A stretch of DNA of 64,000 nt from Planctomycetota bacterium (lineage in GTDB: Bacteria; Planctomycetota; B15-G4; JADJEK01). The notes below the pieces were generated by a model. The model was not told the origin of the DNA, made no database searches, and saw nothing but the letters and a program-made list of their open reading frames with translations. The stretch lies in NCBI GenBank assembly GCA_044225365.1, contig JBGAIQ010000009.1, positions 64,001-128,000 of the forward strand, read 5' to 3'. Each line of letters starts with the position of its first letter. Positions within the stretch are counted from its first letter, which is position 1. Both the position numbers and the translations under genes were made by a program. Positions 1 to 64,000 of the stretch are shown one piece after another.

Positions 1-750
1 ACGGTGATCTCCGATCAAAAGCGCAGCGAAGTGCTCGACGTACAGGATGACCGCAAGACCGAGAGTCTCGATCGCTTCTTCGGAACGCTCACGAACGCGC
101 AGCGCAAACGAATCGAGCTCGTTGCGATGGACATGTGGCCGCCGTTCATGAACTCCGTCGCGAAGAATCTCGAGGACGGTGCGAGCAAGATCGCGTTCGA
201 CAAGTTCCACGTCGCCAAGATGCTGGGAGACGCGGTGGACAAGACGCGGCGTGAAGAGAATCGAGAGCTTCTCGCCGAAGGCGACCGCTCGTTAGTCGGA
301 AAAAAGTATCTCTTTCTCAGTCGCACAGAGCCGATCGATCCGGACCAGGATCCGTTCGAGTTTCGACAGTTCACGGCGGGCATGCTGCGGACCGCGAGAG
401 CCTGGGCGATCAAGGAGACCGCGATGCACTTGTGGTCTTTCGATACGGTCCGCGCGGCGAAAGCCGCTTGGAATCGGTGGCTTGCTTGGGCGTCGCGGTC
501 GCGCCTCCCGAGCATGGTGCGCGTGGCTCGAACGGTCAGAAAGCACCTCCAGGGGATCCTCGTCGCGGTCATCCACAAGATCACGAACGCAGACGGCGAG
601 TCGATCAATGCGAAGATCCAACGGCTGAAGCAGCGAGCCTGCGGTTATAGAAACCGGCAACGCTTCCGAAATGCCATCCTCTTCCACTTCGGCGGACTGG
701 ATCTCATGCCCCGGACGCTCGCATCAACCCACACGAAAGTCTGAAGCGCC
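1..750 (+). mobile_element. ISL3-family insertion sequence, right part (left end outside window)
   Basis: The transposase ORF ends at 744 and runs into GAAGCGCC (743-750), which resembles the ISL3 right end (GAAGAGCC). An AT-rich 8-mer CGAAAACT follows as a possible target duplication. The element cuts the cassette ORF on the minus strand. Confidence 0.8.
4..744 (+). CDS. ISL3-family DDE transposase, C-terminal part (5' end outside window)
   Basis: Motifs VAMDMWPPF, FDKFHVAK and TNADGESINAKIQRLKQRACGYRN are typical of ISL3 transposases. Confidence 0.92.
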   Translation: MISDQKRSEVLDVQDDRKTESLDRFFGTLTNAQRKRIELVAMDMWPPFMNSVAKNLEDGASKIAFDKFHVAKMLGDAVDKTRREENRELLAEGDRSLVGKKYLFLSRTEPIDPDQDPFEFRQFTAGMLRTARAWAIKETAMHLWSFDTVRAAKAAWNRWLAWASRSRLPSMVRVARTVRKHLQGILVAVIHKITNADGESINAKIQRLKQRACGYRNRQRFRNAILFHFGGLDLMPRTLASTHTKV

Positions 751-1151
751 CGAAAACTAAACAACTCAACGTATCCCAACGGGCCATGTGTGTACATCGG
801 TAAGCCATCACACGGAGGCGCAAGCTGAAGCACATAGTAACCTTTCATCTCGCGGATGAACTCCGCCTCGGACTGCCGAGGGGCCTTTGATTCACGATAC
901 CGATCTCGCGCCCAGGCGTCCGCTCTTGGGTCGGTGCCGACACGCGGAGCTCGAAGTGTCTCGTACGGCGTGATCTGAATCTCGCGCCATCGTCGATCAA
1001 TGGCATCGCGATCGATGCCTCTCCACCGACGCCGCACCTTCTCGAACCAGCCAACGTTGACCGGCAAGTCCATCAGTCGCTGGAAGAGCCGAGCGAACTC
1101 TTCTTCGTGCCCGGCCTTCGGCTTGCCGATAGGATTCCAGTCGAGGCCCAT
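751..1151 (-). pseudogene. Integron cassette hypothetical protein interrupted by ISL3
   Basis: ORF MGLDWNPIGKPK... reads to YVELFSFR and then enters IS sequence at 750. It starts about 10 bp after the second attI-like core. Confidence 0.7.
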
Positions 1152-1161
1152 GCTCTGAGAG

Positions 1162-1220
1162 ACCTAGCTTGCACTTGACAGGTCTGGATAACTCATGTCC
1201 TGGACCTCACAGTCCATCCA
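1162..1220 (-). other. Second attI-like site (homologue of 6747-6807)
   Basis: acctagcttgcacttgacaggtctggataactca...ctggacctcacagtcca aligns closely with gccgaacttgcattcgaccggtctggataactca...ctggaccacacggtcca. Its core reads GCTAGGT on the minus strand instead of GTTRRRY. Confidence 0.7.
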
Positions 1221-1234
1221 GCATCGCGCTGGAA

Positions 1235-1480
1235 TGTACCTCTTTCACCGAATCGTTGCTCCTGCGAATCGTTGGCGTGATCGTCTCGAACCGAGCGCGA
1301 TCACCGGACCGGATGGCGGCCGAGCGGTGAGCCAGAGTCGGCGTCTTGCTTCGGCTGACGGCGATCGGCTTGGTAGTGAGGCCGATGAACGTCGGTGGCC
1401 TGAGCCTGCTCTCGGCCAGCCCCTCGCGAAGAACGAGGGACTCGACGTGCGGGTCCATTGCGTTCATCTCCGAGGTTCCG
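1235..1480 (+). pseudogene. Possible degraded IS91/ISCR-like transposase C-terminal remnant
   Basis: FHRIVAPANRWRDRLEP...GLDVRVHCVH loosely resembles the YHGVxAPNxxWR...GxDVxxCPxC tail of IS91-type transposases. Weak, by-eye match. Confidence 0.3.
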
Positions 1481-1524
1481 TGGTCGGCGCGAGTGGATCC
1501 ATGATGGGCGACCGTCGAGATCAA

Positions 1525-1546
1525 CCGTTGCAACGGCTGGTTCCGC
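1525..1546 (-). other. Half attC site (R''/L'' only)
   Basis: ccgttgcaacggctggttccgc matches the R''/L'' arm of the intact attC at 4610-4673 (ccgctgcaaccgattgttcggc) and lies just after the CbrC stop. No partner arm is visible. Confidence 0.55.
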
Positions 1547-1552
1547 AGCAAC

Positions 1553-2113
1553 TCATATGAAGTCGCTGTACCCGGCAACCCTTCCGCAGCGATCACACCT
1601 GAAGAGATACGCCGTGGGCGAGCCGATCCGCGAGAGTGCTTTCAGGTACTCCTGCCACGGATTCCCCTCCTCCCATCCGAGCTCTGTCCTGATGGCTTCA
1701 ATGACTTCAAGGGCCCCTGGACCGAGCTTCATAAGGTCCGAAAAGCCTGCCGGACCAAGGAAGGTCGCCGCATCTTCGCAGCAGGTCATCCATCGCTCTT
1801 GCTGCCATCCGGAAAAGCCGGGGGTTCGAAAAGCCACCTCTTCAGCGATCACACGGTCGACCTCCTCCCATGAACCGAAGCCACCGACACCAGCGAGTTC
1901 AGTGAACTCTGCACCGTACTTCTCATGCGCGCTACCGTCGACGATGCACCACGGACAGATGTCGTCCCGATGCTCCGCCTCAGAGTAGACCGGACCCGTG
2001 TAGATGTAGCCCCGAGCGCGATGACAGCATACGCAAGTCACCGGCGAACTCTGGACGCTTCCCGTGGCGACCGGATCCGGGTGATAGCGAAAACGTGGCA
2101 GAGGCTCGCTCAT
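1553..2113 (-). CDS. CbrC/UPF0167-family protein (integron cassette)
   Basis: LPRFRYHPDP, CVCC, YTGPVY, ICPWCIVDGSAHEKY, RTPGFSGWQQERW and YLFRCDRCG are CbrC-family signatures. Confidence 0.9.
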   Translation of the reverse strand: MSEPLPRFRYHPDPVATGSVQSSPVTCVCCHRARGYIYTGPVYSEAEHRDDICPWCIVDGSAHEKYGAEFTELAGVGGFGSWEEVDRVIAEEVAFRTPGFSGWQQERWMTCCEDAATFLGPAGFSDLMKLGPGALEVIEAIRTELGWEEGNPWQEYLKALSRIGSPTAYLFRCDRCGRVAGYSDFI

Positions 2114-2119
2114 ATATCT

Positions 2120-2194
2120 CGGCTTCGTCCGCCCCGCGAGATGCCGCTCGGCCGCGCGAGCGAATCGAGCGCCTGCGGAGGCGGCATGTTAGGC
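2120..2194 (-). other. Degenerate attC
   Basis: R'' (gttaggc, 2188-2194) overlaps the stop of the upstream cassette gene and an internal tccgc...gcgga stem is present. No AAC/GTT core is recognisable at the other end. Confidence 0.45.
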
Positions 2195-2656
2195 AGACAA
2201 GTCCAACAGCAAAGACGCACGCGCTCGGCAGGCCGGAAGCATGCCGGGGAGGTCCTCCCGAACTTGGGCTACGGCCCAGTCCAATCGCCCACAGTCATCG
2301 ATCAAGTGATCGAGGTAGTAACCGAAACGGACGACAGGATTTTCGAGATCCTCACCGAGGCAGTTTCCGGCCGCCCACCGAGCGAATGCGGACACGGCGT
2401 CATCGCTCGCGAGATCGAGTTCAACGGCATGCAAGCTGAACTGAGATGGGAAGTCGAGCTTGGGTGGCCGCCCGAAGCCCTCCAACTCAAAACAAGGTCC
2501 CGGGCCATGCTCCACCAGCTCGAGTAGCCACGTCGGAATCTGCGCCGGATCAGCGTGCGACATCAATACCCGCTCGGCCCAACCGGAAACCTGCTCATCG
2601 CTGAGAAAGCCTGCCGCCCAGACGGAGAGCACGCGGTTCCTCTCATCAAGAAGCAT
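2189..2656 (-). CDS. Hypothetical protein (integron cassette)
   Basis: ATG at 2656 lies just after the cassette core GTTGAGC (2672-2666) and the stop lies within R''. The cassette ends are near-complementary (GTTGAGCAG / CTGCCTAAC). Confidence 0.7.
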   Translation of the reverse strand: MLLDERNRVLSVWAAGFLSDEQVSGWAERVLMSHADPAQIPTWLLELVEHGPGPCFELEGFGRPPKLDFPSQFSLHAVELDLASDDAVSAFARWAAGNCLGEDLENPVVRFGYYLDHLIDDCGRLDWAVAQVREDLPGMLPACRARASLLLDLSA

Positions 2657-2665
2657 AGTCGTCCT

Positions 2666-2750
2666 GCTCAACGATGCCGGTCAGCGGATAGTGGCGGTCC
2701 AGATTCTACCGCGCCGACGAGCTCCACATCGCTCGCCGGCAGCTTCGGCG
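2666..2750 (-). other. Eroded attC
   Basis: gctcaac...tcagcgg (R'/L' arm) is intact. The opposite arm has decayed to gccggcagcttcggcg. Confidence 0.5.
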
Positions 2751-2789
2751 CGTGAGGTGAGTCTGCGGTCGGGCACGCGACGTCCGGGC

Positions 2790-3122
2790 GACGGCTCGTC
2801 GCCGAACGTCTCCGAGAGCGGGATGACCTCGCGATCGTGTTTCGCAATCGTGTTGACTGCGTACGGCCGGGGTTCCCGGCGTCCTTCATGGAGATGTCCG
2901 ATTCGTGCCCGTACAGAACCGCCAACTCCGGTCCTCGGGGAAGCCGGGCGCCTCGCGGTACATGACGTCGAGCCGAGCGCCATCGACGAAAAACCGAACG
3001 GCGGCGAAGCAAGGCTCGGGGCCGCAGGGTTGAACCACGACGTCGGCCGACTGGGTTGACCAAGTGATCGAGGCGCTGACCAGCGTCGCATCGTGCAGGT
3101 CGAGATCAACAAGCGAGGTCAT
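2790..3122 (-). pseudogene. Chimeric, decayed cassette: N-terminus of one hypothetical gene fused to a frameshifted DUF2185/Imm33-like gene
   Basis: MTSLVDLDLHDATL... switches to CFAAVRFFVDGARLDVMYREAPGFPEDRSWRF. The DUF2185-like continuation YAVNTIAKHDREVIPL is in another frame. Confidence 0.6.
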
Positions 3123-3128
3123 AGATCT

Positions 3129-3221
3129 GGCCAACGACACAAGCTCAGCGACGGCGGCCACGAGACGCGCCAATTGCAACCGCGACGGCCCGCCGCCGTT
3201 CGCTGCAGCGCATGGTTAGAC
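3129..3221 (-). other. attC site
   Basis: ggccaac...ctcagcg...cgctgcag...gttagac: R and L boxes with the extra-helical base in L'', 93 bp. Confidence 0.88.
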
Positions 3222-3641
3222 GGCGTGGTCATCTGGCGCATCACCCTCGCCAAGAAAGTATAGATCGAAATCGATGTCGAGACCGAGTGCGGCGACTCTG
3301 GCAAGAAGCTGCCGCGGAAGGTGAATGCCCGGTGTAAGCGTGCGGAAATAAACGGCGCAACCAATCTCAGCGGGAAAACGCGACAGGACTGCGCGAATGC
3401 CGGTGGCGTGTGCCTCCAAGGCTGTAAGCAAAGCATCAAGGTGCTCCTCGACTGGCGCGGTGAGTGGCAGCGGACTCTTGAAAGTCCAGCGGCTGTGTCG
3501 GCGCGTAACGTCCGGGCGCGTGCGCATCGGCTGACCAACAACCCACGCTTCGGTCGGCTCGAAGCCAGCCAACTGCGTGACAACGCTGGCGTCCTGACCA
3601 AACTCGAACACTGCGAAGAAAACGTGAGCGTCATGTTCCAT
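3216..3641 (-). CDS. DUF4279-like protein (integron cassette)
   Basis: MEHDAHVFFAV...GFEPTEAWVVG...SRW...HLDALL...LGLDIDFDLY fits the DUF4279 pattern. The stop is within R'' and the cassette ends are complementary (GTTAGAAGGCG / CGCCGTCTAAC). Confidence 0.75.
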   Translation of the reverse strand: MEHDAHVFFAVFEFGQDASVVTQLAGFEPTEAWVVGQPMRTRPDVTRRHSRWTFKSPLPLTAPVEEHLDALLTALEAHATGIRAVLSRFPAEIGCAVYFRTLTPGIHLPRQLLARVAALGLDIDFDLYFLGEGDAPDDHAV

Positions 3642-3655
3642 GTCGTGCGAACGCC

Positions 3656-3763
3656 TTCTAACGCGTGCAATTCTGCGGCGGCGCGAACACACCCGCGGCC
3701 GCCAAGTGTGGCAAGAGCGGCCGCGTTCCGCAACGCGCCGTCAGCAGAAATTGCTCGTTGGAC
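3656..3763 (-). other. attC site
   Basis: ttctaac...ttctgc...long internal stem...gcagaa...gttggac, 108 bp. Confidence 0.85.
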
Positions 3764-3980
3764 AGCGAGCTGAGGCCTCACATGCAAGACGTCCTGTGCC
3801 ACCGAGGCGGACGTCTAGTTCACGAAGAAACGCGCCCAGCAGCTCCGAATTGCGCCGATCAAGAGTCGGCATGGGCTCACCTGCCGCTTGATGTTCGCCT
3901 TGTGCGACGAGGCAATCTCGCAGGAGCCGGGCCGTTTCAACGTCGATTCGAAATTCAATCAGCGCGGTGTCGTCCGCCAT
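3741..3980 (-). CDS. Small hypothetical protein (integron cassette)
   Basis: 79-aa ORF filling the space between two attC sites. The ATG is 14 bp after the core, and the ORF reads into the attC. Confidence 0.55.
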   Translation of the reverse strand: MADDTALIEFRIDVETARLLRDCLVAQGEHQAAGEPMPTLDRRNSELLGAFLRELDVRLGGTGRLACEASARCPTSNFC

Positions 3981-3993
3981 TGGTTTCTTGGCT

Positions 3994-4119
3994 CTCTAAG
4001 CTCGCTGTTCAGCGGGGGCGCGCTGACATGGAAAGCGCGGCGCACGCGCATAATGAAATGACGCGTGTGCGCCGCGCCGCCATACCTTTGGCACCGACCG
4101 CTGCAACTGCCTGTTAAGC
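3994..4119 (-). other. attC site with mutated core (CTTAGAG instead of GTTRRRY)
   Basis: ctctaag...ttcagcgg...gcgcggcgcacgcg/cgcgtgtgcgccgcgc stem...ccgctgcaa...gttaagc, 126 bp. Confidence 0.8.
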
Positions 4120-4132
4120 GGCTGACGCACTG

Positions 4133-4573
4133 CTATGGATTCTGCCGACGCCCAATGCGTACGCATTCGCGCACATCGGACCATAATGCCGTGCCCCGCG
4201 CACGCGCCGCAGCAACGAACTCAGGAAGGCGGCGCGCAAGCTCCTGGATGTGCGTATCGAGTTCCGAACTGCTGCCGTAGCGCGGCGACCTCCACGGAGG
4301 CAACGTTAGCGCCTGCGCCGGCCAGCCGAGCCCCACCTCATCGTTCGAATTCCAACCACGGTTGGCATTGGACTCCGGAGCTACTGTGACGGTCATGTTT
4401 ACTCCGTGGCCCGCAGCACAATAGACGAGGAGATCGAATGGAGTACCGCGGAAGATCGCCAACATCTCCTCACGATGGCGCGGTATCCAAAGTGGACCCA
4501 CGAAGCCAATTTCGCGTGCGCCTGCGACGAGAAAAGTATCGAGGCTCGTGACGAAGTCCCTGGGCTCACTCAT
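4133..4573 (-). CDS. Hypothetical protein (integron cassette)
   Basis: 146-aa ORF between two attC sites. The cassette ends are complementary (GTTAGGCGGC / GCCGCTTAAC). Confidence 0.7.
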   Translation of the reverse strand: MSEPRDFVTSLDTFLVAGAREIGFVGPLWIPRHREEMLAIFRGTPFDLLVYCAAGHGVNMTVTVAPESNANRGWNSNDEVGLGWPAQALTLPPWRSPRYGSSSELDTHIQELARRLPEFVAAARARGTALWSDVRECVRIGRRQNP

Positions 4574-4609
4574 CGCGAACTCGCACCTTGAAATGCGCTT
4601 GCAGAAGCC

Positions 4610-4673
4610 GCCTAACGTTCTGGTTCAGCGGCGAGCCGCGCAGCGGCCCGTCCGCTGCAACCGATTGTTCGGC
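4610..4673 (-). other. attC site (canonical, 64 bp)
   Basis: Minus strand reads GCCGAAC-AATCGG-TTGCAGCGG...CCGCTGAA-CCAGAAC-GTTAGGC. Confidence 0.92.
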
Positions 4674-4679
4674 GGTTGC

Positions 4680-5591
4680 TCATTTTGTTTCCCTTCGAGC
4701 AACCCACATAGCGTGCTCACGGGAAATAGCTGTCTCGGCGTCATTAACAAACCGCGCAAGCTCAATTTCCGTCCTGACGTGCGGGGCGCGTGCAGCAATC
4801 AACGAGAGTTCTTGCGCCGCTAATCCGTATGCCTGTGCGAGCTCTTGATATCGCTTCATCGCACCCCAAGCGACAGTCGCCGATGCGAGAGTGCTGAACA
4901 CCGTTGCCGCCTTCCAAGGGAACGCAGGATATATTGCGAGCAGGACGGCTGCGCCTCCGGCCGCCGTTTGGAATACAACGAGCAGGACGAACCAGACATT
5001 ACGTTTGTTCCGATTGTCAGCCGACTTCTGCGAGTACCATGTCTGCTGTTCAACGACTCGCTGAGACAAGTAAGCATCGCGTTTTACACCGATCGCCGCA
5101 TTGCGGAGACCTTCCATGTACGACGTGACCTGCTGCCCCGTGGCATCCAGGCCAGCTAGCAGCGGAGCCAGCTGCTTGTTCTCGTTCAGCAACTCCCTTA
5201 GCGAATTCGTAAAGAGTTCAAGCGCATCCTGATACGACATCGACGACGGAAACGGATCGGCCGCACAGACAAATTTCCACGTCAGTGATTTCGCCGATTC
5301 GGCGACGGCGCGACCGGCATACCAGATTCTTTCCCATCGACGCGTTGCTAAGAGAATCGTGACCCCAACAGCCCCGAAGAAGATGATTGCTGCGATGGTG
5401 TTAACGACCCGCTTGCTCTCCACGTCAGTGAGACCAATCGATCCCACCATTGCTCCACTGAGTAGCAGCGACAGGTTGATGGTCACCCAGCGGGTATACC
5501 ACTTCTGACCAGACGAGGACGCATCATCCGCACACCGATACAGGGCGGGGAAAGATATTCGGTCAAAAGGCTTTGCCTCGAACTTTGCCAT
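4680..5591 (-). CDS. Tandem SLATT (DUF4231-like) 4-TM effector protein
   Basis: FPALYRCADDAS..GQ, WYAGRAVAESAKSLTWKF, YLSQRVVEQQTWYSQKS, KRYQELAQAYGLAAQEL and ETAISREHAMW, with two pairs of hydrophobic helices. Confidence 0.88.
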   Translation of the reverse strand: MAKFEAKPFDRISFPALYRCADDASSSGQKWYTRWVTINLSLLLSGAMVGSIGLTDVESKRVVNTIAAIIFFGAVGVTILLATRRWERIWYAGRAVAESAKSLTWKFVCAADPFPSSMSYQDALELFTNSLRELLNENKQLAPLLAGLDATGQQVTSYMEGLRNAAIGVKRDAYLSQRVVEQQTWYSQKSADNRNKRNVWFVLLVVFQTAAGGAAVLLAIYPAFPWKAATVFSTLASATVAWGAMKRYQELAQAYGLAAQELSLIAARAPHVRTEIELARFVNDAETAISREHAMWVARRETK

Positions 5592-5625
5592 GGGGGATAT
5601 CTCTGTGAAATCTCGATTATGACCG

Positions 5626-6021
5626 TCACGGGACAAGACGCCGCATGGTGCGGACGATCTCGTCAATGTCCCAGCCGACTCGCGGATGAGCTGCGAGCGG
5701 TGAGGGATAGTATTTGATGCGCCCATCGCTGTAGAGCCGAACCCCCATGATTGGCTTGCCGAGTTCGAGTGCCTTGTTCAGTTCCCAATCAACCCAGCTG
5801 CTCGTGTATGTGGTTGGCCCGTAGAGACACATGTTGAGGCTCGATCCACTGATCTTCGGAGCAATCTGCTGTTTGATGTAGTGCGCGTTGCTACTGTTGT
5901 ACGGTTCTCGAACCGAGTAGTCGGCGAATTCCAGGTCTCCGTTCTTGTTCTTCGCCTGTCCGCGAAATAGGTTGACCAATGCCAAATCTTCTTCGACAAA
6001 GCTGAGGAATGTCCGGATCAT
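5626..6021 (-). CDS. ThsB-like / DUF1863 TIR-domain protein
   Basis: RTFLSFVEED, DYSVREP, YIKQQIAPKI and SSWVDWELNKALELGKPIMGV (catalytic Glu kept). GGAGG RBS upstream. Confidence 0.88.
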   Translation of the reverse strand: MIRTFLSFVEEDLALVNLFRGQAKNKNGDLEFADYSVREPYNSSNAHYIKQQIAPKISGSSLNMCLYGPTTYTSSWVDWELNKALELGKPIMGVRLYSDGRIKYYPSPLAAHPRVGWDIDEIVRTMRRLVP

Positions 6022-6032
6022 GGAACCTCCAG

Positions 6033-6578
6033 TTAGTAGCCGCGCAACCACTTGCTCAGTAGATCAGCAGTATTGGTGTGGTGGTCGTACACCATCCATA
6101 CATTCTTCTCGTGTCCCTCTAGCGACCCCCAGACGATGCGTCGATAGAGACCGAGGTATTCCTGTTCAGCCCATTTTGTCTCGGTGACCCTTTGTACAAC
6201 CGGAAACAGTGCAACGGCGGCGGTCGACTTTTGCCCGTCTGCCAACCCGAGTTCCCACGGAATCCAGATGCTTCCCTTGCTGTTCGGTGAAACCAAGAGA
6301 ACAAGTCGTCGCATTTCACGAATGGTGTCCCTCAGAACTTGAGCGGTCTCAACCGAGGGGGGCTCGGGAAGGCGATCGTCGCCAAGATCAACGTAGATTT
6401 GTCCGCCGTGATTTTGAAGCACAAGCACTACACCGGGAACGAGATCGTTATCCTTCGATGAGTGGGAAAGGAATATGTTCTTCTCAGACTTCGACGCGGC
6501 GGCTTTCGTGAGAGTCTGCCGCTCTTGAAGCGTCCCGACAAATCCCTTTACCTCGTCAATGGTGGTGTATTGCGGCAT
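6033..6578 (-). CDS. TIR-domain protein (TIR_2-like)
   Basis: IFLSHSSKD, IYVD, LLVSPNSKGSIWIPWELGLADG (catalytic Glu kept) and QEYLGLY. Confidence 0.9.
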   Translation of the reverse strand: MPQYTTIDEVKGFVGTLQERQTLTKAAASKSEKNIFLSHSSKDNDLVPGVVLVLQNHGGQIYVDLGDDRLPEPPSVETAQVLRDTIREMRRLVLLVSPNSKGSIWIPWELGLADGQKSTAAVALFPVVQRVTETKWAEQEYLGLYRRIVWGSLEGHEKNVWMVYDHHTNTADLLSKWLRGY

Positions 6579-6746
6579 TTCTTCAACCTCAGTCGTGAGT
6601 CAGGAACAGCGCGACATCGGTCACACTGGCTGCGTCGTCGCCGTCCTCGTCTTAGACATGGTCGAGGATAACGACCTGTGCCCTCAGCTTGGTCCGATGT
6701 CCGTTGCCCGTATCGTATTCTGGGAATAGCCTGCCCTGCCTCCGTC

Positions 6747-6807
6747 GCCGAACTTGCATTCGACCGGTCTGGATAACTCACCGCCGCTGGACCACACGGT
6801 CCAATCA
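6747..6807 (-). other. attI-like primary recombination site
   Basis: Minus strand reads GAGTTATCCAGACCGGTCGAATGCAA-GTTCGGC. The core GTTCGGCG is the exact complement of R'' CGCCGAAC of the first cassette's attC. Confidence 0.78.
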
Positions 6808-6886
6808 ACGTCCGGCTGCGCTCGGTCTCATTTACCATATCCTGTCCGTTCCGCATCATTTGCGCGATCGAGTCCATGGAAGCTCG

Positions 6887-6912
6887 CTTGTTATCCAGGT
6901 CTGGATAACAAG
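6887..6912. repeat. 26-bp palindrome CTTGTTATCCAG-GT-CTGGATAACAAG
   Basis: Perfect 12-bp arms. Each arm contains the CTGGATAAC motif also present in both attI-like sites. Confidence 0.85.
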
Positions 6913-6953
6913 GCACGGAGTTCTCGTGGCAGTCCGATCCATGAACGCTCCAT

Positions 6954-7460
6954 TCATGGCTCGAGCAACCGATCCGCGGGACTCTTCACGCCGGCCGGCC
7001 CGCGATTGAGGACGTGCGTGTAGATCATGGTGGTGGCGACGTCCTTGTGCCCGAGCAGTTCTTGTACCGTGCGGATGTCGGAGCCATCCTCCAGCAGATG
7101 CGTTGCGAAGGAGTGGCGAAACGTGTGACAGCTCGCGCGCTTTGAGATTCCAGCGGCGAGGACCGCGCGGCGCACCGCCTCTTGGACGACGGATTCATGG
7201 AGATGGTGACGGCGGCGCTGTCCAGTCGCGGGATGCACGTGGAGTCGCGTCGCGGGAAACACCCACTGCCAGGGCCACTCGCGGCCGGCGTTCGAGTACT
7301 TGCGCGAAAGAGCGTGCGGTAGTTCGACCCAGCCCGCACCCGCTTCGAGATCTCCGCGATGCTGCGCACCACTCGCCGCGATTTTCGCGGCGAGCGCCGG
7401 CTTGGTCGCGATCGGCAGCATCGTGACGTGATCCTTGTCACCCTTGCCACTGACGAATGC
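6954..7460 (-). pseudogene. intI: Integron integrase, 5'-truncated
   Basis: GKGDKD, the integron-specific insert [33 protein letters not shown] and [16 protein letters not shown] are present. The N-terminal domain and box-I catalytic Arg (YGxGLR) are absent. Confidence 0.9.
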
Positions 7461-7701
7461 AGGACGGGACGCGTGACCCCCGTCGACGAGCGACTCGCTC
7501 GCGACGAAACGCGGGTACGACAACCTTGCGAAGGTCATGAATCCCATCCTCGATCTCATTCCCGCGCCCGAGCGACTCCGTCGCGCGGCGTGAAGATTCG
7601 GACGCTACGCCGAATCGCGGAGAGCGTCAAGCGGATCGCGACGGCGAAGCGCAGGACCAGGCGCGTTGGCGGCCGTCTTCGGGGAAACTCCGGAACTCCT
7701 C

Positions 7702-7752
7702 TTGTTCGGTTTTCGTTCGGGGTGTACAGTCCGGCCCGTTCGTAGTTCGTTC
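7702..7752 (+). promoter_or_regulatory. Sigma70-like promoter with two GTTC-N7-GTTC putative LexA boxes
   Basis: TTGTTC (7702-7707)-N17-TACAGT (7725-7730). Boxes at 7704-7718 and 7738-7752, upstream of imuA. Confidence 0.7.
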
Positions 7753-8066
7753 GGTGATGCCGTGAATGCCTTCCATTCCCTCCATGTGCCCCTCCTCCCT
7801 TCCTTGGACCCATCGCCGGCAAAGCCGGCGAGCGCGGTCGAAGCTGCGGGAAGGTGTCACGCGAACGATCCGATCCATTTCGTCGCGACGGCGCGCGGCC
7901 TCACGAAGGGTCTCGGCGAACCGAGCCATCGCCATCCGTGCTCGCCCATCGATTCCACCGCCAACCGCCAATCCACCCGCGGAGTCGACACCGACGCGCT
8001 TCCCAAAGCCCGCGTCGTCGCGACGTTTTTTGCCGACCGCCAACCGCCCCTCGCCCATCGCCACCC

Positions 8067-8735
8067 ATGACCGCCGCGAAACGCCTTGCCCCATCGCTCT
8101 CGTCGCCGCTCTGGTCGCCGGCCGTGTTCGCCGGGCGATTCGTCGAGCTCACGGGGCGCGCGCGGCTGACGATGGCGTTCAGTCTGATCCTGATGGCGCA
8201 GCAGAGGCGCGAGCCCGTCGCGTGGATCGCGAGTCGCGGAGATCGGGAGAGCCTGTTCTTCCCGCCGGATGCGGCGGAGTGCGGAATCGATCTCGAGGCG
8301 CTGCCCTGCGCGCGGGTCGTCGATGCGGCCGCGGCGGCGCGGGCGGCCGATCTCTTGTTGCGCTCGGGTGCGTTCGGGCTGGTAGTGCTCGATCTCGGAA
8401 ATGCGAACGAGTTGCCGATGCCGCTGCAATCGCGGCTCGCCGCGCTCGCGCAGAAACATGAAGCCGCCGTGGTCTGTGTGACGGAGAAGAGCGAGCAGAC
8501 GGCCTCGCTCAGTTCCCTCGTATCCCTGCGCGCCGAGGCCTGGCGGGACAAAGCGCGCAAGGAGGTCCGCAAGGACCGGAGCGAGGGTTTGGATTTCGAG
8601 GACGACGACTCCGCGGTCACGACCGCGAGCGCGAGCGATCGGCTCGTCTGCGGAGTCCGGATCCTCAAGGACAAACAGCGCGGACCGGGGTGGGGCCACG
8701 CGGAGTCACTCCGTGGACCGCCTGGTTTGTGTTGA
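8067..8735 (+). CDS. imuA: RecA-like mutasome protein ImuA
   Basis: AGRFVELTG, EPVAWI, FFPPDAAECGIDL, AADLLLRSGAFGLVVLD and SLSSLVSLR, with a degenerate Walker A. Lies directly before imuB; start uncertain. Confidence 0.85.
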   Translation: MTAAKRLAPSLSSPLWSPAVFAGRFVELTGRARLTMAFSLILMAQQRREPVAWIASRGDRESLFFPPDAAECGIDLEALPCARVVDAAAAARAADLLLRSGAFGLVVLDLGNANELPMPLQSRLAALAQKHEAAVVCVTEKSEQTASLSSLVSLRAEAWRDKARKEVRKDRSEGLDFEDDDSAVTTASASDRLVCGVRILKDKQRGPGWGHAESLRGPPGLC

Positions 8736-10239
8736 CGTCGTTCAACTCCCCCTCCAAGTCTTGCTGCGCTCGCGACCGGATTGGGTGAAGCACCCTTCCG
8801 CCGTCGTCGCCGAGGACAAGCCGCAGGGACGGCTCTTGTTCGCGAACGAAGCGGCGCGACAGCAGGGCGTGCTGCCGGGGCAGCGCTACGCCGCCGCGCT
8901 TTCGCTCTGCGCGGGGCTGCGGGCCGCGGTCGTCGGCGACGCGGAGATCGCGACGGCGCTCACCGAGATCGCGCGGCAGCTCGCGGAATTCACTCCGGGC
9001 GTGGAGACGTCGAAGGAGCGACCCGGCGTGTTCTGGCTCGATGCGAAGGGCCTCACCTTGCTCGAGCCCTCGTTGCCGGACTGGGCGCGACGGATCGACC
9101 AGGCGCTGCGGGCGATCGGTTTCGTGGCGCATCTCGCGCTCGGATTCCGACGCTTCGCGACGCTCGCGGCCGCGGAGACGCGACGCGGACTCGTGGTGTT
9201 CGACGACGCGAAGTCCGAGCAGGAATACTTGTTCGGGATCCTGCTCGCTCGCATCGACATCGAGCCGAAGTTGCGCGACGAGCTCGGCAAGCTCGGCATC
9301 CACACGGTCGGGGAATTCGCTCGCCTGCCGCAGGAGGGCGTGCGCTCGCGCTTCGGTGAGGACGCGGAGCGCCTGCATCGGCTCGCGAACGACCGCGTCG
9401 CGGACCCGTTCTCGCCGGCCCCCATCCATGCGCCGCTCGAGCGAAGGATCGCGTTCGAGGAGGCGTTGACCGACTCGACGTCGCTCTTGTTCTTCATCAA
9501 GCCCTTGCTGCACGAACTGCTGGACGAGCTGGCGCAACGCGGGCTCGCGCTCGAGGAATTCACCCTCCGTTTGAAGCTGGAGAACGGCGCGCCGCACGCA
9601 GCGACGCTGCGACCCGCCGCGCCCACGCTGCAGATCGGGATGCTGATGCAGCTCGCGACGCTGCATTTCGAACAGGGTTTCGCCGCGACGAAGGACGCCG
9701 GCGCGCGCCGCCCGTCGCGCAATTCGAATTCGATCGAGGAATTGTTCGTCGGCGCCCAAGGCGTCCCCGCGCGTCCCGAGCAGCTCTCGCTGTTCCGCGA
9801 GAATCCCCGGCGCGATCTCCACGCGGGAGAGCGCGCGCTCGCGCTGGTGAGGAGCCGCTTCGGCGAGACGTCGATCGGCCGCATCGTCCTCCAGGAGGCG
9901 CATCTCCCCGAGGCGCGCTTCCGCTTCGAGCCGATCACGAAGCTCGAATATCCGCAGCCCTCCCCCGCGCTCGAACGCGTCGCGATCCGCCGCATCTTCT
10001 CCCAGCCCATTCCGGTCTCGCCGCCGCGCCGCCATCCGCACGACGACGGCTGGATCCTCCACGACTTGAAGCAGGGAACGGTGACGAAGACCGACGGCCC
10101 TTATGTCGTCTCCGGCGGCTGGTGGGCGCGCGAGGTGCATCGCGAATATCGCTTCGTGCACACGCTCTCGGGGGACGTGATGTGGGTCTTCTACGACAAG
10201 AAGCGCCGCCGATGGTTCTTGCAGGGAGATCTGGAATGA
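8713..10239 (+). CDS. imuB: Y-family polymerase-like ImuB
   Basis: ANEAARQQGVLPGQ, FTPGVE, FWLDAKG, QLSLF clamp motif, GPYVVSGGWW..EVHREY and WFLQG. Confidence 0.92.
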   Translation: MDRLVCVDVVQLPLQVLLRSRPDWVKHPSAVVAEDKPQGRLLFANEAARQQGVLPGQRYAAALSLCAGLRAAVVGDAEIATALTEIARQLAEFTPGVETSKERPGVFWLDAKGLTLLEPSLPDWARRIDQALRAIGFVAHLALGFRRFATLAAAETRRGLVVFDDAKSEQEYLFGILLARIDIEPKLRDELGKLGIHTVGEFARLPQEGVRSRFGEDAERLHRLANDRVADPFSPAPIHAPLERRIAFEEALTDSTSLLFFIKPLLHELLDELAQRGLALEEFTLRLKLENGAPHAATLRPAAPTLQIGMLMQLATLHFEQGFAATKDAGARRPSRNSNSIEELFVGAQGVPARPEQLSLFRENPRRDLHAGERALALVRSRFGETSIGRIVLQEAHLPEARFRFEPITKLEYPQPSPALERVAIRRIFSQPIPVSPPRRHPHDDGWILHDLKQGTVTKTDGPYVVSGGWWAREVHREYRFVHTLSGDVMWVFYDKKRRRWFLQGDLE

Positions 10240-10281
10240 AGCGACTCGCGGCTTGCCGCATCGCCCTTCCCCACTCTTCCC

Positions 10282-13440
<3,159 letters not shown>

Positions 13441-13451
13441 CGACCGCGTCT

Positions 13452-15215
13452 TTACAACTGTCCGGTTCGCGGGTCGACGCGCAGATCGAGCGTCTCGTCG
13501 TCGAGCGTGTAGAAGAAGAATCCGTACATCATCTCTTCTTCGGTCTGCAGCCCGAAGCGGACGGGCTTCGACGGATCCGGATTGAACGGATTGAAGCGGG
13601 AATTGTCGAAGTGCGCGAGGACGTCGATCGTAGTGCCCGCGGGGAAACGCAGCGAGTCCTTCGGGCAATGATAACTTTGCTGCCAGTCGAAATTGTAGTT
13701 CGGGACGATGAGCAGGGTCTGGTCCGCGCCGCCCGGCAGCAGAGCCTTGAACATCATGTCGCGCCCGCGCAGATGCATGTGCGCGAACATGCCGATGCAC
13801 GTGATCGGCGAATCGAACCGTTTCTTGCCCTCGACGGGATGCCCCTGTGCGAACGGTGGGATCGTGAAGCGGTGATCCGCGATCTGCGCGTGATGGAGCA
13901 GCTTCGTGACGGGCGCGTGCGGGAAGCGCAGGGCGACCGAGATGTGGCAGTTCTCCGGTTTGCCGCTCGTCACGTAGTGGACCTGGAGCCCGAGCACCGA
14001 GCCCTTCGGAATCTTCACGGCGAGGCCGGGTCCGAGATCCATCGGGTCGCCACCCGGCACGAAACCGGTGATGAAGTTCTCCTGCTCGTACTTCTTGCCG
14101 ATCTCGAAGAACGCGAGATTCGCGTGATGCAGCACCGGTTTGTTGTCGCCCTGGATCTCGAGCGCCTCGACGTAAGTATCCTCGAGGAACAGGTGCGGCA
14201 TGACGACGTATTGATAAGGAACGTAACCCGTCGCGGGCAGCTCCTGCGCGCCGAGCTGCTCGAGCACGAGGTCGGGCTTGCCGATCCGCCAGCGGTCGGC
14301 CGATGAGAGGGAGGGCGCGGGCGGCTTGGGTGCGGCGGAGAGATCTCCCGGATTCGCCCCCGCCGCGATCCAGCTCCGCAGGATCGCGCGCTCGGGACGC
14401 GTGAGGCCGAGATGGTTCGCGAACACTCCGTAGTCGGCGCTCCCGTACCACGGCGGCATGCGCTCCTCGCGGACCACCTCGTCGATCATGTCGATCCGCT
14501 TCTTCACCTGCTCGAAGGAGACGAGCGGGAACGGCGCTTCGCCCTTCTCCCGATGGCAGGGCACGCACTTGCCGTAGACGATCGGCGCGACGTCGGCGGC
14601 GAAGGTGAATTCGGGCGCGGGCTTCACCGGCGCATCCGCGGTGAGCGCGCAGCCCTCGGCTTCCGTCTCCGGAATCGCGACGTCCTTGCCCGCGAGCAGT
14701 TCCTCGAGCGCGATCCGCAGATCCTCGCGCTGCGGCTCGGGCCGCACGCCCGACAACCGCATCTGATCGTCGACGCGACCGCGATAACGCAGGACGAAGT
14801 TCGAATCGAGGACGACCGCTTCCGGCGTGCGCGAGACACCGAGAGCGTTCGCCGCCTTCAGATCGAAATCCTTGAGCAAGGGGAATTCGATCCCGTTCTC
14901 CACCATCTGCGTCGCGGACTCGACGATCGACTCGCCGGCGCCCGCATTGACGAACGCGAACTGCACATCGCGCGCCCGGAACTCCTTCTCGAGCGCGGCG
15001 ACGCGCGGGATGTAGCGCTTCGCGAGCGGACACTCGCGAGTGATGAACACGAGCACGTACGCCGATTTCTTCCCGAACTCCGACAACTTGCGCGGCAGGT
15101 AGCGAACGTCCTTCAGCGAGAGATCCGGGGCGATCGCACCGATCGGAAGCGGCGGCGGAGCACCTTCGCTCGAGGAGAGGGCGAGGGCCGGAAGAAGGAG
15201 CAGCGAAGCGATCAT
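13452..15215 (-). CDS. Secreted redoxin + cytochrome c + copper type-II monooxygenase-like fusion
   Basis: Signal peptide, AhpC-like domain (CP, RTPE, YRGRVDD), CVPCH heme motif, then HH, HMH and EEMM copper-ligand pattern. Confidence 0.8.
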   Translation of the reverse strand: MIASLLLLPALALSSSEGAPPPLPIGAIAPDLSLKDVRYLPRKLSEFGKKSAYVLVFITRECPLAKRYIPRVAALEKEFRARDVQFAFVNAGAGESIVESATQMVENGIEFPLLKDFDLKAANALGVSRTPEAVVLDSNFVLRYRGRVDDQMRLSGVRPEPQREDLRIALEELLAGKDVAIPETEAEGCALTADAPVKPAPEFTFAADVAPIVYGKCVPCHREKGEAPFPLVSFEQVKKRIDMIDEVVREERMPPWYGSADYGVFANHLGLTRPERAILRSWIAAGANPGDLSAAPKPPAPSLSSADRWRIGKPDLVLEQLGAQELPATGYVPYQYVVMPHLFLEDTYVEALEIQGDNKPVLHHANLAFFEIGKKYEQENFITGFVPGGDPMDLGPGLAVKIPKGSVLGLQVHYVTSGKPENCHISVALRFPHAPVTKLLHHAQIADHRFTIPPFAQGHPVEGKKRFDSPITCIGMFAHMHLRGRDMMFKALLPGGADQTLLIVPNYNFDWQQSYHCPKDSLRFPAGTTIDVLAHFDNSRFNPFNPDPSKPVRFGLQTEEEMMYGFFFYTLDDETLDLRVDPRTGQL

Positions 15216-15235
15216 GCCGCCAGCATAACGAATCC

Positions 15236-16939
15236 TCAGTGCGGCGCGGGGACCGGCGGTACGTCCTGGCCGCAGGTCCAGGGGAACGCGGACGCCTTCA
15301 CCTTCTTGCCCTTCTCGTCGATCGCGAGCGACTTCGCGCCCGCGGGCAGGATCCGCAGACTCTTCAGGAATTCGAGCACCTCGAGCCGCTCCCCCTCGGC
15401 GAGCGCATTCCAATTCGCGCGGACGCCCGCGGCTTCTCCGCCATGGGCCGCGATCGCCTCACGCAGCGTCGTGAACTTTCCGTGATGGAAGTACGGCGAA
15501 GTCGAACCCGCTCCCCACAAACGCGCGGTCAGGAAGCGTGAGTTCCCGGCGAAGAACGCGGGCGACCCGGTCGGCGCGAGGACGTCGATCGGCTCCCGAT
15601 TCGGATCGTTCGGCCCGTCGGTGAGATCGTGCACCTTGAAATCGCTGAACACGAACACCGGGACGACGCCCTTCGCATCCGCCTTGAGGCGCGGCTTCGG
15701 AAGCGTCTTCCCGGCGAGGTCGATCTCGATCGAGCCGTGCTCGAGATTGTAGGCATCGCCCTGCTGCTGGTTGCCCGGAGGACCGTATGGGCTCGGCTCG
15801 ACGAACGCGCTGCTTTCGAGCGGCAGGCACGGGACGTGGCACGTGGCGCAGCCGATGCTCACGAAGCGCTGCTCGCCGCTCGCGATCGCGTCGCGCGACT
15901 CGGCGCCGAGGGGGACGACGCGGCCGGGCGGCGGCAAGGTCGCCTGGAACAACACGATCGCCGAGACATCGCCGTACGTGAGCTCGTCGACGACGCCGTC
16001 ACCATCGGGATCTCCCGGGCCCGATCGCTCGATGCTCTGCATCCCGAGATGCTGATTGAACGCGGTGTTCGTGAAGTGCCGGATCGTGATCGCGGCGGAC
16101 GACGCGCTGAAGGGACGCAGGACGAGGCTCGGCGGATCGGAAGGGCCCGTCGTCGCGAGACTCGGCGGCTGGATCCCTTCCACTTGCGAGGTGTCCCAAT
16201 CACCCTGGGCGGTACGCGTGAGCGTCCCGAAGTGGACCCCCTTGGTGACGAGCGTTACCGATTGCCCCGGTGCGAGCGCGTTTCGCAACGAGCGCAGATC
16301 GGTCGTCATCTCCCGCGCGAGCAATTCGGTGTAACCCGAGCCGAAGAGATGCGGCGTGTTTCGCGAATCGCCGATCGTGTCGAGCGTGGCGGCGATCCCC
16401 TGCTCCGTGAAGGTTCCCTTCGTCGGGATCGAGTCGTGGGGATCGAAGGTCGCGTAGTCGAAGCGATCGGCGAAGACGAAGCCATTCGCCAGGAACTGCC
16501 CGGATCCGCCCGGCAATGGATCCTGATGACAGCCCGCGCAGGAGTTCGATTCGGGCGAGGAGATGCGGTTCATGTTGCGGGGGAACACGAGCGGCGCCGT
16601 CGGATCCGCGAGCGTGTTGAAGTCGCCACGCAGCAATGGCCGCCCATGCCCGTCCGCCGCGGACATCTTCGCGACGAAGAGGTTACGACCGAACGCGACG
16701 AGCTCCGCCGCGCCGAGCGTCTTCTCTTCGCCCGGTGCGAGGTGGTGTGCGATCGCCTTCTCGCTCCCCACGGATTGCGCGAGGAGGACGGGCGAGAGCG
16801 CTGCCGTGGCGACGACCGCGGCGATTGCAGCGGAACGATGGCGTGCGAGTCGAAAGGCGCCGCGCGGCGCGGTCCGCCGGGTGCTTGGGAGGAAGTCCTT
16901 CGTGCTCGAGCGGCGTTCGAAGGAGAAAGAAATGATCAT
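15236..16939 (-). CDS. Di-heme oxidoreductase family (thiol-oxidoreductase-like) secreted protein; true start probably downstream
   Basis: CAGCH and CATCH heme motifs, RNTPHLFG, FSDFKVHD and FLTARLWG..PYFHHG..TLREAI.AHGGEA. Confidence 0.82.
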   Translation of the reverse strand: MIISFSFERRSSTKDFLPSTRRTAPRGAFRLARHRSAAIAAVVATAALSPVLLAQSVGSEKAIAHHLAPGEEKTLGAAELVAFGRNLFVAKMSAADGHGRPLLRGDFNTLADPTAPLVFPRNMNRISSPESNSCAGCHQDPLPGGSGQFLANGFVFADRFDYATFDPHDSIPTKGTFTEQGIAATLDTIGDSRNTPHLFGSGYTELLAREMTTDLRSLRNALAPGQSVTLVTKGVHFGTLTRTAQGDWDTSQVEGIQPPSLATTGPSDPPSLVLRPFSASSAAITIRHFTNTAFNQHLGMQSIERSGPGDPDGDGVVDELTYGDVSAIVLFQATLPPPGRVVPLGAESRDAIASGEQRFVSIGCATCHVPCLPLESSAFVEPSPYGPPGNQQQGDAYNLEHGSIEIDLAGKTLPKPRLKADAKGVVPVFVFSDFKVHDLTDGPNDPNREPIDVLAPTGSPAFFAGNSRFLTARLWGAGSTSPYFHHGKFTTLREAIAAHGGEAAGVRANWNALAEGERLEVLEFLKSLRILPAGAKSLAIDEKGKKVKASAFPWTCGQDVPPVPAPH

Positions 16940-18287
16940 CGGTACCCTCAGTTCCTTGTCCCTCGTCTTGGCCGGTCAGGCCGGTCAGGTCGACCACCTC
17001 GCGGTGGTTCGTTGCGACGCGACTCACGCTTCGCAAAAGGCTGGCCTGTTCGCTTACGGCGCAGGGATCGCGAGCCCGGCCGTGACGGCGTTCGATCCGA
17101 CCTTCTTCCAATTCGGCGGCTCGCAGCCGATCCGCCACGTGTTCAGCATGGACATCCAAGGCAACGGCACCGACGAGATCGGAGTCGTGCGCGAGCAGTT
17201 GAACAAGGGCGGCCGCTACGTCCTTTCGTTCCACTCGGTTCCGGCCACGCCGTACGCGAGCGTGAGCACGCCGTGCGAGGCAAAGAAGCTGGCCTCCCTC
17301 GGCTCCGCGAAGACGGCGGGCACGATCGTCGCGATCGACGGCGTCGACGTGAACGGTGACTTCCGGGACGAGATCGTGATCGTCCGCACGACCGAGAGCG
17401 GAGAACAGCGGATCGAGATCTACGCTCCCCCGGGCATGAGCGGCCTGCTCGCGGCTCCCTTCACGTCCTACGCCGCGGCGGGCTCCGTCGGCTCGTCGGA
17501 GATCGTCGATGCCGTCGGCTGCGACTACGACGGGAACTCGATCGAGGAGATCGCCCTTCATCGCAGGAGCCTCGCGGGGGACACGATCGAGATCGTGCCC
17601 GCGCCGAGCATCGTGGCCGATCATCTCGGATCGCCACTCCTCACCTTCCCGATCGATCAGGAGTCGGAATCCCGCCTGCTCGTCACGACGCTCGATGACG
17701 ACGAATCCGACGACCTGCTCCTATGGAGCCCGATCCTCGATGGCACCTCTGCAATCACTCCTCTCTGGACGTCGAAGGGCGGAGTGAAATCGGCTTCCGC
17801 GCCCCTCAAGTCCTTCGCAACGAACGACGCCTTTCCCATCGCGGCTCCACTGATGATCCGCGGAGCGACGACGAAGGCGCCTTTTGGCTCTCCCGCGATC
17901 TCGACCTCGCTCAACTCGGAGCTCGAATTCGGATTCTGCCATGTCGTACCGTCGAATGGGTATTACGGAGGTTCGAACACGACCGAAGTGGGTCCGATCG
18001 TTGCGAAGAGCCAATTCGATGCGACGACGGGGATCTTGACGATGCAGTTCGCGAACGCCGCAGCCCCGATCGTCGGCAAGCTCGAACCGGGGTTCACCAA
18101 GGTCGCTCTCAGCAAGAACGTGATCGAATTCCCTCTGACCACGGGAGGCAAACTCCATGTCGTGCTGCAATCGCTCACGGTGGTCAAGCTCGGAGGCACG
18201 ATCGCGATCCAGGGAACCTATTCCTCGGGCTCATGGGTCGGTTTCGGGACGCCGCTGAGCAATGGCGTGATGACCCTCTCCAGTTGA
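16932..18287 (+). CDS. Secreted hypothetical protein with FG-GAP-like repeats
   Basis: RBS AAGGAG, hydrophobic N-terminus, and repeats DIQGNGTDEI, DVNGDFRDEI, DYDGNSIEEI. Confidence 0.7.
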   Translation: MIIGTLSSLSLVLAGQAGQVDHLAVVRCDATHASQKAGLFAYGAGIASPAVTAFDPTFFQFGGSQPIRHVFSMDIQGNGTDEIGVVREQLNKGGRYVLSFHSVPATPYASVSTPCEAKKLASLGSAKTAGTIVAIDGVDVNGDFRDEIVIVRTTESGEQRIEIYAPPGMSGLLAAPFTSYAAAGSVGSSEIVDAVGCDYDGNSIEEIALHRRSLAGDTIEIVPAPSIVADHLGSPLLTFPIDQESESRLLVTTLDDDESDDLLLWSPILDGTSAITPLWTSKGGVKSASAPLKSFATNDAFPIAAPLMIRGATTKAPFGSPAISTSLNSELEFGFCHVVPSNGYYGGSNTTEVGPIVAKSQFDATTGILTMQFANAAAPIVGKLEPGFTKVALSKNVIEFPLTTGGKLHVVLQSLTVVKLGGTIAIQGTYSSGSWVGFGTPLSNGVMTLSS

Positions 18288-18373
18288 GCTTCGGGGCCCC
18301 TTGGATTCGAATTGCCGCGGGCGCCCGCAGCCCGCGTCCGTTCGCCCCTTGGCCCTACGGCTCGACCCGAGTC

Positions 18374-19450
18374 TCAGGGCTCGAACAGCTTGGGATCGAG
18401 CGTGACGCCCTGATCGCGCAGCTTGTCGAGGAAGACGGGCTTGTTGCCGGTCGCGACGAACCGGCCAAGGAGCTTGCCCGAGGGATCCGTGCCTTCGATC
18501 TGGTAACGGAAGAGATCCTCGAACTTCACGCGGTCGCCGTCCATGCCGCAGAGCTGCGTGATGTGCGACACCTTGCGCGTGCCATCGGCAAGCTGCTCGT
18601 GCTGCACGACGAGATCGAGAGCCTGACTGATCTGGCGATGGATCGCGAAGAGCGGCAGACCGAGATCGGAATCGAGCATCATCACTTCGAGGCGGGAGAT
18701 GACGTCGCGGGGCGAACCGGCGTGCAGCACGCCGAGCGTGCCCCGATGGCCCGACACCATCGCCTGGATCATCTCGATCGCGTCGCCGCCGCGCACTTCA
18801 CCGACGATGATCCGATCGGGACGCATGCGCATCGCGTTCTTGAAGAGATCGCGCATCGTCACCTGACCTTTGCCCTCGGCGGACGCCGCGCGGCACTCGA
18901 GCGGGATGACGTGCTCCTGGTTCAGCGTGAGTTCGGCCGTGTCCTCGAGCGTGACGATTCGCTCCGACGGATCGATCGACGAGGAGAGCACGTTGAGCGT
19001 CGTCGTCTTCCCTGCGCCCGTCGCGCCGGCGAAGACGATGTTGAGCCGGCCCTTGATCGCGGCGATCAAGAGGTCCGCCATCCGCCGATCGAGCGTGCCC
19101 TTCGCGATCAGATCGTCGATCTTCTTGAAGCCCTTCGAGAACTTTCGGATCGTGATGACCGGGCCCTTGGTCGAGACGGGCGGCAGGATGATGTTGACGC
19201 GCGACCCATCGGGCAATGAGAGATCGACGTACGGGCTCTGGTAGTTCACCTGACGTCCGGAGAGGATCGCCATCGCGTCGACCATGACGTTGAGCTGCTC
19301 GGAAGTGAGCTTCAATTGCGCGACGCGGATCATGCGGCCCTTGCGCTCGACGAAGATCTGCGCACCGCCGTTGATCATGATCTCGGAGATCTCCGAGTCT
19401 TCGAGCAACTCCGCGATCGGACGAAGCCCGACGGGAAGACTGATCGCCAT
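18374..19450 (-). CDS. CpaF/TadA-family secretion ATPase
   Basis: ISEIMING, LPDGSRVN, Walker A GATGAGKTT, TLEDTAEL and RMRPDRIIVGEVRG. Confidence 0.92.
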   Translation of the reverse strand: MAISLPVGLRPIAELLEDSEISEIMINGGAQIFVERKGRMIRVAQLKLTSEQLNVMVDAMAILSGRQVNYQSPYVDLSLPDGSRVNIILPPVSTKGPVITIRKFSKGFKKIDDLIAKGTLDRRMADLLIAAIKGRLNIVFAGATGAGKTTTLNVLSSSIDPSERIVTLEDTAELTLNQEHVIPLECRAASAEGKGQVTMRDLFKNAMRMRPDRIIVGEVRGGDAIEMIQAMVSGHRGTLGVLHAGSPRDVISRLEVMMLDSDLGLPLFAIHRQISQALDLVVQHEQLADGTRKVSHITQLCGMDGDRVKFEDLFRYQIEGTDPSGKLLGRFVATGNKPVFLDKLRDQGVTLDPKLFEP

Positions 19451-19501
19451 GCGCGTCCTCGGTCGAGGGGAAAGGGTCGCGCCAAGTCTATCGATCGTGA
19501 C

Positions 19502-22500
19502 TCACGGACACAGCGTGAGGCGAAGCCCGTTCGAGAGCGCGACTCCCGCGATCTGGGATGGGTCCGCGGCGGCGGCCTGGAAGTAGAGCGTGATGCCGGC
19601 GTAGAGCGGATCCGTCCCGATCGGGATCGAGAGACTCGATTCGCCCTGGAACGTCGGCAACGGCACCACCGCGAGGAACCCACTGAGTCCGACGAGGAGC
19701 GTGCCGCCGAGGAAGGGCTGCGATCCCGGAGAGAGCGAGACCAGGAGGCTCGAGGACGCCGCGTTCTTCAGGCCCGTCGCGACGATCGTCGCGGTGCCGC
19801 CGAGCGAGGGGGAACCGGTCCCGACGAGGCCGAGGGAGTCCGCGGCCTTGGCGCTGCCGGCGCTCGGACCGTACGTCGTGAATCCGCAAGGCGGGGCGCA
19901 CCCGCCGCTCGGACCCGCCATCACGTACGCGAGGTGGAGACGCGGCGGAGTCGCAGTTCCGAAGCGCTTCACGCCGTAGAAATGCGACAGCGTATTGGCG
20001 CTTCCATCGAGGACGAGTCCGACCCGCGCGCCCGGCGCGTAGTCCGGGCGATCGAGGACTTCCTGCAGGATCGCGGAGAGATCCGGCGTGAAGACGCTCG
20101 TGCCGAGATCGAGGTGCGGCACGGCCCAGGTGACCGTCGCGCTGGTCATCGGTGCGACCTGGACGAGCGGCGCCTGGGATCCCGCGACGAACGGCGGCGC
20201 ATCGGCCACGTCGTAGGCGCGGATCGCGCAGGCCGGCTGACCGAATCCGTCGCCACTCCCCGTCAGCTCGAGCGACGCAGAGACGACGACCGATCCCACC
20301 GGCAACGGCGAGGCGAACTCGAATGCCGTTTGGTAACCGGCGACGTCCTTGCCGACGAAGAGGGCGTTGGGATCCGAGGCGCTCGCGAGCAGCACGCCCG
20401 TGGTCGATTGGTACTGAGCGTTGCGATCCGCCGCGGCCACCGCAATCGAGACGCTCGTCGGCGCGACGAGGTGATACAGCGCGGCGAGATTCAGTCCACC
20501 CACGGGCGCAGCGACGACGTGCGCCGCCGCGCCGCCGTCCGACCAGCAGGAGAATGCGTAGGTCGCACCGGAACTCGCGAAGACGAGCGGCGCCGCGACG
20601 GCGTGCTCGAAGCCGTCGATGCTCGCTTCGACGTGCGGCGTGCCGATCGGTTCGCCGTCGAGAACGAGCGGGACGCCCGGAGGAATCGACGAGAACGCGA
20701 GCGAGGAGACGTTCGGGTGCAGATCGACGCTAGTCGTTGCGGCGAGGCCGTCGCTGTCGGTCGCCGTGAGACGAATCTGGAAGTACGTCGAAGCCGGCGC
20801 GTGACCGGTCTTCGGGATCGTGAAGCTGCCGCTCGCGACGCCGATCGTCGGTCCGAAGAACGGGTGGACATGATCCTCGTGAACGAGGAGCACTTCGAAG
20901 GCGAGCAAAGAGGGCGGAAGGATCCCGTCCTCCTGGTCGCTCGCCGTTCCCGAGAATGCGATGACGTCGCCCGCGGCATACGCCAGGTTCGGTACCGGCG
21001 AGGCCAGGACCGGAATCGGCTTGGAGCCGACTTCGATGACGATCGGATCGGAGGTCGCGGCGAGCGCTCCGTCGCTCACGGTGAGCGACGCGACGAACTT
21101 GCCTTTGTTCGCGTACACGTGCGTCGGATTCGGCGTCGCGGCGAATTGCCCGTCGCCGAAGGCCCACGCATACGAAAGGCCCGCGATCGGACCGTCCGGG
21201 TCGAGAGTGCCCGCGCTCGAGAAATGGACGGTGAGCGGCGACGGACCGAGGAGCGGCGACGCGGAGGCCGCGACGAGCGGAGGGGCATTCGCATTGCCGA
21301 TGTACGAGATCCGGAGCAGGCCGGGTTGGTCGGGCAGCCCGCCGTACGTGACGCCGTACGCGAGGTAGTAGAGCGAGCCATCCGGCGCCGCTTTCAAGTC
21401 GACGATCGTGCGGCCGAGTCCGGGCCATAGGAACTGCGGGGCCGCGACGATCGCGCCAATTCCACCGGAGGAGTCGCGGAGAACGCGTCGTATCGAACGA
21501 TTCGCGTAGTCCGCGATGAACAGATTCCCGAGGTAGCTGCTCGGGAAGGAGCTGGCGCTCCCTCCTCGATAGACGGCCCCCATCGTGATCGAGCCCTGCG
21601 GGTAGAGGACGAAGTCGTCGGGATCGTCGTGGCGATAGTCGAAGAAGGGAGGCGAGATGGCGGCGCAATCGCCGACGTAGCACTGGTCGCCTTCCTGCAG
21701 CGGCCATCCAAAATTGCCGCCCGCGTTCACGCAATCGACCTCTTCGAATGCGTTCGTGGTATTGCCGCCGACATCGCCGACCACGATGCCAAGGCCCGCG
21801 GGCCCGGAGTCGACGGTGAGGCGAAACGGATTGCGAAATCCCGAAGCGTAGATTCCCGGCATCGCGCCCTGCAGCGAGACGAAGGGATTGTCGCTGGGGA
21901 TCGCACCGTCGTCGCGCAGGCGCAGCAGCTTGCCGAAGGGCGACGCGAGGTCCTGCGCGTATTGGCTGTTCAACTGGTCGCCCACGCCGACGAGCAGATT
22001 GCCCGCAGCGTCGAAGCCGAGCGCTCCGCCGTGATGGTATTGCGACGCGAGAGCGGGAGCCTGCCAGACGACGAGTTCGGAGTTGGCGGCGATGGAGTTG
22101 CCCGCGAGCGTGAAGCGACTCACCCGGTCGCGCGGCTCGCTCGTGGTGTAGAAGACGTAGACGAATCCATTGGATGCGAATTGCGGGTGGCGCGCGATGC
22201 CGAGGAGTCCGCGTTCGCCGTTCGAGTTGTCGACCGCGAATTGGATCGCGGGATTCGACAGCATCGCGCCGTTCTGGAAGATTCGAATCGCGCCGCCGCG
22301 CTCGGCGATCACGATCCTCCCGTCCGGGAGGAAGTCGAACGCGGTCGGCTGCGTGAGCGCCTCGGTGAGCACCACACGCTGGAAGCCTGGCGGCAGCATC
22401 CCGAACGAGATTGGAGCGCAACTCGAGGGATTGGACGCATAGTCGGTCCACGCGATGATCGAGCTCGATGCGGCGACAAGAGCGGATGGGCCGCCGTTCG

Positions 22501-23326
22501 CGCTCGCATCGGCGGTCGTCGGCCCTGCGCCTTCCTCGAACCGATACCAGGCGGCGAGCCCGGATGGCTGCGATGGCATCACGCGATCGAAGCGCGACAG
22601 GATCTGCGAGGCGGACAAGGCGCGCGACCACAGGCGGAATTCGTCGAGGTCGCCTTCGAAACGGGGAGATCCCGCGTCGTAGGCGTCGGCGCCGAGAACG
22701 AGCGATGGAAGATGCCCGCCCTGATTCGCGCCGTCGTTCGGGTAAGAGAGGTCGCCGCGGGAGACGTCGCCACTCTCGATGTCGAGCGCCCCATCGACGA
22801 AGATCCGCTTCTGCCCCGTCATCGCGTTTCGAACGCATGCGACGTGGTGCCAGTTGCCGTCGAGGACGTTCATTCCTCCTTCGAGCGTGTGCTCGGCGTC
22901 GAACGGCGCCTGCGCGCCCTTGCCCGTGCCGAAGCGGACGAATCCACCAGCGATCGCGACGCCGAACTCGGCGCCGTTGCTTCCTGCGATCTCGCGGTCG
23001 ACGACGACGTTGCCGACCTTCCAGTTCTGGACGAAGTACTCGCGATCTCCACCGCCGCTCGGTGTCGGGTTCGACGAGAGCGTTCCGCGCACCCAGAATT
23101 CGATCGTGAAGTCGCTCGCGCCAACATCCGCCGCTGTACTCGCGTCGATTCCGGGCGCATCGTCGTCGATCGCGAGCACCACCCGATCCGCTCCTTGCGT
23201 CGGCACACCGCTGAAGTGGAGCGCATGCTGCGATCCCTGGCCGTGCGCGCTCGATCCCGTCAGGACGCAAATCCCCGCGAACGCGAGTGCGCGAGAGAAT
23301 CGAATCTCGTTCGAAGCATGGCCCAT
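19502..23326 (-). CDS. Secreted LamG + PQQ-dependent sugar dehydrogenase (GSDH) + PKD multidomain protein
   Basis: LamG (FTIEFW, WHHVA, GDLDEFRLW), GSDH (GERGLLG, HHGGAL, GFRNPFR, GNFGWP) and PKD (YAWAFGDG, NPTHVY). Confidence 0.85.
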   Translation of the reverse strand: MGHASNEIRFSRALAFAGICVLTGSSAHGQGSQHALHFSGVPTQGADRVVLAIDDDAPGIDASTAADVGASDFTIEFWVRGTLSSNPTPSGGGDREYFVQNWKVGNVVVDREIAGSNGAEFGVAIAGGFVRFGTGKGAQAPFDAEHTLEGGMNVLDGNWHHVACVRNAMTGQKRIFVDGALDIESGDVSRGDLSYPNDGANQGGHLPSLVLGADAYDAGSPRFEGDLDEFRLWSRALSASQILSRFDRVMPSQPSGLAAWYRFEEGAGPTTADASANGGPSALVAASSSIIAWTDYASNPSSCAPISFGMLPPGFQRVVLTEALTQPTAFDFLPDGRIVIAERGGAIRIFQNGAMLSNPAIQFAVDNSNGERGLLGIARHPQFASNGFVYVFYTTSEPRDRVSRFTLAGNSIAANSELVVWQAPALASQYHHGGALGFDAAGNLLVGVGDQLNSQYAQDLASPFGKLLRLRDDGAIPSDNPFVSLQGAMPGIYASGFRNPFRLTVDSGPAGLGIVVGDVGGNTTNAFEEVDCVNAGGNFGWPLQEGDQCYVGDCAAISPPFFDYRHDDPDDFVLYPQGSITMGAVYRGGSASSFPSSYLGNLFIADYANRSIRRVLRDSSGGIGAIVAAPQFLWPGLGRTIVDLKAAPDGSLYYLAYGVTYGGLPDQPGLLRISYIGNANAPPLVAASASPLLGPSPLTVHFSSAGTLDPDGPIAGLSYAWAFGDGQFAATPNPTHVYANKGKFVASLTVSDGALAATSDPIVIEVGSKPIPVLASPVPNLAYAAGDVIAFSGTASDQEDGILPPSLLAFEVLLVHEDHVHPFFGPTIGVASGSFTIPKTGHAPASTYFQIRLTATDSDGLAATTSVDLHPNVSSLAFSSIPPGVPLVLDGEPIGTPHVEASIDGFEHAVAAPLVFASSGATYAFSCWSDGGAAAHVVAAPVGGLNLAALYHLVAPTSVSIAVAAADRNAQYQSTTGVLLASASDPNALFVGKDVAGYQTAFEFASPLPVGSVVVSASLELTGSGDGFGQPACAIRAYDVADAPPFVAGSQAPLVQVAPMTSATVTWAVPHLDLGTSVFTPDLSAILQEVLDRPDYAPGARVGLVLDGSANTLSHFYGVKRFGTATPPRLHLAYVMAGPSGGCAPPCGFTTYGPSAGSAKAADSLGLVGTGSPSLGGTATIVATGLKNAASSSLLVSLSPGSQPFLGGTLLVGLSGFLAVVPLPTFQGESSLSIPIGTDPLYAGITLYFQAAAADPSQIAGVALSNGLRLTLCP

Positions 23327-23408
23327 GCAGACTCCCGTCCGTCACCGGTCCTCGGTCGATCCTACCTTGGGAACGTCCGGGACGGGTCGTGAGGGCCACC
23401 GGCATCCC

Positions 23409-23513
23409 GGCGGTCACGGACCGCGTCCGCCGCCGCCGGTTTCGGCGGTTACGGACCGCGTCCGCCGCCGACGGTTTCGGCGGTTACGGACCGCGTCCGC
23501 CGCCGACGCTTTC
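23409..23513. repeat. Three tandem 35-bp REP-like repeats
   Basis: GGCGGTTACGGACCGCGTCCGCCGCCGACGGTTTC at 23409, 23444 and 23479, with 1-2 mismatches and no spacers. Confidence 0.92.
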
Positions 23514-23527
23514 GAAGGGGAAAGCCG

Positions 23528-24421
23528 CTATTTCGCGTAACCGACGACGTAGGCGATCCACGCCGGGTCGTGCTGGAAATACGAGCGCAAGCGATAACGG
23601 CCGTCGGCGTCGTTTGCGGCCCAATCCCACCCGTCCACGTAGACCTCGGCGCGGGCGAATCCCGCCTCGACGAGCAGTTCGCAGAGTTCGGGGATCGTCC
23701 AGAAGCGCCAGTCGTACGTGAAAGCGTTGCGTCGCTTCACGCCGTGCGGGAGTTCGAAGTGGATCGCGCACTGGAAGTCGTGGTCGACAGGATTGAATCG
23801 GACCTGGTCCCACACGTAGGTGAAGCGCGGCAGCTTCGTCCCGCAGGGAAGGGTCTGCGATGGGATGATCCGCCGGTCCGTCGTCTCCGACATCGACTCG
23901 GTGCCCCCGAAAGCATCGAGGACCAGGATCCCGCCCTTCGTGAGGCCGCGCCGCGCGGCTTCGAAGTAGCCGCGCATCGCATCGCGGGTCTTGAACACCC
24001 AGTACGAGAAATTGAGGGCGAGGATCGCCTCGACTGGATCGCATTCGACGCGACGAACATCGGCTTCGAGCAGCGCGAGCCGCGGCGCAGCCTTGCCGAG
24101 CGCCGGGACGTTGTGTCGCCGCGCCCACTCGAGCGTCGGCGAGTGCAGTTCGACACCAATCGCCCGCCGATCCTTCGACTTGGCGACGAACGCACACGAA
24201 ATCATCGCCGTGCCGCAGAAGTCCTCGCGGATGCTTCGCAACGGCCGACCGTTCGCGTGCTTGAAGACTCGCTGGGCGAACCCGAGGTCCGCGTCGACGC
24301 TCTGCACCGACCCCTGATAGAGATGATGATCGTCGTAGGCGACGCGAGGGACGCTAGGGACTCGCGCACGGGACGCGAGAGGTCGGGCCTTGTGCGAAAC
24401 TTTGCGGTCGAAGCGGATCAT
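23528..24421 (-). CDS. Class I SAM-dependent methyltransferase
   Basis: LYQGSVQ, REDFCGTA, ALNFSYW, GGILVLD and FTYDWRFW. Start uncertain. Confidence 0.82.
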   Translation of the reverse strand: MIRFDRKVSHKARPLASRARVPSVPRVAYDDHHLYQGSVQSVDADLGFAQRVFKHANGRPLRSIREDFCGTAMISCAFVAKSKDRRAIGVELHSPTLEWARRHNVPALGKAAPRLALLEADVRRVECDPVEAILALNFSYWVFKTRDAMRGYFEAARRGLTKGGILVLDAFGGTESMSETTDRRIIPSQTLPCGTKLPRFTYVWDQVRFNPVDHDFQCAIHFELPHGVKRRNAFTYDWRFWTIPELCELLVEAGFARAEVYVDGWDWAANDADGRYRLRSYFQHDPAWIAYVVGYAK

Positions 24422-24512
24422 CGTGGACGAAACCCCTGGAGCCAATCGGCTGCGAGAGGTCGGAACGATACCCATTCCACCGTCGTCCGCAACGAACGGC
24501 CGGGCTTCGCGG

Positions 24513-26465
24513 TCAGCGATCGGGCTCGACCGGCGACGGGGACGTGAGGGTAGCCGGACCCGCGATCTCGGTGGGCGGTTCCGCCTCGCGTTCCGGAACA
24601 TCGATCGCGATCGCGCCGAGTCCGAGTTCGGGATTCGCGGCATTCGCGGCAATCGACGCGTAGCGCGCGGCGAGATCCGACTCTTTCGAGCGCGTGAAGA
24701 GGCGTGCGAGCGAGCGCGCGATCGCGGCGAGATCTCCCTCGATATCGGCGTCGCCCGGTGCGTTCGCGTACGCGCGAGCGCACAGCTCGTACGCGGCGCG
24801 GAGCGAAGTCTTGGCTTCGTCGAGATGACCGAGCTTCAACAGGAGTTCGCCCTCGCGCTGCGGCAAGCGCCAGACGAATCCGGACGTCCGATCGATCACG
24901 CTCGCGCCGCCGATGCACGCCGACGGCACCAGCATCCGCGAGCGGTCCTTCGGACAGAGCGCCGCGATCACGTCGTCGCCGTGTTTCTTCAATGTCGCCC
25001 GCTGGATCTCGAGGGAACGCGTCCAGGCGCGCTTCGGCGCAGCCGCATCGGCGGGCTGCCGGCTCGCGAGCATGTCGCCCACCATTTCGTAGCTATCGGC
25101 CACGACGACCGAAACTCGAATGTCGTCGCCCTGATCCTTGTCGAGTTCCTCGAGGCTGGCGCGCGCCTTCGCGAGTTCACGGTCGAATCGCTTCACCTCG
25201 GCGGTCTCGCTCGGAGACCCATCCCTCAGCATCCACACCGCGCGACGCGGCGCGTCGAGGGAAGCGAGCGCGCGAATCTGCTCGCGCAGTTCCTCGGCGT
25301 CCCGAGCGATCGATCCCGCATTGCGTTCGGCTTCGACGCGCGCCACGTGCTCGCTCTTTACTCGCGAATGCAGCGCGGCGATCGCGCCGGCACTCGAGAT
25401 CGTGACGAGGACGAGTGCGCCGGCGAGAAGCGTCAACGCGCGATTGCGACGCGCGAAGCGACGCAGCTTCTGCACGCGGCTCTGGGGTCGCGCCGCGATC
25501 GGTTCGCCCTGGATCCACCGCGCGAGATCTTCCGAGAGAGCCCGCGCCGAGGCGTAGCGCTGCTCGCGCGCCTTCGCGATCGCCGTCTCGATGATGATCT
25601 CGAGATCGCGATCGAGCGTGGGATCGTGGCTCGACGGCGTCTTCGGCGACGATTCTTGTACGCACTTGATCGCCTCGTAGACCGGCGTATCGCGTACGTC
25701 GTACGGCAACGCCGAGGTGAGGAGTTCGTAGAGCACGACGCCGAGCGAGTACACGTCGGAGCGCGCATCGACCTGCGAGGGGTCGGCCGCGCATTGCTCG
25801 GGACTCATGTACTGCACGGTGCCGAGGATCTGTCCCATCTCGGTGCGGAACACGCCGCTCTCGTGCTTCCCGCCCATCACGCGCGCGACGCCGAAATCGA
25901 TCACCTTCGGCTCGCCAACCTCGTCGACGAGCAGGTTGTCGGGCTTCAAATCGCGATGCAGGACGCCGCATTCGTGGCCGTAGTGGACGGCATCGCAAAC
26001 CTTCAGGAACAACGAAACGCGTTCGACGCGCGAGAGATTCCGATCGGCGGCGAATTTGGTGATCGGCTGCGCACCGCGGACGAACTCGAGGGCGATGAAC
26101 GGAACGGGGCCGTAGATCTCGGCGCCCGGCCCGGGAATGTGAGTTCCCGCCGAATAGACTTTCGCGATGTTCGGATGGGACAGGCGCGCGAGCACTTCGG
26201 CCTCGCGCTCGAAGCGCCCTTCGAGTTGCTTCGATCCGAGCCCATTGCGCATGACCTTGAGCGCCACCGCTCGGTCCGGGCGATCCTGCTTCGCCTCGTA
26301 GACCGTACCCATCCCGCCGACGCCGAGACGACGAACGATCGAGAACCCGCCGATTCGCTGCGGCAACGCAGCCGCGGCGGGATCAGCAGCCCGAAACTCG
26401 TCCTCCTCGACGTCGCGAAAACTGACTCGCGTCGGAAGCCTGTCGTTCCGTGCGCCCATAACCAT
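24513..26465 (-). CDS. Membrane Ser/Thr protein kinase
   Basis: LGVGGMGTVY, VALK, HRDLKPDN, DFG and YMSPEQ, then a TM helix and a helical C-terminus. Confidence 0.92.
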   Translation of the reverse strand: MVMGARNDRLPTRVSFRDVEEDEFRAADPAAAALPQRIGGFSIVRRLGVGGMGTVYEAKQDRPDRAVALKVMRNGLGSKQLEGRFEREAEVLARLSHPNIAKVYSAGTHIPGPGAEIYGPVPFIALEFVRGAQPITKFAADRNLSRVERVSLFLKVCDAVHYGHECGVLHRDLKPDNLLVDEVGEPKVIDFGVARVMGGKHESGVFRTEMGQILGTVQYMSPEQCAADPSQVDARSDVYSLGVVLYELLTSALPYDVRDTPVYEAIKCVQESSPKTPSSHDPTLDRDLEIIIETAIAKAREQRYASARALSEDLARWIQGEPIAARPQSRVQKLRRFARRNRALTLLAGALVLVTISSAGAIAALHSRVKSEHVARVEAERNAGSIARDAEELREQIRALASLDAPRRAVWMLRDGSPSETAEVKRFDRELAKARASLEELDKDQGDDIRVSVVVADSYEMVGDMLASRQPADAAAPKRAWTRSLEIQRATLKKHGDDVIAALCPKDRSRMLVPSACIGGASVIDRTSGFVWRLPQREGELLLKLGHLDEAKTSLRAAYELCARAYANAPGDADIEGDLAAIARSLARLFTRSKESDLAARYASIAANAANPELGLGAIAIDVPEREAEPPTEIAGPATLTSPSPVEPDR

Positions 26466-26743
26466 CTCTTCGCAGCGACTACTGCACAACGCCGATTCGT
26501 CGGGCGCGTTGGACGCAAGTTCAAGATTCCACTTGCGCCCCATTTCCGACCCGAGAACCTCGGATCGGGCAACCGAACTGCTCTGGCGACCGGAAACGAG
26601 CCGCTCCGCGCTCGGTTCCCGATGAATCCGAGTCAGGCGAATTGTTTCGGCGGGAGAATCAGCACGCGGCGTTCCCAGCGGAGGAACGCCGGGATGTAGA
26701 GGGCGGTCGGAAGGAAATTATTTCGCCGGATGCGAAATCGCCG

Positions 26744-26989
26744 TCAGTTGAAGGCTCCGCAATCGGGCATCGCGCAGCCCGAGGGAGGACAGGAACTCGC
26801 CTGCGGAGCCCCACACGGCCCGTCTCCACATGCCGAGGGCGACGTGCTCGAGCCCACGCCGAAAACGGAGAACTTCTTCTCCACCTTCTCGCTCTTGCAG
26901 GCGGGACAGCTCACGACCTCGTCGGAACGAAAGACCAGGGTCTCGAAGGGCGCGGAGCACTTGCGGCAAGTGTATTCGTAGATCGGCAC
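26744..26989 (-). CDS. FmdB-family zinc-ribbon protein
   Basis: MPIYEYTCRKC...CPACKS..VEKKFSVF. Confidence 0.9.
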   Translation of the reverse strand: MPIYEYTCRKCSAPFETLVFRSDEVVSCPACKSEKVEKKFSVFGVGSSTSPSACGDGPCGAPQASSCPPSGCAMPDCGAFN

Positions 26990-27086
26990 GGTGAGGTCTC
27001 TTCACGAGATCGGGACAGCGGAACGAGCGTCGAACTGTTCGAAAAGCGTACGCGACCCGGATCGCGCACGAAAGCTCCGACCAGAC

Positions 27087-28778
27087 TCAACCGATCGTGA
27101 TCCTCACGGCGTTCGACAGGCTGAAGCCGACGAAGGCACCGGGATCGGCCACCATGAGCTGCATCGCGATCGTCGCCTGAGCGAATCCCGCGGGAATGGT
27201 GGTGGTCACACCGAAACCGCCGTTCCCGGCACCCGAGCCGGACAGGGCGGCTGGCACGATCACGAGGAGCGGGACCTGCAGGCTGAGGAACACTCCGCCC
27301 GCCGTGATGGGAGTCGATCCGAGTTGCGGCGCCAGAAGGAGGAGGCCCGAAGCTCCGCCCAGTGCGTTCGCTGCCGTCAGCGTGATCGTTGCCCCTTCGC
27401 GGGGGCACCCGGTCGCGACCAGGGACGGCACGAGTCCGCCCGATCCCGGAAAACCCGTACCCGCGAGCACGATGCTCCCCGCGCAGCCGTTGTAGACGCG
27501 GGCCGAACCCGCATTCGATCCGGTGTCGTCGTCGTCGCGAGCGCCGATCAGGATGTCGTCGTACCCGTTCCCATCGCTGTCGCCGATCCCCGCGACGGCG
27601 AACGCGAAGATGTCGTTCACCGAGTCCTCGTTCAATTGGTACAGGAGCGCGCCGGTCTTGCCCGAATAGACGCGCGCGAGGCCGTGATTGAAACCCGTGG
27701 CGTTGCCGAGGAACGGTGTGCCCGCTTCGACATCCGGCACCCCGTCGCCGTCGACGTCGCCGAGCCCCGCGACCGACCGCCCGAAGTACATGTCGGGGAC
27801 CTCGCCGTCGAACTCGTAGAGCAAGGCGCTCGTCGCGCCGGAGAAGACACGCGCGCTCCCGGACTGCGTGCCGTTCGGATCGTCGTGGTGCGACCCGACG
27901 ATGAAGTCGTCGGCACCATCGCCATCGATGTCGTGGGCGAGGTCGACCGAGATGCCGAAGAAATCACCCGCGACGTGACCCGTCACGAGGCCGAGGAGCG
28001 GCCCGCCCGCCAAGCCCGAGAAGACGTAGCAAGCGCCAGAGTCGATCCCCTGGTAGTCGGCGTGCCACGATCCCACGGCGACGTCCGCGGCTCCGTCGTT
28101 GTTGTAGTCGCCTCCCGCGAGCACGCGGCCGAACTCCTCGAACGCCGTGACACCGCTGTAGCGTTGCAGCACCGAGCCGTTCAGTCCCGAGACCAGCGTC
28201 ACGGTCCCGCCATCCGGCCCGGGCGTGCAGTCCTCGAAGGGCGATCCGATCGCAAAGTCGACCCGCCCGTCGAGGTTGGCATCGCCGACGGACGCGACGC
28301 CATAGCCGAAATGTGCGTTGTTCTGGGTCCCGAGGAACATCGCGATGAGATTGCCGGTCGCGCCGGAGACGACGCGCACGCAGCCGACATCCGTTAGATT
28401 GCCGCTGTCGCGTCCATACGACCCGACGAGCACGTCCGGAATACCGTCGCCGTCGAGATCGCCGCCACCCGCGACCGAGATTCCCGCCTGCTCGTTCGTC
28501 TGATCGCCCGCGACGGTGAAGAGCGTCGCTCCGGTCTTTCCGGAGTAGACCCGGGCATAGCCGCCATCGACGGCGAGCGTGTCGCCCTGGTAGGCGCCTG
28601 CGATGAAGTCGAATTTGCCGTCACCATCGATGTCGCCGGCGGGGCCCACCGCACGCCCGAGACGATCGCCCGCCTTGTCGCCGAACACGGTGTAGCGCGC
28701 GCTCTGCGCCATGGCGGGATGCATCCCGCCGAGCACGGCACAGACCGAGACTGCACTTGGAAACCAAATCGACCGCAT
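27087..28778 (-). CDS. Secreted integrin-alpha/FG-GAP repeat protein
   Basis: Signal peptide followed by about seven GDxDGDG..D repeats. Confidence 0.88.
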   Translation of the reverse strand: MRSIWFPSAVSVCAVLGGMHPAMAQSARYTVFGDKAGDRLGRAVGPAGDIDGDGKFDFIAGAYQGDTLAVDGGYARVYSGKTGATLFTVAGDQTNEQAGISVAGGGDLDGDGIPDVLVGSYGRDSGNLTDVGCVRVVSGATGNLIAMFLGTQNNAHFGYGVASVGDANLDGRVDFAIGSPFEDCTPGPDGGTVTLVSGLNGSVLQRYSGVTAFEEFGRVLAGGDYNNDGAADVAVGSWHADYQGIDSGACYVFSGLAGGPLLGLVTGHVAGDFFGISVDLAHDIDGDGADDFIVGSHHDDPNGTQSGSARVFSGATSALLYEFDGEVPDMYFGRSVAGLGDVDGDGVPDVEAGTPFLGNATGFNHGLARVYSGKTGALLYQLNEDSVNDIFAFAVAGIGDSDGNGYDDILIGARDDDDTGSNAGSARVYNGCAGSIVLAGTGFPGSGGLVPSLVATGCPREGATITLTAANALGGASGLLLLAPQLGSTPITAGGVFLSLQVPLLVIVPAALSGSGAGNGGFGVTTTIPAGFAQATIAMQLMVADPGAFVGFSLSNAVRITIG

Positions 28779-29037
28779 TTCACATCTCCGACTCGAAACG
28801 GCTCCACCCCCGGCAGGGCGAGGCTCGCTGGACCCACGACGCGTCGGGCGATGGCCCCAGGGACGCGTCCCCTCGATGACGTGACTCCGATCGATTCCAT
28901 CGATGCCATGGACCGAACGGAGTCGCAAGCTCCACAGTATACTGCGGGAGATTCTACCTGCCAATCGACGACACGCGGGCCCAGTCCCTCCCTCTCTGTC
29001 GTCGACCCCTAGGAAACGGTGATTCCGAGGCTCTTGG

Positions 29038-30180
29038 ATGGCGTCGTATCGCGTCGCTCTTGGCCGACTTGCCCTGATGCTTGGCCCCTTCGTCCTCGGA
29101 GTCGTCCTCGCCGAGTGGTACGCCTCGACCACGCCGGACGGGAACGCGGCCTACTTCATCGAAGATCCCGAGCTGACGGTCGTCCGCAAGCCCGGCATCG
29201 ACGGCTACACGGTCGGCAACGCGCGCTGGATCCCTGTCCACATCAACCGCGAAGGTCTGCGCGACGACGAACTCCCGAGCATGCGCGATCCCGCCGAGTC
29301 GTGGGTGCTCTGCATCGGCGACTCCTTCACCTTCGGCGGCGGAGTCGAGACGAACGAAGCATGGCCGCAACGATTGCAGGCGATCGTCGGGACGCCGGAG
29401 TCGTCGAAGTTTCGCGTCCTCAACGGCGGCGCGAACGGTTGGGACACCCCCTGGCAGCGCCTCTACCTGGAGAAGCGCGGCCTGCCGCGGCTGAAGCCCG
29501 CGATCGTGGTGCTCGGCTTCAACTGGAACGACCTCGAGATCTCGATCGACGCTCCGCAGCAGGCCGTCGACAACTTCATCCTCTGCAAGGGCATTCCCCA
29601 GCTCGAGTGGTGCGCTCGATTCGCTTGGATCCGCGAGACGCATCTCTTCCGTCTCGCCTACAGTCGCGTTCGCAAGTCGGCCTATGTCCCGACCGACCAG
29701 GATCTGAAGAACTGGACCGCGGAGTATCGGGCCAAGCGCGAGCGCGACGCGATCACTCCCGAGCGCAAGGTCGCCGAGATTCGCAAGCGGCGATTCAAGG
29801 ACGGCAAGCCCGACGAAGCCTTCTGGCTCGCGACGGACACGAAGGACTGGAAGATCGTTCGCGAAGAGATGAAGAAGATCCGCGATCTGTGCGCCGCGCA
29901 GAACACCAAGTTCTTGGTGGCGATGCTGCCCGAGCCGACTTGGAACGGACCGGGCGTATTCCCCGGCGCGGAGCGCATGATCGCGCTGCTCGATGCGATC
30001 GGCGTGCCCTACGTCGACGTCGAGCCCGCCTTCCTCGAGCGCGACAAGGACGGTCGCCTGAACGGGCAGGGGCAAGGTCTGTGGCTGCGCTACGACCCGT
30101 TCCATCCGACGCCGAAGGGCCAGCAGATCTTCGCCGACGTGATCGCGGGGAAACTCCGTGAGCTGCATTGGATCCCGTAG
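29038..30180 (+). CDS. SGNH/GDSL hydrolase family protein
   Basis: INREGLR, CIGDSFTFG, VLNGGANG, NDL and DPFHPTPKG. Confidence 0.88.
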   Translation: MASYRVALGRLALMLGPFVLGVVLAEWYASTTPDGNAAYFIEDPELTVVRKPGIDGYTVGNARWIPVHINREGLRDDELPSMRDPAESWVLCIGDSFTFGGGVETNEAWPQRLQAIVGTPESSKFRVLNGGANGWDTPWQRLYLEKRGLPRLKPAIVVLGFNWNDLEISIDAPQQAVDNFILCKGIPQLEWCARFAWIRETHLFRLAYSRVRKSAYVPTDQDLKNWTAEYRAKRERDAITPERKVAEIRKRRFKDGKPDEAFWLATDTKDWKIVREEMKKIRDLCAAQNTKFLVAMLPEPTWNGPGVFPGAERMIALLDAIGVPYVDVEPAFLERDKDGRLNGQGQGLWLRYDPFHPTPKGQQIFADVIAGKLRELHWIP

Positions 30181-30200
30181 CTCGCGACAGCACGAGGAAG

Positions 30201-31763
30201 TCAGCGCTCGACGAAGTCGCCGCCGGTCAGGCGCGCGAGGTCGCGCAGGAAGCGGTTGGAGGCGGGCGAAGTGCCGAGGCCGATCGTCGAGATCGCGACG
30301 CGCCGCAAACGATTCTTCGACTGCAGGCAAGCTTTGATCCGCGGGTAGAGGCGCACGGCCCCGGAGGAGGGCTCTCCGTCGGTGAGGAGCACGACCGTGT
30401 CGGCGCCGTCGACGTCGATGGCTTTCACGAGTGAGTCGTAAAGGTTCGTGGAACCTTCGGCCCGGATCGACGAGAGCGACTCCATCGCCGCCGCGACGCT
30501 CGCGCTGCTCCGCTTGCGCAGCGGCGCGGACTCGACGTGCGGCTCGTCCGAGAACGCGATGATTCCGAACTCGGTTCCGTCGGGAAGTGCGTTCAGTACC
30601 TGGGCGAGCGCCGCGCGCGCGCCGTCGATCTTGGATCGACCATCGGGCCCCGGTTCGCGCATCGATCCCGAGTGATCGATCACGAACACGACGCGATCGG
30701 AGACGATGGGGATGCCGTAGAACTGCGCCTCCGATCGCATGCCGCTCGTGGCGCGAGAAGCGTTTGCGGCTCCGCCCGGTATGGGTTTCGCCGAGTTCGC
30801 GGGGAGAGGAGCGCGCGGGGAGACGAAATCCCGACCGTGCATGCTCCACCACTGCATCCAGTCCGTAGCCTGATTCGGGATCTCGAGGCCCGTGATCTCC
30901 CGCAGCGCCTGCCACGCCATGTCGCGCGCTCGCGCGCGCGGATGCGCGAGGAGTTCGACGAGGCGCGGCACGCACGGCTTCGTTGCGTAGCGCGTCGCCT
31001 CTTCGATCGCCTGCACCAGCAGGGGCCGCAGGGGCAGGTCCGCGCGCAGATCGCGGCGCGACAACACCTCGGCCGTCACCGCGGCGCCGCGCACGGGGTC
31101 GATCTCGAAATACCGCGAGAGCGCGGCGACCTGCACCTCTTCGCGCGGCGACTGCATGAAGCGATCGAGGAGCGCCACCGCATCGGGACCACCGAGCCGA
31201 CCGACCGATTCCGCTGCGACCGACCTCACGAGCGGATCGGGATCGGTATCGACCAGTTCGACGAGACGATCGCGCGTCGAGCGGGCCTTCACGAATCCGC
31301 ATGCGCAGGCCGCCGCCGCGCGCGTGGCCGCAGCCGGATCGGAGAGCGCGGGCAGGAGTTCGATGTCGACCCCCGGCGGTTCGAGATCGGCGAGCGCATC
31401 CGCGGCGACCCGTCGCAAGTTGGAGTCGTGACTGCCAAGGCCACGCTTCACGAGTTCGGCGACCACCGCGCTCGAACGATCGCGCGTCATCGCGAGGAAG
31501 GCCTCGTCGCGCACCAGCGCGTCGCGATCGTTCGCCGCGAGCGGAAGGATCCAGCGAATCGCCGCGGCGCCGTACTCGCCCGCTTCGTGCGCGGCGCCCG
31601 CGCGCTCGGCGGACTCGGCGGATTGCAGCGACTTCTTCAGGTTCGCGGGAACCTCGCCGCAGACGGCCCGCGTGGATAGAGCGAGCAGCGCCAGGATGGC
31701 CGCGAGGAAACGCCGCGACGACGATCGCTCCCGCTGCTTCGGGCGTGCTTCGTTCGCGGTCAG
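30201..31763 (-). CDS. HEAT-repeat + vWA domain secreted protein (start approximate)
   Basis: HEAT repeats, FYGIPIVS and MIDAS motifs VIDHSGSM...T...LLTDGEP. Confidence 0.82.
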   Translation of the reverse strand: MTANEARPKQRERSSSRRFLAAILALLALSTRAVCGEVPANLKKSLQSAESAERAGAAHEAGEYGAAAIRWILPLAANDRDALVRDEAFLAMTRDRSSAVVAELVKRGLGSHDSNLRRVAADALADLEPPGVDIELLPALSDPAAATRAAAACACGFVKARSTRDRLVELVDTDPDPLVRSVAAESVGRLGGPDAVALLDRFMQSPREEVQVAALSRYFEIDPVRGAAVTAEVLSRRDLRADLPLRPLLVQAIEEATRYATKPCVPRLVELLAHPRARARDMAWQALREITGLEIPNQATDWMQWWSMHGRDFVSPRAPLPANSAKPIPGGAANASRATSGMRSEAQFYGIPIVSDRVVFVIDHSGSMREPGPDGRSKIDGARAALAQVLNALPDGTEFGIIAFSDEPHVESAPLRKRSSASVAAAMESLSSIRAEGSTNLYDSLVKAIDVDGADTVVLLTDGEPSSGAVRLYPRIKACLQSKNRLRRVAISTIGLGTSPASNRFLRDLARLTGGDFVER

Positions 31764-32083
31764 TTCGTCTCGATCGCGCGCAGAGCCGGGCGCGCAGCGA
31801 CCGCGAGGATCCGCTCGCTCGCCATCTTGCGTCGATGCGGCTTCTTCGCGCGCGAAGGCTTCTCCGACGCTGTCTCGATGAATCCCTGGAGTTGATCGAT
31901 GAGGTCGACCCATGACGATCCGTGATTCAGCTCGAACGCACCGCGGCGGCCGTTGTGCAGTTCGAGCGCGACGCCGCGCGTCACGCTGCCCGAGCGGGCA
32001 CCATCGAAGGTGAGGACGAGCCGGCGGACCCTTCGATCGCGACTGAGCCGGTCGAGACGCCCGAGCGGGTTGCGCGGATCCAT
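31760..32083 (-). CDS. Hypothetical protein
   Basis: 107-aa ORF co-oriented with its neighbours and abutting the HEAT/vWA gene. Confidence 0.4.
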   Translation of the reverse strand: MDPRNPLGRLDRLSRDRRVRRLVLTFDGARSGSVTRGVALELHNGRRGAFELNHGSSWVDLIDQLQGFIETASEKPSRAKKPHRRKMASERILAVAARPALRAIETN

Positions 32084-32235
32084 CGCTGCTCCTGTTCCTG
32101 CCGTCCGCGGCGGGACGGCCCGACCCGCGGCAGCACCCGTGGACGTCCGCTGACTCTAGTTGCGCTCCCGCGAACGGCAACGGGGGACTTGGCCGCCCAA
32201 TGCGGACCGGGCACGACGTCTTGCTGGGAACGGGG

Positions 32236-33402
32236 TCAGGGCCGTCGTTTCGCAGCGGTCTCGCAGTGCATCGAATCTTCGCAGGCCGAGCCCGATTCGA
32301 CGACGATCGCGCGCATCGAGCCGTCGGCGGCGTAGCGGTACTCCGTGACGCGGTCCCCGTCGCTCGACTTCACGACTCGCCCTTTCGCATCGAACTCGCG
32401 ATCGATCTCTGCGCGCCCATCGATCACGACCTTCGCGCAGAGCGCCTCGTCGGCGGCGAACACGTACTCGAGCTTCGACTTCGAGGGCGTCGTGACCGTG
32501 GCCGTGCGAGCCGGCGTGGAGCGCAGTTCGAAGGCGCCCGCAGCCGTCGTGACGATCGTCGCGCGCGGATCCGGATGTGCGATCGTGATCGGCGCATTGC
32601 GCGTCGACGCGATCCCCGCGAGTCGACCGTCGCTTCCGTACGTGAAGTCCATCGCGAAGCTCGCGTCGGACGCCGCGATCCGGACGAGTCGCCCGTTCTC
32701 CACCGTGAGGCCATAGCCGAGATCGTCCGTGACCTCGACCCGCGCGCCCGTCGGCAGCGACTTCCATACCGCGCTCGTATCGGCCCCCTCGATTCGTACG
32801 CGACGCATCTCACCGTCGGTCGTCACGACCCCCGTCGAATGCAGCGCCGATCCGAGATTGCGAACGGAGCACGCCTCGAACACCGCCCCCGCCCGAAGAT
32901 CTTTCAATTCGAACTCGACGACGTGATCCTTGCGGCGAGCACGAGCGAGCGGCGCGCCTTCGCGCGCCCGTTCGATCGTGAGCCACCAATCACCCTCGTT
33001 CTCCTCCGCGCGGCCACGGTACACGCCTTCACCGAAAGAGGGCTCGGCGACGAACTCGACGAGGCGCCCATCGTCGGTGAGCAGTCGCGGCGACTCCCCC
33101 CATTCGAGGCGTTGACCGAACGAACGCGTCCATCCCGGTCCGAGTCCCTCGGGGTCGGGAGCGTCGGCGGTCGACGTGTCGTTGTAGTAGAGGACGAAGG
33201 GAGTGCGCGGAAGCTGCGTGACGAAGATCATGCCCCCCGTCGCGGGTAGGAGGCAGATCCCGGAGTCCTCGATTGGGTAAGCGACGTCGCTGCCGATCGG
33301 GAGCCCGACTCCGCGCGAAGCCGAGCCGAGGTGATCGGCGCCGGACGAGGCCGGAACCGTCGAGCACCACAGTGCGAGTATGCAGGTAAGGAGTGACATC
33401 AT
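32236..33402 (-). CDS. Secreted DUF6531-like/YD-repeat protein (Rhs N-terminal-shell-like)
   Basis: Strong RBS GAGGAGGAG, signal peptide, LYYN...GLGPGWTRSFGQRL motif, and YD-like repeats (FTYGSDGRL, EFDAKGRV, YRYAADG). Confidence 0.72.
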   Translation of the reverse strand: MMSLLTCILALWCSTVPASSGADHLGSASRGVGLPIGSDVAYPIEDSGICLLPATGGMIFVTQLPRTPFVLYYNDTSTADAPDPEGLGPGWTRSFGQRLEWGESPRLLTDDGRLVEFVAEPSFGEGVYRGRAEENEGDWWLTIERAREGAPLARARRKDHVVEFELKDLRAGAVFEACSVRNLGSALHSTGVVTTDGEMRRVRIEGADTSAVWKSLPTGARVEVTDDLGYGLTVENGRLVRIAASDASFAMDFTYGSDGRLAGIASTRNAPITIAHPDPRATIVTTAAGAFELRSTPARTATVTTPSKSKLEYVFAADEALCAKVVIDGRAEIDREFDAKGRVVKSSDGDRVTEYRYAADGSMRAIVVESGSACEDSMHCETAAKRRP

Positions 33403-33413
33403 GGCTCCTCCTC

Positions 33414-36400
33414 TCAGTGTCCTTGCTTCGTCCGAGTGTGTCGGCACTCGCAAGGGCTCTCGGCCATGTCGAGGAACCCCGCCAAACGGTCCGCATGTTC
33501 CTTGATGTCGTTCATTGCCTTCTGCATCGTCGGATGCTCGATGGATGTCGCAGGAATCGGTTTACCGTCTCGGCCGGGCGCTGTCGGTCCGGTCAAGGAA
33601 TAACCATCTCCAATGACGGTGACCCGGGTCAGCTTTGGATCCGATGTATCCGGCACGTCGTGCGTCGGCTGACTCAGCATTCCATTGTGGACGACATCCG
33701 CCCACAGCATGATCGTGACGCTGCCGAACTGGTACTGATTCCAGATCTCGTTGATGATTCGCTTCCTCTGCAGTTCCCATTTCTCCTTCGCGTCGACATA
33801 CGCCGCCATCGAATCATGCGTCATGAACGACTTGATTCCAGCGAGCGAGTTGAGCGCGTTTTGTAGGAAACGCTCCACGAAGGAGTACAAGAGCACGGCG
33901 TGGACCATTTCGTGGAAGTAGGCGGACTCCGTGATTCCTTTTCCAACCACTCTCAGCGTCTTATCAGGAGCCATGACGCTGGAATTCAGGGCTGCGATCT
34001 GCACCTTGATGCTGAAATCGGAATCTCCCGAGTGGGAGGTCCTCGCGTGATCCGTCTCGGCCGGATAGCACGGCGGATCCATCACGGGATTCACGTAGAC
34101 GTACTTCTCGGAGTAGATGTCCACGCTGTCGAGCTCGGTGACGCCAAAGACCAGGCCTCCCAGCGCCTCCGAGAAGGCGACGCCAGCCAACTTCGGTCGC
34201 TGGATCTCACCGAGCACCCGACCGACCGTGCATAGGCCACTAGGATCGACGAAATCGACCGGATCGTCGCCGACCCGGCTGTATTCCTTCTGGAGCGAGC
34301 TGGCGCGAATCGGATCCGGCTCCACGAACCGGCAATCCTCCGGATCGTACATCCGAGCGCCGTTCCAGTAGATCCCGTGGTTCGCGTCCCAGCGCATGCC
34401 CTGGAACCGGTCGACGTTCCACGTCGCGCCGCTCGTTCCGAGCGAGCCCCCGAAGGGATAGTACTCGAACCCCGCGGTCGCGAGCGTCGACTCGTCGAGC
34501 GTGCGCACCACGCTGCCCGTGATCGGATCGGCGAGCACGACGTGATCGACGCCGGATCGCTCGGACCAGATCTTCTGATCGATGCCGGTACCGAAATCCT
34601 CCTCCTCGAGTACCCAGTTGTTGTAGGAAAGAACGGGCTCGCCGTTGGGATCGAGCGTGAAGTAACGAATCGTCGAGCCCGTCACGGCACCGAGGATCGA
34701 GCCGAACGGATCGCGATAGAACTGGGTGGTGACGGCGCCGGTCGTGAGGGTCGCGATGCGGCCCCAGGCATCGTAGGTGTAGGTGCGAGTCGAAGCGCCG
34801 TTCGATCGCGAGGTCACGCGGCCCGCTGCGTCGTACGCGTACGTCGTCGTTGCGCTACCCTTCTGTGCCGTGATCAGGCGACTCGCCTGGTCGTAGCCAA
34901 AGGTCGTCGTCACGCCGGACTGCGTGGAAGTCGCGATGCGGCCGGCGGCGTCGTAAGTCAGGCTGGAGGTATACGCATTCGGTCCGGTTCGCTTGCTCGA
35001 CGCCAGCGCACCGAACGATGTGTAGGTGAACGTCTCGCTGTCGCCCGCCGCGTGATCGATTTGCGAGACGCGATCTTCGCCATTGTATTTGTAAACGCGG
35101 TGCACCAGCGTCGTGCTCGATCGCGCGGCCGAGTAGTCGTTCAGTCGACCGCATCCGTCGAATGCGAATCTCTCGTCGACGAGGCCGCGGATCCTTCGAA
35201 GCACGATGCGACCGATCGAATCGTACGTAAAGCTCGTCATCGGTTCGGTGATGCTTCCCCGTACGAGGTCGATCGATGAGATTCGACTCATCGAATCGTA
35301 GGAATACGAGAATGCATCGCCGTTCGGAACGACTCGCGCGATGAGGCGCCCTGTCGAATCGTAGTAATACGAGAACACCTCCCCGAATCCATTGGAGAAC
35401 GACGTGACCCGCCCCGACGCGTCGTAAGCGTACTGATACCAGGTCGTGCCTTCCTGGATCGCGGCGAGGCGATCGTGCGCGTCGTACGTGTAACTGCGCG
35501 TCGCACCACCGATGCTCGAGCTGGATTGCGTGAGCTTGCCCGAGGCGTCGTAGGCGAAGGAATACGTGACACCACCGGGCTCGGTCTGACTCGTGAGTCG
35601 ACCGTTCGCATCATGCGTGAGGGTGAACGTCTGCGTACCGTGGACGACCGTAGCGAGGTTGCCGAGCGCGTCGTAGGAATACGACCACGCGAGATCACCG
35701 CCGTTCTTCTTGTACGTGAGGCGGCCGAGGGAGTCGTACGCGTACGTCACGGCCGGCGCGCCGTCGGGGGTCGACGTGAGGGGCTGACCCGCGAGATTGT
35801 AGGTATACGAACACCCATACCCCGTCGGATGGACCATGCGCGAAAGTCGGCCGTTCACGTCGTACGAGTAGGTCGTCGTCAGCACGGTGCTCGTCGACTG
35901 GGCAACGGGGTATTTCTTCACGGATACGAGCCGACCGCCCGAATCGTAGGTCTGGTCGATCCGAATCTCGCTCGAGGTCCCCGGAGCGAGTTTCGATACG
36001 GTGAGTCGACCGACGACGTCGTAGGCGAAGGTCGCCACCAGCACGCCGTTCTGCCGGACTTCCGTGCAGCGCCCCGCCGCATCCCGCGTGTAGGTCGTGG
36101 TCACACCGCCGCAGGTCGTGGACACGAGATCCGTGTAGAGGAATTGCGACGTGCTCGGCATGGACCCCGAGGCGGCGTGCGACGTCTCGAGCCCTGCGAG
36201 GTTGTAGGCGCGTTGCAGTACGACGGCGGGATCGGAGTCGTTCGCGAGGCCATCGCTGTTCGAATCGATCCAGGGGCCGGTCTCGGTGACGGGGCGGCCC
36301 AGCGCATCGCGAGCGACCACGGTCGTCCGACCTCCCGAATCCACCGCGCGCGTGAGTCGGTCGGCGGCATCGTAGTCGTAGGTCGCCGTGCCGAGACCGA

Positions 36401-37439
36401 AGTACGTGTGCGACGTCTCCTGGTTCCGCGCTCCGAACGCGACCGACTCCTGCGGAGTCATCGCGCCATCGAAAGTGGTCGCCTGGCGATTCAGCGCGTC
36501 GAACTGCGCCGCCTCGAGCACCGACGTCTGGTTCGCGATCATGGTCTGAACGCCGGCGAGCGAGGCGGCGGGACCATGGCGCGAAACGACGTTGCCCGAC
36601 GCGTCGTAGCGGTTGCCGATCCACGTGACATTGCTCGACGTCGTGCGGATTCCCTGCGCTTCGATCCGTCCGGCGGAGTCGTACGACGTGAATTCGCTGC
36701 CGAGCGCGGTCGAGACTCCCGGGCGCGTGACTTTGATCACGCGATGCTGCGAATCGTAGTCGAAGTACGTGACGAGACCGTTGGGATCGGTCTCCGAGAT
36801 CTTGTCGTGCGTCGCGTTGTAGGACCGGAACGTGATCGCGCCGGCCTCATTGCGGATCTGGACCAGGTCGCCGTTCGAGTCGTAAGTGAATTGGCGATAT
36901 TGACCCGCGGTGATCATCGCCTGAACGTCGGTCTGCGTGAACGCGGGTCCCGCGCTCTGGATCACGCGCCCCATCGAATCGAGCGTGTCGAGGGTGATGC
37001 CCCCGCGGAAATCGGTCGTCATCGTCCGATTGCCCGCGAGATACGCGAAGGTCCAGGTGTACGTCTCGGTGCCATTCGTCGCGGTCCGTGACGCGAGGCG
37101 ACCCATCGAATCGTAGGTGTACGACTCGGTCAGCGCCCCGCCCTGGCGACTGTGGCTCGTCACTCGGTACTGCGCATCCCACGTCCAGTTCTCGATCTGC
37201 CCACCGGGATGCGTCGCCTGCTGCAGGAGCGAGTAGCCGCCGGAATACGTGTACGTGTAGTTGTGCGTCTGAGCGGCGAGTTCCGCCGGATTCGGCACCG
37301 GACCGTACACCGGTCCACGGTGCTGGGTCACGTTGCCGAAGGCGTCGTACTGGAAGTCCTCGTAGAGTGATTGGGCGCTGGCAATTCCCGCCAGCGACAT
37401 GGCTGCGGCGAAGAGCGAGACGGGGAGACGGAGCGACAT
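33414..37439 (-). CDS. Secreted Rhs/YD-repeat protein with C-terminal HEXXH domain
   Basis: Sec signal (..IASAQ), many YD repeats, core ARMYDP..RF..PDP and PVDFVDPSGL cleavage motif, and a roughly 270-aa C-terminal domain containing HEMVH. Confidence 0.93.
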   Translation of the reverse strand: MSLRLPVSLFAAAMSLAGIASAQSLYEDFQYDAFGNVTQHRGPVYGPVPNPAELAAQTHNYTYTYSGGYSLLQQATHPGGQIENWTWDAQYRVTSHSRQGGALTESYTYDSMGRLASRTATNGTETYTWTFAYLAGNRTMTTDFRGGITLDTLDSMGRVIQSAGPAFTQTDVQAMITAGQYRQFTYDSNGDLVQIRNEAGAITFRSYNATHDKISETDPNGLVTYFDYDSQHRVIKVTRPGVSTALGSEFTSYDSAGRIEAQGIRTTSSNVTWIGNRYDASGNVVSRHGPAASLAGVQTMIANQTSVLEAAQFDALNRQATTFDGAMTPQESVAFGARNQETSHTYFGLGTATYDYDAADRLTRAVDSGGRTTVVARDALGRPVTETGPWIDSNSDGLANDSDPAVVLQRAYNLAGLETSHAASGSMPSTSQFLYTDLVSTTCGGVTTTYTRDAAGRCTEVRQNGVLVATFAYDVVGRLTVSKLAPGTSSEIRIDQTYDSGGRLVSVKKYPVAQSTSTVLTTTYSYDVNGRLSRMVHPTGYGCSYTYNLAGQPLTSTPDGAPAVTYAYDSLGRLTYKKNGGDLAWSYSYDALGNLATVVHGTQTFTLTHDANGRLTSQTEPGGVTYSFAYDASGKLTQSSSSIGGATRSYTYDAHDRLAAIQEGTTWYQYAYDASGRVTSFSNGFGEVFSYYYDSTGRLIARVVPNGDAFSYSYDSMSRISSIDLVRGSITEPMTSFTYDSIGRIVLRRIRGLVDERFAFDGCGRLNDYSAARSSTTLVHRVYKYNGEDRVSQIDHAAGDSETFTYTSFGALASSKRTGPNAYTSSLTYDAAGRIATSTQSGVTTTFGYDQASRLITAQKGSATTTYAYDAAGRVTSRSNGASTRTYTYDAWGRIATLTTGAVTTQFYRDPFGSILGAVTGSTIRYFTLDPNGEPVLSYNNWVLEEEDFGTGIDQKIWSERSGVDHVVLADPITGSVVRTLDESTLATAGFEYYPFGGSLGTSGATWNVDRFQGMRWDANHGIYWNGARMYDPEDCRFVEPDPIRASSLQKEYSRVGDDPVDFVDPSGLCTVGRVLGEIQRPKLAGVAFSEALGGLVFGVTELDSVDIYSEKYVYVNPVMDPPCYPAETDHARTSHSGDSDFSIKVQIAALNSSVMAPDKTLRVVGKGITESAYFHEMVHAVLLYSFVERFLQNALNSLAGIKSFMTHDSMAAYVDAKEKWELQRKRIINEIWNQYQFGSVTIMLWADVVHNGMLSQPTHDVPDTSDPKLTRVTVIGDGYSLTGPTAPGRDGKPIPATSIEHPTMQKAMNDIKEHADRLAGFLDMAESPCECRHTRTKQGH

Positions 37440-37557
37440 CGGGAATCCTCGAAGCGGTGGCGATGGTCGGGACCACCTGGGACGAGCGAGGATGCCGCGG
37501 CGACGTCACGCGGGATTCACGACTTTTTTTCCGTCCGTGGACGCCGCGGCGAACCGA

Positions 37558-40500
37558 TCAGGAGCGAAGAACGCGATCGGCCTCGCGCACGACGGCTGCG
37601 TTGAACAGATCGCTGGTCAGGAACGCCTCGCGCCGCTGGGCGTCCTCGATTCCCGTACTGCGCTCGAGCACGAGGTCGCGTGCCCGCACGAGGAACTCGC
37701 GAGCCTCGTCCTCACGATCGATCGCCTTCAGGCAGCGATAGTGGATGAACGACAGCTCGGCCTGGCGCTTCCTCGCGGCCTGGTGCGTCTCCAGGAACTT
37801 CATGCCCTTCTTGCTGACGGCGAGGGCGAACTTGGACTTGCCCTGCGCGAGGTAGGCGACGGCGAGCGCGGCGTAGGCGTAGGCCTCCTGTCGCGCAAGC
37901 TCGTACTTCTGCGCGATCGCCACGCCCGAGGCGGCATACGTCGCGGCGACGGCGGGGTCGCGCTCCGGATTCTGATTCGCGATGAAGAGGAGGGCGAGGG
38001 CGACGTGCGTGTACACCTCGAACGGCGCATCCGAGGTCATCTTGAACAGATCGAGCGCGCGTTCGAGGCGGGCCCTTGCTTCGGCATGGCGACGCGCTCG
38101 CATCGCGAGTTCGCCAGAGACGTACAGCGCGCGAGCCTTCAACGCCTGATCGGAGTTGGCCTCGGCGATCGTGAGCGCCGCGTCCGCGGACTTCTCGGCG
38201 CGTTCGAGGTCGCCGAGCTCGCGATAGGTCCTTGCGAGCTGAAAGAACGCGCGGCCCCGACCGCGTTGATCCTCGAGTCGCTCGAAGAGCGCGAGGGCCT
38301 GCTTCTGCGTCTCGAGGGCGAGCTCGAGACGATCCGTCGCGAGATAGAGCTGGCCGAAGATGAGGAAGCCGTAGGCGCGTCCCAGCTCGTCCCCCGCCGC
38401 AGCGGCGAGTTCGTCGGCACGCTTCAATTCGTCGTCATAATCGGTCTGACCGAGCGTCTCGAGCACGGCGGCCTCGACGCGGAGCGAGCGCGCCTCGAGC
38501 GCGAGATCACCCGCACGTCGCGCCGCCTCGCGCGAACGCTCGCAATGCTGCAGCGCCGCGAACACGCGGCCGGTGGACGAGTCGTACGCAGCGAGTTCGA
38601 CCTCGACCTGCGCGATGCGTCGATCGTCGTTGGCCGTGAGCGCTACGCGGGCGGCGGAGCGCAGCAATTCGCCCTGCCGCGCGCGCTGTCCCAGATGACC
38701 GTAGACCGAAGCCGCGCCGAGGAAGAGGGCCACGCGATCCGAGGCGACGATCGTGGCATCGTCGTCGGAAACCTGCGACAGGTGGTCGAGCGCCTTGTCG
38801 GCGAGCCGCTGCGCTCGCTCGTGGAGGTTGCGGTCCTCGCAGAAGTCCACGGCACCGATCAGATACCTGGCGGCGCGCGAGTGCGCCTCCGCGAAGGAGA
38901 AGTGGATGCCGGCTTCGTAGTTCGCGCGCGTCGCGGCGTGCGGGTCGGTGGACGACCGCGCGTGGATCTGCGCGACCGTCAGGTGATATTCGCGACGCAG
39001 GGCGGGATCGATCCCGAGGTACACCCGTTCACGCAGCAAGTGATGATCGAAGCGGTAGGCGTCGTCGAACGATCGAACGAGGTGATAGCGCTGGGTCAGT
39101 CGCGAGAGAACCTCGGAGGCCTTGAGGAGGTCGAGCCCGAGTCCCTCGATGACCGGCTCGGGTTTGAATCGCGCGCCGAACACCGACGCGAATTCGAGGA
39201 AGCGCTTCGCTTCGGCATCGATGTCCTCGAGCCTTCGCGCGAGCAGGTCGAGCACCGATTTCGGCAACGGCAGGCGCTTCAGCTCGGCGGGCTTGATCGA
39301 GCGCAGCTTGCCGCGCCGTTCCAGGTCGTCGATCAGCGCGAACAGGAAGCCGGGATTGCCTTCGCTCGCTTCGTGGAGGCGCTTGCCGAGAGATTTCAGG
39401 AGCGCCGGCGGAACGCCGACGTCCCGCAGCACGGAGCGGACGGCGGTGTCGTCGAGCCGCTCGAGCGTGACGTGGAGCGCTTCCTTCAGCTCGAACAGCT
39501 TCTTGAAGAACGGCGCCGACGGCGGCTCGCCCGGCATCGTCTCGGCGAGTGCGCTCTCGCGGGCCGTGAGCACGATGGCGATCGGGAACACCGCGAGCGT
39601 CGAGGCGAGTGCGAGCAAGGCGCGGAGCGAACCGCGATCGGCCCACTGGATCTCCTCGATCACGAGGAAGATCGGCGAGCGCACCGACAGCGTGCGCAGG
39701 ACCTCCGCGTACAGCGCGGGGACGGCTTCCGGCGGCAGTTGCTTCGCTGCCGAAGAACCGGCGAGCGCGCTCGCGCCCGGCGCATTCGTCCCGCCGGATG
39801 CGACGCCCGCGCCGCCTTCACCGAGAACGAGGGAAGCGAAAGCGTCGGCGAAGACGCGGCGCTCGGGCAGGTTCTCGCGCAACTTCTCGGCGAGCACGCG
39901 CGTGCGATCGGCGCGCGGGACCGCGTCGACGCCGAGGGCCATCAGCAGCGCCTCGTTCAGTGCGTAGTACGGCGTCGCTGCCGCTTGATCGAGGAAGCGC
40001 GAGACGAGGACCTGCGCGCCGAGCGGCTCGATCTCCTCGGACTCGAGTGCGCTATCGATGAGGCGCGATTTGCCGATCCCGGTCTCGCCGGTGACGACGA
40101 CGACCCGTCCGCTCCGCGCGACGGCGGCCGTGCGCAATGCGTCGACGAGCGCGCCGCGCGCGGCGTCCCGTCCGTAGACCCGAGTCGCACGACGCACGCG
40201 CAATCGTCGCCGCGAACGCGACAGGTGCGCCTCCATGGCTTCGCCCTCGACGTAGGCCTTCCACCAGTCCGATTCCTCGCGTTCCTCGAGGATGCGAAGG
40301 AGGCGCGATGCCGGCTGGAGACGCCGCGCCGGGTCTTTCTCGAGCGCCTGCGCGACCACCCGCTCGAAGAAGTACGAAACGTCGGGCGCGAACGCCGAGA
40401 CGGGACGCGGGACGAGCCTCGTCTGATTCGCCATCGTCGACGGCAGATCGGGACCGTGGAACGGATTGAATCCCGTGAGGCACTCGTAGGCGGTGACGCC

Positions 40501-41124
40501 GAGCGAGTAGAGGTCGGTCGCCTTGCCGATCGGCCCGCTCGCGATCTGCTCGGGCGACGAATACGCGGCGCTGCCGACGAACGTGCCGGGCAGCGAGATC
40601 TCCGTCCCCGGCTCCACGAGCCGCGAGAGTCCGAGATCGACGATGTGGAGATGGTCCTCGGCGTCGAGGAACAGGTTCCCGGGTTTGATGTCCCGGTGCA
40701 GGATGTCGTGCTCGTGGAGCGCCGCGAGCGCCGCGACGCCCTGTCGATAGACGTGGAACGCTCGGCTCTCGCTCATCCTCCCGTCGTCGTCGAGGACCTT
40801 CGAGAGCGTGCGCCCTCGCAGATACTCCATGACGATGAAGTGGAGCGTCTCGCCGCCCACCTTCTCGCTGCCGACGTCGTAGGTCGCGACCACGTTCTCG
40901 TGCTTGATCGCGAGGCCGACCCCGGCTTCGCGTTTGAATCGCCGGAGGATGTCCTCGTCGGCCGCGAGGTGCGGATGCAGGATCTTGAGCGCGACCTCGA
41001 CGCCCACGCGCAGACCCTTCTTCGCCTTCACCACCTCGGCGAGGAAGACCGTTCCCATGCCGCCCGCGCCAAGGCGCTTGACGACGCGGTAGTTCTTGAT
41101 GGTCTTGCCCTCGAGATCGTTCAC
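37558..41124 (-). CDS. Ser/Thr kinase + AAA/STAND ATPase + TPR protein
   Basis: LGAGGMG, HRDIKPGN, DLG, Walker A GETGIGKS, EEIQWAD, GNP motif and TPR-like C-terminus. Confidence 0.9.
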   Translation of the reverse strand: MNDLEGKTIKNYRVVKRLGAGGMGTVFLAEVVKAKKGLRVGVEVALKILHPHLAADEDILRRFKREAGVGLAIKHENVVATYDVGSEKVGGETLHFIVMEYLRGRTLSKVLDDDGRMSESRAFHVYRQGVAALAALHEHDILHRDIKPGNLFLDAEDHLHIVDLGLSRLVEPGTEISLPGTFVGSAAYSSPEQIASGPIGKATDLYSLGVTAYECLTGFNPFHGPDLPSTMANQTRLVPRPVSAFAPDVSYFFERVVAQALEKDPARRLQPASRLLRILEEREESDWWKAYVEGEAMEAHLSRSRRRLRVRRATRVYGRDAARGALVDALRTAAVARSGRVVVVTGETGIGKSRLIDSALESEEIEPLGAQVLVSRFLDQAAATPYYALNEALLMALGVDAVPRADRTRVLAEKLRENLPERRVFADAFASLVLGEGGAGVASGGTNAPGASALAGSSAAKQLPPEAVPALYAEVLRTLSVRSPIFLVIEEIQWADRGSLRALLALASTLAVFPIAIVLTARESALAETMPGEPPSAPFFKKLFELKEALHVTLERLDDTAVRSVLRDVGVPPALLKSLGKRLHEASEGNPGFLFALIDDLERRGKLRSIKPAELKRLPLPKSVLDLLARRLEDIDAEAKRFLEFASVFGARFKPEPVIEGLGLDLLKASEVLSRLTQRYHLVRSFDDAYRFDHHLLRERVYLGIDPALRREYHLTVAQIHARSSTDPHAATRANYEAGIHFSFAEAHSRAARYLIGAVDFCEDRNLHERAQRLADKALDHLSQVSDDDATIVASDRVALFLGAASVYGHLGQRARQGELLRSAARVALTANDDRRIAQVEVELAAYDSSTGRVFAALQHCERSREAARRAGDLALEARSLRVEAAVLETLGQTDYDDELKRADELAAAAGDELGRAYGFLIFGQLYLATDRLELALETQKQALALFERLEDQRGRGRAFFQLARTYRELGDLERAEKSADAALTIAEANSDQALKARALYVSGELAMRARRHAEARARLERALDLFKMTSDAPFEVYTHVALALLFIANQNPERDPAVAATYAASGVAIAQKYELARQEAYAYAALAVAYLAQGKSKFALAVSKKGMKFLETHQAARKRQAELSFIHYRCLKAIDREDEAREFLVRARDLVLERSTGIEDAQRREAFLTSDLFNAAVVREADRVLRS

Positions 41125-41236
41125 GCACGTACTTTCGTTGTCAGGATCGAAGCTGGCGATTATAGTCCGTGGCAGCGTAGGGCAAGCGTAAGCGATTGCG
41201 AGCGCGCTTTTAACGCACAGCAAACGGCAAAACCCA

Positions 41237-42664
41237 GTGATCCGCTTCTACAACACACTTTCGCGTCAGATCGAGGAGTTCGTCCCGCAGGAGAAGGGCA
41301 AGGTCCGCATGTACAACTGCGGCCCGACCGTCTACTCCAACCCCCACATCGGGAACTACCGCGCCTATGCGTTCTGCGATCTCCTGCGCCGCGTGCTCGA
41401 GATGGCGGGTTACTCCGTCACCCAGATCATGAACATCACGGACGTCGGGCACCTGCGCGACGAGCGCAACGACGCCGGCGACGACCGGATGGAAGCGGCC
41501 GCGCGCGCGGAGCGGGTCGATCCGCAAACGATCGCGAAGCGCTACACCGATGAGTTCTTCGCCGGTCTCGAACTGCTCGGCATTCGCCGAGCGCACGAGC
41601 ATCCGCGCGCTTCCGACAACGTGAAGCAGATGATCGAGATCATCGAATCGTTGATCGCGAAGGGCTTCGCCTACGTCGTCGATCACGAGGTCTACTTCGA
41701 CGTGCCGAAGTTCCACGGCTACGGCAAGCTCTCCGGCAACGTCGGCGAAGAGGTCGAAGCCGGCGCTGGCGAGCGCGTCGCCGCCTCGGTCCTCGCGAAG
41801 AAACACGACAAGCGCGACTTCGCGCTGTGGAAGCACGATCCCGCGCATCTCCAGCAATGGGATTCACCGTGGGGCCGCGGATTCCCGGGCTGGCACATCG
41901 AATGCTCGGCGATGGCGCGCCGCTATCTCGGCGACACGCTCGACATCCACACCGGCGGCATCGACAACATGTTCCCGCACCACGAGTGCGAGATCGCGCA
42001 GAGCGAGGCATTCACGGGCAAGCCGTTCGTGCGCTACTGGCTCCACGCGGCGCACCTCGTGCTCGAAGGCGAGAAGATGTCGAAGTCGCTCGGCAACGTC
42101 CTGTTGCCGAGCGACCTCGTGAAGGACGGCGTGCCGGCGCGCGCGATCCGGTTCTACTTGCAGTCGGTGCACTACCGGCAGCCGATGAACTTCACGCGCG
42201 AAGAGTTGAAAGCGAAGTCCGCCGCGCTCGAGCGACTCCTCAACTTCTACGACGACATGCGGCATCGCGAGAAGAGCGGGAGCGACGCGCCGGTCACGGA
42301 TTCGTTCCGCGCGCTCGTCGACACGGCCGCCGCACGCTTCCGCGATTGCCTCTACGACGACCTCAATTCGTCCGGCGCGCTCGGTGCGATCTTCGAGATG
42401 ATGAACGCCGTGAACGCGGCGTCGCCCGGAAAGGTCGGCGCCGCCCTCGTCACGAAGTTCCTGCGCGAGGCCGACTCGATCCTCGGCGTGCTGCCAATGG
42501 ACACGCTCGATCTCGAATCGGAGATCGAAGCGAAGATCGCGCAGCGCGAAGCGGCGCGGAAGGCTCGCGATTTCAAGCTCTCCGACTCGATCCGCGACGA
42601 ACTGCTCGCGCGCGGCATCACGCTGCTCGACACACCGCAAGGCGTGCGTTGGCGCAAATCTTGA
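41237..42664 (+). CDS. cysS: Cysteine--tRNA ligase
   Basis: [19 protein letters not shown] and KMSKS. Confidence 0.98.
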
Positions 42665-42676
42665 GCGTCGTGCGCC

Positions 42677-43468
42677 TCACGGCGCGCGGCGTCTCAGCTC
42701 CGACTCGAACGCGGCGCGGTGACTTCGACTGAGCGTCACCTGTTCGCCCGATGAGAGTTCGATGCGAGCATCGCCCGCCGGCATCTTGGTGATCGTGACC
42801 ACCGCGCCAACGCGGACGAGCGCCGAACGGTGCACGCGGACGAATCCAGAGGCGGCGAGCTCGCGTTCGGCTTGCGCGAGCGTCCGTCGCTCGAGGAGCG
42901 CTTCTCCCTTGCGATGCACCATCACGTAGTTCGAACGAGCCTCGATCCACTCGATCTCTTCGAGCGGGACGAGCACGATTCGACCGCGTTGCCGCACGAT
43001 GAAGTTCGTTCGCCTGCGCGTCGCGGTCGCGTCGACGAGACGCTTCAGGTCCTGCTCGCGCGAGTGCGCTTCGTCACCGCCATCGCCGAACGCCGGTAGG
43101 GCACGCTTTGCGCGATCGAGCGCTCGCAGGAGTCGCTCACGATCGAACGGCTTCAGCAGGTAATCGAGCGCGTGGACGTCGAACGCCTTGAGCGCGTACC
43201 GATCGTACGCCGTCACGAAGATCACGACAGGAGGAGTGCCCTCGATTCGCGACAGCACCTCGAATCCATCGATTCCGGGCATCTGGACGTCCAGCAGTAC
43301 CAGGTCCGGTCGTCTTTCCTCGATCCACTCCAGTGCCTCGATCCCGTCCTTTGCCTCCCCCACGAGCTCGAATTCGGGCAGCGTCGCCAGGTCGTCGACG
43401 AGTCCGCGGCGTGCGATCGGCTCGTCCTCCGCGATGAGCACGGTGATGCGACGCCGCGCCGTCGTCAT
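42677..43468 (-). CDS. LytTR-family response regulator
   Basis: Receiver domain (EDE, LDVQMP, TAYD, DYLLKPF) plus LytTR domain (FVRVHRS). Confidence 0.93.
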   Translation of the reverse strand: MTTARRRITVLIAEDEPIARRGLVDDLATLPEFELVGEAKDGIEALEWIEERRPDLVLLDVQMPGIDGFEVLSRIEGTPPVVIFVTAYDRYALKAFDVHALDYLLKPFDRERLLRALDRAKRALPAFGDGGDEAHSREQDLKRLVDATATRRRTNFIVRQRGRIVLVPLEEIEWIEARSNYVMVHRKGEALLERRTLAQAERELAASGFVRVHRSALVRVGAVVTITKMPAGDARIELSSGEQVTLSRSHRAAFESELRRRAP

Positions 43469-44607
43469 TCGCTCGTGCCTTCTTCGATTTGGGCGAATGG
43501 GATCTTGAGGCGCACGCTCGCGCCGCCCCCCTGCCGACGCTCGAGCGTCAATTCCCCGGCTGTGCCATAGAGCGCGTCGATCCGCCGCCGCGTATTGCCG
43601 ATTCCGATGCCTTCGACGAGATCGGCCGCCGCGGGCGGATCCTCGCCGTCGTCGTCCACGCCGAGAGTCAACCGATCGCCGTCGCGGCGCGCCCGTATCT
43701 CGATCCGCCGAGTTCCAGGACAGCGCTCGATGCCGTGGCGGATCGCGTTCTCGACGAGCGGGAGCAACGCCTGACTCGGAACGCGTGCGCCTCGCACGCC
43801 GGCCTCGATGTCGACGTCGATCACGATGCGATCGCCGAACCGGATCTTCTGGATCTCGAGGTAGGGATCGAGGCGCGCCACTTCGTGCTCGAGCGCGACC
43901 TCCTGCGTGTCTCGTTCGTCGAGATGCGATCGCAGGAGGTCGCCGAGGAGCGTCGTCATCCTCGTCGCGGACGTGGGATCGGTTCGCGCCGCGATGCCGA
44001 CGGCATGCAATGTGTTGAACAGGAAGTGCGGTTCGAGCTGGCTCTTCAGCGCGGAGAGGCGGGCCGCGATCAGGTCGGTTCGCATGCGCTCGGCGAGCAC
44101 GGCTTCGCGACGCTCCCTCCGCCGATGCGCAGCGAGCAAGGCGACGCCGACGATGGCGAGGGCATGCAGGCTCGTGAACGGGATCGATCGCCCGAGGTGA
44201 TCGAGCGCCCCTTCGACGAGCGGCGTCTCGTCGAGGCGTTGCGGCGCGACGAAGCCGTACGCGATGAGCGTCCGCTGCACCCCGAACGAAGCGAGCGTGA
44301 AGAGCGTCGCGACCGCGCCGACGAGGAGCGCGACGAGCACGCTCCTCATGGGTTCCGTGACCCGCAGGACGCGCGCGGAGACGTGGAACACGAACGGCGT
44401 CAGCGGCGCGAAGGGCAACCATTGCGTCGCCGTCGAGGTGGCGATCCCGGGCCAGATCGGTGCGTCGGGGGTCCAGAACGCATGCTCGTGGAGGAAGAGC
44501 AGGGAACCGAATGCGCAGAAGAACGCGAACGAGCCGATCCACATGCTCAGCCTCCGCCACGAAGCCGGATCCTCGGCAGCGGGTTCACCCGGCTCGATCT
44601 CACTCAC
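43465..44607 (-). CDS. LytS/YehU-type sensor histidine kinase (start approximate)
   Basis: TM region, LKSQLEPHFLFNTL, LVENAIRHG and GIGIGN. Confidence 0.9.
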   Translation of the reverse strand: MSEIEPGEPAAEDPASWRRLSMWIGSFAFFCAFGSLLFLHEHAFWTPDAPIWPGIATSTATQWLPFAPLTPFVFHVSARVLRVTEPMRSVLVALLVGAVATLFTLASFGVQRTLIAYGFVAPQRLDETPLVEGALDHLGRSIPFTSLHALAIVGVALLAAHRRRERREAVLAERMRTDLIAARLSALKSQLEPHFLFNTLHAVGIAARTDPTSATRMTTLLGDLLRSHLDERDTQEVALEHEVARLDPYLEIQKIRFGDRIVIDVDIEAGVRGARVPSQALLPLVENAIRHGIERCPGTRRIEIRARRDGDRLTLGVDDDGEDPPAAADLVEGIGIGNTRRRIDALYGTAGELTLERRQGGGASVRLKIPFAQIEEGTSE

Positions 44608-44669
44608 AAGACGCACTCGGCTCGACAATCGACCCCTCACGACTCCTGTGTTCGCATTCGATCCGGCGA

Positions 44670-45863
44670 TCAGCGCGCGCCCGTCGGACCCGATTTCGAA
44701 GCGCTCCGCACCGAGTTCGCCGGCGACTCCGAGCCCGACGCCGGCGGCCAAGGATACTCCATCCCGCGGGCGGTCCTCTCGGCGACGTCCTTTCCGAGAT
44801 CGCGCTCGACGAGATGGAGCGCCGCGTCGATCCCTGCGGAAACGCCCGCCGCGGTCACCACCTTGCCATGGTCGACGTAGCGAACGCCCCTCACCACGTC
44901 CACCTTCGGGAAGTCGCGGGCGAGTCCGCCAAGAGCCGAGTGATGCGTCGTCGCCGACTTGCCGTCGAGCAGGCCGGTCTTCGCGAGCACGAAGGCGCCG
45001 GTGCACACGGAGAGGATCTGCGTCGAGGGCGTCGCGGCGGCCGCGAACCACTTCATGAAAGCCGTGTCTTCGAGGAGTCGTGGCGTATCGCCACCCGGCA
45101 CGACGATCACGTCGGGAACGGGGCAGTTCTCGATCGTGTACGTCGGGACGATCGTCGCGTCGATTCCGTTTGGATGCACGGGAGTCGACGTCGAAGCCAC
45201 GTAGAAGACCTGGTAGCACGGACCCTCGATGCGCCGGATCGCCGCTCCGAAGACTTCGGACGGACCCGCGAAGTCGAGCATCTCGACGCCCTCGTGGATC
45301 ACGATCGCCACCTTCGACGCATGACTCACGATCGAATCCATGGCGCGCTCGAAGCGCGGGTCGGCGCGCAGCTTCTTCAGGTCGGGATCATGACGGATGA
45401 GTCCCTCATTGCCGAGGCCCGCTGCGATCGCGCGCGAGAGACTCTCGAACGCGACGTCCGATCGATCGAGCATCGCCTGCGCGCAGGCGATGTCGTACAG
45501 ACTGAGGACGTGGACTTCGTGTTGCGATGGAGTCGCCGCATTCTCGGTGAGTTTCGCCGCGCGTTCGTGCGCGGGGAGCGCGTCGGTGAACCGCCCGAGT
45601 GAATGCAATGCGAACCCCAGGCGATGCCAGGCGACGGCATCGTCGTCGTGCGACGCGACGAGTCGCTGATAGGCCTCGGCAGCGGCCACCCAGTCGCCGG
45701 CATCGAAGGCCTGCGACGCTCGTTGCGCGAGATTCTCGTCCGCGGGTTTCGCCGCCTCACCGACGCCCGTCGGCGCGCTCCCTTGCGCATGGGCAGTACC
45801 GACGGCAAGCATGAGAATCGCGGGAATCAGCGCAAATCGGGTCCGTTCGAAATCCATGACCAT
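44670..45863 (-). CDS. Secreted TPR + DJ-1/PfpI family protein
   Basis: Signal peptide, TPRs, LDFAGPSEVF, SVCTGA, ATTHH and TAAGVSAGID. Confidence 0.88.
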   Translation of the reverse strand: MVMDFERTRFALIPAILMLAVGTAHAQGSAPTGVGEAAKPADENLAQRASQAFDAGDWVAAAEAYQRLVASHDDDAVAWHRLGFALHSLGRFTDALPAHERAAKLTENAATPSQHEVHVLSLYDIACAQAMLDRSDVAFESLSRAIAAGLGNEGLIRHDPDLKKLRADPRFERAMDSIVSHASKVAIVIHEGVEMLDFAGPSEVFGAAIRRIEGPCYQVFYVASTSTPVHPNGIDATIVPTYTIENCPVPDVIVVPGGDTPRLLEDTAFMKWFAAAATPSTQILSVCTGAFVLAKTGLLDGKSATTHHSALGGLARDFPKVDVVRGVRYVDHGKVVTAAGVSAGIDAALHLVERDLGKDVAERTARGMEYPWPPASGSESPANSVRSASKSGPTGAR

Positions 45864-46157
45864 CCTCTCGTATTCGAGCTCGCTTCGTCTTTGGGCGGCA
45901 GGGCGCGCTCGGCCAGCTCGATGACCGGCGCGCCTTGAATGGAACCGAGGCCAACGCCGGATGCGTCCCTGCTGGGACCAACCGTTCTCTCCTTGTCGCG
46001 AGGGACGGCCGACGGGTCGATCTCGGGCGATTTCTCCCAAGTGCGCAGAATTTGGCGGAGCGACGGCGCCCGACTCCACCGTTTTGCCCACTGCTCGCGC
46101 CGATTCGTGCGGCACCTCGTTCGCTCTTCGAGCGAGCGAGCTTTCCGGAGGTGTTCC

Positions 46158-46970
46158 ATGCGTGTGATCGACATCATGACGAAGAACTGCGTCACCATCG
46201 AGCCGATGGCGTCGCTGAAGCAGGCGATGGACGAGATGGAACGGCACGACGTGCGACATCTCGTCGTCGTCGACGCGGATGGACGGCTCGAGGGCATCGT
46301 CTCCGATCGCGATCTGCTCGCGGCGACGGGATGGGTCGATGATCCGACCGATTCCCGGCGTGTCATGGATGTGATGCATCGCGACGTGAAGACGACGAAT
46401 CGCCAGGCGGAGGTCGTCGCGATCGCGACCGAGATGATCGTCGATGCGATCGGCTGCTTCCCGGTCGTCGAGGACGACCACGTCGTCGGCATCGTCACGG
46501 AGACCGATCTCGTCGGGGCGTTCCTGAAAGCGCTGGAGCAGGGCATCCTCCCCCGCGACGCGGATCCGTTGATCGCGACGAAGATGACGCGCGATCCGCT
46601 CTGCATCTCACCCTCGGATACCTTGCTGGAAGCGCGACTCATCCTGCGAGCGCGCAAGATCCGCCATCTCCCAGTGATCGACGGGGATCGCGTGCTCGGC
46701 GTGCTGTCCGACCGCGATACGCGGCGCGTCGAAGGACGCCATCAACTTCGCGAGCCGGTGCTCGCGGAAGCGATCAAGCGTCACGTCGTCATCATCGCTC
46801 CCGATCAACGCCTCTCGACCGCCGCCGTGCTGATGTTGGATCGCAAGATCAGCTGCCTGCCCGTGGTCACGCCGGACACGAACAAGCTCGTCGGCATCCT
46901 GACCCTCGCCGATCTGCTCGACCATTGCGCCGCGACGCTCTGGCAACCGACGAGATTCGTGACGGCGTAA
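46158..46970 (+). CDS. CBS-domain protein (two CBS pairs)
   Basis: RHLVVV..GIVSDRD, GIVTETD, RHLPVI and ISCLPVV..GILT. GGAGG RBS. Confidence 0.9.
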   Translation: MRVIDIMTKNCVTIEPMASLKQAMDEMERHDVRHLVVVDADGRLEGIVSDRDLLAATGWVDDPTDSRRVMDVMHRDVKTTNRQAEVVAIATEMIVDAIGCFPVVEDDHVVGIVTETDLVGAFLKALEQGILPRDADPLIATKMTRDPLCISPSDTLLEARLILRARKIRHLPVIDGDRVLGVLSDRDTRRVEGRHQLREPVLAEAIKRHVVIIAPDQRLSTAAVLMLDRKISCLPVVTPDTNKLVGILTLADLLDHCAATLWQPTRFVTA

Positions 46971-47057
46971 ACGCGCGGCCGCGCACCCGGTTTTTTTGAA
47001 CGCAACGGCGGGCGTAGGGGCGCACGGATTGTGCGCGCGAGTCTCACCCCGCCGACC

Positions 47058-47426
47058 CTAGAACGGCCGGTGGCGCGATTCGACGGCGTAGAGCTTCGAG
47101 TAGGCCTCGAGGAGTTGCCGCGAGCGCTCGTACGATTCCGATTCGTCGGCGGCGTCCGCCTCGGGCTTCAGCTTCGCGTCGTTGCGGAAGATCTCGAGCA
47201 AGGCCTCGTAACGCTCATGAGCGGCGAGCATCGAGCTGATGTTCGTGGCCTGATCGTGGCGGGCGACGTCGTCGAGGACGTTGATCGCTTCCTCGGCGGC
47301 GATATCGAGCGCCTCTTCCAGGCGATTCCAGCGCTTGTGACCTTCGGTCTGCGTATCGATCCGCTTCCGAGTCTCCTCGACTCGCGCAGCCACTTCGGAA
47401 GCGATCGCCTTCGGGTCGAACATCAC
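47058..47426 (-). CDS. Hypothetical protein
   Basis: Overlaps the rbfA stop, helical composition, last gene of the operon. Confidence 0.65.
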   Translation of the reverse strand: MMFDPKAIASEVAARVEETRKRIDTQTEGHKRWNRLEEALDIAAEEAINVLDDVARHDQATNISSMLAAHERYEALLEIFRNDAKLKPEADAADESESYERSRQLLEAYSKLYAVESRHRPF

Positions 47427-47872
47427 TCGTCCTCGTCCGGCTCCGATTCGTGCGGGGCCGCTTTATCCTCGGTCGGCTCGGGCGTCGCCTCGGGAGCTTC
47501 GGACTCGGGCAACTCTCCGCGGGCGCGGCGCTCCGCGTCGAGGTCCTTCAGGAGGTGGTCGACGCGCATCGAGCCATCGATCGAATCGTCGTACTGGAAG
47601 ATCAGGTGCGGAACGGTGCGGGTGCGCAGGACCTTTCCGAGCGTGTGCTGGATGAACCCGCGGGCTTCGTCGAGAGCGTGCTTCGTCTTGCTCTTGTCGC
47701 CCTCGCTGCCGAGCACGGAGTAGAAGACCTCGCAGCGCGACAGATCGCGCGCGAGCTTCACGCGCGTGATCGTCGTGAACGCGATGCGCGGATCCTGCAA
47801 TTCGAAGAGCACGATCTGCGCGACGCGCTCGCGGATCCGCTCTGCCAGTTTCGAGTCAGCGTTCCAGCCCAC
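47423..47872 (-). CDS. rbfA: Ribosome-binding factor A
   Basis: DPRI, TITRVKLARDL and RTVPHLIFQYDDS, downstream of infB. Confidence 0.95.
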   Translation of the reverse strand: MGWNADSKLAERIRERVAQIVLFELQDPRIAFTTITRVKLARDLSRCEVFYSVLGSEGDKSKTKHALDEARGFIQHTLGKVLRTRTVPHLIFQYDDSIDGSMRVDHLLKDLDAERRARGELPESEAPEATPEPTEDKAAPHESEPDEDE

Positions 47873-47881
47873 GTCGCGCCT

Positions 47882-48172
47882 TCATTCGATCGATTGAATG
47901 TTCCAGTCGAGCAGCTCCGCCTCGGGATGTACCCGAAGCTGCTGCAGGATCGCGTCGAGTTCGCCGCGAACGTATCCGCTGTCGGAGCCGACCGCCGCGA
48001 ACCCCAGGACGATCGACTGCCAGAGATCCTGGTCGTCGACCTCCGCCACCGACACGTTGAAGCGCGCGCGGATGCGGTCCTTGATGCTCCGCAGCACCTT
48101 GCGCTTCTCCTTCAAGGAGTGCGAGGACCGCAGCCGCATTCTCACTTCGAGAACGGAGGCTTCGAGCGCCAC
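47882..48172 (-). CDS. DUF503 (YlxP-like) protein
   Basis: SLKEKR...RFNVSVAEVDDQDLWQ, in its usual position between infB and rbfA. Confidence 0.92.
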   Translation of the reverse strand: MALEASVLEVRMRLRSSHSLKEKRKVLRSIKDRIRARFNVSVAEVDDQDLWQSIVLGFAAVGSDSGYVRGELDAILQQLRVHPEAELLDWNIQSIE

Positions 48173-48184
48173 GAGTACCTTCGA

Positions 48185-51100
48185 TCAGCTCGCACCCGCC
48201 GAGAAGTCGAGCGTGCGCTTCTCTTCTGCGACCTCGAAGGCCTCGACGATGTCGCCGACCTTGATGTCGTCGTAGCCATCGACCTTGAGACCGCACTCGA
48301 GGCCTTCCTTGACCTCGCGCACGTCGTCCTTGAATCGCTTGAGCGAGGCGAGTTTGCCGGTGTGGACGATGCGACCATCGCGCGTGAGGCGAATCTTCGC
48401 GTTGCGCTTGACGATGCCGTCCTTGACGATACAGCCAGCGATCGTGCCGACCTTCGAGACCTTGAAGATCTCGCGGATCTCGACGTGACCGATGACCGCC
48501 TCCTTCTGGATCGGCGACAGCTTGCCTTCCATCGCGGCCTTCACGTCGTCCACCAGCTGGTAGATGATCTCGTAGGTCCGGATATCGACGCCGCGCTGAT
48601 CGGCGAGGGATCGCGCCTTGTCGTCGGCGACCACGTTGAAGCCGATGATCGTCGCTTCGGAAGCGATCGCGAGCAGCACGTCGTCCTCGGTGATGCCACC
48701 GAGCGCGTCGCGGATGATCTTGATCTTCACTTCCTTCTTCGACAGCGACTCGAGCTCCTTCTTCACGACTTCGAGCGAGCCCTTCACGTCGCAGCGGACG
48801 ATGAGGAGCACTTCCTCGGCCTTGCCGGCTTCGAGGTTCGCGAACAGGTTCTCGAGCGTGATGTTGTTGCGCGACGGACCCGTGACGCGGTCCTTGTTCT
48901 TCGAATGCAATCGCTCCTCGGCGACCTCGCGAGCCTGCTTCAAGCTCTCGAGAACGAAGAACGGCGCCGAAGCGTCCGGCGGGTCGTTGAGGCCGAGCAC
49001 GTTGACCGGAGTGGATGGCGCCGCTTCGGTGATGCTCGTGCCGTCGTCCGCGATGAGCTTTCGGATGCGACCGTAGCTCGTGCCCGAGAGCATCACGTCG
49101 CCGACGCGGAACGTGCCCTCCTGCACCAGCACCGTCGCGATCGCGCCGAGCTGATCGTCCTTGCGCGCCTCGATCACGGTGCCGCGCGCCTCGCGCGTCG
49201 GGTCGGCCTTGAGGTCCATGACCTCGGCCTGCAACGTGATCTTCTCGAGCAATTCGTCGATCCCGCGGCCGGTCGTCGCCGAGGTCTTCGCGACCTGGAC
49301 GTCGCCGCCCCATGCCTCGACGAGCACGCCCGCGGTGGCGAGTTGCTGCATGACACGGTCGGCGTTCGCTTCGCCGCGGTCGATCTTGTTGAGTGCCACC
49401 ACGATCGGGCACTTCGCGGCCTTCGCGTGCTGGATCGCCTCCTCGGTCTGCGGCATGACGCCGTCGTCGGCGGCGACGACGAGCACGACGATATCGGTCA
49501 CGTTCGCGCCGCGGGCGCGCATCTCCGTGAACGCCTTGTGACCCGGCGTGTCGAGGAGCGTGATCTTGTGGCCGGTCGGCGACGTCACGCTGTACGCGCG
49601 CATCGACTGCGTGATGCCGCCGGCCTCACCCGCTGCGACGTTCGAGTTGCGAATGCGGTCGAGCAGCGAGGTCTTGCCATGGTCGACGTGGCCGAGGAAC
49701 GCGACGACGGGCGGGCGCGGTTGCAGCCGACCGGTTTCCTCGCGGGCCGCGAGCTTCTTGTCCATCGCATCGACCTTGGCCATCAGCGTCTGTTCGAGGT
49801 TCTGCTTCGCGACGATGTTCACTTCGCGATTGCGAGCCGCCGCGACTTCGAGCACGGCCATTTCGTTCAACGCGCTGTTCACACCGGCTTCGTGACCGCC
49901 GCCGAGAAGGATGCGCAAGATCTCGGAAACCTTTGCGCCGAGCAACGACGAGAGATCGCGCACACTGATCGGAACCGCGACTTCGAGCGGACCGGTGGGG
50001 ACCGGCGGAGCCTGGGGCTTCTTCGCTTTGCGCGGACCGACGCGGCGCGGCGGTCGCCGCAGACTGTTCGCCGCCTGCCGCAGGCGGATGCTCTGCAGCA
50101 GCGGATCGTCCTCGTCGTCCGGATTCCATGCCGCGGAGTCGGAACGTCCGCGGATCCCGCGTTTCTTCGCGTTCTCCGCTTCGGTGATCGGATCGAGGAT
50201 CGGACCCCGTCCGGGACCGCGCGCCGCGGCAGCGCCCGCATCGGGGCTCGCGCCCGGCGCGTTCGTCGTCGTCGGACCCGGAGCGGTCCGCATCTGCCGC
50301 TGCCGCTCGAGTTCCTCGCGAGGCAGCTCGATACGACCGAGGATCTTCGCGCCACCCGCCGGGCGAGAAGGACGCTTGATCGGACTCTGCGGCGCCGCGC
50401 CCGTGGCGGCGGTGCCCGCTCCACCCTGCCCGCCCGGCGCGCCGTGCTGGCTGGAAGGATCGTTCGTGCGAGGCGGCGGCGGAGCCACCGGCCCACCGCG
50501 AACGGTGCGCCCGCCCGGGAGATTCGCGCCCGACATCGAACCGAGGGATCCGATCGGTCCGCGAGCTGCGATCGAAGGCCGCGCCGGCGGCGCGGAGTGA
50601 CTGGGAGACGGCGGCGCCGTCGAAGGCGATGGCGTACGCGGCGGCGCGGGCGGCACGGGCGCAGCGGGCGTCACCGCGGCCGCGGCCGGCCGCACGGGCT
50701 CGGATGGATGACTCTCCTTCGGCTTCGCCGCGGGCACGTGCGCGGGCGCTACCGCGGGCTTCTCCGCTTCGGGGGCCACGCTCGCGGGAGCCGCCGGCGG
50801 CTCGACGCGCGCGACCGGAGGGGCGGCGCTCTGGGGTGCGGGCGACGGAGGAGCCGTCGGAGCCGCAGCGACCGGTGCCACGGGCTCGGGGGCACTCACG
50901 CTCGAGCTCTCGCTCTCGCTCGAACCTTCGAAGCCACTCTCACCGGGCACGGACTCGTAGGAGTCGCCATCGCCCTCGGTCGCTTCGCCTTCGTTCTCGG
51001 AGGTGCGCACGCGCATGCGGCGCTTGCGCGGCTCCGCCTTCGCGGCGTCGGCAGGAGCGACTTCCACGGCCGCGACCGGCGGCGGCGTCGAATCGCCGTG

Positions 51101-51250
51101 TTCTTCGCGGTAGGCCGCCTTGAGCAGAGCGATCTCGCCGACCGTCAAGGTCGCCGAGTGATTGCGCGCCTTGAGGCCGAGCTCCTTCGCGAGAGCGAGC
51201 AGGAGCTTGCTCTCGGCGCCGATTTCCTTGGCCAATTCGTGAAGTCTCAT
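48185..51250 (-). CDS. infB: Translation initiation factor IF-2
   Basis: [30 protein letters not shown] and ECG. Confidence 0.98.
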
Positions 51251-51294
51251 CGTGTGATCACCGCGTACGTCGCGACCTCGGAGGTCGGCGACGC

Positions 51295-52551
51295 TCACGC
51301 GCCTCCTGTCGAGGCGTCGCCAGCGCTTGCGTTCGCGTCCGGTTTGGCCGGGGATTCCGCGGACGCCGAACCGCTCGTCGCGGAATCGGGCGCCTCGGAC
51401 TTCGATTCCTTGTCCTCACCGCGCGCGGCGGAGAGTTCAGCGCGGAGCCGGCGTTCGAACTCGTCGGCGCCGACGGGGCTCGCGGGGGTCGTCGAGGACG
51501 ACGACTCCGGCGAAGCGTTGCCCGGCGCGACGCCGCCGGTGAGCAGCGCTTCGCGCGCCTTCTCGACCTCGGCATCGGCCGCACTGCCACGCGGCTCGTC
51601 GTACGCAGCCTGCGTCGGGCTCTTGATCTTGATGTCGTAGCCGGTGAGACGCGAGGCGAGTCGCACGTTCTGGCCCTTGCGACCGATCGCGAGCGAGAGC
51701 TGGTCGTCGTTCACGAGCACGTGAGCGATCTGGTTGGCGTCGTCGAGCTCGATCGAGTTGATCGTCGCTGGCTTGAGCGCCTGCTGGATGAACTCTTCGG
51801 TGTCGTCGCTCCAACGGATGATGTCGATCTTCTCGCCGTTCAACTCGTCGGTGATCGCCTTGATGCGACTGCCGCGAATGCCGACGCAGGCGCCGATGCA
51901 GTCGACGCGCGAATCGATCGAATTGACCGCGATCTTGGTGCGGAAGCCCGGCTCGCGTGCCACCGCTCGGATCTCGATCACGCGATCGGAGATCTCCGGC
52001 ACTTCGAGCTCGAAGAGCTTGAGGACGAGCTCCGGTGCCGCGCGCGAGAGCATGATCTTGACCTTCGGGCCGACCTTCTTGACGTCGTACACGATGGCCT
52101 TGATGCGGTCGCCCGGGTTGTAGTTCTCGGTGCGCACCTTCTCGTGCTTCGGGACGATGCCCTCGGCACGACCCAGGTTGACGATGATGTTGCCGAGCTC
52201 GATGCGCTGTACCGCACCGGACACGATCGTGTTGACCTTGTGCTCGTAGTCGCCGTAGATGACGTCGCGTTCGGCGTCGCGGATTCGCTGGATGATGACC
52301 TGCTTCGCCGTCTGCGCGGCGATGCGGCCAAGCTCGGTCATGTTGATGCCTTCGGCTTCGAACTCGCCGTCCCAGACATCGACCTTGCCGGATTCACGAT
52401 CGATCTCGACGGCAAGGCCTTCGCGCTCGCCGTAGCGCTTCTTGACGGCGGTCAGCAACGCGCTCTCGATCGCTTCGAACAGGATCTCTTTGTCGATATC
52501 CTTGTCGCGATGGATGGCGTCGACCAGTCGAATGAGCTCTTCGCCGTTCAT
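51295..52551 (-). CDS. nusA: Transcription factor NusA
   Basis: GRIAAQTAKQVI, FELEVPEI, AREPG.RTKIAV and AIGRKGQNVRLAS. Confidence 0.97.
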   Translation of the reverse strand: MNGEELIRLVDAIHRDKDIDKEILFEAIESALLTAVKKRYGEREGLAVEIDRESGKVDVWDGEFEAEGINMTELGRIAAQTAKQVIIQRIRDAERDVIYGDYEHKVNTIVSGAVQRIELGNIIVNLGRAEGIVPKHEKVRTENYNPGDRIKAIVYDVKKVGPKVKIMLSRAAPELVLKLFELEVPEISDRVIEIRAVAREPGFRTKIAVNSIDSRVDCIGACVGIRGSRIKAITDELNGEKIDIIRWSDDTEEFIQQALKPATINSIELDDANQIAHVLVNDDQLSLAIGRKGQNVRLASRLTGYDIKIKSPTQAAYDEPRGSAADAEVEKAREALLTGGVAPGNASPESSSSTTPASPVGADEFERRLRAELSAARGEDKESKSEAPDSATSGSASAESPAKPDANASAGDASTGGA

Positions 52552-52766
52552 GGCCTCGGTACCGTCCGATCCGTTCGAATCGGCGGCGCTGTCCTTTGGA
52601 TCAGGTGATGAAAATCCGTCGCTCGCGTCTTCGGATCGCGAAACGACCGTTCGGTGAATGACCGAGCGAGCGCACCCTCGGGCTTTCGCCTCGAAGGCCG
52701 CTACCCCGCGATTCACCGACCTGCACCCCCGACTCCGGACCACCAGAAACACGACGTACGAGGCGA

Positions 52767-52800
52767 CCTCCAAAAAAAGAAAGTGGGCAGAGCCCACTTT
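52767..52800 (-). terminator. rimP-leader-like intrinsic terminator/attenuator upstream of nusA
   Basis: Minus strand reads AAAGTGGGC-TCT-GCCCACTTT-CTTTTTTT-GGAGG. Confidence 0.75.
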
Positions 52801-52984
52801 GCGGGGGTACACCTCGTGGTGCAGGCGGCGCTATCGTAAGCCGAGTCGTGAGGCCTTTCAATTGCTTTCGCCCTACCGCCCACGCGGCCCGGTAAATAAC
52901 CGTGAGACCGGGCTGCGTCGAATCGACCGCGATCCAGACTCCCCAAATGCCCAGTCGAAAGACCTCTCGAGGCCAAGAACGTAC

Positions 52985-54967
52985 ATGACTGCCCGTTCCA
53001 AGCTGTTTCTCGGCCGCGTGGCGCTCGCGGTGTTCGGCCTCGGCACGCTGGGCCCGAGCCCACGGGCAGCCGCTCGACAGCACGAAACAGAAACGCCCGT
53101 TCCCCCGCCAGCCCAGAAGCCGACGACCCCGGGCCAGGAAAATCCTCGCCGCGCATCCCGAGACGCGACGATCGAAAGCTTGATCTTCGGACCGAGCGGA
53201 CTCGTGTCCGATGGCCCCCCCGGTGCCGCGGCCGTCGCGCTCGAAGAGGCTCTCACGGCGAGCGCACACCGCCTGCGGGCGATCACCGAAGCCTGCCCCC
53301 GCCCGCTCGGGGCGATCGGTCTCGACTTCGCGAGGGCTGCAGCGACCCGTCTCGACCCCACTGCGCGACGCATCGCGACGGAACTTGCGGCGCGGGTGAC
53401 TCCCTCCGACGCCGAGGACTGGCTGCTCGCGGGAGTCTCTCCCTGGCCTCCCGACGCGGGCGCCGCGACTCCCGTTCCGAGTCTGCCGCTCCCCGTGACG
53501 GACGTCCTCGACGCACTCGGTCGCGTCGGCAGCGAACACTCGAGCCACGCGATCGCCCGCTTCCTCGCCGCGAAGGACCCGCAGGTCGCGTACGCGGCGA
53601 AGAGCGCCGCCCTGCGCATCACGCCGCGCCTGCTCGCCCTCGGAAAGTCCGAGGAGGCCGCGCTCGCGCTGCGCGCCTTCGTCACCGGCGATCCGCGCGA
53701 TCTCGTCCTGCGCGAGAATCTCGCCGTCGTGCTCGGCGTCTACCTCGAGCAGCCCGACGAGGGCCGCGCCGTCCTCGCGGCGTACCCCGAGACGGACGCG
53801 AGCCGCGGCCCGCTTTCGCACGACTTCGCCGAACTCGAAGTCGCACGCGCGATGATCGATTTCTTCGAAGGAGCGTCGGAGGGTGAACGCCACGCACTCG
53901 AACGACTGACGAGCGCCCGCGCGCGCGTGCTCGCCGCTCCGCCAGCGGTGGAAGCCGCGGCCGAGACTTTCGTGCGCGTCGAACTGTGTCGCGCGATCGT
54001 CCTGCTCGCGCAAGCGCAGCCCGATGTCGAAGCCGCCGCAAGAGCGATCGCGCTCGCCGTGGAGCACGCACCGCACGAGAACTCGCGCTACCGCTGCGAC
54101 GACGCGCTCCATGGGCCGGCAGGACCGCGTGCCTGGCTCGAACGATTGCGGCGAATCGGTCGCCCCGAGATCCGTCGCGCGTTCTATCACGCGATGGCGA
54201 AGGCCGCGCACGCCGCGGATCCCGCCGCTTCTCCCGACGCCGAGATCCCGGCGCGCAGTTGGTCCGCGCTCTTCGCCGCGTCCGCCGCTCTCGACGACGG
54301 CGATCTCGACAGCGCGATCGAGAACGCGAGCGAACTCATCACGCGGATGCAGGGCTCGTCGGCGTGGTACGACCGCACGATGCTCGGAGAGGCCGAGTAC
54401 GTGAAGGGAATGGCAACGCTCTTCCGGGGCGATGCGAAGGCAGCGTCCACGCTGCTCGAATCCGCCTTCGCGCGGATCGAGGAGCTCGCGCGCGAGGAGG
54501 TCGACTCGTGGGCGCAGGACCGCATCGAACGCAACGCGCTCGTCGAAGCGGGCGCGGCGCCGATGCGCACGTCGCTCGCCTCGACCGAGGCGAGGATGGC
54601 ACGCAGCGTCGTCGAAGCGGCGCTCGCGGCGAAGGATCGCAAGACGGCCCTGCGCTACGCCGCCGCCGCGGTCGCGGCCGATCCTTTCGATGACGCGTCG
54701 GTCGCACTCGAACTCGCCCTCGCCACGCCTGCCGAATCGAACCCGCGCGGCACGCGGGAGCGCGGCATGCGCGCCCTTTCGACCTTGCCCCGGTCGTCGG
54801 GGACGCTGCTCGATCTCGCTCGGCTCGCTGTCGCGCTGGGGGATGCGAGAGACGCTCAGACGCTCTTCGAGCGACACGTCGAATGGAATGCCCTCACGCC
54901 TGCGCGCAAGGCGATCGAAGAGGGCCGCCGCGCCCGCGACCCTCTGCTCGCCACGATCGGGCGCTGA
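52985..54967 (+). CDS. Secreted helical-repeat (TPR/HEAT-like) hypothetical protein
   Basis: Signal-peptide-like N-terminus and Ala/Leu-rich helical repeats. Confidence 0.65.
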
Positions 54968-55043
54968 GCTGCGGAAAACGCGACGAGTGGCGCGGGCGAA
55001 CCGTCGCGGGATAGAATGCGCGGTCGTTCCCAGGAGCCGAGAC

Positions 55044-55250
55044 GTGAAGATTCGAATCGTCCTCAACGGACGCGTAAGAGAGATCGACGACACGACGACG
55101 ATCGCGCAGCTCCTGCTCACCCTCGAGCAGAAGCCCGCGCTGCTCGCGGTCGAGCGCAATCAGCGCATCGTGCCGAAGGCGCTCCATGCGACGACCTGCC
55201 TCGCCGATGGCGACCAGATCGAGATCGTCACGTTCGTGGGCGGAGGCTGA
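55044..55250 (+). CDS. thiS: Sulfur carrier protein ThiS
   Basis: IVLNG...[11 protein letters not shown]...[21 protein letters not shown]. Confidence 0.95.
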
Positions 55251-55251
55251 G

Positions 55252-56067
55252 ATGACGACGCAGGACGCAGCGACCGAATTCGCGATCGAACCGCTCGTGG
55301 TCGGTCCGTACACGATGAAGTCTCGACTCATCGTCGGCACCGGGAAGTACCGAGATTTCGAACAGATGGAGCAGGCGATCGAGGCGTCGGGCGCCGATTG
55401 CGTGACCGTGGCGCTGCGCCGCGTCGACCTCTCCCAGAAGGAGACGATCCTCGATCATCTCGATCGGAAGAAGATCGTCCTCTTGCCGAACACCGCGGGC
55501 TGCTACACGGTCGAGGACGCGCTGCGCATCTCCCGCCTCGCGCGCGAGATGCTCGACACCACGCTCGTGAAACTCGAAGTGATCGCAGACCCGGTGACGC
55601 TCCTGCCCGATCCCATCGCGACGCTCGAAGCCACCGCGGTGCTCGTGAAGGAAGGCTTCACGGTGATGGCGTACACCAGCGACGATCCCGTGCTCGCGCG
55701 GCGGCTCGAGGCCGCGGGCGCGGCCGCCGTGATGCCGCTCGGATCCGCGATCGGTTCGGGGATGGGCATTCTCAATCGCCACAACATTCGCCTGATCCGC
55801 GACACTTTGAAGTGCCCGGTGATCGTCGATGCCGGAGTGGGCACGGCGTCGGACGTGACGGTCGCGTTCGAACTCGGCGTCGCCGGTGTGCTGTTGAACA
55901 CCGCGATCGCGCACGCGCAGGATCCCGTCCGCATGGCGCGGGCGATGCGGCTCGCGACCGAAGCCGGCATCCAGGCCTTCCGCGCAGGACGCATGCCGGC
56001 GAAGGCGTACGCGAGTCCGTCGTCGCCGACCGAGGGTCTCATCACGGGCGGGAGCAAGACGGCGTGA
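55252..56067 (+). CDS. thiG: Thiazole synthase
   Basis: [33 protein letters not shown] and VDAGVG. Confidence 0.97.
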
Positions 56068-56918
56068 CGGGCGTGGAAGACGAACTCGATTCCGGGGCCG
56101 CGGCGGATCTCGACGCGAAGGAAGCGCGACTGCGTAGAGCGGTGCGGGAGCTCGAAGGCGGCGTCGTCGTCGCGTTCTCTGGCGGCGTCGATTCGGCGCT
56201 CCTGCTCCTCGTCTGCGCGGACGAGCTGAAGGGCCGGGTGCTCGCGGTCACCGCCGAGTCGCCGTCGTTCCCGCAGCAGGATCGCCGCGACGCCGCACTC
56301 GTCGCGAAGCAGCTCGAGGTCGCTCACGTCAGCGTCTCGACGCACGAGATGAACGATCCGCAGTACGTCCAGAACGACGCCTCGCGCTGCTACTTCTGCA
56401 AGCACTCGTTGTTCGAGACCCTAGAGCCGATCGCGCGCTCCTCCGGCCTTCGCCATCTCGCGTTCGGCGCCAACCTCGACGACGAAGGCGATTATCGACC
56501 GGGCCATCGCGCCGCGGCGGAGTTCGCCGTCAAGGCGCCGCTGCTCGATGCGGGATTGCGAAAGGCCGACGTCCGCGCGCTCGCGAAGAAGCTCGGACTC
56601 TCGATCTGGAACAAGCCCGGCTCGGCGTGCCTCGCCTCGCGGATCCCCTACGGAACGGCGATCGATCCCGCCGTCCTGGCGCGCGTCGACGCCGCGGAGA
56701 ATGCGCTGCGGGAGCTCGGATTCCCGCAACTGCGCGTGCGGCATCATGGCGACGTCGCGCGTCTCGAGCTCGATCCAAGCGACATCGCGCGTGCGGCGGA
56801 ATCGCGCGAGGCGATCCACGCGGTGTTGCGCGCACAGGGCTGGCGCTATGCGACGCTCGATCTGCTCGGCTATCGCACGGGCAGTCTCAACGAAGCGCTG
56901 CCGCGACGCGAGACCTGA
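56064..56918 (+). CDS. larE: LarE-family ATP-dependent sulfur transferase (PP-loop)
   Basis: [41 protein letters not shown] and [12 protein letters not shown] overlap with thiG. Confidence 0.92.
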
Positions 56919-56942
56919 ACGATCGGCGACCCGCGTCGCCCA

Positions 56943-58226
56943 TCAGCCGCGGGTGCGGCGCAGGACGTCCGCGAGCGAGCGTGCCGAACGATAGCCGACG
57001 AGCTTCTCGACGATGCTTCCGTCCTTGTCGATGAAGACCATCGTCGGCACGATGGCCGCGTTGTGCCGCGCGGCGAGCGCGCGTTCGAGCGCCGGATTCA
57101 GTCGCACGCAGACGAAACGAGACCGCAAGAGCTCCGACACTTCGGCGTCCTGCAGAGTTCGCTGATCGAGATCACGCGCGATCTTCGACCAATCGGCGGT
57201 ATAGAGCACGCAGAGCGTCTTCTTGTCCCTCTTCGCGAGCTCCTCGCCCTTGCCGATGTCGGTGAGCCATTCCACCGGCTTGTCGGTGCGGGGGCGCGGT
57301 GGCTCGAGCTGGAGCGGGTCGGAGTCGAGCAAGGCCTGCTGCGCGGAATCGACGCTCTCCTCGCCGACGTCGACCCGCCGCGCCTCCGGCATGAGACTCG
57401 TGATTCGATACGGAATGCCGCCGAACTGGATCGGAACGGTGCATGGAACGAGTTCGAGGCCCTGCGGGAGTGGCGCGCCTGGCGCGAGTTCGATCAGTGC
57501 CCAGCGTGCCGAGCCGACGGCGTACATCGCCGTACCGCTGTCGTCATAGAGCACGACCCGCGCGTCCTTGCCGAGCAGCTTCGCGGTTCCTTCGCGCCAG
57601 TTCGCATCGATCACGAAGAGCTTCGTCATCTCCGACGGATCGTTGGAGCGCGGGAGCCAGGAATAGAACGTGAATCGGCACGCGTCCTCGATCCGGTCCG
57701 AACCGCCGGACGTCTCAACCCTCGCGCCGAAGTAGACGGTGACGGGGACCGCGGTGAATTCGACGTAGTCGGTCTCGCGCTGCGGATCCTTCACGACGAC
57801 ACCCTTCACGGGCTCTTGTTCATCGCTCCCGGAGAAGGATTGATCGCGATCGCGATCGATCCACAGCAGGTCGTAGCGATGCGTCGAGGGATTCGATTGG
57901 TCGAGGATGATCGTCTGGCGCCCACCGCGGCCGAAGCGCACGATTCCGTAGAGCGGCGTGTCGCACCGGAGCTGCGGGAGTTGCTTGATCTCGAGCATCG
58001 GTTTCTGAGCGAGCGCGATGGCGGTCGGCGAGCGCGAGACGAACGGACGCTCAGCCGGGTTCCCGGCCACGAGTTCGAGGGGGAACGACGTCTTCTTGAC
58101 GAGGTTTCCGGCCGTGATGCCAACCTGGTTCGGATCGTCCTGCTGCGGGTCGGGTTGTTGGGCGAACGCGCGGCTGAAGCACAGCGCGCCGAAGGCCACG
58201 GCGAAGGCGAACGGGAAACGAAGCAT
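56943..58226 (-). CDS. Secreted protein with C-terminal thioredoxin-like domain lacking CXXC
   Basis: Signal peptide, YTADWSKIA in place of WCxxC, and VPTMVF. Confidence 0.7.
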   Translation of the reverse strand: MLRFPFAFAVAFGALCFSRAFAQQPDPQQDDPNQVGITAGNLVKKTSFPLELVAGNPAERPFVSRSPTAIALAQKPMLEIKQLPQLRCDTPLYGIVRFGRGGRQTIILDQSNPSTHRYDLLWIDRDRDQSFSGSDEQEPVKGVVVKDPQRETDYVEFTAVPVTVYFGARVETSGGSDRIEDACRFTFYSWLPRSNDPSEMTKLFVIDANWREGTAKLLGKDARVVLYDDSGTAMYAVGSARWALIELAPGAPLPQGLELVPCTVPIQFGGIPYRITSLMPEARRVDVGEESVDSAQQALLDSDPLQLEPPRPRTDKPVEWLTDIGKGEELAKRDKKTLCVLYTADWSKIARDLDQRTLQDAEVSELLRSRFVCVRLNPALERALAARHNAAIVPTMVFIDKDGSIVEKLVGYRSARSLADVLRRTRG

Positions 58227-58290
58227 TCTCGAACTCTCTCTTCGAAGGAAGATCAGATTCTTCGGCGATCGACGGGCTCGCGCAAGAGCC

Positions 58291-59493
58291 CTACTTCTGG
58301 AAGATCGGCAAGTACTGCTGCGGCATGAGGAGGATGAGGCACGCGGACGCCGTGGAATAGACTCGACCGTAGTCGCTCTCACCGATCGAGCCCTTCGGAT
58401 CCTGGCTCTCCGCGAACTCGTCGACGATCGCCGTCTGCCACGCGCGGAACAGACTGGGATCACGGTACAGGTAGTAGGCCTCTGCCGCATAGAGCCGCGC
58501 GTAGAAGGGATGAGTATCGCCGAGAGTGCGCAGGCTGGGATTCAGAACCGGATCCTTGATCTGCATGTACTCGATGCCGCGGTCGATCACGTCGCTGGCA
58601 TAGTCGCCCGTGGCGTTGAGGGTCGCGATGGCGGCAGCCGTGAGTCCGTAACTCACCTGCTCCTTCATCATCTTGCTGTAGCAGAAGGCCCCGCTCGGCC
58701 GCTGGAGCTCCCTCACGTACTTCACGGCGTCGTCGATGCATTGCTTGTTGACGTAGATTCCGACGTCGCGTGCCGCTCGCAGGGCCTGGATCATCGTGAT
58801 GGTGACCGACCCCTCGTGCTCGGCGTCTCCGGGCTCGTAATACCAGCCGCCATCCTTCGTCTGCGACCATTCGATGAGCTGGACGGCGTCGACGAGGATC
58901 CGGCGCAGCTCGGCCATCTCGCCGCGCACGCGCTTCACCGAGCCGTCCCCGTAGGCATCGTCGATGCGGTAGGTGCCATAGGCCTCGGCGAGGGCGAGGG
59001 TCGCGTACCCGTGGCCGTGCATCTTCGACGTCCCGTCACCGGGGAACGAGAAGTAGATGTGGTTGACGTCGATGTCCTCGGCCTTGTCCTCACCCAGAAT
59101 CCGATGCGCGGTGAACGTCGTGGCGTTGCCGCACTTCATGAGGAACTGGATCGCCTTCTGCACGTTCTCGCGATACGGCCCGCGGCCGAGCGTCGAGCCA
59201 CCCGCCATGAACGCGAGCGCACTGAGGGCGGTCACGGCGACGGGAGCCGACGTCACTCCGGTATCGGACTTCGCCTTGTTGAACTGACCATCCTCGGCCT
59301 GTTGCTTCGCGAGCCACTCGAGCCCGCGCTGGCCGATCTCGAACGCGCGATCCTCGACCTCGCGCGTGGCGTGCTGGGAATTCCCGTCCGATCCGAAACC
59401 GGCGCCGCTCGGGCGGCACATCGCCTTCGCCGCGACGAGGATTGCCGCGACAGCGAGGACAGTGCTTACCGGGATGGCGCGGGCCGGGATCAT
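58291..59493 (-). CDS. Prenyltransferase/squalene-oxidase repeat protein
   Basis: GLEWLAKQQAEDG, HGYATLALAEAYG, QTKDGGWYY and ALRAARDVG. Confidence 0.85.
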   Translation of the reverse strand: MIPARAIPVSTVLAVAAILVAAKAMCRPSGAGFGSDGNSQHATREVEDRAFEIGQRGLEWLAKQQAEDGQFNKAKSDTGVTSAPVAVTALSALAFMAGGSTLGRGPYRENVQKAIQFLMKCGNATTFTAHRILGEDKAEDIDVNHIYFSFPGDGTSKMHGHGYATLALAEAYGTYRIDDAYGDGSVKRVRGEMAELRRILVDAVQLIEWSQTKDGGWYYEPGDAEHEGSVTITMIQALRAARDVGIYVNKQCIDDAVKYVRELQRPSGAFCYSKMMKEQVSYGLTAAAIATLNATGDYASDVIDRGIEYMQIKDPVLNPSLRTLGDTHPFYARLYAAEAYYLYRDPSLFRAWQTAIVDEFAESQDPKGSIGESDYGRVYSTASACLILLMPQQYLPIFQK

Positions 59494-60203
59494 CAGGGCT
59501 GCTTGCTCTTGTTCCGCGTCCGGTAGTACTGCAACAGGAGCTCTCGATAGCGGTCCGGGAACTCGTTCTGCGAGAGCTTCTGGAACATCTCCTGGACCTT
59601 CGGCGGCAGGACGCCCCAGCGGCCGGCGACGTTCTCGCGCTGGTACTTCTCCTTCTCCGACGGCGGATCGACGCCATCCGCCTTCTGCTGATCCGGCTTG
59701 CTCTTGTCCGGCCCACCATCCTTCGGCTGGCCCGATTTCTCCTCGGGCTTCTGCTTGCCCTCGCCCTTGTCCTTCTCGCCTTGCTGCTTCAGCTTGTCGA
59801 CCTCGGGATCCTTGCCCCGCTCGTCCTGCTGTTTCTGCTGGGGAGAGTTCTTGGGATCGGGCTCGCCCGACCCCTTGCCGCCGCTGTTGGACTGCCGCTT
59901 CGCCATGCGGACGAGTTCCTCGATGTCCGTCACGGCCTGCGACTGCTTGGATTGGATGTCCTTCAGCAGCTTGTCGAGATCGGCTTTCACCTGCTCGATC
60001 CTCGCGGCGGCATCCTTGGGCGCATCCTTCGCAGCCTGCAACAGCAGCTCGTCGATCTCGCCCATCTCCTTACGGATCTTGGCTTGGAGCTCCTTCGCCT
60101 TGATCTCGTCGGCTTGTCCCCCGTCCTGCGCGACCGCGCGCTGCGCGCTCACGCCCGTGAGGATCGCCGCGACGCAGAGGAATCGCTGGATGCGCGTGTT
60201 CAT
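59493..60203 (-). CDS. Secreted hypothetical protein (WGxLP...FPxRYR tail)
   Basis: Signal peptide, low-complexity linker and RWGVLPPK...FPDRYRELLLQYY. Confidence 0.75.
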   Translation of the reverse strand: MNTRIQRFLCVAAILTGVSAQRAVAQDGGQADEIKAKELQAKIRKEMGEIDELLLQAAKDAPKDAAARIEQVKADLDKLLKDIQSKQSQAVTDIEELVRMAKRQSNSGGKGSGEPDPKNSPQQKQQDERGKDPEVDKLKQQGEKDKGEGKQKPEEKSGQPKDGGPDKSKPDQQKADGVDPPSEKEKYQRENVAGRWGVLPPKVQEMFQKLSQNEFPDRYRELLLQYYRTRNKSKQP

Positions 60204-63034
60204 TTGCCACCCGGGCCCTTCTCGTCCTTCACTTCGACCGGCGGCCCCTGCGAGTCGTCGATCATGCCGCGGAAGAGTTTCGTGATCTCGGAGTGCTGTA
60301 GTCCGAGGCGGGTCAGGCGGTCACGCGAAATCGCGTCGAGACCACCCTCCGCATTGGCGCCCTGGAGCCGCATGAAGACGTCGAGACGCTTCATCATGCT
60401 CTCCTCCATTCGCTTCAACATGAGCAACTCGGCGACGGGCGGGATCAAGGGCTGCTTCTGTTGCTGCTGCGGCGAATTCCCGTTCTGGCCGTCCGGCGGC
60501 TGGCCCTCCTCGCCCTCCTTCGGCTTGAGCTTCGCCTGCTTGCGGCGCTCGACTTCTTCATCGAGGGTCGCGAGAAGCGTGTCGTAGCGATCGAGGATGT
60601 CGCGCGCGATCGACTGCGTGAAGTCGTCGGTGCGGTAGGGAGCGGTCCCGAGCAGTTCGGTCACTCGATCGAAATCGCCGTCGTTCTGCTCGAGCGCGAA
60701 CGTGAAGACCGTCGCTCCATCCTCGCGCAGCTTCGACACGACCTCCTGATTCTGCACCTTCAGTTCTCGCGACTTCTGCGCGAGCTTCTTCGACGTATTC
60801 TGTCCGACTCGCGACAGCTTGCCCTTGCTCTGGCGCTCGAGTTCGAGCTCCTCGGTCTTGGCTACGACCTCACCCTGGCCCGTACGAAGGAGGGTCAACT
60901 GCTCCTTCACCTTGAAGAGCAACTCCTCCTGGCGAAGGTTCTGGTACTTGTCCTTCTCCTGCTTCAGTTCCTGCTCGGCCTTCTTCAAGAACTTCTCGGC
61001 TTCTTCCTGGCGCGGGGTTGCTTCCTCGCCCTGCTCCTTCTTGAGGCTCGATGCCGCCTGATCCATCTTCGATGCGGCGGCGGAGAGCGACTGCTCGCGT
61101 TCGGGCTTCTTCTCGTCGCGGATACGATCCATCAGCTCTTTCAGCTTCTTCTCGAGCTCCCGCTGACGGCTCTCGAGGTCGTCGTACTTCTGCTGCTGAT
61201 CCGCGGCCGAAGGGGAGTCCTTCGCGGACTGCTCGGCTTCCGACTGCTGCTGGTCGAGCTCCTGCGAGGCCTTCTCGAGTTGTTCACCCGCCTCGCTCTG
61301 GCTCTTCGCTGCTTTCTCCTGCTGGCCGCTGCGCATCGATTGCGCCGCCTGCTGCATCGACTGCGCCGCCGACTCCACGGCCTTCGAGGCTCCCGACGGC
61401 GAATCCTTCTTCATGGCCGCGTCGAGGCGGGAGAGCGTCTTCGCGAGAGCCTCGGCCTGCTGGCTCGCGTACTCCTGCTTCGCGGCGAGGGAGTCGCTCC
61501 GTTCCTGCGCAGCCTTCTCGGCACCGTCGATCGCGTTGCGCGCCTCCTTCATCTTCTCGAGCGCATCGCGTTGCGCCGCGGCCGCGCCTTCGAGGTCGGG
61601 CTTCTCCATCTCGGAACCGGCTTCGTTCGCCGCTTGCGCGCTCTGCTCGAGCGCCGCCGCCGCGTCGCTCGCTCGCTTCTGCGCCGCTTGGTTTCGTTCG
61701 GCGGCCTGCGGATCGCCCGCACTCTTCGAATCGCGTGAGTCCTGCGTCGGCAACTTCTCCACCCGGGAAGCAGCTTCTGCGAGCTTCTTCGCTTCGTCAC
61801 CGAGTTCGCGTTGCTGGTCGGCCGCCTTCGCGTCGGTCGCCGACTTCGAGAGCGCCTTGTCGAGCTGCGCCTTCGCGGCATCGACGTTCTCGTTCTCGGC
61901 GTTCGCGAGCTGCGCCGCCGTGGACGCGTCGCCGTTCTTCTCGGCGTCGCGCGCCGCCTTCATCCGCTCCGAAGCACTCGCGAGTGCTTTGGCGAGGGCT
62001 TCGCGGGCGGTTGCGATCTCGGCGGCGTTCGCCGGATCCTTCGCGCCGTTCTCGCCGTTCTTTGCGTCGGCCGCGGTCGCCTCCTGTGACAACGCGTCCT
62101 TCGCCGCCGCGAGTTGTTCGGCAACCTTCTTCATCGCGTCGGCGTCGCCCGCGGCCTTCGAGTCGTCAGATGCGTCGGCCTTGGACTTCGGGGAGCCGTC
62201 GGCGGAGGCTGCCTCGGCCTTCTTGGCAAGGTCCTTCGCGAGAGCCTTCTGGGCTTCGATCGCGGCCTGTGCAGCGAGGAATCCGGGAGCCGCCCGCTCG
62301 AGCGAGTTCTCGGTCGCTGCGAGCGCGGCATTCTGCTTCGCGATCAGGTTCTCCAACTGGTGCTTCAGAGCGGCGAGTGCCGAGTCCTTCGACTGCGACT
62401 CGCTCGTGTTCTCCTTCGCCAGCTTCTGTTCGTTCTCCTTCAGGTCCTTCAACTGACTCTTCGCCTGCTCGGCGAGAGCCTTCGGATTCGTCGCCAGAAC
62501 GGTCGTCTCGTTCGTCAGCTTCTGCTGCTCGCTCCGCACCTGCGCAATGTCGCGGACCGCTTGTTCGAGCTTCTTGGCTTCGGCGTCGAGCGAATCGAAG
62601 TCCGTTCGATCGAGGAGGATCGCGTACACGGACTCGAGATCCTTGAGCAGGTCCTCCTGCTCCTTCACCGAGGCGAACTCCTGGCGGTCGAGACTCGACC
62701 CGATCTTCTCGATCGTTCGGGTCAGCTCGCGCTTCTTGATCTCGGCGATCGCATTGTCGAGCAGGTCGGCGCTGTGCTGCTTTCCCTCCGCCCGCAGCCG
62801 CTTCGACAGCGACTCCATGTTCTTCTTCGTCGACTCGATGCGGCTCTTGAGGTTCTGCTGCTCCTGCGAGATGCGTTTGACGTCGGTCGCGGCGTCGGTC
62901 TCATCGCTCGCCCACGAGCGTGCGAACGGCAGTGCACAGAGCGACAGCGAGAGGAGACACGGAGCGAAGTGGAATCGGCTTCTCATGGTGTGCCTTACGA
63001 CCGATTGCGCGCGGCGGGGTTCCATCGTTGTCAT
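60200..63034 (-). CDS. Long coiled-coil secreted protein (DUF4175-like)
   Basis: Q/A/E/K-rich heptads, PLIPPVAELLMLK motif, and ATGA overlaps with both neighbours. Confidence 0.75.
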   Translation of the reverse strand: MTTMEPRRAQSVVRHTMRSRFHFAPCLLSLSLCALPFARSWASDETDAATDVKRISQEQQNLKSRIESTKKNMESLSKRLRAEGKQHSADLLDNAIAEIKKRELTRTIEKIGSSLDRQEFASVKEQEDLLKDLESVYAILLDRTDFDSLDAEAKKLEQAVRDIAQVRSEQQKLTNETTVLATNPKALAEQAKSQLKDLKENEQKLAKENTSESQSKDSALAALKHQLENLIAKQNAALAATENSLERAAPGFLAAQAAIEAQKALAKDLAKKAEAASADGSPKSKADASDDSKAAGDADAMKKVAEQLAAAKDALSQEATAADAKNGENGAKDPANAAEIATAREALAKALASASERMKAARDAEKNGDASTAAQLANAENENVDAAKAQLDKALSKSATDAKAADQQRELGDEAKKLAEAASRVEKLPTQDSRDSKSAGDPQAAERNQAAQKRASDAAAALEQSAQAANEAGSEMEKPDLEGAAAAQRDALEKMKEARNAIDGAEKAAQERSDSLAAKQEYASQQAEALAKTLSRLDAAMKKDSPSGASKAVESAAQSMQQAAQSMRSGQQEKAAKSQSEAGEQLEKASQELDQQQSEAEQSAKDSPSAADQQQKYDDLESRQRELEKKLKELMDRIRDEKKPEREQSLSAAASKMDQAASSLKKEQGEEATPRQEEAEKFLKKAEQELKQEKDKYQNLRQEELLFKVKEQLTLLRTGQGEVVAKTEELELERQSKGKLSRVGQNTSKKLAQKSRELKVQNQEVVSKLREDGATVFTFALEQNDGDFDRVTELLGTAPYRTDDFTQSIARDILDRYDTLLATLDEEVERRKQAKLKPKEGEEGQPPDGQNGNSPQQQQKQPLIPPVAELLMLKRMEESMMKRLDVFMRLQGANAEGGLDAISRDRLTRLGLQHSEITKLFRGMIDDSQGPPVEVKDEKGPGGK

Positions 63035-64000
63035 TCTCTCTTCAGCGACTGCTTGGTGCGCTGATTGAGCGACCGTTGATCCTCGACCAGATTGCGAAAC
63101 GTCGCAACGATCTCTTGAAAACTCTCCCACTCATCGAGGCGGGCGATCAAGGCGTCGAGCCGTTCGAGCGCCCGTTTCTCCTCCTCGAGGGCTTGCCGCA
63201 AGGCCAAGGGCCGCTGCGCAGGATCGACGGCGAGCCGTGCATCGGACAGCGCTTTCGCGGCCGCCGGCGAATGCAGCTCGGCGACGTCGATCACGCAATG
63301 GATCATCTCGAAGATGCGACCGAGGATCTCGAGTCGACCGTACGCACTCGCGGCGTTCGCTTCGACGAGCGGTCGCCACAGCTTCGGATCGAACCCGTCC
63401 AATTGGGAGCTGCCGCGCTTCTTCTCGAGCATCACCGCGATCAATCCTTCGACGCCCGAACTCGTGTCGAGCCGATTGAAGAGGTACTCCTCGAAGATCT
63501 CCGCGAACTCTCGGCACTGCTTCAGCGACCGTGCGGTCACCTGGTTCTGGCCCACCTCGAGCGTGGCGACGTCATCGGCCGTCGCGCCGGTCACCCCTTC
63601 GGCCTGGTCGAACTCCTTCAGGATCACTTCGAGTCGCTCGATCTTCTCCTGCTGGAGAGCGCGCAAGGAGCCGACCTCCTCCTTGGTGCGAGTCTGACGC
63701 TCCGCCAGGAGTCGCTGTTTCTCGCCGGGCGCGACGATGTCGACGCGCCGCTCCTCGATCGCCGTCTCGTTGCCGCCGGTCGAGGGCTTGCCGTCCTTGC
63801 CAAGGACGATGCCGTCGAAATTGTCCTTGGCCGCGACGCGATAGACGAGCGACTCCCCCGCCGCCATCGCGCGCGGCCCGCCTTCGTGCTCGAACACCTT
63901 CTGCTTGAGGTCGAGGTGCTCGTAGACGAGGACGCGACGCGATTCGTCCGGACCCTTGCCGATCGGGAAGTCGATCTTCAGCGGGGTCGCACCGCCAAAC
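63031..64000 (-). CDS. Hypothetical protein, C-terminal part (continues beyond window)
   Basis: YRVAAKDN followed by coiled coil. The stop overlaps the next start. Confidence 0.65.
   Translation of the reverse strand, partial: FGGATPLKIDFPIGKGPDESRRVLVYEHLDLKQKVFEHEGGPRAMAAGESLVYRVAAKDNFDGIVLGKDGKPSTGGNETAIEERRVDIVAPGEKQRLLAERQTRTKEEVGSLRALQQEKIERLEVILKEFDQAEGVTGATADDVATLEVGQNQVTARSLKQCREFAEIFEEYLFNRLDTSSGVEGLIAVMLEKKRGSSQLDGFDPKLWRPLVEANAASAYGRLEILGRIFEMIHCVIDVAELHSPAAAKALSDARLAVDPAQRPLALRQALEEEKRALERLDALIARLDEWESFQEIVATFRNLVEDQRSLNQRTKQSLKRE

Follow-up and report, generated by a model that had tools for sequence, protein, structure and literature searches.

The analysed window, a stretch of 64,000 nt from a Planctomycetota bacterium, contains a putative integron cassette at positions 4616–6752 on the minus strand. 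Its 2,137 nt are made up of a leader of 174 nt, three genes and an attC site. All three genes, which code for two TIR proteins (TIR1 and TIR2) and a SLATT protein, are located on the minus strand and their reading frames are intact. TIR1 and TIR2 are separated by 11 nt, TIR2 and the SLATT gene by 34 nt, and the G + C content amounts to 0.536–0.554 over positions 5001–6500 compared to 0.65–0.70 over positions 7001–10000. Hence, the description of three tightly spaced, co-oriented and less GC-rich genes in a first-pass annotation of the same DNA could be confirmed. The search against Rfam gave no match in positions 1–9000 of the window, and hence no group II intron or riboswitch, and the promoter and terminator scan of positions 4400–7700 resulted in hits at chance level only.

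The first gene, TIR1 (thsB-like gene 1, positions 6033–6578, minus strand), encodes a protein of 181 aa of the TIR_2 type, which contains the motif WIPWE. It was detected by Pfam TIR_2 (1.2e-9) and by the PADLOC ThsB model PDLC00436, the full length of which is covered (3.1e-62), and it matches PDB entry 8btn (7.9e-19). The candidate catalytic residue Glu109 lies within the motif SxWxPWELG, which is invariant in eight homologues. For TIR2 (thsB-like gene 2, positions 5626–6021, minus strand), the predicted ORF at 6051–5626 opens with a GTG at 6051, but translation probably begins with the ATG at 6021, which has a GGAGG ahead of it, resulting in a protein of 131 aa of the ThsB_TIR type with the motif WVDWE. 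This protein is matched by Pfam ThsB_TIR (3.3e-18) and also by PADLOC ThsB models, as well as by PDB entries 8fz9 (1.3e-11) and, at about 2e-3, the ThsB structures 6lhy and 9b7d. Its Glu80 is the sole invariant residue across 33 SLATT-linked ThsB_TIR proteins. The two TIR proteins share hardly any similarity (26% over 82 aa).

The third gene (thsH-like effector gene, positions 4680–5591, minus strand) encodes an all-helical membrane protein of 303 aa. Pfam assigns it a tandem of SLATT_3 (1.2e-37) and SLATT_1 (1.1e-31) plus DUF4231, in agreement with the NCBIfam matches NF033610 and NF033634. For the three proteins together, the earlier domain calls (TIR_2-like, ThsB-like TIR and tandem SLATT) are thus supported by Pfam, PADLOC and NCBIfam; no PADLOC 2023 model matches the SLATT protein itself. 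Its proposed topology of four transmembrane helices could be verified in part, as three hydrophobic spans are clear (residues about 35–55, 59–86 and 198–224), but the fourth is weakly hydrophobic. The AF2 model of the protein has a pLDDT of 90.2 and a pTM of 0.83. In the PDB, neither the sequence search nor the Foldseek search with this model (E ≤ 0.001) gave a match, and the wide search with VIA-align revealed generic helical hairpins only, with a best Z of 8.8 over about 60 residues. The complex prediction for three copies of the protein reached a score of 0.02 against a mark of 0.42, a result that carries no information on oligomerisation. No similarity between the N- and the C-terminal SLATT halves could be found by BLASTP, and thus nothing points to a recent duplication within the protein.

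At the 3′ end of the cassette, an attC site was identified at positions 4610–4674 (minus strand), with R'' CGCCGAAC at 4674–4667 and R' GTTAGGC at 4616–4610, so that the cassette ends at the G at 4616. As single-stranded DNA, the site folds into one imperfect hairpin of -28.1 kcal/mol (z -5.7), which was equalled by none of 200 shuffled sequences. A bulged G and a bulged A on the R''-L'' arm are the extrahelical bases, and the orientation of the site matches that of the cassette ORFs. The attC assignment is founded on motif and fold checks. Within positions 4680–6752, none of the R''-L'' or L'-R' motifs of the array is present, and the gaps of 11 and 34 nt are too short for an attC, so no attC remnant lies between the genes. 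The statement of the first-pass annotation that no internal attC is visible therefore holds.

On the other side, an attI-like region was assigned to positions 6746–6953 (minus strand), downstream of the intI stop codon. It contains a GTTCGGC core starting at 6753, with the crossover G/TT at 6753/6752, and GTTATCC motifs at 6909–6903 and 6777–6771 with an inverted copy at 6896–6890. At 6753–6746 (minus strand), 200 nt past the intI stop, GTTCGGCG is the exact complement of the R'' sequence CGCCGAAC. This 8-mer is commonplace, occurring 16 times in the window where about 11 copies would be expected, and it is its position that counts. Since it is common and also present in the attI of the relative L096, the left boundary can be placed only to within a few bases. 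In 12 of 19 loci of relatives, a GTTAGSY/GTTCGGC core with AAT at -7 to -5 is located 99–271 nt past the intI stop, the cores having been picked partly by eye, and the similarity among the intI loci of the relatives stops at the attI core. A 33-nt repeat (6748–6780 and 1163–1195) was considered as the ends of an IS element, but this was rejected in favour of an attI-like site, because relatives carry the motif and the core after intI. The anatomy and the fold of the sites thus agree with the earlier proposal of a single cassette of about 2.1 kb, which starts at attI and ends in an attC with an R'' complementary to the start of the cassette.

The integron integrase gene (positions 6954–7559, minus strand) is truncated and comprises the C-terminal half only. 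Its product matches NCBIfam TIGR02249 with 4.7e-67 and 226.6 bits, which is below the cut-off of 265 bits because only model positions 154–315 are matched; models of XerC/D reach only about 86 bits. The N-terminal half could not be found by a search of the whole genome, nor could any other match of IntI grade in the 94%-complete assembly. As no intact integrase lies beside the attI, the integron is not complete. By the usual integron rule, the cassette in first position would be the most recent one, as suggested in the first-pass annotation. Since the only integron integrase match of the assembly is without its N-terminal half, the cassette array is probably frozen. The gene points in the same direction as the cassettes, and neither this nor the minus-strand location of the genes was mentioned in the first-pass annotation. 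The same inverted layout is found in relatives, together with a full-length intI.

The array continues downstream of the cassette at positions 1525–4115 (minus strand), with R''-L'' motifs at 4115–4098, 3217–3200 and 1542–1525 and L'-R' motifs at 4015–3995 and 3151–3131. Because the attC patterns were built from these very sites, their enrichment is circular; long and short attCs could not be aligned end to end with MAFFT. The ORFs of the downstream cassettes have either no family match or matches to DUF4279 or a UPF0167/CbrC-like family. Furthermore, the array is interrupted by an ISL3 element and a second attI-like copy is present.

The distribution of the genes was analyzed by a genome scan, in which 553 relatives of the SLATT protein were found and the best 80 loci were kept. 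In 73 of these 80 loci, a co-oriented ORF could be assigned directly upstream of the SLATT gene; it encodes a TIR protein in 59 cases and a non-TIR protein in the remaining 14. The second-upstream ORF is a TIR gene in 16 of 58 cases, and two consecutive TIR genes are present in 13 loci of the same set. Position and number of the TIR genes vary among the SLATT loci, with TIR genes upstream, downstream and on the opposite strand. In the loci L057 and L063, homologues of TIR1 (47–53%) are located upstream of a ThsB_TIR gene and a SLATT gene. SLATT homologues that share all three Pfam domains were recovered from Bacillota, Actinomycetota, Cyanobacteriota and Pseudomonadota. The plasmid search resulted in 81 records with DUF4231 homologues of about 30–35% identity; in the one record inspected, the homologue is paired with a TIR gene and is not part of an integron. 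Closer to the source organism, the SLATT family was detected in 2 of 60 relatives and the TIR1 family in 2 of 400 further genomes from the phylum, a patchy spread of the kind expected when an accessory gene has been acquired. In the two relatives of the same order that carry this SLATT family, no TIR gene lies within 1.5 kb. Elsewhere, the TIR1 family is found with a caspase-domain protein as partner (L115) and in a multi-TIR array (L114).

A search for conserved TIR-TIR-SLATT synteny, which the first-pass annotation had proposed, revealed the triad in the same order and with 86–91% nucleotide identity in two metagenome defence islands (L088 and L089), in both cases outside integrons. In L088, the homology covers window positions 6623–4680 plus 4672–4613, a homologous attC lies 3′ of the triad, and the neighbouring gene encodes a PvuRts1I-like nuclease. 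In L089, it covers positions 6725–4680 and no recognisable attC is present at the triad, which has a CD-NTase and patatin CBASS pair and another TIR gene as neighbours.

The combination of TIR and SLATT proteins was named and tested as type VII Thoeris (ThsB and ThsH) by Yirmiya et al. (December 2025 preprint, 10.64898/2025.12.03.692087) with systems from Pseudohongiella, an Alteromonadales scaffold and B. licheniformis. According to the text of the preprint, three SLATT-associated TIRs produce cADPR when phages infect and not otherwise, carriers of the system are poisoned by added cADPR, canonical cADPR elicits a response of the SLATT protein ThsH itself, and ThsH is predicted to form membrane filaments. 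The locus described here shares with these systems a small TIR gene directly upstream of a SLATT membrane effector, which has no separate sensor domain and is thought to sense the TIR product itself, as well as the occurrence in many phyla. Stand-alone TIRs with a conserved Glu, an adjoining co-oriented SLATT gene and TIR-SLATT adjacency across genomes are all present. In contrast to the two-gene operons in the preprint text, it contains two divergent TIRs and is carried as an integron cassette. Its effector is a tandem of SLATT_3 and SLATT_1, and the likeness to type VII is one of domains and gene adjacency. A ThsA with SIR2-SLOG, or with Macro plus transmembrane domains, as in type I/II Thoeris, is absent, since none of the three proteins has a Pfam match to SIR2, SLOG or Macro domains. 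CBASS was rejected because no CD-NTase (SMODS) was found by Pfam in the cassette or the neighbouring cassette ORFs. The retron-SLATT and TA assignments were rejected because Pfam detects no reverse transcriptase gene and no antitoxin gene, respectively.

Other known systems resemble the locus in single features. In type I Thoeris with several thsB genes, as described for Bacillus dafuensis by Ofir et al. (10.1101/2021.01.06.425286), two dissimilar TIRs likewise serve one effector, and divergent ThsBs of one locus sense different phages and make the same signal; there, however, the effector is a SIR2-SLOG ThsA and the signal a cADPR isomer, whereas a SLATT protein is found here. The ‘Tragantia’ cassettes brc22 and brc23 of mobile integrons protect against phages (Kieffer et al., 10.1101/2024.07.02.601719). 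They also carry a ThsB homologue and a non-ThsA protein of about 300 aa, the predicted fold of which resembles the transmembrane protein Deva and which the text of that study does not name as SLATT, and they likewise have homologues in defence islands with a pseudo-attC. ‘Tragantia’ comprises two genes in class 1 mobile integrons of enterobacteria, whereas the cassette described here has three genes and belongs to a chromosomal array in an environmental bacterium. SLATT effectors of CBASS were predicted, and a conserved TIR-SLATT neighbourhood was noted, by Aravind and colleagues (Viruses 2022, PMC9503650); unlike in CBASS, there is no CD-NTase/SMODS gene in the cassette and the TIRs would be the signal source. 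The integron itself corresponds to the ‘inverted integrase’ group of chromosomal integrons named in PMC3575428 in the direction of intI and cassettes and in the location of attI after the intI stop, but differs in that only the C-terminal half of intI is left and in the ISL3 break and the second attI-like copy. As in the sedentary integrons described as defence biobanks (10.1101/2024.07.02.601686), defence genes are carried as cassettes.

With a probability of about 80%, the locus encodes an abortive-infection system resembling type VII Thoeris, with two ThsB-like TIRs as sensor/synthase proteins and a ThsH-like SLATT protein as membrane effector, and is carried as a single attI-proximal cassette of 2.14 kb in a chromosomal integron with an inverted, N-terminally truncated integrase. 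The Thoeris-like anti-phage function suggested earlier is thereby supported by the domains, the TIR-SLATT linkage and the literature on TIR and SLATT proteins. The chemistry of the signal, the effect on the membrane and the anti-phage protection are drawn by analogy from this literature. Phage infection would activate one or both TIRs, which would use the conserved Glu to make a cyclic form of ADP-ribose from NAD+, most likely canonical cADPR, as the signal. The SLATT protein would bind this signal with its helical cytoplasmic portion, then oligomerise and breach the inner membrane, and the cell would be killed or arrested ahead of phage release. The two divergent TIRs would most likely broaden the range of phages that are sensed. 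Due to the other partners of the TIR1 family (L114 and L115), the signal of TIR1 need not be cADPR. As the family of TIR1 is rare and modular, SLATT proteins are usually partnered by the TIR2 type and the effector fuses SLATT_3 with SLATT_1, a two-input system is conceivable, though improbable. In such a system, the two SLATT halves would read chemically different TIR products, which would serve AND/OR logic or guard against phage sponges for one signal.

Other functions of the three proteins have to be weighed against the signalling of the TIRs to the SLATT protein. Short bacterial TIR proteins can be plain NADases, NAD+-depleting effector TIRs in CBASS, Pycsar, pAgo and Avs are set aside by Yirmiya et al., and nothing in the sequence fixes the TIR product. 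It is nevertheless very unlikely that the TIRs are the effectors and the SLATT protein acts at the membrane independently or as an accessory, without being gated by a TIR-made signal: the tight linkage, seen in 59 of 73 loci among the best 80 from 553 relatives, points to proteins that work as a pair, TIR1 and TIR2 are both small stand-alone ThsB-type proteins, and in the tested type VII systems cADPR alone is toxic and is made by the TIRs only upon infection. The second mechanism offered by the first-pass annotation, a gating of the SLATT protein by direct contact with the TIRs and without a diffusible signal, would suit the translational closeness of the genes. The chance of this is considered to be very low, because the variable gene order and TIR number between loci suit a diffusible signal, Glu80 as the sole invariant residue of TIR2 points to an enzyme activity rather than a scaffold role, and cADPR in the medium halts the growth of type VII carriers (Yirmiya et al.). 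An addiction module resembling toxin-antitoxin systems, which stabilises the array, with the SLATT protein as the toxin and no anti-phage role, is extremely unlikely. SLATT proteins are potentially lethal and chromosomal integrons often carry TA cassettes, but no antitoxin-like gene is located at this cassette, and the TIR/SLATT family is tied to defence genes in L088 and L089 and was tested as a phage defence by Yirmiya et al.

The cassette structure itself can also be doubted, as the three genes might be fused cassettes with lost attCs or a fragment of a defence island between an attI-like site and an attC. Multi-gene cassettes are a minority, GTTCGGCG is frequent, the integrase is broken, and the triad sits outside integrons in L088 and L089, the latter without a recognisable attC. 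The location outside integrons has its parallel in the defence cassettes of Kieffer et al., for which homologues outside integrons with or without a (pseudo-)attC are described. Moreover, the triad is kept together in the same order with 86–91% nucleotide identity in three contexts, and the homology stops near the cassette ends. The homologous attC in L088, the complementarity of R'' and cassette start, and the short gaps without an attC remnant also favour a single cassette, and an origin from several pieces is therefore regarded as unlikely.

The novelty expected in the first-pass annotation did not hold, since TIR and SLATT proteins without a separate sensor already constitute type VII Thoeris (Yirmiya et al.), and a second TIR is a known feature of Thoeris (Ofir et al.) which was found in 13 loci of this family. 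The kind of system is already known and the locus opens no new question. What it adds is a clean case, with its three genes intact, of signalling-based defence that travels as an integron cassette of several genes, in an environmental lineage outside the proteobacteria whose integrons are of inverted layout. Type VII Thoeris with two TIRs is found repeatedly, in several phyla, and a construct of 2.1 kb is compact enough to ask whether two divergent TIRs make one signal for the SLATT protein.

All features of the locus (intI fragment, the three genes and the cassette sites) are located on the minus strand. The ORF of the integron integrase fragment (7559-6954) is followed by an untranslated stretch, which separates its end at 6954 from the first gene, encoding a TIR protein of 181 aa (TIR1, 6578-6033). 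The ORF of the second TIR gene (TIR2) opens at 6051 and ends at 5626, with a likely ATG start at 6021 that is preceded by GGAGG. The third gene encodes a SLATT protein of 303 aa (5591-4680); its ORF could open at 5726, but solely with an overlap into the TIR2 gene. The gaps amount to 11 nt between TIR1 and TIR2 and 34 nt between TIR2 and SLATT. The G + C content is 0.536-0.554 over 5001-6500 (triad region), 0.65-0.70 to the right (imuA-imuB-dnaE2 region) and about 0.59-0.65 in the left cassettes.

TIR1 matches Pfam TIR_2 (1.2e-9) and, over its full length, the PADLOC ThsB model PDLC00436 (3.1e-62), and its closest solved structure is PDB 8btn (7.9e-19). TIR2 was assigned to Pfam ThsB_TIR (3.3e-18) and also matches several PADLOC ThsB models; the closest solved structures are 8fz9 (1.3e-11) and then the ThsB structures 6lhy and 9b7d (about 2e-3). 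The two TIR proteins share only 26% identity over 82 residues. The motifs WIPWE (TIR1) and WVDWE (TIR2) described in the first-pass annotation were found again, with a conserved Glu in each. Glu80 of TIR2 is the sole invariant column among 33 ThsB_TIR proteins encoded beside SLATT genes, and SxWxPWELG is invariant across eight TIR1 homologues. For the SLATT protein, SLATT_3 (1.2e-37), followed by SLATT_1 (1.1e-31), and DUF4231 were detected, and no matching model was found in PADLOC 2023. Its hydrophobicity profile contains three clear spans and a weaker fourth. AlphaFold2 predicted a confident all-helical model from a 27-row alignment (pLDDT 90.2, pTM 0.83), for which sequence and fold searches of the solved structures retrieved no specific relative.

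A preprint of December 2025 describes operons of TIR and SLATT genes as type VII Thoeris, consisting of ThsB and ThsH, with verified systems from Pseudohongiella, an Alteromonadales scaffold and Bacillus licheniformis (10.64898/2025.12.03.692087). There, the TIRs are reported to make canonical cADPR in a phage-dependent manner, added cADPR is toxic, and ThsH is predicted to form a filament-like membrane assembly with pockets between protomers. The TIR-SLATT neighbourhood had been noted earlier, with SLATT as a membrane effector regulated by ADPr derivatives (PMC9503650). On the basis of domains and gene order, the system, which has a pair of ThsB genes and is carried on an integron cassette, is assigned to type VII Thoeris, the SLATT protein being likened to ThsH by its domains. 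The Thoeris-like function initially proposed is right in kind, and the option that SLATT itself senses the signal corresponds to the published model, as follows from the type VII data and the ThsH prediction. In type I Thoeris, a single locus can hold several divergent thsB genes, each of which senses different phages while all make the same signal (10.1101/2021.01.06.425286).

SLATT relatives were collected by scanning prokaryotic genomes, one for each species, and the best 80 of 553 loci were retained. The longest co-oriented ORF ending at most 350 nt upstream of the SLATT gene was taken as upstream partner and could be picked in 73 of the 80 loci. A TIR domain is present in 59 of these 73 ORFs; the remaining 14 have no family match or belong to an unrelated family and were counted against the TIR-SLATT reading. 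Within the same best 80 of 553, 16 of 58 second-upstream ORFs contain a TIR, and 13 loci have two consecutive TIR ORFs directly upstream of SLATT. TIR-like ORFs just downstream of SLATT were found by tblastn in, e.g., L009, L071, L080 and L081, as judged by similarity to the window TIRs used as queries alone. Members of the TIR1 family occur in L009 (62% identity, downstream of SLATT), L063 (53%) and L057 (47%). A TIR1-type gene precedes the ThsB_TIR and SLATT genes in L057 and L063, the latter with one extra ThsB_TIR between, so that conservation of the triad extends to other phyla. In three SLATT loci a TPR-S protein is encoded at the second-upstream position, which fits the remark that SLATT and TPR-bearing effectors occasionally share one operon (10.64898/2025.12.03.692087).

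This SLATT family is also present in two relatives of the same order (L120, G021:C89; L121, G022:C7) with no TIR within 1.5 kb, which likewise counts against the TIR-SLATT reading. Upstream of their tandem-SLATT genes lie ORFs of 401 and 476 aa without Pfam family instead, and SLATT in L120 additionally adjoins an adenosine deaminase gene; these neighbours are possible non-TIR partners of the effector family. On a conjugative IncFII/IncR plasmid of Klebsiella quasipneumoniae (L112, NZ_CP034132.1), a DUF4231/SLATT homologue of about 30% identity is convergent with a 134-aa TIR gene, and the pair adjoins a resolvase-type recombinase. Such homologues are present in 81 plasmid records.

TIR1 homologues with 46-47% identity were found downstream of a caspase-domain protein in a type IV Thoeris-like locus (L115, G415:C36) and in a multi-TIR array of L114 (G168:C1), in the order GmrSD nuclease, TIR1-like, ThsB_TIR, a 160-aa ORF without family match and TIR_2. 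Because the family has other partners in these loci, TIR1 is a modular TIR, whose product need not be cADPR. The distribution of both families among relatives is patchy: SLATT was found in 2 of 60 relatives and in 0 of 11 same-family genomes searched, and TIR1 in 2 of 400 other genomes of the phylum.

A 65-nt site 3′ of the SLATT stop codon comprises R'' CGCCGAAC (4674-4667) and R' GTTAGGC (4616-4610). The predicted fold of its single-stranded DNA is a single long, imperfect hairpin with the bulged bases on the R''-L'' arm (-28.1 kcal/mol, z -5.7), a stability that none of 200 shuffled sequences reached. The site has attC anatomy and is oriented as expected for the triad ORFs. Further R''-L'' motifs like that of the cassette attC lie at 4115-4098, 3217-3200 and 1542-1525 on the minus strand, and its L'-R' motif is present at two further sites. 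Neither motif occurs inside the three-gene unit; as both were built from these very sites, only this absence is informative. The octamer GTTCGGCG at 6753-6746 is the exact complement of R'', as would be the case had the start of the cassette and its attC originally been a single R box. Since this 8-mer is frequent (16 copies in the GC-rich window versus about 11 expected), its evidential weight rests on its position. The first-pass observation of a single cassette is confirmed, including the complementary ends and the lack of an internal attC. Another GTTCGGCG on the cassette strand (2800-2807), in a long gap between an ORF end at 2886 and an ORF start at 2671, may be a degraded cassette junction.

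The intI fragment matches TIGR02249 only at positions 154-315 (226.6 bits, cut-off 265), and XerC/D models score about 86 bits. Neither the N-terminal half nor other IntI-grade matches were found in the 94%-complete assembly. IntI C-halves are present in 30 of 61 related genomes, this one included. For the attI comparison, 330 nt 3′ of the intI stop were taken from the loci of 19 relatives, 12 of which contain a GTTAGSY or GTTCGGC core 99-271 nt past the stop. AAT precedes the core at -7 to -5 in 13/13, 11/13 and 11/13 rows (window included), an agreement that is somewhat inflated because the cores were chosen among several candidates partly by eye. Beyond the core, the relatives' sequences are unrelated; several of the loci apparently have an ATG-initiated reading frame that opens shortly after it on the strand of intI. 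In the window the core lies 200 nt past the stop; the same-family relative L096 has 15 nt in common with it across the core, so that the crossover side of those bases is uncertain by a few bases. By the usual rule, the attI-proximal cassette would be the most recently integrated one. The intI fragment is co-oriented with the cassettes, an orientation that characterizes one particular group of integrons. The layout of attI and intI would place the locus in this 'inverted integrase' group, named in PMC3575428. Because the integrase is truncated, the array is probably frozen. About 300 nt beyond the intI fragment, a plus-strand gene set named from its translations by eye begins (ImuA-like 7854-8735, ImuB-like 8713-10239, DnaE2-like 10282-13440), and this junction may be connected with how intI lost its 5′ half.

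The other cassette ORFs (1553-4573) encode proteins of 146, 79 and 160 aa without family match, a DUF4279 protein (3692-3216) and a UPF0167/CbrC-like protein of the colicin E2 tolerance family (2113-1553, below cut-off). An isolated R''-L'' half attC (1542-1525) directly follows the CbrC-like gene and precedes a second attI-like copy (1163-1195), which is 85% identical to 6748-6780 over 33 nt, with GCT in place of GTT in the core and weaker similarity along some 170 nt upstream of it (about 1196-1400). This copy might be left over from a second integron or from a duplication. An ISL3-family transposase (445-aa ORF across the window start; window 4-744) interrupts the array and apparently truncates a 168-aa ORF at 1151-645. 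The array probably continues past this element, because a further R''-L'' attC-like motif is located some 2.2 kb to the left of the window (L116, G000:C71:50001-64800).

The triad was found in the same gene order on two metagenome contigs. L088 matches the window with 91% identity over 6623-4680 and, in a separate block, over the attC (4672-4613); its homologous attC has R'' CACCGAAC and R' GTTATGG. L089 is 86% identical over 6725-4680 and has no recognisable attC. Outside these blocks neither is similar to the window. The neighbours of the triad in L088 are a PvuRts1I-like nuclease, an HTH protein, a DDE transposase fragment and a tyrosine recombinase, the last without tblastn match to the IntI fragment; the L089 neighbours are another TIR gene and a CBASS pair of CD-NTase and patatin. 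Because L088 and L089 share the unit and have defence neighbours, the triad moves as a block in the company of defence genes. This pattern is likewise reported by Kieffer et al. for the defence cassettes found in mobile integrons, among them the phage-protective 'Tragantia', composed of ThsB and a membrane protein of about 300 aa (10.1101/2024.07.02.601719). Tragantia resembles the present system in pairing ThsB with a membrane protein of about this size and in its integron cassette.
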